Positions 1 through 64,000 of a DNA stretch of 64,000 bases are shown here, one piece after another; within the stretch, counting starts at the first letter, position 1; every line of letters starts with the position of its first letter. Both the position numbers and the translations under genes were made by a program. The notes under the pieces are model-generated. The model did not search any database. It saw only the letters and a list, made by a program, of their open reading frames with translations, and was not told where the DNA came from. The stretch lies in assembly GCF_006345805.1 (NCBI RefSeq), contig NC_043006.1:40114001-40178000 (forward strand). Direction: 5' to 3'. The stretch comes from Octopus sinensis (lineage: Eukaryota).

Positions 1-560
1 CATACAGTTCTGCTTCTGCGTTCTGGAGACGGACAAGGTCCGGGATTTTTTTATGCTTTCGGATGTCAACCTCGGACCAGCCTTCCCTGGCAGTTCTCGT
101 CGCTTCTATCCGCCCCGTCCTCGATTACGCATCCCAGAAGCCACCAAATATCTGGAGGGATTCTAGAAATGCGGATTTGAGCTGTACGTTTTCCCATGTG
201 GTAGCTGTACATGATGACTTTGCTGGTTTTACAGTGGGGTTTGCGAGGGGTTCTGACTTAAACAGCACCGAAATGCTGCCGTATTGTTTGCTTCTTGCTA
301 TGTATTCGATGTCATTTCTGATGCACCTCAACACCGCCTCAATATCAACTTGGGCTACTAAAGCTGCTCTTTTCGTGTCTGCTGAGATGCATCTTAAAAG
401 CATCATTCTTCTCCGCACTGCTTCAATTGCCTCTGATGGGATTGTCAGATTGCCCCAAGTCTTCTCTTGTTTTATTAGTATCTGTGGCTGTGGTAGCATC
501 TGCTCCCTATTTGTAAGATCTTCGGCAAAGCGTTGTTTGTTCTTCGCTGCTGCGAACGTA
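1..560 (-). mobile_element. Decayed ORF1 (gag-like) remnant of a probable Tx1/L1-clade non-LTR retrotransposon
   Basis: Minus-strand frames give IEYIARSKQYGSISVLF and, after a frameshift, YHMGKRTAQIRISRIPP, which resemble Tx1-type ORF1 proteins. Frameshifted and broken. Confidence 0.4.
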
Positions 561-666
561 TTTTTGTTATTGTTATTGGTATTGTTTTTGTTGGTGTTGT
601 TTTTGTTGTTGTTGTTATTCTTATCGATATTATTGGTATTGGTTTTTTGTTGTTGCTGTTGTCACT

Positions 667-970
667 TTTTCCAGGAAGTTAGAAAATCTTTGGAACATTC
701 CATGAAATCCTCTGACTTTCGAGGAAGTTTTCTACCAATATTCCAGGAAGTTAGAAAATCCATGGAACATTCCATTAAATCCTCGGAACTCTCCAGGAAG
801 TTTTCAACCAATTTTCCAGGAAGTTAAAAAATCCTCGAAACTTTCCATGAAATCCTCGGAACTTCCCAGAAAGTTTTCGACAAATTTTCCAGGTAGTTAG
901 AAAATCCTTGGAACTTTCCAGGAAGTTTTCCACCAATTTTCCAGGAAATTAGAAAATCCTCAGAACTTCC
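667..970 (+). repeat. Degenerate minisatellite, core AAATCCTCGGAACTTTCCAGGAAG
   Basis: Repeated variants of ttccaggaagtt and aaaatcctcggaact. The reverse complement of the same core forms the array at 48168-48760. Confidence 0.85.
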
Positions 971-974
971 GATA

Positions 975-1640
975 GCTTTTTTCGCCGCCTCGATACCCTG
1001 CCGTGGTAGTTTGAAAGTAGTATCGATCATTATGCTGAGATCCTTTTCTTCAGTAAGATGTTGATGTTTGTGGCCAATAGTCAAGGGAGAGTTTGGAGGT
1101 GAACCTATTGGCAATGGCTGCATTTTGAAGCGTTCAAGTTCAGATTCCATTCTTCCGCCCAATTCCAAGCTCGGTTCAGTGACGATTGGAGTATGTCGTA
1201 TTGATTCCTAGGTGAGACAAGTTTGACGTCGTCTGCAAATAGGAGAACTCTTCCATCAAGAAAATCTGGCTGGTCGTTGATATAGAGAAGGAAAAGTATT
1301 GGCCCTAGCACCGACCCCTGGGGAACGCCGCTGCATGCATTCGTCTCCGCGGAGAGATCTCCATTTATCTGCACCCAAAAGGTTCGATAGCTCAGGAAGG
1401 AAGAAATCCACAAAGTCACCAATGGATGAATCTTGAATGCTCGAAGTTTGCGCTAGAGAAGTCAGTGATTAACGGAGTCAAACGCCTTTGCGAAGTCCAA
1501 AAATACCACGCCCACCAAGTCTTTTCATCCATGGTCCTTGTAATCCATTCTTCAACAAGGAGAAGATTTGTTAGGCAAGATCTTCAGGGTAGAAATCCAT
1601 GCTGCGAGTCGGATATTTCTTTGTACCATAAAGAGATATT
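975..1640 (-). mobile_element. CR1/L2-type LINE reverse transcriptase fragment (pseudogenised)
   Basis: SDSQHGFLP*RSCLTNLL; SGVPQGSVLGPILFLLYIND; LLFADDVKL; WAEEWNLNLNASKC; EKDLSIMID. Contains stops and frameshifts. Confidence 0.92.
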
Positions 1641-2824
1641 TGTATAGTGCTTTGGTTGGAAATAGCTGTGGGAATGACCTGAACATTGTGAATAAAAACA
1701 AAGTCGAGTATGCTATTTTCCCCTAATTGGACGGGTAATAATTTGTTGTATGGGAAAATCTTTTGTTGTATCGAGGAAATGGTTCATATCCCTCCACTTC
1801 AGTTGCTTAGTTCCAGACTGGATATAATCGTCGGACCAGCAAAGATTAGTAAAATTAAAGACCCTTGTTAAAAGCATATTAGCCTGTATGCTGGCCTCAG
1901 CTAGGGTTAGATTTATGAGCAAAAAAAAAGCACCTCTGAAGTGATCTTCGTGGTTAACCGTGTCACGATGACGGTAGGTAATGCTTTTAATATGATTTCA
2001 TTTTTATATAAATTAGTCTGAAATTGTCAAATACATTTCTTTGTAAATTAGGTAATTTCGGGGTTGGTCTGAAATCATTTATAGTTAAATGTTTCCTTTC
2101 AAAAACTATTTTTTTTTATCATTATTAAACTGGACTAGTATTTCGAATGAGCAATAAGTATCAAAGCATTTAACAATGAGCATTAAATATCAAAGATGAA
2201 AATAAATCATTTTGTTCCTTTGTCAAACTTTGGACCTAACAACCTAAATGAGAAAACCGATATGACTGAAAGAATTTTTAAAGGGCTTTTATTTTTAGGC
2301 TGAGGTCAACCAGTCGAATCCATTCAACCATGTCATCAGTCTTTAGCAACATCAACTTCAAAGAACTTGAGAGAGGTGACAGACTGAGAGAGGACAAGAA
2401 CCTTGACACATTTTCAGCATTGCAAGATTTTGGAGTTATTTTTGTCAGAATAGAGCTGTCTTCAAGAATCCAAGTAATGCTATGTATTGAAGAGTAGCCG
2501 TAGATGCTTGTCATGTTGTTGTTCTTGTTGTTTGCTGCTACTTTTGTTGTTGTCACATACTTTTTATTTTGATGCTACTTTGCTTCATAAATTCCCTTGG
2601 GAATTTTAAGCCCAGCTTCATCACTTTTATTTATTTATTTTTGTTCTTTGTTTTTGCTTTGAAACGAAATCTAGCTTCAAGCATCTTATAAAGATAATTT
2701 TTTAGACACTATTTTCTGAAACTGGTAAAATTATGTAGGGGGCGCAAATTTTGATCTTTGACCACCTGAAAATTCCAAGGAGTGCAGGTGCACCCGCTGC
2801 ATCCCCTGTTTCCGGGCCCTTGCA

Positions 2825-3360
2825 TACCAATCTTATTTTTCTCCTCCTCCCCTCCCCCTGTATTGTTGCCCGTAATGGAGAGAAGGGGAGGGAAGTCTTC
2901 ACCCGTTCCCTCCGAAAGGGGGGGGGACGCCACGTCAAAACGGTAGAGGAGTAGGGGCCGAAACCGGACGTGGTTCCTCCTGATGATGCCTTGAGCTAAC
3001 TGGATCCTATAAAGGAGCTGTTGCGGTAGCAGACCACGGAACACGGTTGTAATTCCTCCTTGGTAGTAGGGTTTGTTTTGTTTTGTTTTTTTTTCTCAAC
3101 CTTTTCAAGACGCGCTCCGCCATCTTGTTGAGTTGTATTTGGTCCAGTTAAATTTAACGACCACCGAAATTATTTGGTGGGCCGAAAATCACCTCTCTGG
3201 GGGCTACACAACTATATAAACCAGCCACAGGTTCCTGGTGTTTCTATTCACAACTTGGAATAAAATAATTGTTGAAAAAGGACAGCAATCCGGGTGTAAA
3301 TAAATATTTCTAACTGGACTTACTTGGAGCGTCCGTAAACACGTCCGGTATGTTCCGCAG
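2825..3360 (-). mobile_element. Probable 5' end and ORF1 start of a non-LTR retrotransposon
   Basis: GC-richer block. The minus strand reads caagATGGCGGAG (MAERVLKRLRKK...) into low-complexity Pro/Ser coding with stops. Confidence 0.3.
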
Positions 3361-3619
3361 CAAATGTAATAATAATATTAATCATAATAATGATTTCATT
3401 TATTTGTCACGAGGGGGAAGGATGAGGGGAACAATACAAAGACAGACATAAAGTGTGTAAGTTTACATATAATAATGAAATGATAAATTAAAAATATATA
3501 TAATAATAATAACTTAAATAAATGAAATATCAAATGTTTTAGTAGAGACTTTTTGGTTCACCCTGTGTGTGTTATAACGCACTAAAATCTCGGCCCATGA
3601 GTCACTCTGTTGCTTCTGC

Positions 3620-3657
<38 letters not shown>

Positions 3658-4524
3658 TGTGTGGTGTGTGTGTGTGTGTTGTGTGCGTGTGTGTGTGTAT
3701 GTATGTAGGTATCTATGTATGCATGTATATATGTATAATAACTGTAATCACCAACGCTACCACTGACGCTACAACCATTACAGCTGATACAACCATACTG
3801 TATAATTTCGACCACCATACTCATTATTTCTATCATCGCCCTTTCTAGACTGCATTTCAAATTATTCTGTTACAACATATGCTGGATGAGTTCATTCACA
3901 TACTACCAATACAAGTCTAATTTGTTCACGTCTCCTACTCGTTTCTCCGCTTAAAAGCGCTGATTGCTGTTACATCTCTGACCACACGTCTTTCCATGGT
4001 GATTATATTATTATATTACCTTTCACTCTTCTTTAACCTTTCACATATCTAGTGTCACCCTCACGCAACCTTAACACCTCATTTGAACTGCTTTTGTGAA
4101 CAGAGGCCTCGAAAACGTCTGCCAAAGGGGACATCATAAGCTGCTCTCTTTCAATATCAAGTTATCATTACCATTCATATGAAAGAAACCATCTTTCACA
4201 TTCTTCGATATGCATGCATATATGTACATGTACATATGTATATACATAGCTACACATACACATGCATTTATTTTAAGTGCTCATTCGCGTTTATACATAT
4301 ACGATTATATAGAAATACACATTTACACATTTGCATATTAAAACACACAGATACACATACACACACACACATAGGTATGTATGCATATATACACTTATGA
4401 ACACATACATATACAAACGTTAGACACATACACACATGAAATTAGATACATATTGATATGCATACATATATATATATATAGATAGATGCGCATATATCAA
4501 TACATACATATGTTTGTTGTCAGT

Positions 4525-4940
4525 AAACGGAACTCCGTCGGTTTCGACGATGAGAATTCTATGGTTTGATTCACTGAATTAATCTGCTCATTAAATTAGC
4601 GTGTAATTAGTCGGATATTCTTTGGACTTTTGAGCTACAAGTACAACCTATCCTATCGCCTCCCCTGTCCTCACCATGTGTATAGATGAAGATCCTTCTC
4701 GAATCTTATAGATACTTGTGGCTGGTTTCCCGGTTTCCGCGACGTGGATATTCCCCCACCTGGACGGGACGTTGGTCTGTCGCAGGATTATTTATCCTTT
4801 TTGCCAGCTGAGTGGACTGGAGTAACGTAAAATGAAGTGGTTTGCTCAGAACACAACAGGTCGCCCAGACCAGGAATAGAAACCGCAATATTATGATCAC
4901 GAGTCCAACACCCTAACCACTAAGCCACATGCCTCCACCA
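4525..4940 (-). mobile_element. tRNA-derived SINE pieces (family E)
   Basis: Head GTGGAGGCATGTGGCTTAGTGGTTAGGGTGTTG (A-box), B-box-like GGTTTCTATTCC, central ctccagtccactcagctggcaaaa. Homologous to 6020-6339 and 12745-12989. Confidence 0.8.
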
Positions 4941-5192
4941 CCTTGTGTGTCTACGCGCACCATTTCTCCTGGTCTTTCCTTTTTACTTTCATTCAACAGA
5001 GCTGCTGGCATTTACCCTCTCTTAACTCCCCCATTTCATTTGAGCGAACTTCAGTCCCAGTCATGCGGGTCTTGGGATTTGCTTTTATCATGCCGTAATT
5101 TTTCCTACCTCATACAGCTCTCTTCCACACCAGTCTTCTACTCCTTCCCTTTTCTCATTTCCATTCTTGTGTCCGTATTGATAAGACTACTA

Positions 5193-6352
<1,160 letters not shown>

Positions 6353-6489
6353 TATTTACCGTTAGAGAACAGCAATGGTTTCATCAGATTCTAGTGTTTT
6401 ACAATTTGACGTAGTTTTATTGCCAATCGTTGCCGCTGTTGGATTTAGCATCATATACATACAGAAGAGCGAATTACACATATTAAAGA

Positions 6490-7283
6490 CTAGCAGCATA
6501 GCCCGGCGTTGCCCGGGTATGTAAGAGCCCCTAGTAGGCAACGACTAATCCCAATCTAGTCCTTTCCCTCTAGGGAACGAAGGCACATGTGTAGGTTGCA
6601 ATGTCTTCTCTTCACTCCCAACTAACTATCAAACAGCTATCGATAATTCAAACCAACCAATTCCTACCAGGAAGAAATTACATTCGAGACTTTACCCCCA
6701 ACACCACTTCTGCTAATAGCTGCTGCAGCCGCAAGTTATTCGAATACTTTTTTTACACTTTCTTTATAACTACCACCCCAAACGTTTTACCTTAAATTTT
6801 TGACGTACCCTAAGGGTCCTCGGACGCTACTTGCATACTCTTGGTTTATTATAAACCGCTTTTGTCGTGTGCACCAAAAAACCTTTTCCATTCGTTTGTT
6901 CAGTTTGGTCACTTTTGACTTTTTCGTTGTTGTCACTCACATTCCTGCCCGCTTTTTTGCCGTTTTTGTACATTTTTATACATTTTGGGATACTTACCCC
7001 ACGTGTTCCGAGAGTTAAAAAGGTCGAGTTGCGTCCCCTAGACAGTCTGTAGAAAATGTGTTGCATATAAAAAGCTTAGATTCTCGACCCATGTCGAATT
7101 TATCGATTTTTTTTCAGAACTGGAGGAACTTTTCCAAATTTTCGCTGCGTTAGTTTTGAATTATGACGTTGGGCTATGTGTGTCAAATTTCATCAGAATC
7201 GGTTGAAAGCCGTGGTCAGGGTGAGGGTACAACCTGACAGACACACAGACACACAGACACACTGCCGTTTATATATAGAGAGA
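6490..7283 (-). mobile_element. Non-autonomous Helitron
   Basis: The minus strand starts TCTCTCTATATATAAA and ends with the hairpin CCCGG-GCAACG-CCGGG followed by CTAG|T. These are canonical Helitron termini. Confidence 0.85.
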
Positions 7284-7559
7284 TTAGCATACAAGTGGCT
7301 GAGCACACCACAGACATGTGTATCCTTAATGTAGTTTTCAGGGAGATCCAGCATGAAACATAATGGAACAAGACTGGTCCTTTAAATTACAGGTACATCT
7401 CATTTTTGCCAGTTGAGTAGACTGGAGTAGCGTGAAATAAAATGTCTTTCAAGGACACAAAGCGCCGCCAGAAATCGAAATCACAACCTTAATATCGTGA
7501 ACCAAATATCCCTTACCACTGAGCCACGTGCCTTCACTTCTCGCACCCTATATTTACCG
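7284..7559. repeat. Local ~276 bp duplication of 6086-6361
   Basis: Near-identical direct copy (two substitutions seen) lying between two Helitron 5' ends. Confidence 0.93.
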
Positions 7560-7665
7560 GTCAAGTTTCATCAGAATCGGTTGAAAGCCGTGGTCAGGGT
7601 GAGGGTACAACCTGACAGACACACAGACACACAGACAGACAAACTGCCGTTTATATATAGAGAGA
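7560..7665 (-). mobile_element. Second Helitron 5' terminus (copy of ~7182-7283)
   Basis: gtcaagtttcatcagaatcggttgaaagccgtgg...ctgccgtttatatatagagaga is repeated. Confidence 0.85.
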
Positions 7666-7939
7666 TTACTGGAAAGATGGCATATTAAAAGTGAAGACAG
7701 TCGTCTCAAAAGAAGTCGCAAAGAAATTACTTTGCACATAAATTTGATCTTTTACAAAAGCTTGGTTTTGGAGTAAAACTCAGCCATGATGCAAAAACAT
7801 TAAAGCTTGCAATATATACAGTGGCAGTATGTGACAGTGAAGACAAAATTAATTCAAGTGCTGGAATAGCTTCGTCGCTGACTGCCCGGGTATTGTGTTT
7901 TATCGATCTGATATTATGATGAAAATGGAACGGCTCCTG

Positions 7940-8180
7940 AGTGTGTGAGTCGATGATTAGACAGAACGTAATGTGCTTATAAAAATCGCCTCTCAAGCGA
8001 AAAGTAAAGGTATTAATATTTGCTGAAATTAGAATGTGCAATTTTGGGCTGAGAAAGGCTGGTTTCAAACGTTTAAACGATGTATTAATTTGAAAGCATG
8101 ATGCGTTGGGCTGCTCCTAACTAACCTCGAAAGCTGAAGAAAATTTGTGCTGAAGAAGGCTACACACCAGAGCAAGTGCG
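7940..8180 (+). mobile_element. pogo/Tigger transposase relic (CENP-B-type HTH region)
   Basis: FWAEKGWFQTFKR and LKKICAEEGYTPEQV match the Tigger motifs F.ASxGWF.RFK.R and EGYTPEQVFN. Confidence 0.75.
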
Positions 8181-9182
8181 TTCATATGTGTTTCTAATTC
8201 AGGTCTAAGTCCAGAAGTTTTGAAAGGAAAGGGCTAGCCGATTACTTTGATTCCAGTACTTCGTTGAAACCTCATTTAATCGACCCCAGAACGATGAAAA
8301 GCAAAGTTGGTCTCCGCAGGATTTGAATTCAGAGCGTAAGGAGCCGAAGGAAATACTACAAAGCATTTTGCTCGCCGCTTAAACGATCTTGCCACTTTAC
8401 CATCTTAAGATGAGTTTATAAACAGCGCAGTTCCTGCACCAAGAGATCGTGCCCCATAAGCGTCAAATAACTTTAGATAAGCGTATCACTGCTGTAACAG
8501 ATACTGATGATGACGATCTACAAACCAGAAATCCTCTTCTTTCCCACTGTAATTTCCATTGCACCAGCTTCTGTCACACAGCCATCGGCATCTTTTGTGC
8601 TTTATATAGACACAGCTACCATATTATTGCTTCGAAAGGTTGGGTTAAAACGGGTTTCTTCCAACCAAGGCTAAAATAAATCCTATTACAGCAATCTTCT
8701 GAGATTAAATCAATCACTCCGCCCCATATGCTATGTTTAAGAGGTCTAATAAGTTCAGAACATTTCTGGATTTGTTGTTATAACAACCAGATATCATATC
8801 GCAATTTAGTTCTTATTTAATTTAAGTTTCGGATTTTCTTCCCTTGCTTATTTTCGCGAGAATTGCCATTAGTGCCAACGACGGGCATAATTTCAATTTA
8901 TTAAATTTAGTTATGGTTATATAGAGTATTTTATGCATACTTGATTATGTATTTTTTTTTATGCAGAGAGCTAACTTGAGAAAGTTTCTTCTATACATAC
9001 ATACATACATACATACATACATACATACATACATACATACATACATACATACATACATACATACATACATACATACATACACATATATGTGATATATGGG
9101 TTTATTTATAAAATGTATATGCAAAGAATATATGTATAAATTTGCGTTTAGATATATATGATATGATATGATATATGATATA

Positions 9183-9220
<38 letters not shown>

Positions 9221-9382
9221 GCATGTATGCATTTATATATGTATGCGTGCGTGTTTTTATTTACGTCTACATACATACATGCGTTCACAACATATGCACA
9301 CATTTACATACATAAAGATGTATATATACATACATAAATGGATACATGCATACATGTATAAATACATACATATGTATATGTA

Positions 9383-9414
<32 letters not shown>

Positions 9415-9472
9415 GATACACAACACCACATAACATATATATACTATAATATATATATATATTATATATATA

Positions 9473-9520
<48 letters not shown>

Positions 9521-9523
<3 letters not shown>

Positions 9524-10667
9524 TATTACATTATATAAAAGGGCTTAGTAAAAAAATTTTTGCCGCATACTGAACTCATTAGGAAATAGTAGCTAAAAAA
9601 AACTTTTTTAAAACTATTTCTAATACTTAAAGAAAAGAAAACCTCTCTCATATAGTGTTTGCTCAATTCAACCCACGAAAGTATGGGGGTAAAGACATTA
9701 AAAAATCAAATGCAAGGTTATTTGAGAACGTACGTTTCAAGATTAGTCAACTCGACATTTCTATCACTGCTCAGAACTCCTTGGTTTGGATTTGAAAACA
9801 CTGAAAGTGGGAGCATACCCTTTCGGCTTCTTATCGCTTCTGAAGATCTGCTCGAAACTAACAGTGCCAGCAAACTCAAATATGCAAGCGAGAATTTCTG
9901 CTCTCCCCTTTCCACCACGTGGTTAAAATCAGCAAACACCATGCTTTTTTCGGTAAAATCCGAGGCATTAATAGAGAGATGAATTATTAATTTCATTCAA
10001 CAATGAGGGTAAAATTAATATTATTAATCAATTTCACCAAGTATTCAGTATGCAAAGGACCATTTAAGGCGAATTCAATTTACATTATATAAAAGTGCTT
10101 AGTAAAATAAATTACTTTGCCGCATACTTAACTCATTAGAAATAGTAGCTAAAAAACTTTTTTAAAACTATTCTAATACTTAAAGAAAACCTCTCTCATA
10201 TAGTGTTTCTCAATTCAACCACGAAAGTATGGGAGTAAAGACATTAAAAAATCAAATGCAAAGGTATTTGAGAACGTACGGTTCAAGATTAGTCACTCGA
10301 CATTTCTATCATCAGCTCAGAACTCCTTGGTTTGGATTTGAAAACACTGAAGTGGGAGCATACCTTTCGGCTTCTTATCGTCTGAAGATCTGCTCGAACT
10401 AACAGTGCAGCAAACTCAAATATGCAAGCGAAGAATTTCTGCTCTCCCCTTTCCACCAGCGTGGGTTAAAATCAGCAAACACCATGCTTTTTAAAAAAGT
10501 TTTTTTAGCTACTATTTCTAATAGTTCAGTAATGCGGCAAAGTAATTTATTTACTAAGCCTTTTTATATATGTATAATTGAATTCGCCTTAAATGGTCCC
10601 TTTGCATACTGAATACTTGTGAAATTGATTAATAATTAATTAATTTTACCCTCAATTGTTGAAATTA
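9521..10667 (-). mobile_element. Penelope-like pLTR array in (TA)n: ~555 bp direct tandem plus ~175 bp inverted copy, with hammerhead-like motif
   Basis: 9527-9947 is repeated at 10080-10490, and 10491-10665 is the reverse complement of ~9990-10165. TA tracts flank both sides. Consensus minus-strand motif: TGAG-CTGATGA-...-GAAAC-GTAC-GTT-CTCA. Confidence 0.65.
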
Positions 10668-11029
10668 TATTATATATTAATATATATATATATTATATAT
10701 AATATATATACGTATCTAAATGCATACATACATACATATGTGTACATACATATACAAATGGATACATATAGCCAGCCATCAACTCTCTCATATCTCATTA
10801 AAAAATCCAATGAAGCTACAACAGACCACTTCCATGTTTTGCCAGATTTGTTAAAGCCATGAATCATTTATGAGTATCAATATGGTGTAGCAATCTCGTT
10901 GGCGTCTGAAACCTGCGAATATTTAATCGCCATCTTAGTTTCACATTCTGCGTACACACATATGTATACGTAACTATACATCCACGCGCACACACTCAAG
11001 CACTCGGACACATATGCCTATATGTAGGG

Positions 11030-11199
11030 GCAGGCTTAGCTGTGATAAGAAGCTTACTTCCCAACTACATGGTTCCGGGTTCAATTCCACAGCGTGGCAC
11101 CTTGGACAAGTGTCTTCTACTATAGCTTCAGGCCCACCAAAGCTCTTTGTGACTGGAATTGGTAGACAGAAACTGAAAACCAGTCGTATATATATTTAA

Positions 11200-11236
<37 letters not shown>

Positions 11237-11582
11237 TATATATATTATATATCTATATATATATATATATATTATATATAATATATATATATATATATTA
11301 TATTATATATATGCATAAATAAATATATGTGTGTGTGTATGTATGTATATATATATATCTCTGTGTGTGTGCCTTTGTATCTGTGTTTGTCTTCCCATCA
11401 CTGCTTGACAACCGGCGTCGGTATGTTTACATTCCTCTAACTTAGCGGTTCAGCAAAAGAGTCCGATAGAATAAGTACTAGACTTTATAAAATAAATCTT
11501 GGGGTCGATTTGTTCGACGAAAACTGTTCAAGGTGGTGCCCCAGCATGGCTGCAGTCAAATGACTAAATCAAGTAAAAGAAT
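11030..11582 (+). mobile_element. tRNA-derived SINE family A (internal TA/TG microsatellite)
   Basis: Head ...catggttccgggttcaattccac...; tail ccagcatggctgcagtcaaatgactaaatcaagtaaaaga. Confidence 0.88.
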
Positions 11583-11604
11583 AAACTAATATATATATCA
11601 TCAT

Positions 11605-11881
11605 AAACTTTGCGCAGGCCTTTGAGCAGGTATCATCAAGCTTTTAGCATGATTTGATGCAGATTCTCATCTCAACTTTGTCTGTCATGATCAATGCGAC
11701 GATCACACGCTACACACCTTCCTTCCAATCACTACTTCAAACAGCGTAAGTGAGCTAGAACGTTAACACTTAGTGCGCATGCACAATAGAGTTCAAGGTC
11801 AACTGTGCCAAGCGGCTTCACCCTGCGTGCTTTAGCTTCATTACTATAGCAACAGTCCGGATACTTATTGATCAGACCACG
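11605..11881 (-). mobile_element. Mariner 5' fragment (TIR plus N-terminal HTH)
   Basis: TA|CGTGGTCTGATCAATAAGTATCCGGACT TIR. The minus strand encodes MTDKVEMRICIKSC*KL, like the mariner N-terminal QRxxIKFCxKL. Confidence 0.65.
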
Positions 11882-12744
11882 TACACAAACACGCATGCGT
11901 ACTGAACAACGCACAAGCGTTCTGCTTCCTTATCTTGTTTCCTTTACTAATTTCTTTCTTCCACTCTATCCTTTTTTGTTTTTCAGAGTACAGTACACTA
12001 TGCACGATTTTTATTTTAATCTTCTTAAATTTATGTTTTGTTCACCATCTTTGGAATATTCCTGTACCTGCTTTAATCTCTCACGCTGTCCAGTTGTCCG
12101 TCACTTATTCCCCTCGTTCTATTTGTGCTATTACATTGTACGTCACTCACTCCCTCCATTAAAATCGACGTTTCCTGAACGGGCGCGCGGTGTGCCAGAC
12201 ATGGGGTGTCAAAGTGATCGCTGAGCAACGTGAAATGAAGTGTTGTGTTCAACAAAAACAGTGCTCTAGTCGGTCCGGCAATTGAAATAATGATCTCACG
12301 ACCGTGAGTGCAACACCCTAACCACTGGGCCATATGCTCTCACACACGCACGCACACACACACACACACACACATACACACACACACACACAGATCGCAA
12401 ATCACTTCCTAGATACTTTGCCAGGATTCGAAACGTAATGTATATTTTTCTACAACTTCCTTCCTATTGTTTCCGATATTAGCATTTAGAAATTTATGAG
12501 GGTCAACTGTCAAAGTTAAGTTTTATCGCTTTAAGGACGTTCTTGGGTTAAATGCAGTTCAGCAGAGATAAACCCATTTACCTTTCATTATTCTCCGACC
12601 TACATACAGCTTTCCAACATGTATAAATACAGTACCCAAACTCATTTCTTTCGCACGCTGGCTGTCCACACCTGTGCTTCAGTGATGTCTGTCATCGTGG
12701 AGCTATACAACTCTTACTCTCTCTGCTTAGCAAGATAAAATATA

Positions 12745-12989
12745 AATAAATGCGCCCTTTTAAAGCCTAGCCAGGCTCATGGGCCCGGTTTCCCGGTTTC
12801 AATGGTGTATGTGTTCCCCAGGTAGACGGGACGCCAGTCTATCGCAAAGTTACTCATTTTTGCCAGCTGAGTAACGTGAAAGGAAGTGTTTCGCTCAAGA
12901 ACACAACGCGTTGCCCGGTCCAGGAATCGAAACTACAATCTTACGACCACGATGCTAACACCTTAACCACTAAGCCACGCGCCTCCACC
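12745..12989 (-). mobile_element. tRNA-derived SINE family E with V-domain-like tail
   Basis: Head GTGGAGGCGCGTGGCTTAGTGGTTAAGG, GTTTCGATTCC B-box, then gcgatagactggcgtcccgtct. Confidence 0.85.
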
Positions 12990-13289
12990 TTGTCAACATA
13001 GAGAGGTTAATTCTTTTATACTTTCTCTCTCTCTCCTTCTTCCATCAAGTCTCCTAGCAGTCAACAAAAGATGAACTTAACTATCTACAAAATGAATAAA
13101 AGAAGTGTAACAGCAAGTCGAAGGAGTTGTTTCTGACGATAAAAGAAGCCCAGACCAACTATTATTTTTTCTTCTAGTCATTTATTTTGTGTATATATAA
13201 TCACTACACACGCGTATGTGTGCGTGCGTGTGTATGTATGTGTGTGTATGTACGTGTATGCACGTGCACGCGTGTGGTCGTATACATAT

Positions 13290-13640
13290 ATAAAAGTAAA
13301 CATAAATGGCGTTTAAAATTTACGACAGCTGTTTCGGGAGAATTTTTATTTATGCAGTCACAGAAGATTACATCGTAACATGTAATTTACCACCAGCAGG
13401 TAAAATTTTAAACAGGTAAGATTAGATTTCTTACATTTAGTCGGATATTGTAGATATGTACATACCAACTTCAACGCCATTTAGATTTGTCCGGATTGAT
13501 GTAAGAAATCTCAACTGCTTAAAATCTTACCTGATGATGGTGGATATTATGTTATGATGTTAATCTTCTATGAATGCATTAAATAAAATTCTATAAAAAC
13601 AACGGTCGTAAATTTTAAATGACATTTCGGTTTAGTTTCA
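13290..13640. mobile_element. Old inverted-repeat element with a degenerate hammerhead in each arm (Penelope-like pLTR)
   Basis: 13290-13450 is an imperfect reverse complement of 13488-13640. The right arm retains TTAC-CTGATGA; the left arm (minus) retains CGAAAC-AGCT-GTC-GTAA. Confidence 0.7.
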
Positions 13641-14662
13641 TAATTGTGCCACACCAAAACCAAACCCAGAGTCGGATTTACGGTTTAAATTGGATTTGGT
13701 ACTAACATATCTCCAGCATCCAGTCAGATGTCTTTAATGCTGTTTACTTCCCTATGACCGCTTTGTTATTTTGCCTAGCCATTTCCCACGTCCTTCATGT
13801 TGATGTGCCTTGATTCTAATAAATCGATATGACCAAATTATATATGCGCATATACATATACGTATCTCCGAAATGAAAATGCTTATAAAGACTTTTCAGA
13901 CGTCAGACGTCCATATATCAGTCTGGTAACTGACAGCTACAATATCATTTATTTACTTCCTCTCTCACACTAATTCTCTCAAACAGTTATCTACAGACTA
14001 ACAGATTCCTGTAAAAGTTTCAACTTTGTAAACCAATATATTTCTTACAATTCTATTATTTCCTGTTAAAACTATGTAAACAAATACCTGAATAAAAATG
14101 TTATTACAAATGGACCGGCGCATGCGCGTGTGAATGTATGTATGGTGAACTCCGTTGTGTTAAGGAATCTAATATTACTTTTTGTATTTGGTGTAAATTT
14201 TTATTTTGCGCCTAATGTATTCTATTTGTATGCGAAGCTTCTGAAATACAATCGTTTTATTTGATCTTCAATGTCTTCTGAGAAATTCTAGTATATTATG
14301 TTACCGTTTAATTTGATGTTTGAATGGGCAATAAGACACCATTTTCTTTTAGTAAATGTTGACGGAGAAATAGTTACAATATCCAACGTCACTTGTACTT
14401 GTACAGAAGGTCAAGAAGCTTAACATTAACTGCAACAGTGTAAATTAATATCATGCAAACGTAAAAAGTGTGATGCCAACAACAAAATCACTTGGTAAGA
14501 AACGAGTGTTTGCTAAGTCTACAATACTCAGGACGAGTCTTAGTATGAGCTCAGAGAAGATAACAGAAACCTCTCTCTTCTCCCTCCCTCCCTCCCCTCT
14601 CTGTCCCTCTATCTCTCTGTCTGTCATTCTGTACATCATTCACTCCGTCCATTAAAATCGAC

Positions 14663-14702
<40 letters not shown>

Positions 14703-15199
14703 GTCTCTCTCTCTCTCTGTCTGTCTCTCTCTCTCTACCTCTGGCATCATAGAAATTCTGTCAGTAGAAGCGAGGCTAGTACGGGATTCCAGATTGAAAG
14801 CATTACGTAGCTCCGGGTCAGCTCTGGGTTTAAAGCGGTTTGATACGGTCACCATTTATGCTTTATTTCCCAAACATAGTATATGTAAGATTACATACAT
14901 TATGTAAGACAGTATGATGTGATTTAGTGGAGGTTTGCCTGCTGTATCTATGAAGTCAAGCAACTGCATTGACACTATTTCGTTGGTCCTGACATTCTGT
15001 TGTTAAAAAAATGCGAAAACAAAAGACTGTATATAGCCTCATTAACATAACTACGTCTTTAATCTGGAGAAGGAAAAATGTTGCATTGGAAGCCATCACT
15101 GTTGTTTAACGCTGGTAATCTTGATCGACATGGAATAAAGAAACAAATCTTGATCGACATGGATTTTTTTTTTTGCTTTGTTTTTTACGTGCGTAAAAA

Positions 15200-15740
15200 G
15201 ACCAGTTGCTTTGAAAAAATCATTTCACAGTTCTTCTTGAACATTGATTCGAATTTATTGCTGATCTTTTGTAAAAAGAAAATTTTGAACTCCGCAGAAT
15301 TTTTGACAGGAATTAAAACGTTGCAGATTATTTTATTATTAGTACAGCCATTAAGAACTGCCTCAAGTGGTGAAGGCAAGAATACAATAATACAATGGAT
15401 ACTCAACTGTGGTGTGCGAAGTTCTCTGCATGTTTCTGAGTAATACTCATTATTCATGATGCTGAATGAATCTATCAAGTAAGCTGCAAGTAGGTGTCAA
15501 GTCGTGCGTCACTAGTGAACAAAGTCTCGAGTTACTTTTGTTTTGTATTGCTGAGTTCCGCTCTACCGACGTACAGCTTGAATGTCTATGCACCCACTTA
15601 GCATAAGAGCAACCTTTATCGCCGACCCTCAGATGCCAAAATGGACGAAGATTCAATGTGTATAAGAGACTCAGTCATAAGAATCAGGAAATCGCTCGCT
15701 AATAGCACACAAGATCATCTGTCCATTTTTTCTTGAGCCC
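15200..15740 (+). mobile_element. Possible RNase H-containing LINE relic
   Basis: NTIIQWILNCGV resembles the RNase H motif I.LQWIPSHCGI. Highly decayed. Confidence 0.25.
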
Positions 15741-17734
15741 TAGGAATCATACGGACGGTTACCCGGCTTCCATGGCGTATAAGTGGTCAAGATCACAACG
15801 CTCATCATGAAGAAGACGCCCGTCCATTACAGGGTTCAAGGCTAGCGATTTTGAGAAGAGTGGACAAGTCCATTATATTAACCCCAGTATTTAACTGATA
15901 ATTATCTAAATTGATACCCGAAGGAATGAAAGCAAAGTTGAACATGTCAGATTCGAATTAAAAACCTAAAGAGCTAGAAATACTGCTAAGCATTCTGCTC
16001 GATGTACTGACGATTTTGCTAGCTCGCGGCCTTCATTTCACCGTTTAAATTTCCTGTATCTGCTGCTGTTTCTAAGACCTCACCCAGAAGTTTGATCTCA
16101 TTAATACTTCATGGTTTCCACACTGCTGTCTAGCTGTGACCGACATGTTTTAAATTTCTCTTACCGCTACGTTTTCATACGACCTTTGCTTTGTTCTATT
16201 TCAAATCGTTTCATCCTTTTCCTTACTTCATGAATAACGTCTCTTGTTCGATATGTCGAAAATAAGTGTGTTTTATAAATTGCTTTGGTAATTCTTGTGA
16301 CTTGCGTGTGGCACAACAACAGATGCGACATGTACGTTATTAAGTACAGGAATTCATTGATATTATTGTTCCATCACGGTGTTTTTCGGACAAAAATTAT
16401 TCTTTCTAAAAGAAAATTATTATTCTAATTTTGATACAAGGGCAGAACTTTTGAGGGGAGGAGATAAGTCGATTACACCGGCTAACACTTTATTTTATCG
16501 ACCCCTAAGAAAAAGGATGAAAGATAAAGCTGACCTTGATGGTATTTGAACTCAAATGATAAAGAATCGAGATAATTCACCGCCTTCTTTCAGGGATAAT
16601 ACTAGTTCGAGTAATAATACGTCAAAACTACAAATAACACCAAGAAGATTCGTTTACTATCTTTACTGCCGCTACATTTTTTTGTGCAAGTCTGGAAAAC
16701 AAACGATATTATTCAACTAAATCGACTTCAGAATTCCCGATATGTGAAAGGAAAAGTTAATCCCAGCGATATTTCGACACAGAACATAAAAGGCCGGAAC
16801 TAAATACCACAAAACATTTTGTCCCGCTCTTTTATGATTTAGCTATTCCACCACCTGATGATATCCACATTCATACAGCATTCTCATTTATCGTGGACGT
16901 TTGGTTCTTTAAAACAAGGTGAACACCATGTTAATTGAATCTGTGATAAATGAATAATAGACCACATGAGTAAAATGGGTTTCGTTCCGAGACCCCAAGT
17001 TGTCCTAAGCAGTGTGGATGATCGATGGGGCCGGCTTTTGGTGTCCAAGTAAAATCTTTGACTGATCGACAACCTGTGATGTCACAGAACAATCCGTGAT
17101 AAACGGGACGCTGTTCGCAATGAGTATGTCCTGGTATCCTGAATCAGTGTTGAATAAATCAGTGATAAACGAGGATAATGAAAACATTTGCAATTCTAGA
17201 TACTTTAGCAAAATTTTTCTCAGCTTAAAAATTTTTTTTTGCCATTGTTGAAAAATGACCAAGTTATAGAGAGAAAAGGCCAAAACAAAAAAAAAAAAAC
17301 ATAATAAAAAAAATCAAAAATAAAACTAAAAAAAAGAAAGGAAGAAAAATCAATAATATTTATTTGTTCATTCTTTAAGAATATATACTTTTGCTTTTTT
17401 CCGATCATTTTGAAAATGCTTGCTTAAAAGAATTATTTCCTTTAAACACTAACTGCCACATCATAATGTTTTGTACCGGAAGTTTACGAATGAATGGCGA
17501 TCAAAGCATTGCAAATCACCAGACGTATGTTTATTATCATTTTTATTGCTGTTGTTATTTAAAACAACAATGAAATAACATTTAAAAAAAGATATATACA
17601 AATAAAAGAAAATCTTCTTCTAATTCTTCTTCTTCTTCTTCTTCTTCTTCTTCTTCTTCTTCTTCTTCTTCTTCTTCTTCTTCTTCTTCTTCTTCTTCTT
17701 CTTCTTCTTCGTCTTCTCGACGGACAAAATGATT

Positions 17735-17902
17735 AGCAGTATTTCATCTGTCTTTAAGTTCTGAGCTCAAATTCCGTCGAGGTCAACTTTGCTTTTCACC
17801 CTCTCATGATCGATTAAATAAGTACCAGTTACGCACTGGGTTCGATGTAATCGACTTAATAGCTTCCCCCAAAGTTGAGGCCTTGTGCTTCAAGTAGAAA
17901 GG

Positions 17903-17968
<66 letters not shown>

Positions 17969-18610
17969 TTACGACGTACTTATTTCTAGGCGCTGAGCTG
18001 GAAGAATCGTTAGCACGCCGGGCGAAATGCTTAGCGGTATTTCGTCTGTTACGTTCTGAGTTCAAATTCCGCCAAGGTCGACTTTGCCTTTCATCCTTTC
18101 GGGGGTCGATAAATTAAGTACCAGTTACGCACTGGGGTCGATGTAATCGACTTAATCCGTTTGTCTGTCCTTGTTTGTCCTCTCTGTGTTTAGCCCCTTG
18201 TGAGTAGTAAAGAAATATGTATTTTCCTCCGCCCTAACGTTCTGAGTTCAAATTGCGCTGAGGTCGATTCTGCCTTTCATCTTTTCGGGGTTGATAAATT
18301 AAGTACCAGTTACGCACTGAGGTCGGTTTAATCGACTTAATCTCATTGTCTGTCCTTGTTTGTCCCCTCTATGTTTAGCCCCTTGTGGGCAATAAGGAAA
18401 TAAGAATCCTTAGCATGCCGGACTAAATGCTTAACGGTATTTCGCCCGCCGCTACGTTCTGCGTTCAAATTCCGCCGAGGCCGACTTTGCTTTGATCCTT
18501 TCGGGGTCGATTAAATAAGTACGAGTTGAATACAGGGGTCGATGTTATTGACTAAGCCCCGCCACCGAATATCAGGCTTTGTGCCTACGGTAGAAAGGAT
18601 TATTATTATT

Positions 18611-18641
<31 letters not shown>

Positions 18642-18674
18642 CCATCATCACCATTATTATTATTATTATCATCA

Positions 18675-18736
<62 letters not shown>

Positions 18737-18980
18737 TTATTATTATTATTATTATTATTAAGGTGGTGAGCTGGTAGAAACGTTAGGACGCCGGTCAACA
18801 TGCTTAGCGGCGTTTCGTCCATCTTTCACGTTTTGTGTTCAAATGCCGTCGAGGTCGATTTGCTTTTCATCCTTTCGGGGTCGATAAATTAAGCATCAGT
18901 AAAACACTGGGGTCGATATAATCGACTAGTCCTCTCCTCACCCAAAATTTCAGGCCTTGTGCCTTTAGTAAGAAGGATTT
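17735..18980 (+). mobile_element. Cluster of tandem SINE family B copies separated by (TTA)n
   Basis: Repeated acgttctgagttcaaattccgccgaggtcgactttgcctttcatcctttcggggtcgataaattaagtacc. Heads of type ggcg..gagctgg..gaa.cgttag at ~17989 and ~18762. Confidence 0.9.
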
Positions 18981-19109
18981 TTATTGTTGTTTTACTTCTC
19001 AGAGCGTTGGGTCTTGTTTGATCTGGTAGAATCTGTGAGAGCGGACAGCAGGCTACTGTCAGAGGTCTCACAGGATCTCTTTCCGCACATTATAAAATTT
19101 GGTACTTGG

Positions 19110-19180
<71 letters not shown>

Positions 19181-19697
19181 TGAGTGAGAGTGCAGTGCAT
19201 GCCATCAAAGTGACACGGGTAAAATATACAAAGCCCAGTATGCACATCATGACTACCCGTCTGATAAGGGTACACTAGGCACATGCGTCAACATAAACAG
19301 CACATGACCTTGCAGGTGGGGCCCAGTTAGAATTTTCTTCTGGTCGAGTAACCCATCCCGCTCATAAGGTCCCTGAATAAGGGTTGTTTAAGGATGTTGA
19401 ACGAAACACCCATGTTTCCAGAGATGAATTATTCAAACCCCAAAGAATCCCTATCAACACATGGCTATAATGCTCCCCCACTACTTCTGCTCGTGATCAG
19501 AGATACACATATCGTCAGCCACTAAGGGACATACTCAATTGGTTATGGTCAAACAACTGACAAGCGAATCTGTGGTATTGAGCAGAATATTTGCTGTAGC
19601 CCATCTTTTATACCAAGACAACAGTGTACGGGATAACACTTCCGATCAGTTAAGATCAAGAGCCATGAGAGCCACTGTCTGGTACTGCATCAGGGCA
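19181..19697 (-). mobile_element. Non-coding retroposon family D inserted in (TAA)n
   Basis: Reverse-complement homolog of 29628-30167. Both copies are flanked by TTA/TAA repeats. Confidence 0.8.
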
Positions 19698-19721
19698 TTA
19701 CTATTACTATTATTATTATTA

Positions 19722-19808
<87 letters not shown>

Positions 19809-20146
19809 TATTATCATCATTTCATTATATGTAAACCCCCACATTTTATGCCTGTCTTTGTACTACACCCTCATCCTTCACCCTTGTGGCAAATAAATGA
19901 AGTCAGTATTGCTGTTGTTGTTGTTATTATCATTATTATATTATTACTCGTGGTTTGAGAAATACAGCAAAAGATCCCTATCTTAAAACAAGAATTATAT
20001 GTGCACTAAAGAACAAGCTTAAAATGTATGAGCGGTCAAATTTCAAGACTTCTATAATGGGCGCGAAAATAATTAAACATGTATATTCCACGTAACTTCT
20101 TCCTTGTTCCTCGATTTAAAATCCGAGCTTCTAAACTTGCCAAATT

Positions 20147-20540
20147 TACTCTTTTACTCTTTTATTTGTTTCAGTCATTTGACAGCGGCAATGCTGGAGC
20201 ACCGCCTTTAGTCGAGCAAACCGACCCCAGCTCTTATTTTTTCGTAGGTCTAGTACTTATTCTATCTATCTCTTTTGCCGAACCGCTAAGTTACGAGGAC
20301 GTAAACACACCGATATCGGTTGTCAAGCGATGTTGGGGAACACACACACACACACACACACGCACACACGCATACATACATAAATACGACGGGCTTCTTT
20401 CAGTTTCCGCCTACCAAATCCACTCACAAGGCTTTGGTCGGCCCGCTGCTATAGTAGAAGACACTTGCCCAAGGTGCCACGCTGTGGGACTGAACTTGGA
20501 ACCATGTGGTTAGTAAGCAAGCTACTTACCACACAGCCAG
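20147..20540 (-). mobile_element. SINE family A
   Basis: Near full-length match to the other family A copies. Confidence 0.9.
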
Positions 20541-21342
20541 TTCTCCTTTACATTTGAGAGCGGCCATTCTAAGAAATCATAATAAAAGGTTTTAGCAGAG
20601 CAAATCGACACCATTACTTAACTTTTTAAAGTTTCATATCGGTTTCTTTTGCCGAACTGCTAGGTTACGGCGACATGAACAAACCTGCACTTATTGTCAA
20701 GCAGTCGTTGGGGTGACACACACACACACGCACACATACACACACACACACACACGCACACACACACTCACACACTCACAAACACACACGCACACACACA
20801 CGTGCACACACACACATGCACATCAGCACCCGCACAGATACACACACATGTACACATGCACACACACACATGCACACACACACATATGCACACACATACA
20901 TACACACACACACGCACACACACATACATACACATACGCACACACACGTACACACACACACGCACACACACACGCACAGAAACACGCACGCACGCACACA
21001 CACATACGATGGGCCTGGTTTCGATTTAATCGATTTACCCCCTCCCCCGTACTTACTATCCTTGTATCAAAATTTGAAATCGATATCTCTAACGGTGATT
21101 GTTCCTTACTCTGTTACAATTATTGATCCTACTTTTACCCCGATAATTCAGACTAGAGACAGTTTCTTTTATTTGTATATTGGAAGTCCATTTGGCGGAA
21201 ATATTACCTGTGCAAAGGTATGTCTTTATAGGTTTACACCATGCCTCACTCGTATGCCATCATAATTTTCATGCTTGCTGCTACTTTAAGTTTAACCTTC
21301 AGCTGATTGATGTCTAATCTAATTTCTTATGAGAATTTGTTT

Positions 21343-21636
21343 TACATTATCTACATTTGACGGATATTTGTCCTCATCTTGTTTGTTGTTAACACAATGT
21401 TTCGGCTGATATACCCTCCAGCCTTCATCAGGTGTCTTGCGGAAATTTCGAACCTGGGTTCTCGTTTTTCGATGTTATTATTATTATTATTATTATTATT
21501 CAGGTCACTGTCTGGAATCGAGCTCGGAATCGTGGGGTTAGTAGCCCGCGCTCTTAACCACTTAACAAGATGAAGACAAAATATCCGTCAAATGTAAATA
21601 ATGTACTTAATTCCCCATCTCTTAAATATAGAACTA
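21343..21636. mobile_element. Inverted-repeat element family C carrying a minimal hammerhead motif
   Basis: acatttgacggatatttgtcctcatcttg at the left end is inverted at ~21565-21605. Minus strand 21392-21435 reads ACAC-CTGATGA-AGGCTG...CAGCC-GAAACATT-GTGT. Confidence 0.75.
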
Positions 21637-22949
21637 TATTATCTTATCAGAATTTGTTTTATTTCAGATATAATCGATTTGCCATCTTTTCTTCACGATC
21701 ATAGTCAACAAGGGAAAGTAAGACGTTTTTGTGAGTTGCAAAGGTGGTGTTAATAACTGCCATTTGATATAGTTTCCTGACGTTCAATACTCCTTTTATA
21801 ATGGTTTACAATTGTTGCCTATCAAACTTAATGTGCAATAGTAGCATTTTTCTTTTTCTTTTTTTTTCTTCTCCTAAGTATATTTTTCGTATTATATTCT
21901 ATGAAATTTATAGTTTAGTTACGCTTCGAAAGCGGGCACTGCAAATGTGTTAAAAATACAATAATCTTTAGTTAATTATTTGTGGTCAGTCATTAATATT
22001 ATCCAAACGTGTTGCCCTTGTTGCGAAATAAAGTAAATATTATTACTCGGGTATAGTTTTTGCTTGACTGGAATGGAACCCTGTCACAGTAAGCTTTAGA
22101 GAAATGCACACATAGCAGCCATCTTGCTTCAGCAGCTGTCGTCTGCCACGAACCAATTTGAAAATAGTTGCCTTTCAAGCATTAGTGTCTTGTTTTACAA
22201 GACATGCTATTCCGATTTTAACACGTTCATCCATAACATACGGATGTTGATTAAAAAAAAATCAAAACATAACAGATCGCAAAAGCAATAAATAAATAAA
22301 CAAATATGAGAGAAAATAGGAGAGAAAATAGAAGAAATCAACAAAGGAATTATCAGACTAACATCGTATCGCGAGCGTAAGAAGAAAATATTTTTTTAAG
22401 CAAATATTTTTATTTTCTGATATAGTTGTACTTGTTGCTATCGTTGTTGTTTCATCATGTTTGCTTTTTTTTATTCATTTATTCATTACGTTGTATTGTT
22501 ATTGGTTCAGCCGTAATAATTTGTTATTGCAAATGGCGGTGATTCACTGCGGTTCGTTCGTGCTATAGTTGTCATCTTTGACGGACGTTTCTTTTTCTTT
22601 GTGGGGGGTATTTGCTTTATAGTCTGTATGTACTTTGATGTTGCTTTTCTTAGCATTGTAACTCTTGTTATTACTATCGTTGTTGTTGATGATGATGATG
22701 ATGAAGAGGTTTGGAGGAGGTGGTGTAATAATTCTACAAGTTTTCTGTTTACGCTTCGCTGCATTTTACCCGGACAGGAAAAAAAACTGAGATGAAATAT
22801 TTTAAGCAAAATAAATAAACAAATATAATAAAACTATGCTTGAACGAAAGTATCAACACCGTTCTGGTTAGATAGAAATCGAACTATTGTAATTACTATG
22901 AGTTAGTATGGAAAATGTTTGAATCAGGAGATAGCGAATAATAATAATA

Positions 22950-22985
<36 letters not shown>

Positions 22986-23009
22986 TAATAATAATAATGA
23001 TAATAATGA

Positions 23010-25390
23010 TAATAATCATTTCATTTATTGGCCATTGGGGCCGGCACATAGGGGACAATACAGTAGACGGGGACAGTGGTGGTTTTACAGAAAACAACGA
23101 GTAAAAAATTAGGAAAGTAATAACAATAAACATTAAACAAGAAAAAAATATAACAATGAGATTTCCCTAATAGGGGGCGAGTATGACCACCCAGGGTCGG
23201 TTCAGGTACCCCACCAATCCTGAACCACCTGATGCTTCGAGGGTACTCGGGAAGGGTACGCCTCTTTTCCTCAAATTCATCAGCCTACAGGCGCATTATT
23301 TTCTCCACATTCACCCACCTTTCAGCAGGGGTGGGGCAGGCATCACTTCTCTCTCCACCCTCATCTTTCTTTCCAAGTGAAATTTGAAAAATGGATTGGC
23401 CAAAGAGAAAAGTGTCTCTCTTCAGTCCTTTCAACCTGGTCCACCATACAACCATTTTCGCCTCTACTACTACCAGTTAGAGGAAAATTACCTGCTCTTC
23501 TTAGCCAAAAGAAAGTGGCAGGTCAGTCTTCACTATGAACTCGGCCGATAGCCGGATCCGTCCTTCACACGACAACAACTGTTCGACCTAGCTCCACAAG
23601 TCAGTAATGCATGGACACTGGACGAATGCGTGCACTCCGGTTTCATCGCTCTTCGCGCATCTCGGGCAGGTCTGTCTGACATCACTTCTGTGCCTACAGA
23701 GTTTATCTCGAACCGGCAGTGTCCCCTGGTAGCACTGCTAAGCAAGGAATTTCTGGAAGTTATCCATCGTCCCAAGCTCAAAAGTCCTCCTGGACAGACT
23801 GGTCAGTTCAACTTCGTCGACGTCCAGCGCCTATCCGAGTGCGTCATCACACTTTCCTTCCACTAGCCCTCTACAGCACTCAAGAGTGGATGTTCCACTG
23901 ACCGATTTTCTCGTCTGGTAGAGGACAGTGAGTGCAACATTACAGATGCCACTCTACCTGTCTGGAACTCTTCTTGACCCAGGACTGCTGCTCAGTCAAA
24001 GGGACGAGCTGTGGAAGGGCTTGTTTGGCAAACGGCATTCACAACTGTTCACCGTTTAGGCAGAATATCTGAAGATGCCGCGACCTCAGCGCATGTCTAC
24101 GCATCATTAGCCACAGTATGCCCAGCCCTCCACGTAGAGGGTGCTGGCAGCAGGTGGACCACATCACCAACGGAACTTGTCTCCTTCACAAGAATTTAAA
24201 GAGGAAGTGCTCCAACTTGACGAGGCGCGAACGGGAGCAAGGCACGACGGTCAATCGGTAGTGGATGACGGACGCAATGTACGCATTCGCCACCTCCACC
24301 CGACCTTTCAGTGACAGCTTTTTCTCAGCCCATTTCTGGGTGAGACTGGCTACTTTGTCCGTCATCTCGTCCCAATTTTTATCCACCTGGAGGTCTCGTC
24401 CGAACTAAACCCAAAGCAATTTTACTGGGATGTCCGTCCAGCGCCAAACGATGGTGTTAGAGGGCATGGATTTGCTTCTCCAGGTGCCGAGTTACAAGCC
24501 CACCGAATTATCCGGGTTAAGTATTGCTCCTGTCATCTATCTATCTATCATATTCTGCCAATTATGTGCCAACCACCCCGATTTCTGAGGTGTTCGACAC
24601 CATCACGGTGATGTCGTCCGCATAAGCCGACACAGCGGTTCGGGCGGGATGCCCTACTGTAGCTCCAGCTTCTGCAGTAAAGGCTCGAGAGTCAATACAT
24701 ACTGTAGGGACAACAAGAACAGCCGACAAGAACACTCTAAATTTCGACTGATGTTATCTGCCTTTCGCAGCACCCAGCGTCGGCCGTCGAGGTGGGGACT
24801 GAAGTCCGATACTGTCTTTGACCCGCCACTCCCTCCCTACAACTGAACAAAGCACTGGCAAAAGGCCTCACACATCTGCCTCGAATTGCTCGGCTCGCGT
24901 CCGTCTCGATTCATCAAAGATCAAATAGTGGTTTTGTTACCACGCTGCACCTCCGCCACACGGACCCATCGAACAGCTTTGGTTCCCTCGTTTCTAAGAG
25001 CATGCGCCTTAGCTCTGACAATGCAACCTTCATGTTTCGTATTGAAGAACTGGTCTAATGCCATTCTCGATGCTAGCACACCGGCTCCAATGCCACTACA
25101 AATAACCTCGTCTTGTTTAGCTACTAACCCCTCCTCCTCCTCTCTATTTTTTCCTAACGCTACTTCTTTGCTAAACTCTATCGATATTAATCTAATCTCT
25201 CTTTTGAGAGCCGCCCACCATTTGTTGGTGACGACTCCCGTTAACTTTTGCTTGACTAAATTGTTGACCCGGTCCCTGTAAGCCTTACGTGCCGGAAACG
25301 ACATGTTCAGCTTCCAGTACCCGAGACCTAATCTACGTGTCTTATCTAGGTCAAGCGTACAGATTACTAACTTGTGAACAGAAGAGGCGA
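23010..25390 (-). mobile_element. Tx1/L1-clade LINE ORF2 and 3' UTR, decayed, with (TTA)n tail
   Basis: GYWKLNMS; NKWWAALKREIR; YVLTLEPLLQKLE; SAYADDITVMVS; KLSLKGRVEVANAYIASVIHYRLTVVPC. Many stops and frameshifts. Confidence 0.9.
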
Positions 25391-25418
25391 CCGTTTTGAG
25401 AATTGGACATCCTACACA

Positions 25419-25484
<66 letters not shown>

Positions 25485-25551
25485 TTCTCTCTCTCTCTCA
25501 TTCTCTCTCTCTCTCTCATTCTCTCTCTCTCTCTCTCAATATATATATATA

Positions 25552-25962
25552 TACTCCTTTACTTGCTTCAGTCATTTGACAGCGGCCATGCTGGGGCACC
25601 GCTTTTTTGCAAATTGACTCCAGATCTGTTTTGCCGAACTGCTAAGCTACGGGGACGTAAACACACCAACATCGGTTGTCAGCGATGTTGGGTGGACAAA
25701 GACAGACATAGAAACATATACACATACATACATACATACATACATACATACATACATACATACATACATACATACATACATACATGCATACATATATACG
25801 ACGGGATTGTTTCAGTTTCCGTCTACCAAATCCACTCACAAGGCTTTGGTCGGCTCGAGGCTATAGTAGAAGACACTTCCCGAGGTGCCACGCAGTTAGA
25901 CTGAAACCGGAACCATATGGCTGGTAAGCAAGCTACCTACCACACACCCACTCATGCGCCTA
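25552..25962 (-). mobile_element. SINE family A
   Basis: Family A head and tail with internal (CATA)n. Confidence 0.88.
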
Positions 25963-26422
25963 TATATATATATATATATACACACACACAACATATCGGA
26001 CTTCTTCCCTCAACAGCTGTAAACAGCAGCATACCATTTGAGAGGTTGATCAAGTCAGAGATGGCCTCTATGATATCATTGTATGTCTGGATTGATAGTT
26101 CCATTTCCTGCACCTGACCAATTTTTCTTTTCCAGACTGTTAGACTTGCTGTATAACATGGCTGTTACAAACAAGGAAATATCTTATTATGGTGGTACAT
26201 CAGCCACCTTTATTTTTATCACTCTTCGAAAGAGGCATGTGGGAATCAGCAGCAGCTCGTCCCGCTTTGACATTATTGTTGAATTTTCTCCGCTTCCTCG
26301 GTTAGAATCCTCACCTAAATTGCGCCAGGCTTTTTAAAGCTTTAGACTGACTTAAGGCTCTTCACAATCTGGGCATGCGTCGCTCGCTCAAGCGGCCTGT
26401 TTTCAGTCCAATAATAATAATA

Positions 26423-26472
<50 letters not shown>

Positions 26473-26474
<2 letters not shown>

Positions 26475-26949
26475 TCCTCCTCTTTGATATGACTGTCCCA
26501 ATCGATATAAACGTATCTGTCAAGACCTACCAAAAACTGAGCAAATATAAAGATCTTGAAATAGAAATTAGCAAAATGTGGAACCTGAAGACTAAAACAA
26601 TACCTGTTGTCATAGGTGCCCTGGGAATGATAGCAAAAGGGGCTAATTGCTACCAAGCTCAGATACCAGGAAACCCAAAAATGGCAGGAATTAAAAAGAT
26701 AGTACTTATGGGAACTGCCCATATCCTACGCAAAATACTTTCTATGTAATCTCAAGTTTTAAAACAAACATAATTTTCTTATGGTTTCTTATACATTCTC
26801 TAGAACAACACTAGGTACAAAACGAAATATATGGCACCCTAGGCATAACACCATGAACTTCCAGCTTGTTGTCTCTAGAGGTCTCTGGGTGAGACTTGGA
26901 GCCAACTTGTACAAATGTAAAGCAAAAGTCAAACATAAAAAAAATAATA
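26473..26949 (+). mobile_element. 5'-truncated R4/Dong-like retrotransposon (restriction-like endonuclease C-terminus plus 3' UTR) in (TAA)n
   Basis: DMTVPIDINVSVKTYQKLSKYKDLEIEISKMWNLKTKTIPVVIGALG...GTAHILRKILSM* is the classic RLE C-terminus. TAA repeats on both sides match Dong target preference. Confidence 0.9.
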
Positions 26950-27118
26950 ATGGCTTCAAATTTTTCCACAAGGACAGCAACTCTGGGGTAAGGGATGAGC
27001 CGATTTCATCGACCCCAGTGTTCAACTGGTACTTATTTTAGCGACCCCGAAAAGATGAAAAGTGAAACCAGAACGTAAAGACGGGCGAAATGCTGCTAAG
27101 CATTCCATCAGGCGTGGG

Positions 27119-27170
<52 letters not shown>

Positions 27171-27308
27171 GATGATGATGATGATGAGGAGGATGATGAT
27201 GGTTCTGATGATGAGGATGATGGAGACAGCGATGGTGGTGGTGGTGATGATGATGATGATGATGGTGGTGATGGTGATGATGATGATAGTGATGATGATG
27301 ATGATGAA

Positions 27309-27353
<45 letters not shown>

Positions 27354-27354
27354 A

Positions 27355-27388
<34 letters not shown>

Positions 27389-28076
27389 ATTTACTACTAG
27401 GGTTACGGATGAGAGGAATAAAAGCGAAGTCATACATAAGATCTGCGGATTTAAACGGATAAATCGAATGAGAGAAGTAACGAATGAGACACTACGAAGA
27501 CAAAGCTCAGCAAAAATATTTGCGGCAACAGCAACAGCAACAGCAACATTACGGTGACATTACAATCAATGGCGAGGGTTGACAGATTTGGCGGGAAAGA
27601 ATGAAGAAGAGAGGTGGGCGGAAAAGAACAAAAATGGAGAGAGTGGTAAAAAAAGATGAAGAAAAATAAAGGAAGAAAAGAAGGAAAAGAAAGGAATATG
27701 AAGAAAAGAAGATAAGAGAAGAAAACAAGGAAAAGAAAAAGGATGAGGATGAAGAAAAAGACGAGAAGATGATAAAATGTAAAAGAACAAGGGAAAGGGA
27801 AGAAAAGGAAAAAGAAAAATGATGAAGAAAGGAAGATGAAAAAGGAGGATGAAAAAAGACGATGAAAAAACGATAAGAAGAACAACAAGGGAAAGAAAAT
27901 GAAAGATGAAAAATATGAGGAAGAAAAAGAAAAGAAGGAGAAAAAGATGAAAGTAAAGAAGATGAAGAGGAGACGATTATAAAGAAGAAAAAGAACAAGA
28001 AGATAATGAATAAAGAAAGAAAATACCATAAAAAGAAAAAAATAAGAAAAGAATGACAAATACGAGTGTCACTTCC

Positions 28077-28110
<34 letters not shown>

Positions 28111-28302
28111 AGAGAAGATGGGGAGGAGGAGGTGAAGAAGAAGAAGAAGAAGAAGAAGAAGAAGAAGAAGAAGAAGAAGAAGAAGAAGAAAGAGAAGGAG
28201 CGGGAGGATCAGTTATCTTGTGTGTAAAAAATACAATTGTAAATAAATATTAGAAACAAGAACAGCAGTAGTAGCAGCAGTAGCAGCAGCAGCAGCAGCA
28301 AG

Positions 28303-28333
<31 letters not shown>

Positions 28334-28679
28334 GCAAAAACAACAACAACAACAATAATAATAATAATAATATAATAATAATAATAATAATAATATGATA
28401 ATAATAATAATAATAATAATAATGATGATAATAATGAAGATGAATGCGAGACAAAGCGATGAGGAATTGCGGAAATGTCGTCTGAAAGACATCCTGATCT
28501 TTATCCGGATTGTTTCCATTGATCTGGCAGACACTGGAATCGATACAGATATTCGATTGGAAATAACATTCAGCAATGACGTGCTGGTTACGGTGATATC
28601 CTTCAACACATCTTTATTCTGGCTACTGCTGTTGCTACTGGTGCTGCTACCGCTACGGCTGCTGCTGCCACTGCTGCTG

Positions 28680-28715
<36 letters not shown>

Positions 28716-28716
28716 T

Positions 28717-28749
<33 letters not shown>

Positions 28750-28758
28750 ACCACCACC

Positions 28759-28805
<47 letters not shown>

Positions 28806-29022
28806 ATTTCAATGTATGTGCATATTTCCCTTGTACTTTGTCTGTCTGTTTGTCTCTGTCTGTATGTCTGTCTCACTTTATACGCGCGCTCGCGCACACA
28901 ACACACACATACACACACAAACCCCATCTAAACTATAAAATCCCTGAATAGGTCTAACCCTTATCGGGACTAGACTATTGGTAGGGGACTGTTTCGCTTG
29001 TTCTCCATAACTATCATCATCG

Positions 29023-29059
<37 letters not shown>

Positions 29060-29110
29060 TTCCCTCTTCCTCTCTCTCTTTTCTCTCTCTCCCTCTCTCT
29101 CTCTCTCTTT
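27119..29110. repeat. Compound trinucleotide microsatellite island: (GAT)n, purine tract, (AGT)n, (GAA)n, (CAA)n, (TAA)n, (CTA)n, (CAT)n
   Basis: Directly visible; explains the poly-D/M/E/L ORFs in the track. Confidence 0.95.
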
Positions 29111-29430
29111 CTGTTATTAGCACGAAAGAAAACCCATCAATTCCTTGGAACAAACGAAGCGGGATATAAACAGTCAGTGACGTCACAATCATACAATAAC
29201 TCGCTACCAATAGCGTCACAAACAGATTTTAATTGTTGTCCACGTTAGAACAAAGCAGAGATTTACGACAGCAATCTATAAGAACCCAATTGGTGGGGAA
29301 AATGGTCGCATCAAAAGAAAGGAACAATCGTTTGTCAAAAGGTGAAGAAGACTACAAACAACCAGAACGATTTTGTGGTATATAAGCGAATCGTTTTCAT
29401 TTTCCTTTGGTACTTTCCACCAATAGCTTC

Positions 29431-30413
29431 TTACATTATTTACATTATTTACATTTGACGGATATTTGTCCTCATCTTGTTTGTTGTTAATACAACGTTT
29501 CGGCTGATATACCCTCCAGCCTTCATCAGATGCCCTGCGGAAATTTCGAACCTGGGTTCTCATTTCTCGGGTATTTTCCCGTTGTTGTTGTTGTTGTTGT
29601 TGTTATTATTATTATTCATAACAATTATGCCCTGATGCAGTACCAGGTAGTGGCTCTCGTGGCTTCTGATCTTAACTGATTGGAAGTGTTATTATGTACA
29701 TTATTTTCTTGGTATAAAAGATCGGCTACAGCATATATTCTGCTCAATACCACAGATTTGCTTGTCAGTTGTTTGACTTTAGCCAGTTGAGCATGTCCCT
29801 TAGTGGCTGACGATATGTGCATCTCTGATCACGAGCTGAAGTAGTGGGAGAGCATCATAGTCATGTGTTGAGAGAGATTTTTGGGGGTTTGAATAATCCA
29901 CCTATGGAAACATGGGTGTTTTGTTCAATATCCTTAAACAAACCTTATTCAGGGACCTTTTGAGCGGGATGGGTTACTCGACCAGAAGAAAATTCTAAGT
30001 GGGCCCCACCTGCAAGGTCATGATATGAGAGCACCATGTCACATACATATGGTTGTGATGGATGTGCCTAGTGTACCCTTATCAGACGGGTAGTCATGAT
30101 GGGTATACTGGGCTTCGTATATTTTACCCCAGTGTCACTTTGATGGCATACACTGCATTCTCAATCAATAATAATAATAATAATATAATAATAATAATAT
30201 AATAATAATAATAATAATAAAATAATAACAACATCGAAAAATACCTTAGGAATCATAAACCAGGTTCGAAATTTCCCCAAGACACCTGAGCAGGGCTGGA
30301 GGGTATATCAGCTGGAACGTTGTCTTAACAACAAACAAGATGAGGGCAAATATCCGTCGAATGTAAATAATGTAAATAATGTACACAATTCCTCATCTCT
30401 CAAATATAGAACT
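29431..30413. mobile_element. Family C hammerhead-bearing inverted-repeat element with nested family D insertion
   Basis: Left arm 29431-29585 is inverted relative to right arm 30228-30385. Minus-strand CTGATGA-AGGCTG...CAGCC-GAAACGTT lies at ~29491-29530, with a degenerate plus-strand copy at ~30283-30325. Confidence 0.8.
29628..30167 (+). mobile_element. Retroposon family D in (TAA)n
   Basis: Homologous to 19181-19697; ends in an (AAT)n tail. Confidence 0.8.
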
Positions 30414-30887
30414 ACGCTTTCTTATAGTTCACATTTGTTTTTGTTTGCAAGGACTTTCAGTTTTCAGTTTGTCTGATCTTTAACTTAGAACCATTAACTA
30501 TTCATGAAAAATGTCCTGCAATTCTTCATTTCCTTCATTTATTGGGCAACTGCGAAAAATAAAAAATACTTTTCGCGCGCACACATATATATGCCCTTAT
30601 TAATAATTATATATATGATTTAACCTTAATAGGTCCATTTTTATATGGTAGCCACTGATAAAAAATAAAGAAAAATTTTACCCTTCATGATATATATATA
30701 ATTGCTATCAAGTTGAAAATATAGCCACGAAACACGTGTAGTCTATTTACTAATTATATACTATTTATTTATTATTTAGTACTTTATTTAGTTTTAGGTA
30801 AATGTTTTATCGTATCTTTAACTTCTTTCTATATAATATGATTTATATATCATTGTTGAATTGCTTCATGGTGGTTCTTCTCTAATT

Positions 30888-30945
<58 letters not shown>

Positions 30946-30954
30946 GAATGAACT

Positions 30955-31820
30955 GCACCCATGTTAGGGCATCACCTTGAAGCGTTTAATCGAATAAATC
31001 GTCTCTAGTACTTATTAGTCTGGTACTTATTTTGTTGGGGCTATTTACCGAATTACGGGGGCGTAAACAAACCGACATAGGTTGTCATGATTAGTGGACA
31101 CAGGTGCAAACACAAAGGCGCACACATCTATCGAGCTGGCAGACACGTTTGCGCGCCGGGCGAAATGCTTAGCGGTATTTCGTCTACCGCTACGTTCTGA
31201 GTTCAAATTCCGCCGAGGTCGACTTTGCCTTTCATCCTTTCGGGGTCGATAAATTAAGTACCAGTTACGCACTGGGGTCGATGTAATCGGCTTAATCCGT
31301 GTGTCTGTCCTTGTTTGTACCCTCTATGTTTAGCCCCTTGTGGGTAGTAAAGAAATAGGTATTTCGTCTGTCGTTACGTTCTGAGTTCAAATTCCGCCGG
31401 GGTCGACTTTACCTTTCATCCTTTCGGGGTCGATAAATAAAGTACCAGTTTCGCACTGGGGTTGATGTAATCGACTTAATCCCTTTGTCTGTCCTCGTTT
31501 ATCCCCTCTATGTTTAGCCTCTTGTGGGCAATAAAGAAATCTATCTATCTATCTATACATCCATCCATCCATCCATCCATCCACACATACATACATACAT
31601 ACATACATACATACATACATACATACATACATACATACAAACATACATACATACATACATACATATACATGCATACATATACACGAGGATATTCCACACA
31701 GTTTCCATCTACTATAGTTTGCAGCTATAGTAGAAAACTCGTGCCCAAAGTGTGCCGCACAGTGGGACTGAACCCAGAACGTCATGGTTCTAAAGCTAGC
31801 TTCTTAACCACACAGTCATG
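30955..31820 (-). mobile_element. Old SINE family A copy split by a family B dimer
   Basis: Family A tail half at 30955-31125 and head half at 31690-31820. Confidence 0.7.
31132..31540 (+). mobile_element. SINE family B dimer
   Basis: Head gagctggcagacacgtttgcgcgccgggcg, two tandem bodies, and an atctatc duplication at both ends. Confidence 0.9.
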
Positions 31821-32519
31821 CATGTAACAATATTTCCGTTATTTAAGGCGGTGAACTAAAAATTCATGAGGTTTAAAATCGCTGGCATACATCCTAGGGT
31901 CGTTGGGGCTCGAATGCCATTCCACCACAACATGGACTTGGCCTCGTGGCGGAAGGTCAGTAATATCCCTCCTATCATGTATTGCAGCAGAATCATTCAA
32001 AGAAAATGCTTCCGTCTGCGCCGCTCTCGTATGACTTATTTGACAGCCAGAGACAAAATTTATAAAACAGCAAGGACATAAATCTTGAACATAAATCCAT
32101 TTTCACAGTAGGGTTTATCTGTCCAGACAAGAATTAAACTAAAAATATTCCACCTGGAATGTATGCTGAATTTCTGAAGAAGCCCCAAGAAGTGTGACGT
32201 ACGTGACCTCGCTCAAAATAACTTTTTTTACCTGAAGATATTAACTGCAAATTCCTCTGAAATTTTCCACTATGATGTTTATTACTTTTGAAATTTTAAA
32301 AAACCATAATGGGTTTTCTGGGCTAGTGTTTTTCTCATTTACTTTATTTCCCGTTAAAGACAACGCTGCAGGACACTGATTTATGTCGACGTATGTATAT
32401 AAGTAAATGTCAAACGATGAGAGTAAGAGCTCACCTATGCATTAATGAATAAAATTTCTTCATTTGTGTATTAAGGCTACCATTGGTTTCAAATTAAGAA
32501 AATATATATGTATATATAT

Positions 32520-32707
32520 AGGCGCAGGAGTGGCTCTGTATAGGCGCAGGAGTGGCTGTGTGGTAAGTAGCTTGCTTACCAACCACATGGTTCCGGGTTC
32601 AGTCCCACTGCGTGGCACCTTGGGCAAGTGTCTTCTGCTATAGCCTCGGGGCGACCAAAGCCTTGTGAGTAGATTTGGTAGACGGAAACTGAAAGAAGCC
32701 CGTCGTA

Positions 32708-32751
<44 letters not shown>

Positions 32752-32953
32752 CTTGTGTGTCTGTGTTTGTCCACCTAGCATTGCTTGACAACCGATGCTG
32801 GTGTGTTTATGTCCCCGTCACTTAGCGGTTCGGCAAAAGAGACCGATAGAATAAGTACTAGGATTACAAAAGAATAAGTCCCGGGGTCGAGTTGCTCGAC
32901 TAAAGGCGGTGCTCCAGCATGGCCGCAGTGAAATGACTGAAACAAGTAAAAGA
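32520..32953 (+). mobile_element. SINE family A, young, with duplicated 5' 22 bp
   Basis: ggcgcaggagtggctgtgtggtaagtagc...ggttccgggttcagtccc...aatgactgaaacaagtaaaaga. Confidence 0.92.
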
Positions 32954-33093
32954 AAAAAAAAAAACAGAAAAAAGAAAAATATGTATGTGTGTGTACATGA
33001 TGTATGTGCAAGTGTATATATGTGCATGTGCTCATGTACATAGGTACACATGTGTAAGAATGTGAATGTGGGCGGGTGTGTGTGTGCGCGTGG

Positions 33094-33125
<32 letters not shown>

Positions 33126-34787
33126 ATGTATGTATGTATGTATGTATGTATGTATGTATATGTGTGTGTATATGTGATTACGTGGTGGCATACCGTGCCA
33201 GCTGTGAAGAATGAATAAGGTGACCTCAGATCGAAGGATTCACTTTTTGTCTTCTTCCTTCTTCCTCTTACTCTTTACCTTCCTCCTTCCTTCATCTTGC
33301 CCTTCTTCATGTTCTTTTCCCCTTCTTTTCCACCTTTTACTTTTACTTTTTCCTTTTTTCTTCTTTTCTTCTTTCTTATTTTTTCACACATTTATTTTTG
33401 TATTGTATTTACTTTTTGTATTGTTTTATCATTTTTATATTATTTTTTATATTAAAAATTTTTTTTTCTATCTTTTATTTTCTATTTTTATTTCTTATTA
33501 GTATAATTGTAAGAAAAGCTCAAAACCCATTAGAGTAACTGTAAAACATTACCATTAAAATAAAAATTATCCCCCCAAAAGCCATCTTTACTTTTTTCAA
33601 ATATATTATACCGTACCAAGAAATTTTTTTTATTATTCTATTACATATATGTATGTATGTATGTATGTATGTAAGTATGTATGTATGTATGTATGTATGA
33701 ATGTATGTATGTAAAGAAAATGGAGATTTACGATTGACATTTTGAATATAATTTATTAATAATAATAATATGATATAATATAACATGAATAAAAATGTAA
33801 ATATTAATTACACATACACACACACACACACGCACGCACACGCACGCACACACACAAACACAAACACAAACACATGATAATGTATATTTATGGTTTCTTT
33901 TTTTCAAATGCTATTTTCTTAATAAAACTACGTAATTTTTATTTTGATTGAAATTTTAGTATAAGTAATTACAAATAATGAATATAGTGTAATTTATAAT
34001 ATTATTCACTATTAGCCTTGTGAAGACAAAGTATTGTAATTAATTTATTTTTTGCTATTTAACCATAATTAATAATGCGTTTTTTTTTTTCAGATGAGCG
34101 AATTTTTCTGAATATTTTGTCTGAATAAAATATATTTGTTTCCTAATAGTATGACGAATAAAAGAAGAATTTTCCTGCTCCGCCATAAATTCTTAGTATA
34201 TTATTTAGATTTTTTATATATGAAAAATAATGGGCAGATATATTTCTAGATTAATATTATTAAAAGTGCGCAAGAATATTTATGACGATTATACTTTTTA
34301 TTTATTTTATTTATCTTATTTTTTAATTTTTATTTTCATTATATTCTAAAATTATTGACGTTCATGCTTAAAACATATTTAATGCAGTCTATTCTAGGAT
34401 TTAACAATCCTTACATGAAATTTTGTCAAATATTCCCCTGATGAGTTTCATACACATAAATATGAATTTTTTTATAAATTAGTAATTGAGAAAAAAATCA
34501 AAACAATTTGTAGGATTAATATTTGTATTTCTATTCATATTATATTATTATTGCAATATATTATGTTAATAAATTATATTTAAAATATGTCACTCGTAAA
34601 TCTCCTTTTTCTTTTAATTTTTGTATATTGAATATATACCCTTTTGGGTTGTGAAAAGATTTTCTCTGCCATATTAGGTATTTAGTGAAAAACCAGGGGA
34701 AAAATTGGATGTTTTCCATCTCTATAAAAGAAATTGTTTTTCCTTGTATTGAATTATATATATATACTAGCAGCTAAGCCCGGTTTT

Positions 34788-34820
34788 ACCCGGTCGGTTT
34801 GGATAAAGTGACTGTAAAAC
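34788..34820 (-). mobile_element. Helitron 3' terminus
   Basis: A|CTAG cagctaag CCCGG ttttac CCGG has the same architecture as 6490. Confidence 0.6.
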
Positions 34821-35247
34821 AGTTCTGTGTAAGCATTCGACTTGTTTGGGCACGCTTACGTTAAAAACAATTTTAGAATGACTTTTTCTGTCAAAACGCT
34901 AAAAATAATTGACCAACGAAAAAAAAACAAGATTCAACCAAATCAAATAATAAACCCAAATATTAAGCCAACAAAGATGAACCATGCCACTTCTATTGCG
35001 CGCGCGCGCACATACTCACACAAACATACACATTTTTACATACCCCCCTTTACATACACACACATATATTCACACAGTTGAAACGCTGTTTGATTAATTT
35101 TTTCAGTGTATAATTTTCATCATTCCACTACCAAGTATGACATCACCTCTTCCTTCCTTATTCATCTATCACCCCTTCCTTTCACATTCATAAACACAAG
35201 AGTATTATTATAGCAGATTATCTCGGTAATCATGGAAGCTATGATAA

Positions 35248-35396
35248 AATACAAAGCCCAGCATCACCACCGGATCATTCTACACATCTGTGTAATTTTT
35301 CGTATACATATATACATACGGACACACATATCTATATTGCGCGAAAAATTACAGAGATGTGTAGAATGATCCGGTGGTGATGCTGGGCTTTGTATT
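35248..35396. repeat. Near-perfect 55 bp inverted repeat with 39 nt spacer
   Basis: 35248-35302 versus 35342-35396, one mismatch. Confidence 0.92.
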
Positions 35397-36129
35397 ATAT
35401 ATATATATATATAACGTAAGCAAACTATGTGTCTGTATGTATATATGCATATATATATATATATAAACAAACGATGTGCATTGCGCTACATGAATGTATC
35501 AAGGGTAAAACAGAAAGAATACAAGGGAAAAAGTTAAACGGAAGCAGAGTAAACGGGATAGTAGATGAAAACTAAACGGACAGGAAATTAGACGACAATT
35601 ACACGGAATATTCGCAGCTGAGTTTTCCTCTTCAGTCAAAGACGCAAAATAGCATAACAGTTTCACGCCAATTACCTTTGATACTGTTCAGTTTTGTAGG
35701 CGCCAGTACTTTTATTAAGCTTCTGGGAAAAAGCTAGCGAATGTGCGTCAAGATAGAAGCAAACAAGACGTTATATAAATACAACGGACAGCAAATTATG
35801 CATATACAACAGCACGAAGCCTTACGGCTATATACGAACGAAAAAAAAACATACTGATAATTATAAATGCAGCAGAAAGAGCGTTGTAGCTGTCGAACGA
35901 ACTAAATGGGATTGTGCAAAGAGAAAATAGAATAAGTCCGAAAGGACAGAACGGACTTAACAAGAGCGTGACCAGTCTGGTCACAGGTAGGGCAAAGAAG
36001 AACGACACTGCTTTTACCGGGCACCGATCACGTGGTATGGAAGTGAAAGTGTTGAGAGAAGGAAGAAGGGGTGACAGAGAGAGGGAGAGAGAGAACGAAG
36101 GTGCAGAGGTAGAAAGAGAGAGCAAATGA

Positions 36130-36163
<34 letters not shown>

Positions 36164-36404
36164 AGGGACAGAGTAAGAGAGAGAGGGGGAGGAAAGTGCA
36201 AGCGAGGGCGGAAACGGATGGAGAAAGGGTGAGTAAGAGCAGCAGTGGAAGAAGATAGAGTAAGAAGGAAAGAGGAGGGACAGAGAGAGAGAGTGTGTGT
36301 GTGAAAGAGAGGGAGAGAGAGAGAACAAAAAAGGGAAACAAAAGGAGAAAGAGTGGGTATAGGGTTAAGGGTGGCACAAAAATATTCAAAAAATATTTTA
36401 CGAT

Positions 36405-36848
36405 AGGCATAGGAGTGGCTCTGTGGTAAGTAGCTTGCTTATGAATCACATGGTTCCGGGTTCAGTCTCCCTGCCTGGTACCTTGGGCAAGTGTCTTCTA
36501 CTATAGCCTCGGGCCGACCAAAGCGTTGTGAGTGGATTTGGTAGACGGAAACTGAAAGAAGCCCGTCGTATAGATGTATATATATGTGTGTATATGTGTG
36601 TGTATGTATATGTTTGTGTGTCTGTGTTTGTGCCTCCCCCCAACATCGCTTGACAACCGATGGTGGTGTGTTTACGTCCCCGTAGCTTAGCGGTTCGGCG
36701 AAAGAGACGGATAGAATAAGTTACTAGGCTTACAAAGAATAAGTCCTGGGGTCGATTTGCTCGACTAAAAATTAAAAAGGGCGGTGCCCCAGCATGGCCA
36801 CAGTCAAATGACTGAAACAAGCAAGAGAGTAAAGAGAGTAAAAGAGTA
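36405..36848 (+). mobile_element. SINE family A, full length
   Basis: Complete head-to-tail match with a (GAGTAAA)-type tail. Confidence 0.92.
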
Positions 36849-37269
36849 AGCGGTGTGCATTGCGCTACACGGATGAATCAATGGCGCATGCGCATGATAA
36901 ACACGTACGCACGCACGCACGCACTCGTATATATTACTGGGTACATTCAGTAATACTAATTCAAAAACCACTTCAACGCTGTCGATTAGTAATTTATGCC
37001 ATTTTTCTAATACACTGCAAACTTTTTATTCCGGAGTAACTATTTCTTTGTGTTCGTTTTACGAAAGATACAACTATAAATACGCATTCATTCTCAATAT
37101 GTACATAAATATATATAAATATATATACATGCATGCATATACATATATATGTGTGTGTGTATGTGTGTGCTTTTACTATTTCAATGCATACTTTAAATAT
37201 ATACCATCAGTGCTTTCAATTTGGGCTTTTTTGTGCTTATTTTCCGTTGTTTTATCTTTCATACTAAAA

Positions 37270-37680
37270 TTTTACTTGTACATCACTCACTAAATATTCT
37301 TTAAATCTTTCGTCTCAGAGTTTTTCTATTTCCTCTTTTTCCCCTTTTTTATAAAAATTATCCTTTCACTTTATACGTGCTTTCAAAATGTCCTTTCAAT
37401 ATTTTGTCTCCACGTTCTTTTTTTTCAAAATATCCTTTAAATACATATCACTCCCAAAATTTTGTTTTTCCTATTTCCTTTAAGCGCTCTTTCAAAATAT
37501 TTAAATGTTTTGTCTTAGCTTTCTTTCAAAATGCCATTTAAATATATTTCACTTCTAAAATAACATTTTAAATATTTCCTCTTGGCGATCTATCAAAGTA
37601 TCTTAAAATATTCCATCTAAATATTCTTTCAAAATATCATTTAAATATATACATCACTTCCTAAATAACATTTTTTAAAA
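37270..37680 (+). repeat. Degenerate AT-rich tandem repeat, core TCTTTCAAAATATCNTTTAAATAT
   Basis: The core variants tttcaaaat...tttaaatat recur several times. Confidence 0.6.
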
Positions 37681-38256
37681 GACAAAGATCAACAAAATAA
37701 CTTCTGAAACGTCACCCTCGATGCAGACACAAATACACATAAGATGAAGTATGTCTCAAAATAAAGAACTTACTATGTAACCAACTATTACGAATGGAAG
37801 AGATAACAATACAAGAAAAGAAGCAGAAAAGATACCCAAATATGAAGTTACAATAATTTTTTTTAAAAAGCTGACGGGAAGGATGTTGCTAACAAGCAAC
37901 GAACATGTACAGAAACAAAATAAGATGAAAGCAAAATGTAAAAAAAAAGTATAGGAAAACACAAATAGATATCCCATGAAACAAAAGCAAAACAATATAG
38001 AAAAAGATAGTCGAACATGAAGATAGACCAAAGTTGACAACAGATGAGAACAACTAGAATAGACAACTAAAAAGAATCCGATTAAAAATACGATAACAAT
38101 GACTGCAGCAAAACTAAGAACAATTCACTTCGAAGAACGATAAACTGGAAATGGTATAGGTATATATATACATATACATAAACATATATACTTATACGTG
38201 TGGGTGTATCTTTGTATTGTGCGCCTGTTTGTGTTATGTGTGTGTATAAACGCAGA

Positions 38257-38497
38257 TGTTTATGAAACCGAAGTTACAGCAGTGCTCCAAGACATCATAA
38301 TAGAGAAGAAAAATTACATCGGTATATGCGAAGGCAATTTTAAAAGCTGTTTTGCACGTCACCAGTTTTTTTTGTTTTTGTTTTTCGACATGTTTATAAA
38401 AATAAGGCCACTAAATTTGCTAGCTTTCTATGGGATCTAAAGACCAAATGTATGCCGCATGCAATCAAGTGGAGAATAGTGGAGAAATCTTCGCTAT
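38257..38497 (+). mobile_element. Penelope-like element GIY-YIG endonuclease fragment (Naiad-like)
   Basis: VYETEV...KNYIGICEGNFKSCFARH, then after a frameshift KNKATKFASFLWDLKTK...IKWRIVEKS. This fits the pattern VIY.A.V...YIG..E..FK.R...H...T.LS...W.LK...I.W.I. Ends in (TA)n. Confidence 0.8.
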
Positions 38498-38550
38498 ATA
38501 TATATAAATAAAAGAGATGCAAGCTATATGTCGTATATTATGTACGTATG

Positions 38551-38586
<36 letters not shown>

Positions 38587-38606
38587 ATAATACATTATAT
38601 ATGTAT

Positions 38607-38875
38607 AGGCGCAGGAGTGGCTGTGTGGTAAGTAGCTTGCTAACCAACCACATGGTTCCGGGTTCAGTCCCACTGCGTGGCATCTTGGGCAAGTGTCTTC
38701 TACTATAGCCCCAGGCCGACCAATGCCTTGTGAGTGGATTTGGTAGACGGAAACTGAAAGAAGCCTGTCGTATATATGTATGTATATATATATATGTGTG
38801 TGTATGTGTTTGTGTGTCTGTGTTTGTCCCCCCAACATCGTTTACGTCCCCGTAACTTAGCGGTTCGGCAAAAGA
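38607..38875 (+). mobile_element. SINE family A, 3'-truncated
   Basis: Intact head and body. Confidence 0.88.
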
Positions 38876-39003
38876 TGACCCCAAAATGGGACCGCTTGTG
38901 TTGGATTACATGCTACAAGCAGTGACCTGACATGCAAATACATACATACATACATACAAATACATACATACAAATACATACATGCATACATACATACATA
39001 CAT

Positions 39004-39113
<110 letters not shown>

Positions 39114-40367
39114 CGTACATGCATACGTAGAAAGCTAATCCGAAAAATAGATTCAAACAATCAAAGGAGCTGTCAAAATCTGTAAAACTTTCCAGAAGTT
39201 TAGCATTTAAGTATATATACGCATGTCTAGACATGCAACTATATGCATGAAAATACATACAGAAAGCAAACATACAAACCTGCACGTGCACTGACACCAG
39301 ATGCTGCACATATACACACAATTTTAGTTGTTTTCGTCATTAGACTGCGGCCATGCTGGGGCATCACCTTGAAGAATTTTTAGTCAAATGAATCGACCCT
39401 ATTGCTTATTTTGTTCATATACACATTCGTGATTCCACCTAATTTCAATCCAAGGAATTCACTCGCAACGTATTTGTCACTCCAAGCTATAGAAGAAGAC
39501 ACTTGCCCAAGGTGCCAAGCAGTGGGACTGAAACCGGAACCATGTGGTTGCAGAGCGAGCTTCATAACCACACAGCCATTTGTTTTTCTCTTTGGTGACC
39601 TATGACGAAGATTTTACAACTTCGAGTTGATAATAACGACGTATAGCACATTTTCGTTATTGTAACTTCTTTTATTTGTCCACTTGTACATATAGGTTTC
39701 ACATTTTGGCACAAGGCCAGCAATTTTGAAGGGAGAGGCTAAGTCAATTACATCGACCCCAGTGCTCAACTGCTACTTATTTTATTGACCCCGAAAGGAT
39801 AAAAGGCAAGGTCGACCCCCGTGGTATTTGAACTCCGAACGTAAAGACAGACGAAATGCCGCTAAGAATTTTGCCCGGCGCAGTAAAGATTCTTCAAGCT
39901 TTTGTCTCCTTGTACATATTGGAAGACAAACAGGGTTGAGTTATACATTTCCTAGAACAATTTATTTTCATTGGTTGCAGTATAATTTCATATTTGAAAG
40001 TAGCCTATTGGTTGACCTAGACACTCCCACGAGCAACCGAACAACGTACTATCTCATCCCCCATTTTTCTTACACATGTGGATTTTACCCTGCCCATTTA
40101 TATTAGATTCTAGATAAAGCTTCATGCAGCGTAATACCCAGCCCCTAACCTTTTCAAACTTCCAGAACACGCCTCTTACAACATTGTTCAAACCTGAGGC
40201 TGCAACGAACCCAAACATACCCTCCCGTTCATACGCTTTGAAAGAGGGTATTTTCACTCGAAATATTATTAGTTTATTAAAGAGAGATGTGAGTGTATAT
40301 GTATACATACGGACATATATATATATATATATATACATATATATGTAAAGATATATATATACATATT

Positions 40368-40456
<89 letters not shown>

Positions 40457-40610
40457 CGTACATACATATATAAACTCATATACACACATTTATGTATATA
40501 TATATATATATACATATACATATGCATTTCTTCATACATAGAAATATACATATATGTAAATGTATACATACATCGAGACATGCATACATATATATATATA
40601 TAATATATAC

Positions 40611-40653
<43 letters not shown>

Positions 40654-40757
40654 TATATATATACTATATGCATATCAATCTATCTGTCTATATATATAAT
40701 GTATAATGTAATCTATATATATATATGTGTGTGCGTGTGTGTGTTTGCATGTATATA

Positions 40758-40802
<45 letters not shown>

Positions 40803-41521
40803 ATATATAATATATATTCATATTCATATTGCTTGCGTTGCATAAATGCCAAAGTGCACAATGAAAACCTGTTAATAGACGTAGTGGTGCCAAATATTGC
40901 CTATTTTTGCCAAATAAATCAACACCAACACCGCTTATCCGCTTTTCCATCGAAAAAAATATTAAAATGTTCATTGAGGACGCTCTTAGTGCATGATATA
41001 ATCTATTTTATCAAAGAGCTGTCACTTTCGAGGACTTCTTTGCTATGATAGTCTTCAACGAAGCACCAAATATAAATTGTCATTTAATATTATTTCGTCT
41101 AACTTATCAATGGTAGTGATCCACTCCAAGCTAAATTTACGAGATAATATTATTTAATATTAAATATCATATTTGCTTTTAGTATCTTTACCCGTTTGTG
41201 ATAAGCGCTGTTACGTTCTGTAAACACGTGTAATACATTACATAATATGCAATAATAATATAATATATGATATAATATAATATAATATAATATAATATAA
41301 TATAATATGATATGATATGATATAATATCGCCTATTTTTGTTCGATCACTGTCAGTATAACGAAACACCGGTATACAAAAATATGTAGCTTGAATGTAGC
41401 TTGTAAAATGATAGAATGATTTCATATTTGTTAATACCTGAAGGATTATTGCAAGGAACTTGCCATCAAGATTTTTCGGATCATATACATACATACATAC
41501 ATACATACATACATACATACA

Positions 41522-41552
<31 letters not shown>

Positions 41553-41768
41553 GTATTCTTTTTTTATTCTTTTATTTTTTAGTCATTTGACTGCAGCCAT
41601 TTTGGAGCACCGCCTTTTAGTCGAGCAAATCGACCCCAGGACTTATATTCTTTGTAAGCCTAATACTTGTTCTATCGGTCTTTTGCCGAACCGCTAAGTT
41701 ACGGGGGCTGTAAACACACTTGCATCGGTTGTCAAGCGATTTGTTGGAGGGACAAACGCAGGCACACA

Positions 41769-41843
<75 letters not shown>

Positions 41844-41922
41844 CATATGTATATCTACCTATATATAGGTATGTATGTATATATGTATGTATATATATAT
41901 ATATATATACATGCATATATCA

Positions 41923-42217
41923 CGTGATCACGTGACCGACCAGGCTATCAGATGTTGCTACACATCGCTGGTCACAATGCGTCTTGGCATTGGTTTAGCC
42001 TTCAAATGACGCCACCCCGCTGGCTAAGCGAGCAGGCCAACAGAAGAAAGTGTGAGAGAAAGTTGTAGCGAAAGAGTACAGCAGGGATCGTCCCCCCCCC
42101 CGGAGATTCGTGGAGTTTTTAGGTGTTTTCGCTCAATAAACACTCACAATGCCCGGTCTGGGAATCGAAACGCGATCCTACGACCGCGAGTCCGCTGACT
42201 TACCATTGCGCCTCCAC
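41923..42217 (-). mobile_element. tRNA-derived SINE (family E head, different body)
   Basis: Minus strand GTGGAGGCGCAATGG...GTTTCGATTCCC head, inserted in (TA)n. Confidence 0.75.
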
Positions 42218-42225
42218 ACACACAC

Positions 42226-42292
<67 letters not shown>

Positions 42293-42315
42293 GTGTATAT
42301 ATATATATATCTATC

Positions 42316-42418
<103 letters not shown>

Positions 42419-42493
42419 TATAATATATATATATATAGATGTATATATATATAGACAGACAGGTAGATAGATAGATAGATAGATATATAATAA

Positions 42494-42546
<53 letters not shown>

Positions 42547-43007
42547 GTTAATATGAATTATACCATAGAATAAGCGTTCTGAATGTTTTAATATTTTGTC
42601 ATAGAAAAAATATTCCAGCTCACTGAAGAGTAGTGTTTGATTCATTCGAAACCTTCTTATGTACACACACACACACACACACACACTCACACATATATAT
42701 ATATTATCTTTAATTAATTCCTATTGGACTCTACAATGAAAGAGTCCAAAGAGGCTCACCAAAAGCCTATATACAGATATGAATATGCGCACGAGCAGAA
42801 AGATATGCGCTTGGCCTAAATTTTGTATGGTTTCTTTTCTTCTTTCTTCTGTTGGGTTTCTGACTCTGGTGGAGAGAAGAAGGATAAAACAGGAAGAAGT
42901 CGGGGAGAGGAGAGAGAGAGAGAGAGAGAGAGAGGTGGGAGGAGAAAATAAGAGATGGGTGATCAATGAATGTCGGGGGTGGGGAAACTCAAATATTTAC
43001 GTGCGTG

Positions 43008-43050
<43 letters not shown>

Positions 43051-43302
43051 TGTTTTTGTTGTGTGTGTGTGTGTGTGCATAGTGGATGGTGGTTAAGTGT
43101 GTGGTGTTGTTATTTTCGTAGGTTTTTTTAAACAGAATCTCTTTTGTGACAACAGATATAAAGTTCATGAATCTGTGTGTGTGTGTGTGCAACAGTCGTT
43201 CTTACAATACAATACTTCAAGCTGACACATGCGCAAATACACACATATACATACATACGTACACACATGCATCCATACACACATACATACACACACGCAC
43301 GC

Positions 43303-43343
<41 letters not shown>

Positions 43344-43485
43344 CATACATACACATATACACAACAGGCATATACTCAAATACATTTGTATGCAAATATA
43401 TGCATCATACCCCCTCTTCCTCCTCCTTCTCTTCCTCCTCCTTCTCTTCCTCCTCCTCCTCCTACTACTCCTCCTCCTCCTCCTC

Positions 43486-43518
<33 letters not shown>

Positions 43519-43554
43519 CTACTCCTGCTCCACCTCCTCCTCCTCCTCCTCCTC

Positions 43555-43599
<45 letters not shown>

Positions 43600-43974
43600 G
43601 AAATAATGATCACCTGATTATCTGGCTTTCCAAATTCTTAACTATGGCATTAGTGTTATATTTTCACTATGATGACATCACATTTCATTGCACCATAATA
43701 AACTTGTTGACATTTCAGAGCAATCGCTCATAACGCGAAACATATCTTTCATACCAGCGTTACTAAATCGACATTTATTATCACATTAGCAAGATTTACT
43801 GACAGCATCATACCTTTTAATTACGGGATGCTTTATGCCTCTTCTCTGGTTCAGAAATATAAAATAAAAACGCTGATGACGGGAAAAACAACGTTATTTC
43901 ATCACTTCGAAGAAAATGCTGACATAACAGTCAGTGGTCGAGAATTCAGGTGCTCTCCCTATCTACGACAACAA

Positions 43975-44200
43975 TACCTATTTCTTTACTACCCACAAGG
44001 GGCTAAACACAGAGGGGTTCAAACAAGGACAGACAAACAGATTAAGTCGATTACATCAACCCCAGTGGTACTTAATTTATCGACCCCGAAAGGATGAAAG
44101 GCAAAGTCGACCTCGGCGGAATTTGAACTCAGAACGTAACGTCAGACGAAATACGGCTACGCATTTCGCCCGGCGTGCTAACGATTCTGCCAGCCCGCCA
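43975..44200 (-). mobile_element. SINE family B
   Basis: Reverse complement of the family B head and body. Confidence 0.9.
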
Positions 44201-44262
44201 CCCCATTAACAATACCTGTTAACTACACGCTTTACATGCACACATACGTACATACATTCATA

Positions 44263-44455
44263 CATTATTTACATTATTTACATTTGACGGATATTTGTCC
44301 TCATCTTGGTTTGTTGTTAACACAACTTTTCGGCTGGTATACCCTCCAGCCTTCTTCAGTCGAAACGTTGTGTTAACAACAAACAAGATGAAGACAAATA
44401 TCCGTCAAATGTAAATAAAGTGCATAATTCCTCATCTCTTAAATATAGAACTATA
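44263..44455. mobile_element. Compact family C palindromic element with hammerhead-like motif
   Basis: Arms ~44272-44336 and ~44357-44419 are inverted. Minus strand reads CTGAAGA-AGGCTGG...CCAGCC-GAAAAGTT-GTGT. Confidence 0.78.
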
Positions 44456-45599
44456 ATACATACATACGTACGTGCGTACGTACATATATAAGTGCATGTA
44501 TGCACACACAAACACACACACACACACACGTGTAGTTAAATAAGATTTGGGTAAAATCTTGTAGAATGCTATGCAAAGCTCGTCCACACTGATGTTATCA
44601 TACATGGAAATGCTCTAGCTACAGGATATATATACATCACCAGTGAACTGCAGGTATACAAACGTGTCGAAACAATCGTAGTGATTTTAGATTTAAAAAA
44701 TGTTCCTTCCGTTTTTCTTTAGTTTTTCCTTCCTTCATCCCTTCCTGCCTGCCTATCTAACTATCTGTCTGTCTGTCTATCGATCTAGCTAGTCAGCTAG
44801 ATATCCATTTCTTTCTCTCTCCCTCTCTCTGTATGTATGTATAGACACACATATACAAACACACACACATATACAAACACACACACATATACAAACACAC
44901 ACACATTTATATATAATTTTTGGCTTGTTTCTGTCATTGGATTGCGGTCATGCTGGGGCACTGCCTTCAGGGGTGAAGTCGAACAAACCGACACAAGTAC
45001 TTATTTTCAAGTCAGGTGATCTCTTCTGTCGAAGCTCGAAGTTACGAGGACGAAACAAACCAACACCGGTTGCCAAATGGGGACAGGACGTACATATGTG
45101 TGTATGTGTGTGTACGTGTATGTCTGTCTGTGTGTGCGCGCCCGTGTGTATGGGTATGTGCATGTGTGTGTGTGTGCGCGTAGTAAAAAAATAAACACAG
45201 AAAATAAGTTATTGCTGTTTCGACTCTTTCTTTACAGTTGTTTCAATAGGTGTAGGAGTGGCTATGCTTACCAACCACATGGTTCCGGGTTCAGTCCCAC
45301 TGCGTGGCAACTGTACTATATGACTCTATATAGTCAGTTCCCTGTTATTTATTGTGGGTGGTCCCACATTCTCTCGGCCAATACCCCATCTTTGTGATTT
45401 ATTCAATCACAAATTTAAAATAAAAAAAAGATTTTTAAAAAATCAACAAAGCGGGTTAAAAAAAAAGTCAAATCCAGGTAGTTTTCTTTATAATTTTCAA
45501 TTCTCTATATATAGTTACATATAGTTCCCATCTAAGCAAGGCACCCAATCCTTGCTACCTCCTCGCAATTCTAAAAAATAAAAAAAAAAAAAAAGAGGG

Positions 45600-47160
45600 G
45601 TCTCCGACACACCAGCCTCCCAGTCCTTAAAAAAAAAAAATTTGTGAGGACTTCATCGAAGGGGTATTATGTGCCGGATCCGATAGGAACTTGCAGGGCT
45701 TCGGTCAATTTAGTAGATGAGCCACTAATTTACCTGCAGTGGAAATGGCTCTTTACCCACTGCAGGGAACGAATGCATGGGCCAAACGTGGTTGGGCAAC
45801 ACGCTCGGCCAGGCTTGCAGGCCCCGCTCTTAAGCAGCAAGCCACCAGCTTATACGGCCCCTGGCAACCGTATGTTTTATACCTTATTATTGAATTTGAC
45901 TGCGCAGGCAATTTCCAAGAGTACGCAGAAGACAAGCACGAATGTAAAAGAAAGGAGCCAAACCCTGGAGACCGCAGGCCAACATCCTTCCTAGCCAACC
46001 GAAATCCGCTCAAATGGCTAGTCACCCGGCAACAGCCCGTGAAGGGCTCCATTATGACAGTTAGTCTGCCAATGGTGCGGCTCCACCAGTGAGGCTCGAG
46101 AGTGAGTCCACCCGCAAAAACGGGTCACAACAATCGGGCCTCTGCAGACACCAAGACAGAGTCACTCCGGGACAGCAGCCCCTCCAAGGCGCTAACCTGG
46201 ATGCGAGGCCAAATGTGGGATTAGAGAAAGATGCAGTGTTATGAGTGCCTGGAACAACTAAGTCGCCGAGTCGAGCCGTACTCAAACGATGCCTCAATAA
46301 AGTCATCCATCCTCGACACATACACAAGCACCACCCCATCCAGTCAGCAACCTCAACCGGCCTATGAGGCGCTAAATCTGCAACGAGGGTAAATGTGCCG
46401 CAAAACTGTGCTGGACGCACGCTCATTTACCTTCTCTCTACAGGCCGGCTAGACCTTCACCATCCGAGGGCGCCCTCCCTCGTGGCACCCCAAAGCATTT
46501 GGAGACCCGAGAAAGGGCCTTCACACAACACCGCAGTCAAGTAACGGCCGACCAGGATGAAACAGAAGGCCGACAAGCGCAGCCCACGACCAACCAACAG
46601 GGCGACACCTCACCCCTCAAACGAGCATCTCCACGCACTACTTGGTCCCCACCAAATGATTGGCACCGCTATGGGGATGGACACTTTTAGTTTGTCCGCG
46701 GAGGGACCAATACTAGCAATAGCCAATACTGGCTCGCACTCCCCACGCGGACGTAAGCTCTTACACCGCGACAAGGTAGTGTCCAAGTGGGTGAAGTCTG
46801 GCAGTGAATCCATCTACCGGGTAATACCCGGCAGATCCTAACATACCAGACAAACCTGATGGTGAATCCACCCACTCCCCTCGCTGCCGATGTTCCAATC
46901 GGACACCGCAGGTGTGTATTCCCACCTACAACACCCACAGCGATGTTCCTATAGGACACCGCAGGTGCCCTCAACCGCCTAGACTTTTTCTGTCCCAAAT
47001 AAACCAAAAGTTTCAAAAGGGTGGAGGCAGAGCGGCCCCAGGTATAAGTTAAGTTCACCCCAAGTGAGTGAGCGGTAGGAACACCCACCCATTGCAAGGT
47101 TCGTGGGTCCTAACTATCAGGCCCCACATAAGTGTCGTCAACTACAGCCTCGACCTACCA
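45600..47160 (+). mobile_element. GC-rich decayed element, possibly the 5' zinc-finger region of a NeSL/Utopia-like RLE retrotransposon
   Basis: Remnants LYPLQG...IEFDCAGNF...KHECK and MQCYECLEQ...PYS resemble N-terminal zinc fingers. No RT recognised. Confidence 0.35.
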
Positions 47161-48167
47161 ATGCCTTGTAATGTGTATGTCTGTGTGCGTATGTTTGTGT
47201 GCCTGTGTTTGTCTCCCCCAACATCTAAGAATAGATTGCAAATACTCCCCTTATATATCAAAACGTTTTGCACAAACATAGTACAAATAAGAGAAACTAA
47301 ATTAAAGCTAAATAACTGTATAGCTGCGTGGTTAAGAACCTCGCTGTGTAACCACGTGGTTTTGAGTTCAATCTCACGGCACGACACTTTGGTACAGTGT
47401 CTTCTACTATAACCGCAGGCAAACTCATAATACCTTATGAGTGAATTTGATGGATGGAAACTGTGTGGAATCCCGACGAATATACATATATCATCACCAT
47501 CATCATCATTTAACGTCGGTTGTCCATGCTGGCATGGGCTGGAGAAATATCTATCTATCTATCTGTCTATATATATATATTATATGTGTGTGTGTGTGTG
47601 GCTAGCTTGGACTCTTATTTACTCAACATGAACCATGGAGCATGAATTCCTCTCCTTTTTCCATTAAGATTCCCGAAGTTCTTGCAGAAAGAACATAGAC
47701 TCTACCCATTTATCTCCTAATTAAGTCATAATATCAAATGATAGATTAATTACTTAATATAACAATATTTGATCTATATTTGAAATGTCAAACAAAAGCA
47801 ATACGGTTCATAATTTTTGGCTGGTAATGTGATTAGCATTGATTGAAAAGTTGTTTACAGGGTTTATTTATATGTAGCGCACACACACAGACAGAGGCAT
47901 ACGCTTATACGCACGCGTATGTTTCGTGATATAAATATAAAAATAGAACTTTAAACATGAGTAAATATATATATATATGTATAGAAATTAAATATAAATT
48001 ACAAAACGGGACAAGAACGCAAAAACACACATATACTAGTATTTAGCTACAAGTTCTGTATTCAGTCTCTTTGAACTTGTTAATGTGCAACTTGCATTTC
48101 ATTGCATAACACATAACAATAACATACCCAATATGTATGTATGTGTGTGTATGTATGTATGTATATC

Positions 48168-48760
48168 TTGGAAAGTTCCGAGGATGGGACTTCCTGGAAA
48201 GTTCCGTGGATTTGAGACTTTCGGAAAAGTATGTATGCATACATAAGGATTTGGGGACTTCCTGGAAAGTTCCGAGGATGGGACTTCCTGGAAAATTCCG
48301 AGGATTTCATGGTAAGTTCCGAGGATTTCAGGTCTTCCTGGAGAGTTCCGAGGATTTGGGGAACATCCTGGAAAGTTCCGAGGATTTTATGAGTTCCCGG
48401 AAAGTTCCGAGGAGTTGAGGCATCCTGGAAAGTTCTGAAGATTTGGGACTTCTTGGAAAATTTTGAATATGGTATTTCCTGGAAATTTTTTGGAAAATTC
48501 CGAAGATTTCCTGGAAATTTCCGAGGTTTGGGGACTTTATACTTCCGAGGTTGGAACTTCTGGGAAATTTCCGAAGATTTCCTGGAAACTTCCGAGAATT
48601 TGGGAATTCCCGGAATGTTCCGAGGAATTCCTGGAAAGTTCCGAGGATTTGGATTTCCTGGAAAGTTCTGAGGATTTGACTTCATGGGATTTTCCGAGGA
48701 TTTCCTGGAAAGTTCCCAGGATTTGGGGACTTCCTATAAAGTTCCGAGAATGGGACTTCC
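48168..48760 (-). repeat. Degenerate minisatellite, core CTTCCTGGAAAGTTCCGAGGATTT (same family as 667-970)
   Basis: Many variant units of ttcctggaaagttccgagga. Confidence 0.9.
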
Positions 48761-49631
48761 GATGCTGGTGTGTTTACGTCCCCGTAACTTAGCAGTTCTG
48801 CAAAGGAGACCGACCGAATAAGTACTACAAAGAATAAGTCCTGGGGTCAGTTTGCTCGACTAAAAGCTGTGCTCTAGCATGACCGCAGTCAAACGACTGA
48901 AACAAGTAAAAGAGTGAGAGTAAAAGAGTATAACATAACATAATAAATTTATTTAACCTTTGTCATCTTAAATAAATATAGTCACCTCCTTTCATACTTT
49001 CTGACTATGGTTTATATTCTCTTGAAAAAGTTTCATTGATCGGATCTGCATTATAGAAACTCTGCATTGGATTACCAAGTGGTGTGATAACCGGATCCAT
49101 TCGAGGAGCTTTCTCTGATAACAACATGAGTCTAAGAGTTCGTATATTACACTACAACTTTATACATGTGTATGTGCATGCGCGTGTGTGTATGTGTGTG
49201 TACATACGCATGTATATGCATTTATGTATGCATTTACGTATATAACCCGTATGTGTGTGTGTGTATACACGATATTTTCTGTGTGTGTGTATATATAAAT
49301 GTGAATGTTTTCCCAAATAAAACTGCACTTCATGTTTGAAACTATAGGGTGATACTTAATCACTCAATTATGTGTGCATTGTACCTTACAACAAAAACAG
49401 CTGTGAGCTAATGGACTTTATAACATAATTGTTTATTCCTAAATCGCTAGTCACTACACATTCTTTATTTTCTCACCTTGTTTCTTTCCGTGGAAGAGCG
49501 TAGGTTCGAAACGTTAAAGACTTTTCACTTCCCGAGCTTTATACTAATACATCTGTTTGTTGTCCACACCACCTGCCTTCGTCTTTTGTTTTTTGTTTGT
49601 GAATTCTCTCCATATATGTGAATTCTCTCTC

Positions 49632-50003
49632 TCTTAACTCTTTTACTTGTTTGAGTCATTTGACTATGGCCATGCTGGAACACCGCCTTTAGTCGAGGAA
49701 ATTGACCCCAGGACTTATTCTTTGTAAGCCTAGTACTTATTCTATCGGTTGTCAAGCGATGTTGAGGAGGGGGACAAACACAGATACACAAACATATACA
49801 AACACACACACACACATATATATATACATATATACGACGGGCTTCTTTCAGTTTCTGTCTACCAAATCCACAAATCCACTAACAAGGTTTTGGTCGATCC
49901 GAGGCTATAGTACAGGACACTTGCCCAAGGTGCCATGCAGTGGGACTGAACCCGGAACCATGTTGTTGGTAAGCAAGCTACTTACCACACAGCCACTCCT
50001 ACG

Positions 50004-50006
<3 letters not shown>
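49632..50006 (-). mobile_element. SINE family A
   Basis: Head and tail present, with an internal deletion. Confidence 0.9.
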
Positions 50007-50079
<73 letters not shown>

Positions 50080-50292
50080 TATACAAAATAAGAAAATGGA
50101 GAAACACATCTTAATCAATGATCAACTACCAGATAATACCCAATCACATCATTTATTAAACCACTACATATGAACATTAAGGTCAAACATAATAATATAG
50201 AACAAAACAATGTACATGAAAGAGTAATATGATACAATAAGTACAGTATGTGTAAGTGAATATAAATAAATACAAATATAAATATAAACTAC

Positions 50293-50419
50293 ATCTTACA
50301 GCTGTTTCAGCCATGCAGATATGGGTGCCTCATTATGCTCATATTAGCCATGTGTGATAGGCTAATATGTAGTTATAAATGAGACACTTACAAAAATATC
50401 CCAAGGCCTCTTCAGAGAT
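50293..50419 (-). ncRNA. Minimal type I hammerhead ribozyme (minus-strand copy)
   Basis: AUCU-CUGAAGA-GGCC...GGCU-GAAAC-AGCU-GUA-AGAU. Confidence 0.78.
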
Positions 50420-50504
50420 TATGAAGAACAAACTAAATTTAGTTTGTTCTTCATAATCTCTGAAGAGGCCTTGGGATATTTTTGTAAGTGTCTCATTTAT
50501 CATA

Positions 50505-50631
50505 ATCTCTGAAGAGGCCTTAGGATATTTTTGTAAGTGTCTCATTTATAACTACATATTAGCCTATCACACATGGCTAATATGAGCATAATGAGGCACC
50601 CATATCTGCATGGCTGAAACAGCTGTAAGAT
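50505..50631 (+). ncRNA. Minimal type I hammerhead ribozyme with ~100 nt stem II
   Basis: Stem I AUCU/AGAU; core CUGAAGA at 50509 and GAAA at 50616. Stem II: GGCC/GGCU, GAUAU/AUAUC, GUGUCUCAUU/AAUGAGGCAC, CAUAUUAGCC/GGCUAAUAUG. Stem III C-AGCU-G; GUA cleavage triplet at 50625-50627. Confidence 0.8.
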
Positions 50632-51011
50632 GTAGTTTATATTTATATTTGTATTTATTTATATTCACTTACACATACTGTACTTATTGTATCATATTAC
50701 TCTTTCATGTACATTGTTTTGTTCTATATTATTATGTTTGACCTTAATGTTCATATGTAGTGGTTTAATAAATTATGTGATTGGGTATTATCTGGTAGTT
50801 GATCATTGATTAAGATGTGTTTCTCCATTTTCTTATTTTGTATTATTAATTTGTGGTAAAACATTTTACCTTTGTCCATGTAATACAGTAAATAAATTAA
50901 CTGCATCGCAGTTCTTAACATTTATGTATTAACTTTGTTGGGGGCTTCACTAGCAGTATATTGGATATATGTTATCCATGATGGGTTGCACTCACAACCC
51001 CTATCCCAATT

Positions 51012-51079
<68 letters not shown>

Positions 51080-51584
51080 TCATATGCACGACAGGCTTTC
51101 ACACAGTTTCCGTTTACGAAATTTTCTTACAAGGCATTGGTCGTTCCGGAGCTGTCGTAAAAAGTTATTTGTCCAAGGTGCCACGCAGTAGACCTGAAAC
51201 CGTGTGCAGCCGAAGCAAAACCCTGCTAGCCATTCAACCATCCTTGCATAAGATTTCATTATCTAATGTATCCTTCCTTTTTCAAGACGGTAGCGTATAA
51301 TTTGAGGAAAATTGGTTGGTTGTCGAATGTTTTGACTTGATAGGGGATTAGGGGATAGCAGAAGATATAAATGAACTGGATGCAAAACGTGTGAATTGTT
51401 GGAAAATAAAATTAATTTATTCTGCTGAAAAATTAGACAGTATTGAGGCCAATAAAAGAATTTTCCAGGGTGATAGCTTCCCGCTTTTTGATATTTTTTG
51501 GCCGTTTTACTGCTGCGCTTGATGACATTAAACATTAATACTACAAATAGTAAAGTGATGGGTATGTAATAAGATTCAGGCAGC

Positions 51585-52100
51585 ATAAAAATCAATCATT
51601 TATTTATGGATGGCTTGAAGCTGTTTGCCAAGAGTGAAAAGACATTTGGATGTAATTTGAGATTAAAATGTGTGTAGTATTAATAATGAAAAGAGGGGAA
51701 AATGGTATAATAGGATATAATTATCAGATAAGGAAGCTAATAAAAAGATAGGCCTAGAGGGTGAGAACAGAAGTTGATAAGATAAAGGAAAACGGTTTAA
51801 AAGAAATATTTGCAAAAGAATAACGTCAGGAGGTTGAAATTAGTGATTAAATCTAAGCTAAATGGGGAAAATGAGACTAGCCATTAACACGTGGATCGTA
51901 TCTGTTTTGAGGTAGAGTGGAGGAATCCTAAAGAAGAATAAAGAAGATGTTGATTTAGATAAGAAGACTAGAAAAGCAATGGCTATATACGGGGGGAATA
52001 TATCGGTTGTGCAGCTAATAGGATTTTATATGCTTTGTATAATAAAAATGAGGGAGAGGATTAATTAGTTGCAGAGAAATTATCGGAGAGCAGAGAGGCA
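51585..52100 (+). mobile_element. Old R4/Dong-like RT fragment
   Basis: INHLFMDGLKLFAKSE (from LFMDDLKL); IMKRGK; RRLKLVIKSKLNGEN; AINTWIVSVLR; DLDKKTRKAM. Confidence 0.75.
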
Positions 52101-53529
52101 GAATTCATCATCATCATCATCATCATCATCGTCATCATCATCATTGTCACCATCTTCATCATCATCGTCGTCGTCGTCGTCGTCGTGATCAATACTGCGA
52201 AATTTTCCATGCCAGTTTACATTTATTTAACTTCTGCAATATTATCGAACCATTATAGTCTTACAACCTAGTGATTGGAGGTGTTTAATTTATGATTCAA
52301 AATGTCATAAGTTCAGTTTCTGGTCCGGACAGCGTGTTATCTTGCATTTGAGCAAGACACTTCATTCCACCTTACTCCAGTTCTACTCTGTTGTAGTAAG
52401 TACTAACAGGTAACCGATGCAGCCCTCATTCCTGTTGGATTGTCATTAGCAAAGCATCTTTCTCTTTATCTGTTGCTCTTGTTTGTTTAATATAACAAAT
52501 TATATATTCATTTCTGTCGAACCCTATAGAAAACGTATGCTAGATCCCTTACTCAATGTTGTCAGAAAGTCATTAGCTTTTTAAAAGACTTTCTTGCTTG
52601 TCGCTTTTAGAAGCCAAAAAACTTATTCTTTGCTGATCTTCAGGAAGGATAGTTCAAACTATAATACATAACACTGCTGCAAGCAGTTTGATTTTAAGAG
52701 GCATAAAAACTCAAAAGAATACGAAAATATCAGAAACATGCTTGTATTATAATCAGTTAAGTTCTTGTTTTTAATTCGTTATCTTTGGTTATGAATAATT
52801 ATAAATTCTATTGCTTAAAAATTATGAAAACAATAAATGGTTTTGTTTTAACAAAGATAAACGTTATTTTGAAAAGAATAAAAGCAAAATTTTGCGTGTG
52901 TTTCAGTTTAATTTGAATGGATGTTTTTCTCATGTTTATATTTTTTGTTTTGCTTTGTAAGCTGGAAGTGGTGTAAATAAGATCAATGAATCATCATTTT
53001 TGTGTAGGTGGAGGTTTTGTAAGCTGGGAGTGTAGTATATAAGGCTAATGAAAGAATATTATGTAAAGTTTATGGGAAGGACGTTGAAGCTGAATGCATT
53101 TGAAAAGAGAATGCAGAAAGAAGAAATTAAGAAATTATGGTTCTTGCATGGGTTGTTCGCTGATAAACCAGAAATAATAGCCAAATCTCCTGCAAACGTT
53201 TCAGAGTATTTACAAGCAGAAGCAAAAGCTAGATTTCCGTTAATGAGGTCTAATAAGCAGATATATTCGAAGTTATCTCCCTTTCATGACATGGTGGAGT
53301 GTGATGTTATCCGTCCCATCTCTTATATTTTATCCAATTCCAGCATTTAAAAATACTGTGGTAATTTCTGATGATGAAAACAATGGAGATAAGCGAATAC
53401 GCAGTTTTATAATGTTTCTTTGAGTAGGAATATTCTCTATTGAGAGAGGTGGGGGCAAAAATAGATGAAAGATGATAGCAGTAATCATATATGTATGTAT
53501 GTATGTTATATATATATATATTTATATTA

Positions 53530-54190
53530 GTCTTTTATTTGTTTCACTCATTTGACAGCGGCTATGCTGGAGCAACGCCTTTATCGAAGAAATCGACCCC
53601 GGAAATTATTCTTTGTAAGCCTAGTACTTTTTCTGCCGGTCTCTTTTACCGAACCACTAAGTTACGGGGATGTAAACGAACCAACATCAGTTGTCAAGCG
53701 ATGGTAGCGGCGAGCTTGCAGAAGCGTTAGCACGCCGGGCGGAATGCGTAGCCGTATTTCGTCTGCCGCTACGTTCTGAGTTCAAATTCCGCCGAGGTCT
53801 ACTTTGCCTTTCATCCTCTCGGGGTCAATAAATTATGTACCAGTTACGCACTGGGGTCGATGTAATCGACTTAATCCGTTTGTCTGTCCTTGTTTGTTCC
53901 CTCTGTATTCAGCCCCTTGTGGGTAGTAAAGAAATAGGTAGCGGGGCTACACATACACAAATACGTACATACACACACACCACACACACACACACACAAA
54001 CACACACACGCACATATATATATACACACGACAAGCTTCTTTCAGTTTCAGTCTACCAAATCTACTTACAAGGCTTTGGGCGGCTCGAGGCTAGAGTAGA
54101 AGACACTTGTAAAAGGTGCCACGCCGTGGGACTGAACCCAGAACCAAGTGGTTGGGAAGCAAGCTTCTTACCACACAGCCACGCCTGCGC
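53530..54190 (-). mobile_element. SINE family A interrupted by a family B SINE (53707-53940, + strand)
   Basis: Both family A halves are present; ggtagcgg is duplicated at both B junctions. Confidence 0.88.
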
Positions 54191-54454
54191 GTATCATATT
54201 TATTTAGTTATACTCGTATATTAAATCAGTGCGTATACTCTGTAAAATATATAAGCTGTATATAAGTGCTCATTTATTAGCACATCGTTGAAGTCGCATA
54301 TATTATTACAGTGCATTATTTACAAGTGAGGTTAGTTTGCAGTTATATAAAAGTGGGCAAAAACGATTAGTTACATCACCGATTCAGAATACTAAGCAAC
54401 CCAAAATATCAGGAATAATTCATAATTGAATTATATATATATATATGCTTATTA

Positions 54455-54573
54455 TAGCCTCAGGCCGACCAAAACCTTGTGAGTGGATTTCGTACTCAGA
54501 AACTGAAAAAATACTGTCGTATATATGTGTATATCTGTGTGTGTGTGTGTGGTGTGTGTGTGTGTGCGCGCGC

Positions 54574-54613
<40 letters not shown>

Positions 54614-54805
54614 GTCTTGTGTTTGTACCTCCGCCATTGCTTGACAACTGATGTTACTGTGTTTACCTTCCTGTAACTTAGCGGTTTGGTAAAAGACACT
54701 GACAGAATGAGTACTAGGCTTACAAAGAATAAATCCTGTGGTTGATTTCTTCGACCAACGGCGGTGCTCCAGCATGGCCGCAGTCACATGACTGAAACAA
54801 GTAAA
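54455..54805 (+). mobile_element. SINE family A, 5'-truncated
   Basis: Body and tail match the family. Confidence 0.82.
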
Positions 54806-54832
54806 GCAATAAAAAAATCTATGCCATTTTAA

Positions 54833-54861
54833 TCCCGAGCAAGGCCGGGTATCTCTGCTAG
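54833..54861 (+). mobile_element. Helitron 3' terminus
   Basis: CCCG-agcaaggc-CGGG hairpin followed by tatctctgCTAG|T. Confidence 0.6.
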
Positions 54862-54918
54862 TTTTATTATAAATGTAAAACAACACCACGGAAGAATGGA
54901 CGTAAGCTTAAATAAAAA

Positions 54919-54990
54919 ACCGCGATAGGTGAACCGCGATAGGTGAACCGCGATAGGTGAACCGCGATATGGCGAGGAATTACGGTATAT
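54919..54990 (+). repeat. 14 bp tandem repeat (AACCGCGATAGGTG)x3+, probable pogo/Tigger MITE end
   Basis: Three exact units, then aaccgcgatatggcgaggaattacggta. Confidence 0.6.
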
Positions 54991-55284
54991 CAGGAGTGGG
55001 TATGGTTTGTGCAGAGCCAATCCTGTTCTCTTGTATTGTTCTGGGGCAACGAGTGCCGAAGTCTCAGTAAGTAGGCTTTAGAAAAGGAGTTGTGAAACCT
55101 TGTGATTTTCCTGGCCATTTTGTTTCACTATGGCTAGGCAGATGAAGACTTATAAGAACCTAGACATGAAAGGGTTACTTTATGCAGGTTTCAAGTGAAT
55201 GATGGACCGTAGAATGATCAAGGTCTCGATGAATCGACAGGTGAGTCGATAAGTGGAAAAGCTTAAAATGTGGTGATAAGCATA

Positions 55285-58200
55285 ATGGTTGTTGTTGTTG
55301 TTGTTATAGCTGTTGTTGTTGTTGTAATAGGAGATAATAATGGCGTTGATAATATTGGTAACAATGAGGAGGAGAATGGTGTTGGCGGTGGTGCTGGTCG
55401 TGATGGTGGTAATGGTGAGGACGATAATGATGGAGGTGGTAGTGATGATGATGAGATGGCGGTGGAGGGTTAAGACGGTGGTGTTGGGGGCGTTCGTTGT
55501 GTGGTTGGTGGTAGCGATTATGAGGATAAAGACGAAGGTAGTGATGATGATGATGAGGAGGATGATGATGGTGATGATGATGATGATGATGATGATGACG
55601 ATGGTGCTGATGATGATAAAGACGAAGATAATGATGATGAAGATGATGATGATAAAGACGAAAATGGTGATGATGATGATGATGATGGTTATGATGATGA
55701 TGATGGTGATAATGATGATGGTTATGATGATGATGATGATGATGATGATGATAATGATGATGGTGATGATGATGATGTTGATGATGATGATGATGATAAA
55801 GACAAAGATAATGATGATGATGAGGATGATGATAAAGACGAAGATGATGATGATGATTGTTATAGCTGTGATGGTGCTGATGACGAAGACGATGATGATG
55901 GTGGATGATGATGATGATGATGATGACAACGGCAACGATGGTGATGATGATAACTAGCATCGTTTGGTAGTGTCGATAATGACGACGACGACGATGACGA
56001 CGATAAGGAGGAAGAGGAGGACGAAGAGAAAGGAGAGGAGAAGGAGGAGGAGGAGGAGGAAGAGAGGAGGCGGAGGCGGAGGCGCAAGAGGAAGTCAGAT
56101 ACAATATCGTGCATATGGTATTTCAGCTGTACTTTTGCTGTCTGAAGCCAAGATTTGAGTTAGCAAAGATGGATTATCAAATGTGTTGTTATTGTTGTTG
56201 ATACCGTTGTTGCTGTTGTTCTTAACCAAGACGACGACGACGACGATGACGGTGGTGGTGGTGGTGGTGGGAGGGTGATAGTGGCGGTGGAAGCGGGGAA
56301 CTCTGTTTGGATATTCAGCAGATTCTCATGCCTTGGGAACATGCAGTGCATACTATATTACGATGTGATTGATTATCATGGACATTAAATAATGGTGGTG
56401 GTGGTGGTGGTGGTGGTGGTGATGGTGGTGGTGGTGGTGGTGATTATGGTGGTGGTGGTGGTGATGGTGGTGATGGTGGTGGTGGTGGTGGTGATGGTGG
56501 TGGTGGTGGTGGGGGGTGGTGGGGGGGGTGGTGGTGGTGGTGGTGGTGGTGGTGGTGGTGGTGGTGGTGGTGGTGGTTGGGGTGTGGTGGTGGTGATGGT
56601 GGTGGGGGTGGGGGTGTGGTGGTGGGTGGGTGTGGGGGGTGGTGGTGGTGGTGATGGTGGTGGTGGTGGTGGTGGTGGTGGGTGATGGTGGTGGTGGTGG
56701 TGGTGGTGGTGGTGGTGATGGGGTGGTGTGGTGGTGATGGTGGTGGTGTGGTGGGGGTGGTGGTGGTGGGTGGTGGTGATGTTGGTGGTGGTGGTGGGGT
56801 GGTGGTGATGGTGGTGGTGGTGTGGTGGTGGTGGTGGGGTGATGGTGGTGTGGGGGTGGTGGTGATGGTGGTGGTGGTGGTGGGGGTGGTGGTGGTGGTG
56901 TGGTGGGGGTGGGGGTGGTGGTGGTGGTGGTGGTGTGGTGGGGGTGGTGAGGTGGTGGTGGTGGTGGGGGTGGTGGTGGTGGGATGGTGGTGGATGGTGG
57001 TGGTGGGTGAGTGATGGTGGTTGTGGTGGTGAGGTGGTGGTGGTGGTGGTGGTGATGGTGGTGGTGTGGTGGATCGGTGGGGGTGGTGGTGGTGTGATGT
57101 GGTGGTTGTGGTGATGGTGGGGGTGGTGGTGGTGGGGATGGTGGTGGTGATGGTGGTGGTGATGGTGGTGGTGGTGGTGATGGTGGTGGGGGTGGTGGGG
57201 GTGGTGGTGGTGGGTGATGGTGGTGGTGGTGGTGGTGGGTGGTGGTGGTGATGGTGGTGGTGGTGGTGGTGTGGTGGTGGTGGTGGTGGTGGTGGTGGTG
57301 GTGATGGTGGTGGTGGTGGTGGGGGTGGTGGTGGTGGTGATGGTGTGGTGGTGGGTGGTGGTGGTGGTGATGGTGGTGGGGTGGGTGGGGGTGGTGGTGG
57401 GGTGATGGGGGTGGGGGTGGTGGTGATGGTGGGTGATGGTGGTGGTGGTGGTGGTGGTGGTGGTGGTGGGTTGGTGGTGATGGTGGTGGGGTGGTGTGGT
57501 GATGGTGGGGGTGGTGGTGGGGGTGGTGGTGGTGGTGATGTGGTGGTGTGGGGGTGGTGGTGATGGTGGTGGTGGTGGGGTGGTGGGGGTGGTGGTGGGT
57601 GGTGGTGGTGGTGGTGGGGATGGTGGTGGTTTGGTGGTGTGATGGTGGTGGTGGTGGTGGGGGTGGGGGGTGGTGATGGTGTGGTGGTGGTGGGGTGGTG
57701 GTGATGGTGGTGGTGGTGGTGGTGGGGGGTGGTGGTGGGGGTGGTGTGGTGGTGGTGGGTGGTGGTGGGATGGTGGTGGTGTGGTGGTGGGTGGTGGTGG
57801 GGGTGGGGGTGGGGGTGGTGGTGTGGGTGGTGTGGTGGTGGTGGTGGTGGTGGTGGTGGGATGGTGGTGGTGGGCTGTGCTGGTGGGTGATGTGGTGATG
57901 GTGTGGTGATTGAGATGGTGGTGGTGTGGAGTGATGATGATGGTGGTGGTGGAGTGATGATGATTGTGGTGGTGGTGTGGTGGAGTTAGTGGATGTGATT
58001 GTAGTGGTTGTAATGATTGTTGTGCAGCTGCTGGTGATGATGACAATGCCGATGATGATGATGATGCTGATAATGGTGCTGGTGGTGAAGACGACGACGA
58101 CGACGACGACGATGATGATGATGATACTGATGATGATGATGATGATGATGATGATGGTGCTGGTGGTGGTGGTGAGGATGATGATGATGATGATGATGAT

Positions 58201-58290
58201 GGTGATGATGAACATGATGATGATGATGATGACAATGACGACGACGACGAACAACGATGAGGACGGTGGTGGTGATGGTGGTGGTGACAG
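55285..58290. repeat. Giant (GAT)n/(GGT)n low-complexity array
   Basis: Directly visible. The ~1.6 kb GGT-rich core at 56392-57990 produces the 600+ aa His/Pro/Thr ORFs. Confidence 0.97.
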
Positions 58291-58364
58291 TGTTGGTGAC
58301 TTTAGTAATAGAACTATAATGGTGGATGTGAAAAAGGTGTGATATATGAGATTTGTAAGACGAC

Positions 58365-58420
<56 letters not shown>

Positions 58421-59107
58421 TTAACGCCTCAAAAAAATTCATCCATAAGGGAATAGAATCATCATCATCATCATCATCATCATCGTCTTCGTCATCAGTA
58501 TCTACACTAAGAGCAGCAACTACAACAATGACAGCAAAAAAATACAGAAGAGAAAAAATAAATAAATAAACATTGAATATTAACAGCAACAAAAAAGTTT
58601 TCTAAAAAAAAAGACAAAATTACTGCTACACCTAGAACAACAATAACAAAAGCAACAATAAAATATGATCAATGGAGAAAAAAAGTAGAAGCTAAATATA
58701 AAGGGTAGAGAAAACAAAAGTAACAACAAAATGTCGAAAATGTAAAAGTGAAAGTAATAGAATGAATGTATTTGTGTGTTCAGTTCATTTCACATGTGCG
58801 TGCGGTGTGTGTGGTGTGTATATATAATGTATATATATATATTATATATATATATATATATACATATATATTATGTATATATAATGTACATATATATATG
58901 TACATATATATGTATATATATATTATGTTTATAGTATATATAATATATATATATATATTATATATATATATATATATATATGGTATATAGATGCATATAT
59001 ATATATGTATATATATGTATATATATCTATATATATATGTATATTTTTATATTATGTATATATATGTTATATACATATATAGATATGTATATATATATAT
59101 GTATATA

Positions 59108-59519
59108 TACTCTTTTACTCTTTACGTGTTTCAGTCATTGATGCGGCCATGCTGGAGCACCGCCTTTATCGAGCAACTCGATCCCGGAACTTATTCTTTT
59201 TTTTTTTGTAAGCCCAGTACTTATTCTATCGGTCTCTTTTGCCGACCGCTAAGTAACGGGGACATAAACACACCAGCATCGGTTGTCAAGCAATGCTAGG
59301 CGAGACAAACACAGACACACAAACAAACACACATGCATATATATATACATATATACGACAGGCTTTTTCAGTTTCTGTCTACCAAAATCCACTCACAAGG
59401 CATTTGGGTCGGCCCGGGGCTATAGCAGAGACACTTGCCCAAGATGCCACGCAGTGGGACTGAACCGGTACCATGTGGTGGTTAGCAGGCTACTTACCAC
59501 ACAGCCACTCCTGCGCCTA
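59108..59519 (-). mobile_element. SINE family A, full length
   Basis: Complete match, located in (TA)n. Confidence 0.9.
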
Positions 59520-59566
59520 TTGTATATATATATGTATATATATGTATATTGTATATATATATATGT

Positions 59567-59605
<39 letters not shown>

Positions 59606-60111
59606 TAGATATATATATTATATATATCTATATATATATATATATATACATGTATATAAATATTTATGTGTGAATATATATAACGTGTCTATGTCTACAC
59701 AAATTTTTAATTTATATGTATATATGAAAGTGCATATAAAATATTCATTTATGCATACATGCGTGCACACAAACACACACACACATACACGTGTATATAT
59801 GTATGTGTATAGAATGTAGTGTTCGTTTGTTTGATAGATTCAGCAAAATAAAGCACTCAACACGTTTGAAAGATATGAATATTTTTTATATATGGTGTCT
59901 TATTTGAGATAAACTATGTAAGTTTCATATCGGGTGAAAAATGTCTGGTTTGGTTTAGGTTAGAGTACTGCTGGGCAATGCTAAGCCAAGTATCTTTATT
60001 CTAACATGAAACGTGAGTAGCTTGTCACAAACATAATACTGTATATTTGGAGAAAGCCTCAAGTTAGATCTGGTCTAGGAGGAACAAAGCCAACTTCATA
60101 AGGCCTAATCT

Positions 60112-60330
60112 GCCCCAATTCAAGCGTAGTCGTGTACGCCTGCGCCTCTGGAGCCGGTGATCCAGGTTCGAATCCCGCTGGAACCGCGAGAAAAAAGAAC
60201 CTTCACACCTGGGTCGTCTGAGTGCTTGCCAGTGTACATACAGCTGGAAATGGGTACTTAGCTTTTCTCAGAGCCGCAGCACACGTCACAGATTTGGTGG
60301 ACCTACTTTGTTGTTCAGTTTAAAACCAAC
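60112..60330 (+). mobile_element. tRNA-Gln(CTG)-like SINE
   Basis: Loop CTCTGGA and GATCCAGGTTCGAATCCCGCTGGAACC resemble the tRNA-Gln 3' half. The downstream cagctggaaatgggtacttagc is a SINE central-domain-like motif. Confidence 0.6.
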
Positions 60331-60503
60331 GTTTTAAACATCCAGGCCAGATCTCTTGGTTGGGCAGGGCTGGATTAACCATTAAGCAAAATTAGTACAT
60401 GTTTAGGGTATCAGGGGAAGAGAAGCACCAGTCAAATGATAAATGGTTTACAGCACAAAAGAAATCACTTTAGACTTGATATTCTTCAGGCTATGTATGC
60501 ATG

Positions 60504-60539
<36 letters not shown>

Positions 60540-60560
60540 TGTATGTATGTATGTATGTTT

Positions 60561-61122
60561 ATGTCAGGTCACTTTCGAGAGCTACTGGTAACATGTAACC
60601 CAGTACAAACCTGTTGCATGGTCGGGTCGTCGGCGACTCCTAAAACGGCACCCCCACCAAGCTTGCTTGGTAAGGAGGGTGTTTATTGAACACCCAGCGG
60701 GGATGAAAAACAAAACCCGTCAAAGGAGGGGAGGAACTCTTAGAGTCAACGGCCAACCAATAATGTCTAGGGCTGTATCATGCGCGGGGACATAGAGATA
60801 ATCGGACTGAATACCCGATCGCGCGGTTAAACCATTGGGAGTGAAGGACTCCTAGCCTTTGTTAGGGCATCCTTCTAGGAGAAGGTAACTCAGGTAACTG
60901 GGATAACTCCGACATAAAACCTGCGACTCAGTGGTTACCGATGATGTGGACTTGTTCTCTTTTTCGGATTATGGCTGCTGTTGCTTAGTGAGTGGGATTG
61001 ACTCAGTGCACAGCCTTTCCTCACTTTAAAAAAAAATCTTCTTGCACAGGCATTGCACGATAGCAACATTGATTAAGCTTCGTGCAATGGCTATACTCGA
61101 TAATGAGGGGGCAGCCACCATG
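60561..61122 (+). mobile_element. RTE-derived non-autonomous retroposon (5' UTR-like) in (TATG)n
   Basis: AGGGCATCCTTCTAGGAGAAGGTAACTC matches the conserved RTE 5' UTR motif GGGCAACCAGTCTAGGAGAAGGAAAACTC. A related 5' end (tgtcaggtcact) lies on the minus strand at ~38880-38932. Confidence 0.6.
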
Positions 61123-61375
61123 TATATAGGCATATATGTTTGAATGTATGTAATGGAAATATAATTTTGAAGTGTTCATGGTGTCACAGTGAGGATCTGG
61201 TCAAAGACTTTACAATTAAAAATATGTAGGGGAAAACTTTTCAAATATAAATAAAGTTGAAGTTTACAAAAAACAAACAGACATTATTTCCTATCGTACT
61301 GCTAGTTTTGTTCATTTTGAAAAAAAAATTATTTAATGGTTTACTATTGCTTATATTTTGAAATACATATATATA

Positions 61376-62040
61376 TAGGGTGCAATGAATAAACTGTTGT
61401 CTAAATTACGCAGAAATGAAAATAACAGACATCTCATTTTAACTTATATTTACCAGAATTAAATTAAAAATATCTTAAAATACTAAAGAGTAAATTTATT
61501 CAATAAAATCCCTATTGGTTTCAACCACGACCTCCAGACGACTTCAGAATCTCCTGAAACTCTTCTGGGCGGTCTTCTTGTTTAGGTTGGTGAATGCTGC
61601 CATAATCCTTGCCTTCAGTTCATCTTTGGTGTTACAAGGAGTTTTGTTGGTCTCTCGCTCAACTGCACCTCCACACATAATAATCAAAAGGATTTCGGTC
61701 TGGGGAGTTAGGTGGCCAGATGTTAGGGGTGATGTGCAGAACTTGTCTGACAGCTACGACTGGGTTCTCCTGCTTGTGTGGCATGGTGCAAAGTCCTATT
61801 GCCAGACATAGAGTCTTCCAGTGATCACCCGCTTGACTCAGAGCAGCACTACCTCCTCCAGGCACTTCATGTAAGCCTCCCTGTTGAGTCTGAAGCCGTG
61901 AGGGAAGATGAAAGGAGGCATAACGTCACTATCGCTAGTGATCACTCCAGACACCATGATGTTGACTGGATGTTTGATTTTTATCGCTCTCGGTACACGT
62001 CCTCAGATTTCACTGTCCTCAGATTGACACCCAAACACTC
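61376..62040 (-). mobile_element. Tc1/mariner transposon 3' part (maT/DD37D-like transposase pseudogene) with TIR
   Basis: KHPVNIMVSGVITS; VWQ*DFAPCHTSRRTQ; WPPNSPDRNPFDYYVW; CNTKDELKARI. TIR at TA near 61376. Truncated by the assembly gap. Confidence 0.9.
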
Positions 62041-62140
62041 NNNNNNNNNNNNNNNNNNNNNNNNNNNNNNNNNNNNNNNNNNNNNNNNNNNNNNNNNNNN
62101 NNNNNNNNNNNNNNNNNNNNNNNNNNNNNNNNNNNNNNNN
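62041..62140. other. Assembly gap (100 N)
   Basis: Run of n. Confidence 1.
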
Positions 62141-62789
62141 CGAATATACATATATATACATACATACGCACATATATATACATACAAACAAAACACATAC
62201 ATATATACACATATACATACACACACACACACACACACATATATTATATATATATATATATACATACATATACATATACATATCCATACATGCACCTACA
62301 TACACGCACACACATGCACATATATATATATACATATATATATTGACCACCAAAAAGCAATTGTCTTCTAATTTACCTAAAACCCCATCCCATATATCTG
62401 ATTCTATTCAATTATTCTATTTATTCATTTATTTTATTTTCTCACTGATTCTTCTCATTTCAAAAAACTCTCTGGCCTTTTGACCACTCCCCTAAGAACA
62501 ATAGCTTGTGCCCTGTTTATCTTCTGAATACCAACTTACTCAAAAAACGTCCCCCACCACCACCCCATTAAATCTGCCTAAATGTATAAATACCAGACCT
62601 TATTTTGACAGCCAGCTTCCTGAAGATTTCATCTGAATGAAACAGTTCTAGTCCTGTAGAAGCTCCTTCTATAAAATAAAAAAAAAAAAATATATATATA
62701 TATATAGGGAGAGAGATAGAGATAAATAGATAGATAGAGAGACAAACAGACACACAGACACACAGATAGACAGACAGATATGTTCTTGT

Positions 62790-63165
62790 ATTCTTTTACT
62801 CGTTTCAGCTATTTGACTACGGTCAAGCTGGAGCACTGTCTTTCGTCGAACAATTCGACCCGAGAACTTATTCTTTGTAAGCTTAGTGCTTATTCTATCA
62901 GTCTCTTTTGCCAAACTGCTAGGTTACAGGGACGTAAACACACCAATATCGGTTGTCAAGCGATGGTGGGGGTACAAACACAAACACACAAATACACATA
63001 CACATATATATACGATGAGCTTCTTTCAGTTTCTGTCCACCAAATCGACTGGTCAGCTTGAGGCTATACTAGAAGACACTTGCCAAAGTTGCCATGTAGG
63101 AAGACTATACCTGGAACTCACATAGTTGGGAAGCAAGCTTCTTACCACCCAACCACTCCTGTGCC
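62790..63165 (-). mobile_element. SINE family A (older copy)
   Basis: Diverged head-to-tail match. Confidence 0.82.
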
Positions 63166-63304
63166 TCTCTCTCTCTAAATGTATATATATAATCTATATA
63201 TATATATATGTATATATAATATATATATATATATAATGTGTGTGTGTATATATATGTATATATATACATATGTGTGTGTATATATATATATGTGTGTGTG
63301 TGTG

Positions 63305-63336
<32 letters not shown>

Positions 63337-63358
63337 GGTATTATATATCATATATGTG

Positions 63359-63413
<55 letters not shown>

Positions 63414-63481
63414 ACACACACACACATATATACATACCACACATATATATATCAATGTATATATTATATATATTTTACATA

Positions 63482-63896
63482 TAGGCGTAGGAGTGGCTGT
63501 GTGGTAAGTAGCTTGGTTATGAACCACATGGTTCTGGGTTCAGTCCGACTGTGTGGCACCTTGGGCAAGTATCTTCTACTATAGCCTCAGGCTGACCAAA
63601 GCCTTGTGAGTGGATTTGATAGACGGGAATGAAAGAAGCCCATTATATATATGTATATATATATATGTGTGTGTGTGTGTGTATGTTTGTGTGTCCATGT
63701 TTGTCCCCGCCAACATCGTTTGACAACCGATGCTGGTGTGGTTACGTCCCTGTAACTTAGTGGTCCGGCAAAAGAGACTGATAGAATAAGTACTAGGCTT
63801 ACAAAGAATAAGTCCTGGGGTCGATTTGCTTGACTAAAGGCAGTGCTCCAGCATGGCCACAGTCAAATGACTGAAACAAGTAAAAGAGTAAAAGAG
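63482..63896 (+). mobile_element. SINE family A, full length
   Basis: Complete head-to-tail match. Confidence 0.92.
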
Positions 63897-63907
63897 TGTA
63901 TATATTT

Positions 63908-63945
<38 letters not shown>

Positions 63946-64000
63946 TTACATATATATATACATATATATACATACACACACATATACATAAAGAAGTAGA

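What the first reader, a model, noticed from the sequence alone, without database searches (positions are those of the whole stretch)
50083..51013. Spacerless ~760 bp palindrome carrying an intact hammerhead ribozyme on each strand
Seen: two ~355 bp arms meet with no spacer at 50437/50438 (...GAACAAACTAAA|TTTAGTTTGTTC...). Each arm contains AUCU-CUGAAGA-[GGCC...GGCU]-GAAAC-AGCU-GUA-AGAU reading outward, with an unusually long, well-paired ~100 nt stem II. The element sits in (TA)n and has no meaningful ORF. Known: Penelope-like elements carry minimal type I hammerheads in their pLTRs, with a tiny stem III and palindromic loop that can work as a dimer, and they often leave inverted pLTR copies. 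Inference: this is a very young non-autonomous ribozyme retroelement. Transcription from either side would give a long dsRNA rod with a self-cleavage site, a candidate source of hairpin/circular RNA or siRNA and a strong ADAR substrate.
Basis: partly seen in the sequence, partly recalled or inferred. Interest (0 to 1): 0.75.

Follow-up and report, generated by a model that had tools for sequence, protein, structure and literature searches.

The report
Head-to-head stub of a Penelope retrotransposon
This mirror-image DNA is the broken-off 3' end of a common protein-coding jumping gene, inserted twice back to back, likely as two DNA copies made at once from the element's RNA; its long-armed hammerhead motif is predicted to self-cut in the parent element but is predicted to be zipped shut in this palindrome.

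Summary
The locus is a 5'-truncated, head-to-head insertion of the 3' UTR/pLTR of a coding Hydra-clade Penelope-like element. Copies 96.5-96.8% identical to the arm run upstream into RT and GIY-YIG sequence; a sister subfamily holds an intact 947-aa ORF with the Hydra motifs. At least 239 hammerhead copies exist. Of 43 head-to-head pairs, 39 join one pLTR end to one tail end and none join two tail ends; six insertions have a tail-only arm. This fits priming by both target strands at two fixed RT start sites better than fold-back. The 84-107-nt stem II is conserved with compensatory changes (published Hydra: about 11-24 nt). In a read-through RNA the ribozyme would cost more than 115 kcal/mol to fold, so the 'self-cleaving rod' is unlikely. 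Cleavage and expression are untested. Inverted Penelope copies are published, and this scan noted the same kind of element several times on other DNA.

The parts
50006..50080 (.). left (TA)n target microsatellite
   Evidence: TRF array 50006-50083; 152 of 160 family ends are followed by A/T-rich sequence
50081..50437 (-). inverted 5'-truncated pLTR arm ending at fixed site A (pLTR end, mirror of 50843)
   Evidence: the same end recurs in other copies
50293..50419 (-). type I hammerhead motif (stem I AUCU/AGAU, CUGAAGA, 100-nt stem II, GAAAC-AGCU-GUA); predicted cut after 50297
   Evidence: descriptor search
50436..50439 (.). junction: self-complementary AATT shared by both arms; this junction occurs once in the genome
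   Evidence: arms overlap at L001 1437-1440; 20-nt centre: one place
50438..50843 (+). direct 5'-truncated pLTR arm up to site A
50451..50548 (+). 49-nt tandem duplication (2 copies, 1 difference) of the hammerhead's 5' half; absent from the left arm
50505..50631 (+). type I hammerhead motif with 100-nt stem II (50516-50615) and palindromic ACAGCUGU stem III; predicted cut after A50627; alternative 5' half at 50456-50470
50844..51013 (+). 170-nt one-sided tail ending at fixed site B; in full-length copies this stretch leads from the upstream pLTR towards the ORF
   Evidence: L098: tail, about 130 nt, then ATG at 3156
50983..51000 (+). 6-bp hairpin with an A/C-rich loop, 13 nt before end B; candidate RT start signal (inferred)
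   Evidence: fold; the stem is kept with another loop in L098
51014..51079 (.). right (TA)n target microsatellite

Best explanation
The locus is one 5'-truncated, head-to-head insertion of the 3' UTR/pLTR of a protein-coding Hydra-clade Penelope-like retrotransposon, likely made as two cDNAs primed by the two strands of a cut (TA)n target at two fixed start sites on the element's RNA. Steps: (1, shown) the arms are the element's 3' end, and the centre is where both copies stop. (2, shown) family insertions pair one end A (50843) with one end B (51013). (3, inferred from PMC11167929) the RT-endonuclease nicks both strands of (TA)n and starts reverse transcription at A on one strand and at B, 170 nt further 3', on the other. 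(4, inferred) both cDNAs stopped at the same AATT, whose self-complementary ends would anneal and give a spacerless junction. (5, inferred) the 49-nt duplication arose by slippage at or after insertion. (6, predicted) in the parent transcript the hammerhead would cut as a dimer or with protein help; in a read-through transcript of this locus it would be locked in the rod, so this copy is likely an inert scar.
For: Copies 96.5-96.8% identical to the arm (L072, L073, L066) are colinear upstream with RT and GIY-YIG sequence. L098 shows pLTR-ORF(947 aa)-3'UTR-pLTR with 98% repeats. Hydra motifs present: RWR, DKT, YRDD, CxCX5C, CxxC-E, CxH; no CX2-5CxxC or GxKF/Y (defined in PMC8557442 section 11). 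End census: 39 of 43 head-to-head pairs A+B, 0 B+B, 4 A+A; the 4 lie in the diverged subfamily where the tail probe fails, and three read as A+B and one is not a pair of outer ends. In 27 tabulated junctions the A arm reaches further 5' in 14, the B arm in 12, equal in 1; in 6 the B arm holds only tail sequence, which cannot be copied from an A-started cDNA. Here the arms differ at 2 of 344 sites, against 98.3% to the best other copy and a median of 96.8%. PAc cuts and extends both strands and starts at two sites that define the tail.
Against: No intact ORF was seen in the window's own subfamily among the copies fetched; the intact one is in a sister subfamily only about 77% identical in the arm. 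Pfam and PDB gave no RT hit, and GIY-YIG only below cut-off (E 0.0012); the clade call rests on motifs, with no tree. 5 of 27 junctions are near-symmetric (offset 25 nt or less), which may signal a fold-back route in some insertions. Own-arm identity exceeded the best other copy in only 3 of 12 loci and tied or fell below in 9. L003 and L012 share one junction on different chromosomes, so not all loci are independent. Loci were selected for carrying end B.
Confidence: 0.8

Rival explanations
1. Fold-back/self-priming: one cDNA (or an antisense template) snaps back and copies itself, and the endonuclease trims the second arm at site A, leaving the tail on one side.
For: Proposed for Penelope palindromic junctions in PMC3846280 (passages); tail attributed to endonuclease resolution in PMC8557442 (passage). 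5 of 27 junctions near-symmetric, and this locus has offset 0.
Against: In 14 of 27 loci the tail-less arm is the longer one, and in 6 the second arm is tail-only, with little or no overlap with the first. A snap-back needs a loop; this junction has none.
Confidence: 0.2
2. A separate non-autonomous ribozyme element (retrozyme-like) that moves as a palindrome or RNA circle using Penelope enzymes.
For: Most copies are short and non-coding; no intact ORF in this subfamily; one junction is shared by two loci with unrelated flanks; several copies begin near the same 5' point.
Against: The window's junction occurs once; 5' ends vary from about 30 nt to over 4 kb and grade into the ORF; no tandem hammerhead monomers here, which define non-LTR retrozymes.
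Confidence: 0.1
3. The palindrome works as a host-side dsRNA or self-cleaving regulatory RNA (siRNA source, ADAR substrate).
For: A read-through RNA would fold into a -644 kcal/mol rod; family sequence is present in four runs guessed to be RNA.
Against: No host gene evident among the window's 30 ORFs of 150 aa or more (exons not tested); the hammerhead fold is disfavoured by more than 115 kcal/mol in the rod; the locus is young, one of many alike.
Confidence: 0.05
4. Assembly or fold-back read artefact.
For: No public contig spans the centre (contigs cannot decide this).
Against: The flanks are not mirrored; the arms differ by a substitution and a 49-nt duplication; they end at the family's two fixed sites exactly as 38 other pairs do.
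Confidence: 0.02

Closest known systems
Hydra clade of C-terminal EN+ Penelope-like elements, including Hydra-1_Obim and Penelope-13_HM (Craig et al. 2021, PMC8557442; seen: passages, section 11, supplement searches and part 2 of the supplement)
   Same: Single RT + C-terminal GIY-YIG ORF; DKT, RWx, CxCX5C, CxxC and CxH motifs; (TA)n targets; type I hammerhead near the 3' end; 5'-truncated inverted copy at the 5' end. Penelope-13_HM is listed with its hammerhead on both strands.
   Different: Unit about 5.6 kb with a 2.3-2.5 kb 3' UTR and a 947-aa Asn-rich ORF (published: mostly under 3 kb); stem II 84-107 nt (published: about 11-24 nt); tail 170 nt (published: 30-40 bp). The hammerhead sequence differs from Hydra-1_Obim.
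Poseidon PAc of Anolis carolinensis (Frangieh et al. 2024, PMC11167929; seen: parts 1-2 of 4 of the text)
   Same: Two RT start sites that bracket the tail; both target strands cut and extended; A/T-rich target; hammerhead in the pLTR.
   Different: PAc's hammerhead overlaps the ORF start and its tail is 30-40 nt; here hammerhead and tail lie before the ORF start. Nothing was assayed for this family.
Minimal type I hammerheads of metazoan PLEs (Cervera and de la Pena 2014, PMC4209133; seen: parts 1-2 of 4)
   Same: Short stem I (4 bp), tiny palindromic stem III, predicted dimer activity; dual motifs 100-700 bp apart on opposite strands are already reported there.
   Different: Stem II is an 84-107-nt rod rather than 7-8 bp; no bulged base between 9 and 10.1; G-U at 10.1-11.1 in this copy.
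Adineta vaga Penelope elements (Arkhipova et al. 2013, PMC3846280; seen: passages)
   Same: Head-to-head inverted pLTRs with palindromes at the junction, optional one-sided tail, Asn-rich ORF inserts.
   Different: The authors read the junctions as self-priming; the census here favours two primed cDNAs.
Non-LTR retrozymes (preprint 10.64898/2026.07.22.740005, seen: part 1 of 5; PMC7229834, seen: search listing only)
   Same: Non-coding sequence with a type I hammerhead related to pLTRs.
   Different: Retrozymes are head-to-tail tandem monomers; this is a head-to-head truncation product contiguous, in other copies, with a coding element.
LINE-1 twin priming (recalled, not read here)
   Same: Both target strands prime on one RNA and give an inverted insertion.
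   Different: Here the second start site is fixed, and the arms usually overlap as an inverted repeat.

Membership tests
EN+ Penelope-like elements | single ORF with RT and C-terminal GIY-YIG endonuclease | tested here: met
   Met by the family, not this stub: L098 947-aa ORF with YRDD and VYQC..VYIG. Pfam GIY-YIG only weak (E 0.0012, below cut-off); no RT profile hit.
EN+ Penelope-like elements | pLTRs from partial tandems; inverted 5'-truncated copy; one-sided tail | tested here: met
   L098 direct repeat of 2.2 kb at 98%; 39 of 43 pairs A+B.
Hydra clade | DKT in place of DKG; RWK-like motif; no GxKF/Y | tested here: met
   DKT at 138, RIRWR at 35 (RWR, not RWK), no GxKF/Y.
Hydra clade | CxCX5C linker, no CX2-5CxxC, no CCHH, CxxC and CxH around E and N | tested here: met
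   CNCRNKNKC 809, CSLCINE 907, CIH 935, no CX2-5CxxC; no cysteine pair between the GIY and YIG equivalents (read by eye).
Hydra clade | (TA)n insertion preference and hammerhead near the 3' end | tested here: met
Hydra clade | placement in the RT phylogeny | not tested
   Reference proteins were seen in the paper's supplement and compared by eye only; no tree was built.
Hydra clade | generally short (under 3 kb) | tested here: not met
   L098 unit about 5.6 kb; a described tendency, not a diagnostic.
Type I hammerhead ribozyme | conserved core and three stems | tested here: met
   Descriptor met on both strands; core intact in 66 of 94 distinct sequences (the search itself favoured near-intact cores). 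Rfam models give no hit.
Type I hammerhead ribozyme | covariation of stems | tested here: inconclusive
   Stem II: 27 cells with both-sided change against 9.5 +/- 3.0 shuffled, but 6 pairs against 4.6 (110 of 500 shuffles reach it); stems I and III show none within the family. Neighbouring families have other palindromic stem III sequences.
Type I hammerhead ribozyme | self-cleavage at N17 | not testable with these tools
   Needs an assay; the contig ends at 50627 coincide with a tool mask.
Non-LTR retrozymes | tandem head-to-tail monomers each with a hammerhead | tested here: not met
   Head-to-head here; only the 5' half is duplicated.

The most novel reading that the evidence does not exclude
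Octopus Hydra elements make their inverted insertions by obligatory two-site twin priming: each cut target strand starts a cDNA at its own fixed site, 170 nt apart, and the conserved 84-107-nt stem II rod is the docking site through which the RT-endonuclease switches on an otherwise silent hammerhead. The genome would then hold hundreds of in vivo records of a mechanism so far shown only in part in vitro.
Probability: 0.4. Interest if true: 0.6.

Novelty: new variant of a known kind. Interest (0 to 1): 0.35.

Why it matters
How Penelope-like elements make their tandem and inverted structures is named as open in PMC8557442 and PMC11167929. The long tail of this family makes the two ends easy to tell apart, so its insertions test fold-back against twin priming, and the intact sister ORF gives a reagent for an assay. 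Long-stem-II hammerheads escape Rfam, so such motifs are likely undercounted. The single locus is ordinary: one young scar among hundreds.

Tried and rejected
Rfam scan: no hammerhead family; only spurious miRNA hits on the palindrome centre. Apparent tandem arrays on C9539/C11013 were ankyrin-gene repeats carrying fragments of the 3' UTR, not element arrays. Pfam on five ORF pieces and two whole ORFs, and PDB sequence search: no RT hit. A first guess of Neptune/Nematis was dropped after the motif test. Sequencing runs: no RNA holder listed on record. DNA contigs from 4 runs did not span the centre and cannot decide it. In 4 runs guessed to be RNA, contigs end exactly at the predicted cut site 50627, but the tool skips 50628-50678 as a repeat, contigs restart at 50679, and the mirror stretch was skipped in the DNA runs too; this is no evidence of cleavage. 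No target-site duplication can be read inside (TA)n. Unconstrained monomer folding does not give the hammerhead: an alternative hairpin hides the 3' core by 8.3 kcal/mol. Literature searches (listings only unless cited as read): 'Penelope' with 'twin priming' gave 3 papers, none on Penelope mechanism by title; 'long stem II' had 0 occurrences in the 15 of 37 papers listed. The library lacks most subscription papers, and bioRxiv supplements and Repbase/Dfam were not seen; they may already hold this family. Look-up of earlier notes by sequence found nothing.

Full report
Observation. The sequence folds on itself at 50437/50438 with no spacer and a perfect radius of 63 bp. The left arm, 50081-50437, matches the right arm to 50843 with one substitution, but the right arm also holds a 49-nt tandem duplication, 50451-50499 / 50500-50548, and continues 170 nt to 51013. 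Both sides end in (TA)n. A loose type I hammerhead descriptor gave 4 hits in the window: the - strand motif, two + strand readings (one for each duplicated 5' half) and one unrelated weak hit at 29807. Rfam returned no hammerhead model at E up to 1. No meaningful ORF lies in the element.

Family. A search of the own genome with 50500-51013 found 2,666 candidates, of which 40 were scored, at 93-97% identity. A 28-nt pattern for the hammerhead's 3' half has 239 exact matches against 0 for the control; among the 100 listed I counted 8 head-to-head pairs within 5 kb, and 33 carry U at position 11.1 like this copy. The 20-nt centre of this locus occurs once. Other copies run on past the centre: it is a truncation point. 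Walking upstream leads through about 2.5 kb of 3' UTR into RT and GIY-YIG sequence on the same strand in L072, L073 and L066, whose arms are 96.5-96.8% identical to the window's (substitutions only); their frames are broken. A protein search scored 136 of 9,113 candidates. L098, from a sister subfamily about 77% identical in the arm, shows pLTR, tail, a 947-aa ORF, 3' UTR, pLTR and tail. I saw no intact ORF in the window's own subfamily among the copies fetched.

Clade. The L098 protein has RIRWR, DKT, YRDD, CxCX5C, CxxC before E and CxH after N, and lacks CX2-5CxxC and GxKF/Y. These are the Hydra-clade marks of PMC8557442 (section 11), and the published Hydra proteins show the same motif order by eye. 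Pfam and PDB add almost nothing, and no tree was built. The host is likely an octopus: this rests on earlier scan notes and recalled SINE sequences, not on a test.

The two ends. Family ends fall at two sites, A (window 50843) and B (51013). An automatic census of all 163 loci held found 162 ends (84 A, 76 B, 2 internal) and 43 head-to-head pairs: 39 A+B, 4 A+A, 0 B+B. The four A+A calls are in the diverged subfamily, where my tail probe fails; three of them (L103, L111, L113) read as A+B and L097 is not a pair of outer ends. The 39 include one likely haplotig duplicate, one local tandem and two loci that share a junction. Loci were chosen for having end B, but those were not and follow the same rule. 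Of 34 loci examined, 27 with both inner ends placed were tabulated (7 dropped): the A arm reaches further 5' in 14, the B arm in 12, equal in 1 (this locus); 6 have a B arm made only of tail; 5 have offsets of 25 nt or less. Arm-to-arm identity here is 99.4% against 98.3% for the best other copy; across 12 loci the own arm was always above the median of other copies but beat the best other copy in only 3.

Mechanism. PAc cuts and extends both target strands and starts at two RNA sites that define the tail (PMC11167929). Applied here, one strand primes at A and the other at B; each cDNA stops at random and the two are joined head to head. That explains the A+B rule, either arm being longer, and the tail-only arms, which a fold-back of an A-started cDNA cannot make. 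In this locus both cDNAs ended at a self-complementary AATT, which would let them anneal without a spacer. These steps are inferred. Self-priming, proposed in PMC3846280, may still account for the near-symmetric minority. A small hairpin with an A/C-rich loop sits just before B, like PAc's start-site loop; its role is a guess.

The hammerhead. The core is intact in 66 of 94 distinct sequences, found by a search that favoured near-intact cores. In an alignment of 26 of 43 diverse sequences, stem II is a rod of 84-107 nt in every subfamily: 94.9% of cells pair, 27 cells change on both sides against 9.5 shuffled, and slid controls pair 28-43%; the number of covarying pairs (6) is not above shuffles, and relatedness inflates the rest. 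Six of 26 have C at U4. Neighbouring Hydra families have 53-57-nt stems II and other palindromes in stem III (ACACGUGU, ACAUAUGU; one copy breaks the palindrome). Published Hydra motifs have about 11-24 nt between the cores. As a monomer the active fold is 8-12 kcal/mol above the minimum, while two palindromes pair at -13.1 kcal/mol, as expected for dimer-type PLE hammerheads, which cleave weakly in vitro (PMC4209133). In a transcript across the whole palindrome the active fold costs +116 to +176 kcal/mol, so read-through RNA would not self-cleave. Expression and cleavage remain untested; the contig ends at 50627 are a masking effect.

Novelty. Inverted 5'-truncated copies, palindromic junctions, tails and opposite-strand hammerhead pairs are all in print. 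New in degree are the very long stem II, the 170-nt tail and the long 3' UTR; my searches did not show them in print, within a limited library. Earlier notes of this scan describe the same kind of stub, twin priming and long-armed hammerheads on other DNA of this and other genomes; none matched this sequence. I had reached the Hydra and two-end reading before seeing them; the docking-site idea for stem II is taken from them and untested.

Verdict. A real, young, but common scar of a Hydra-type Penelope element; new variant of a known kind; interest 0.35.

Noticed in passing
L003 (C13:25633902) and L012 (C4:79643011): Two insertions on different chromosomes with unrelated flanks share exactly the same head-to-head junction, found at only these 2 places: a re-mobilised palindrome or a recurrent junction.
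   Followed up: partly
L080, L086, L120, L129, L130, L134 (alignment A1): A sub-lineage has CCGAAGA (U4 to C) in the hammerhead core, 6 of 26 aligned sequences.
   Followed up: no
L116:3165-7700: A second Hydra family with an 899-aa open frame, inverted and direct pLTRs and a 55-nt stem II sits directly beside a copy of the window's family in the same (TA)n.
   Followed up: partly
L004, L005, L011/L013, L007, L141: Several copies begin at nearly the same 5' point about 530 nt upstream of the hammerhead; possibly a transcription start or RT stop site.
   Followed up: no
L098 ORF residues 500-800: Asparagine-rich stretch (21% N) between RT thumb and endonuclease, like the N-rich inserts of rotifer Penelope elements.
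   Followed up: no
window 49839-50005 and 51087-51220: Related SINE-like copies flank the (TA)n on both sides; contigs join between them.
   Followed up: no
window 48159-48760 and 667-970: Degenerate 21-29-nt minisatellite (TTCCTGGAAAGTTCCGAGGA-like) at two places in opposite orientation.
   Followed up: no
L061-L065 (C9539, C11013), L076: Tandem ankyrin-repeat gene units, each carrying the same fragment of the element's 3' UTR.
   Followed up: no
L071:6693-9077 (-): A 795-aa single-frame TPR-like host ORF with a possible C-terminal TIR-like part (recalled resemblance, not tested) near a family copy.
   Followed up: no
window 44275-44418: An imperfect hairpin that hits a miRNA model below its cut-off.
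   Followed up: no
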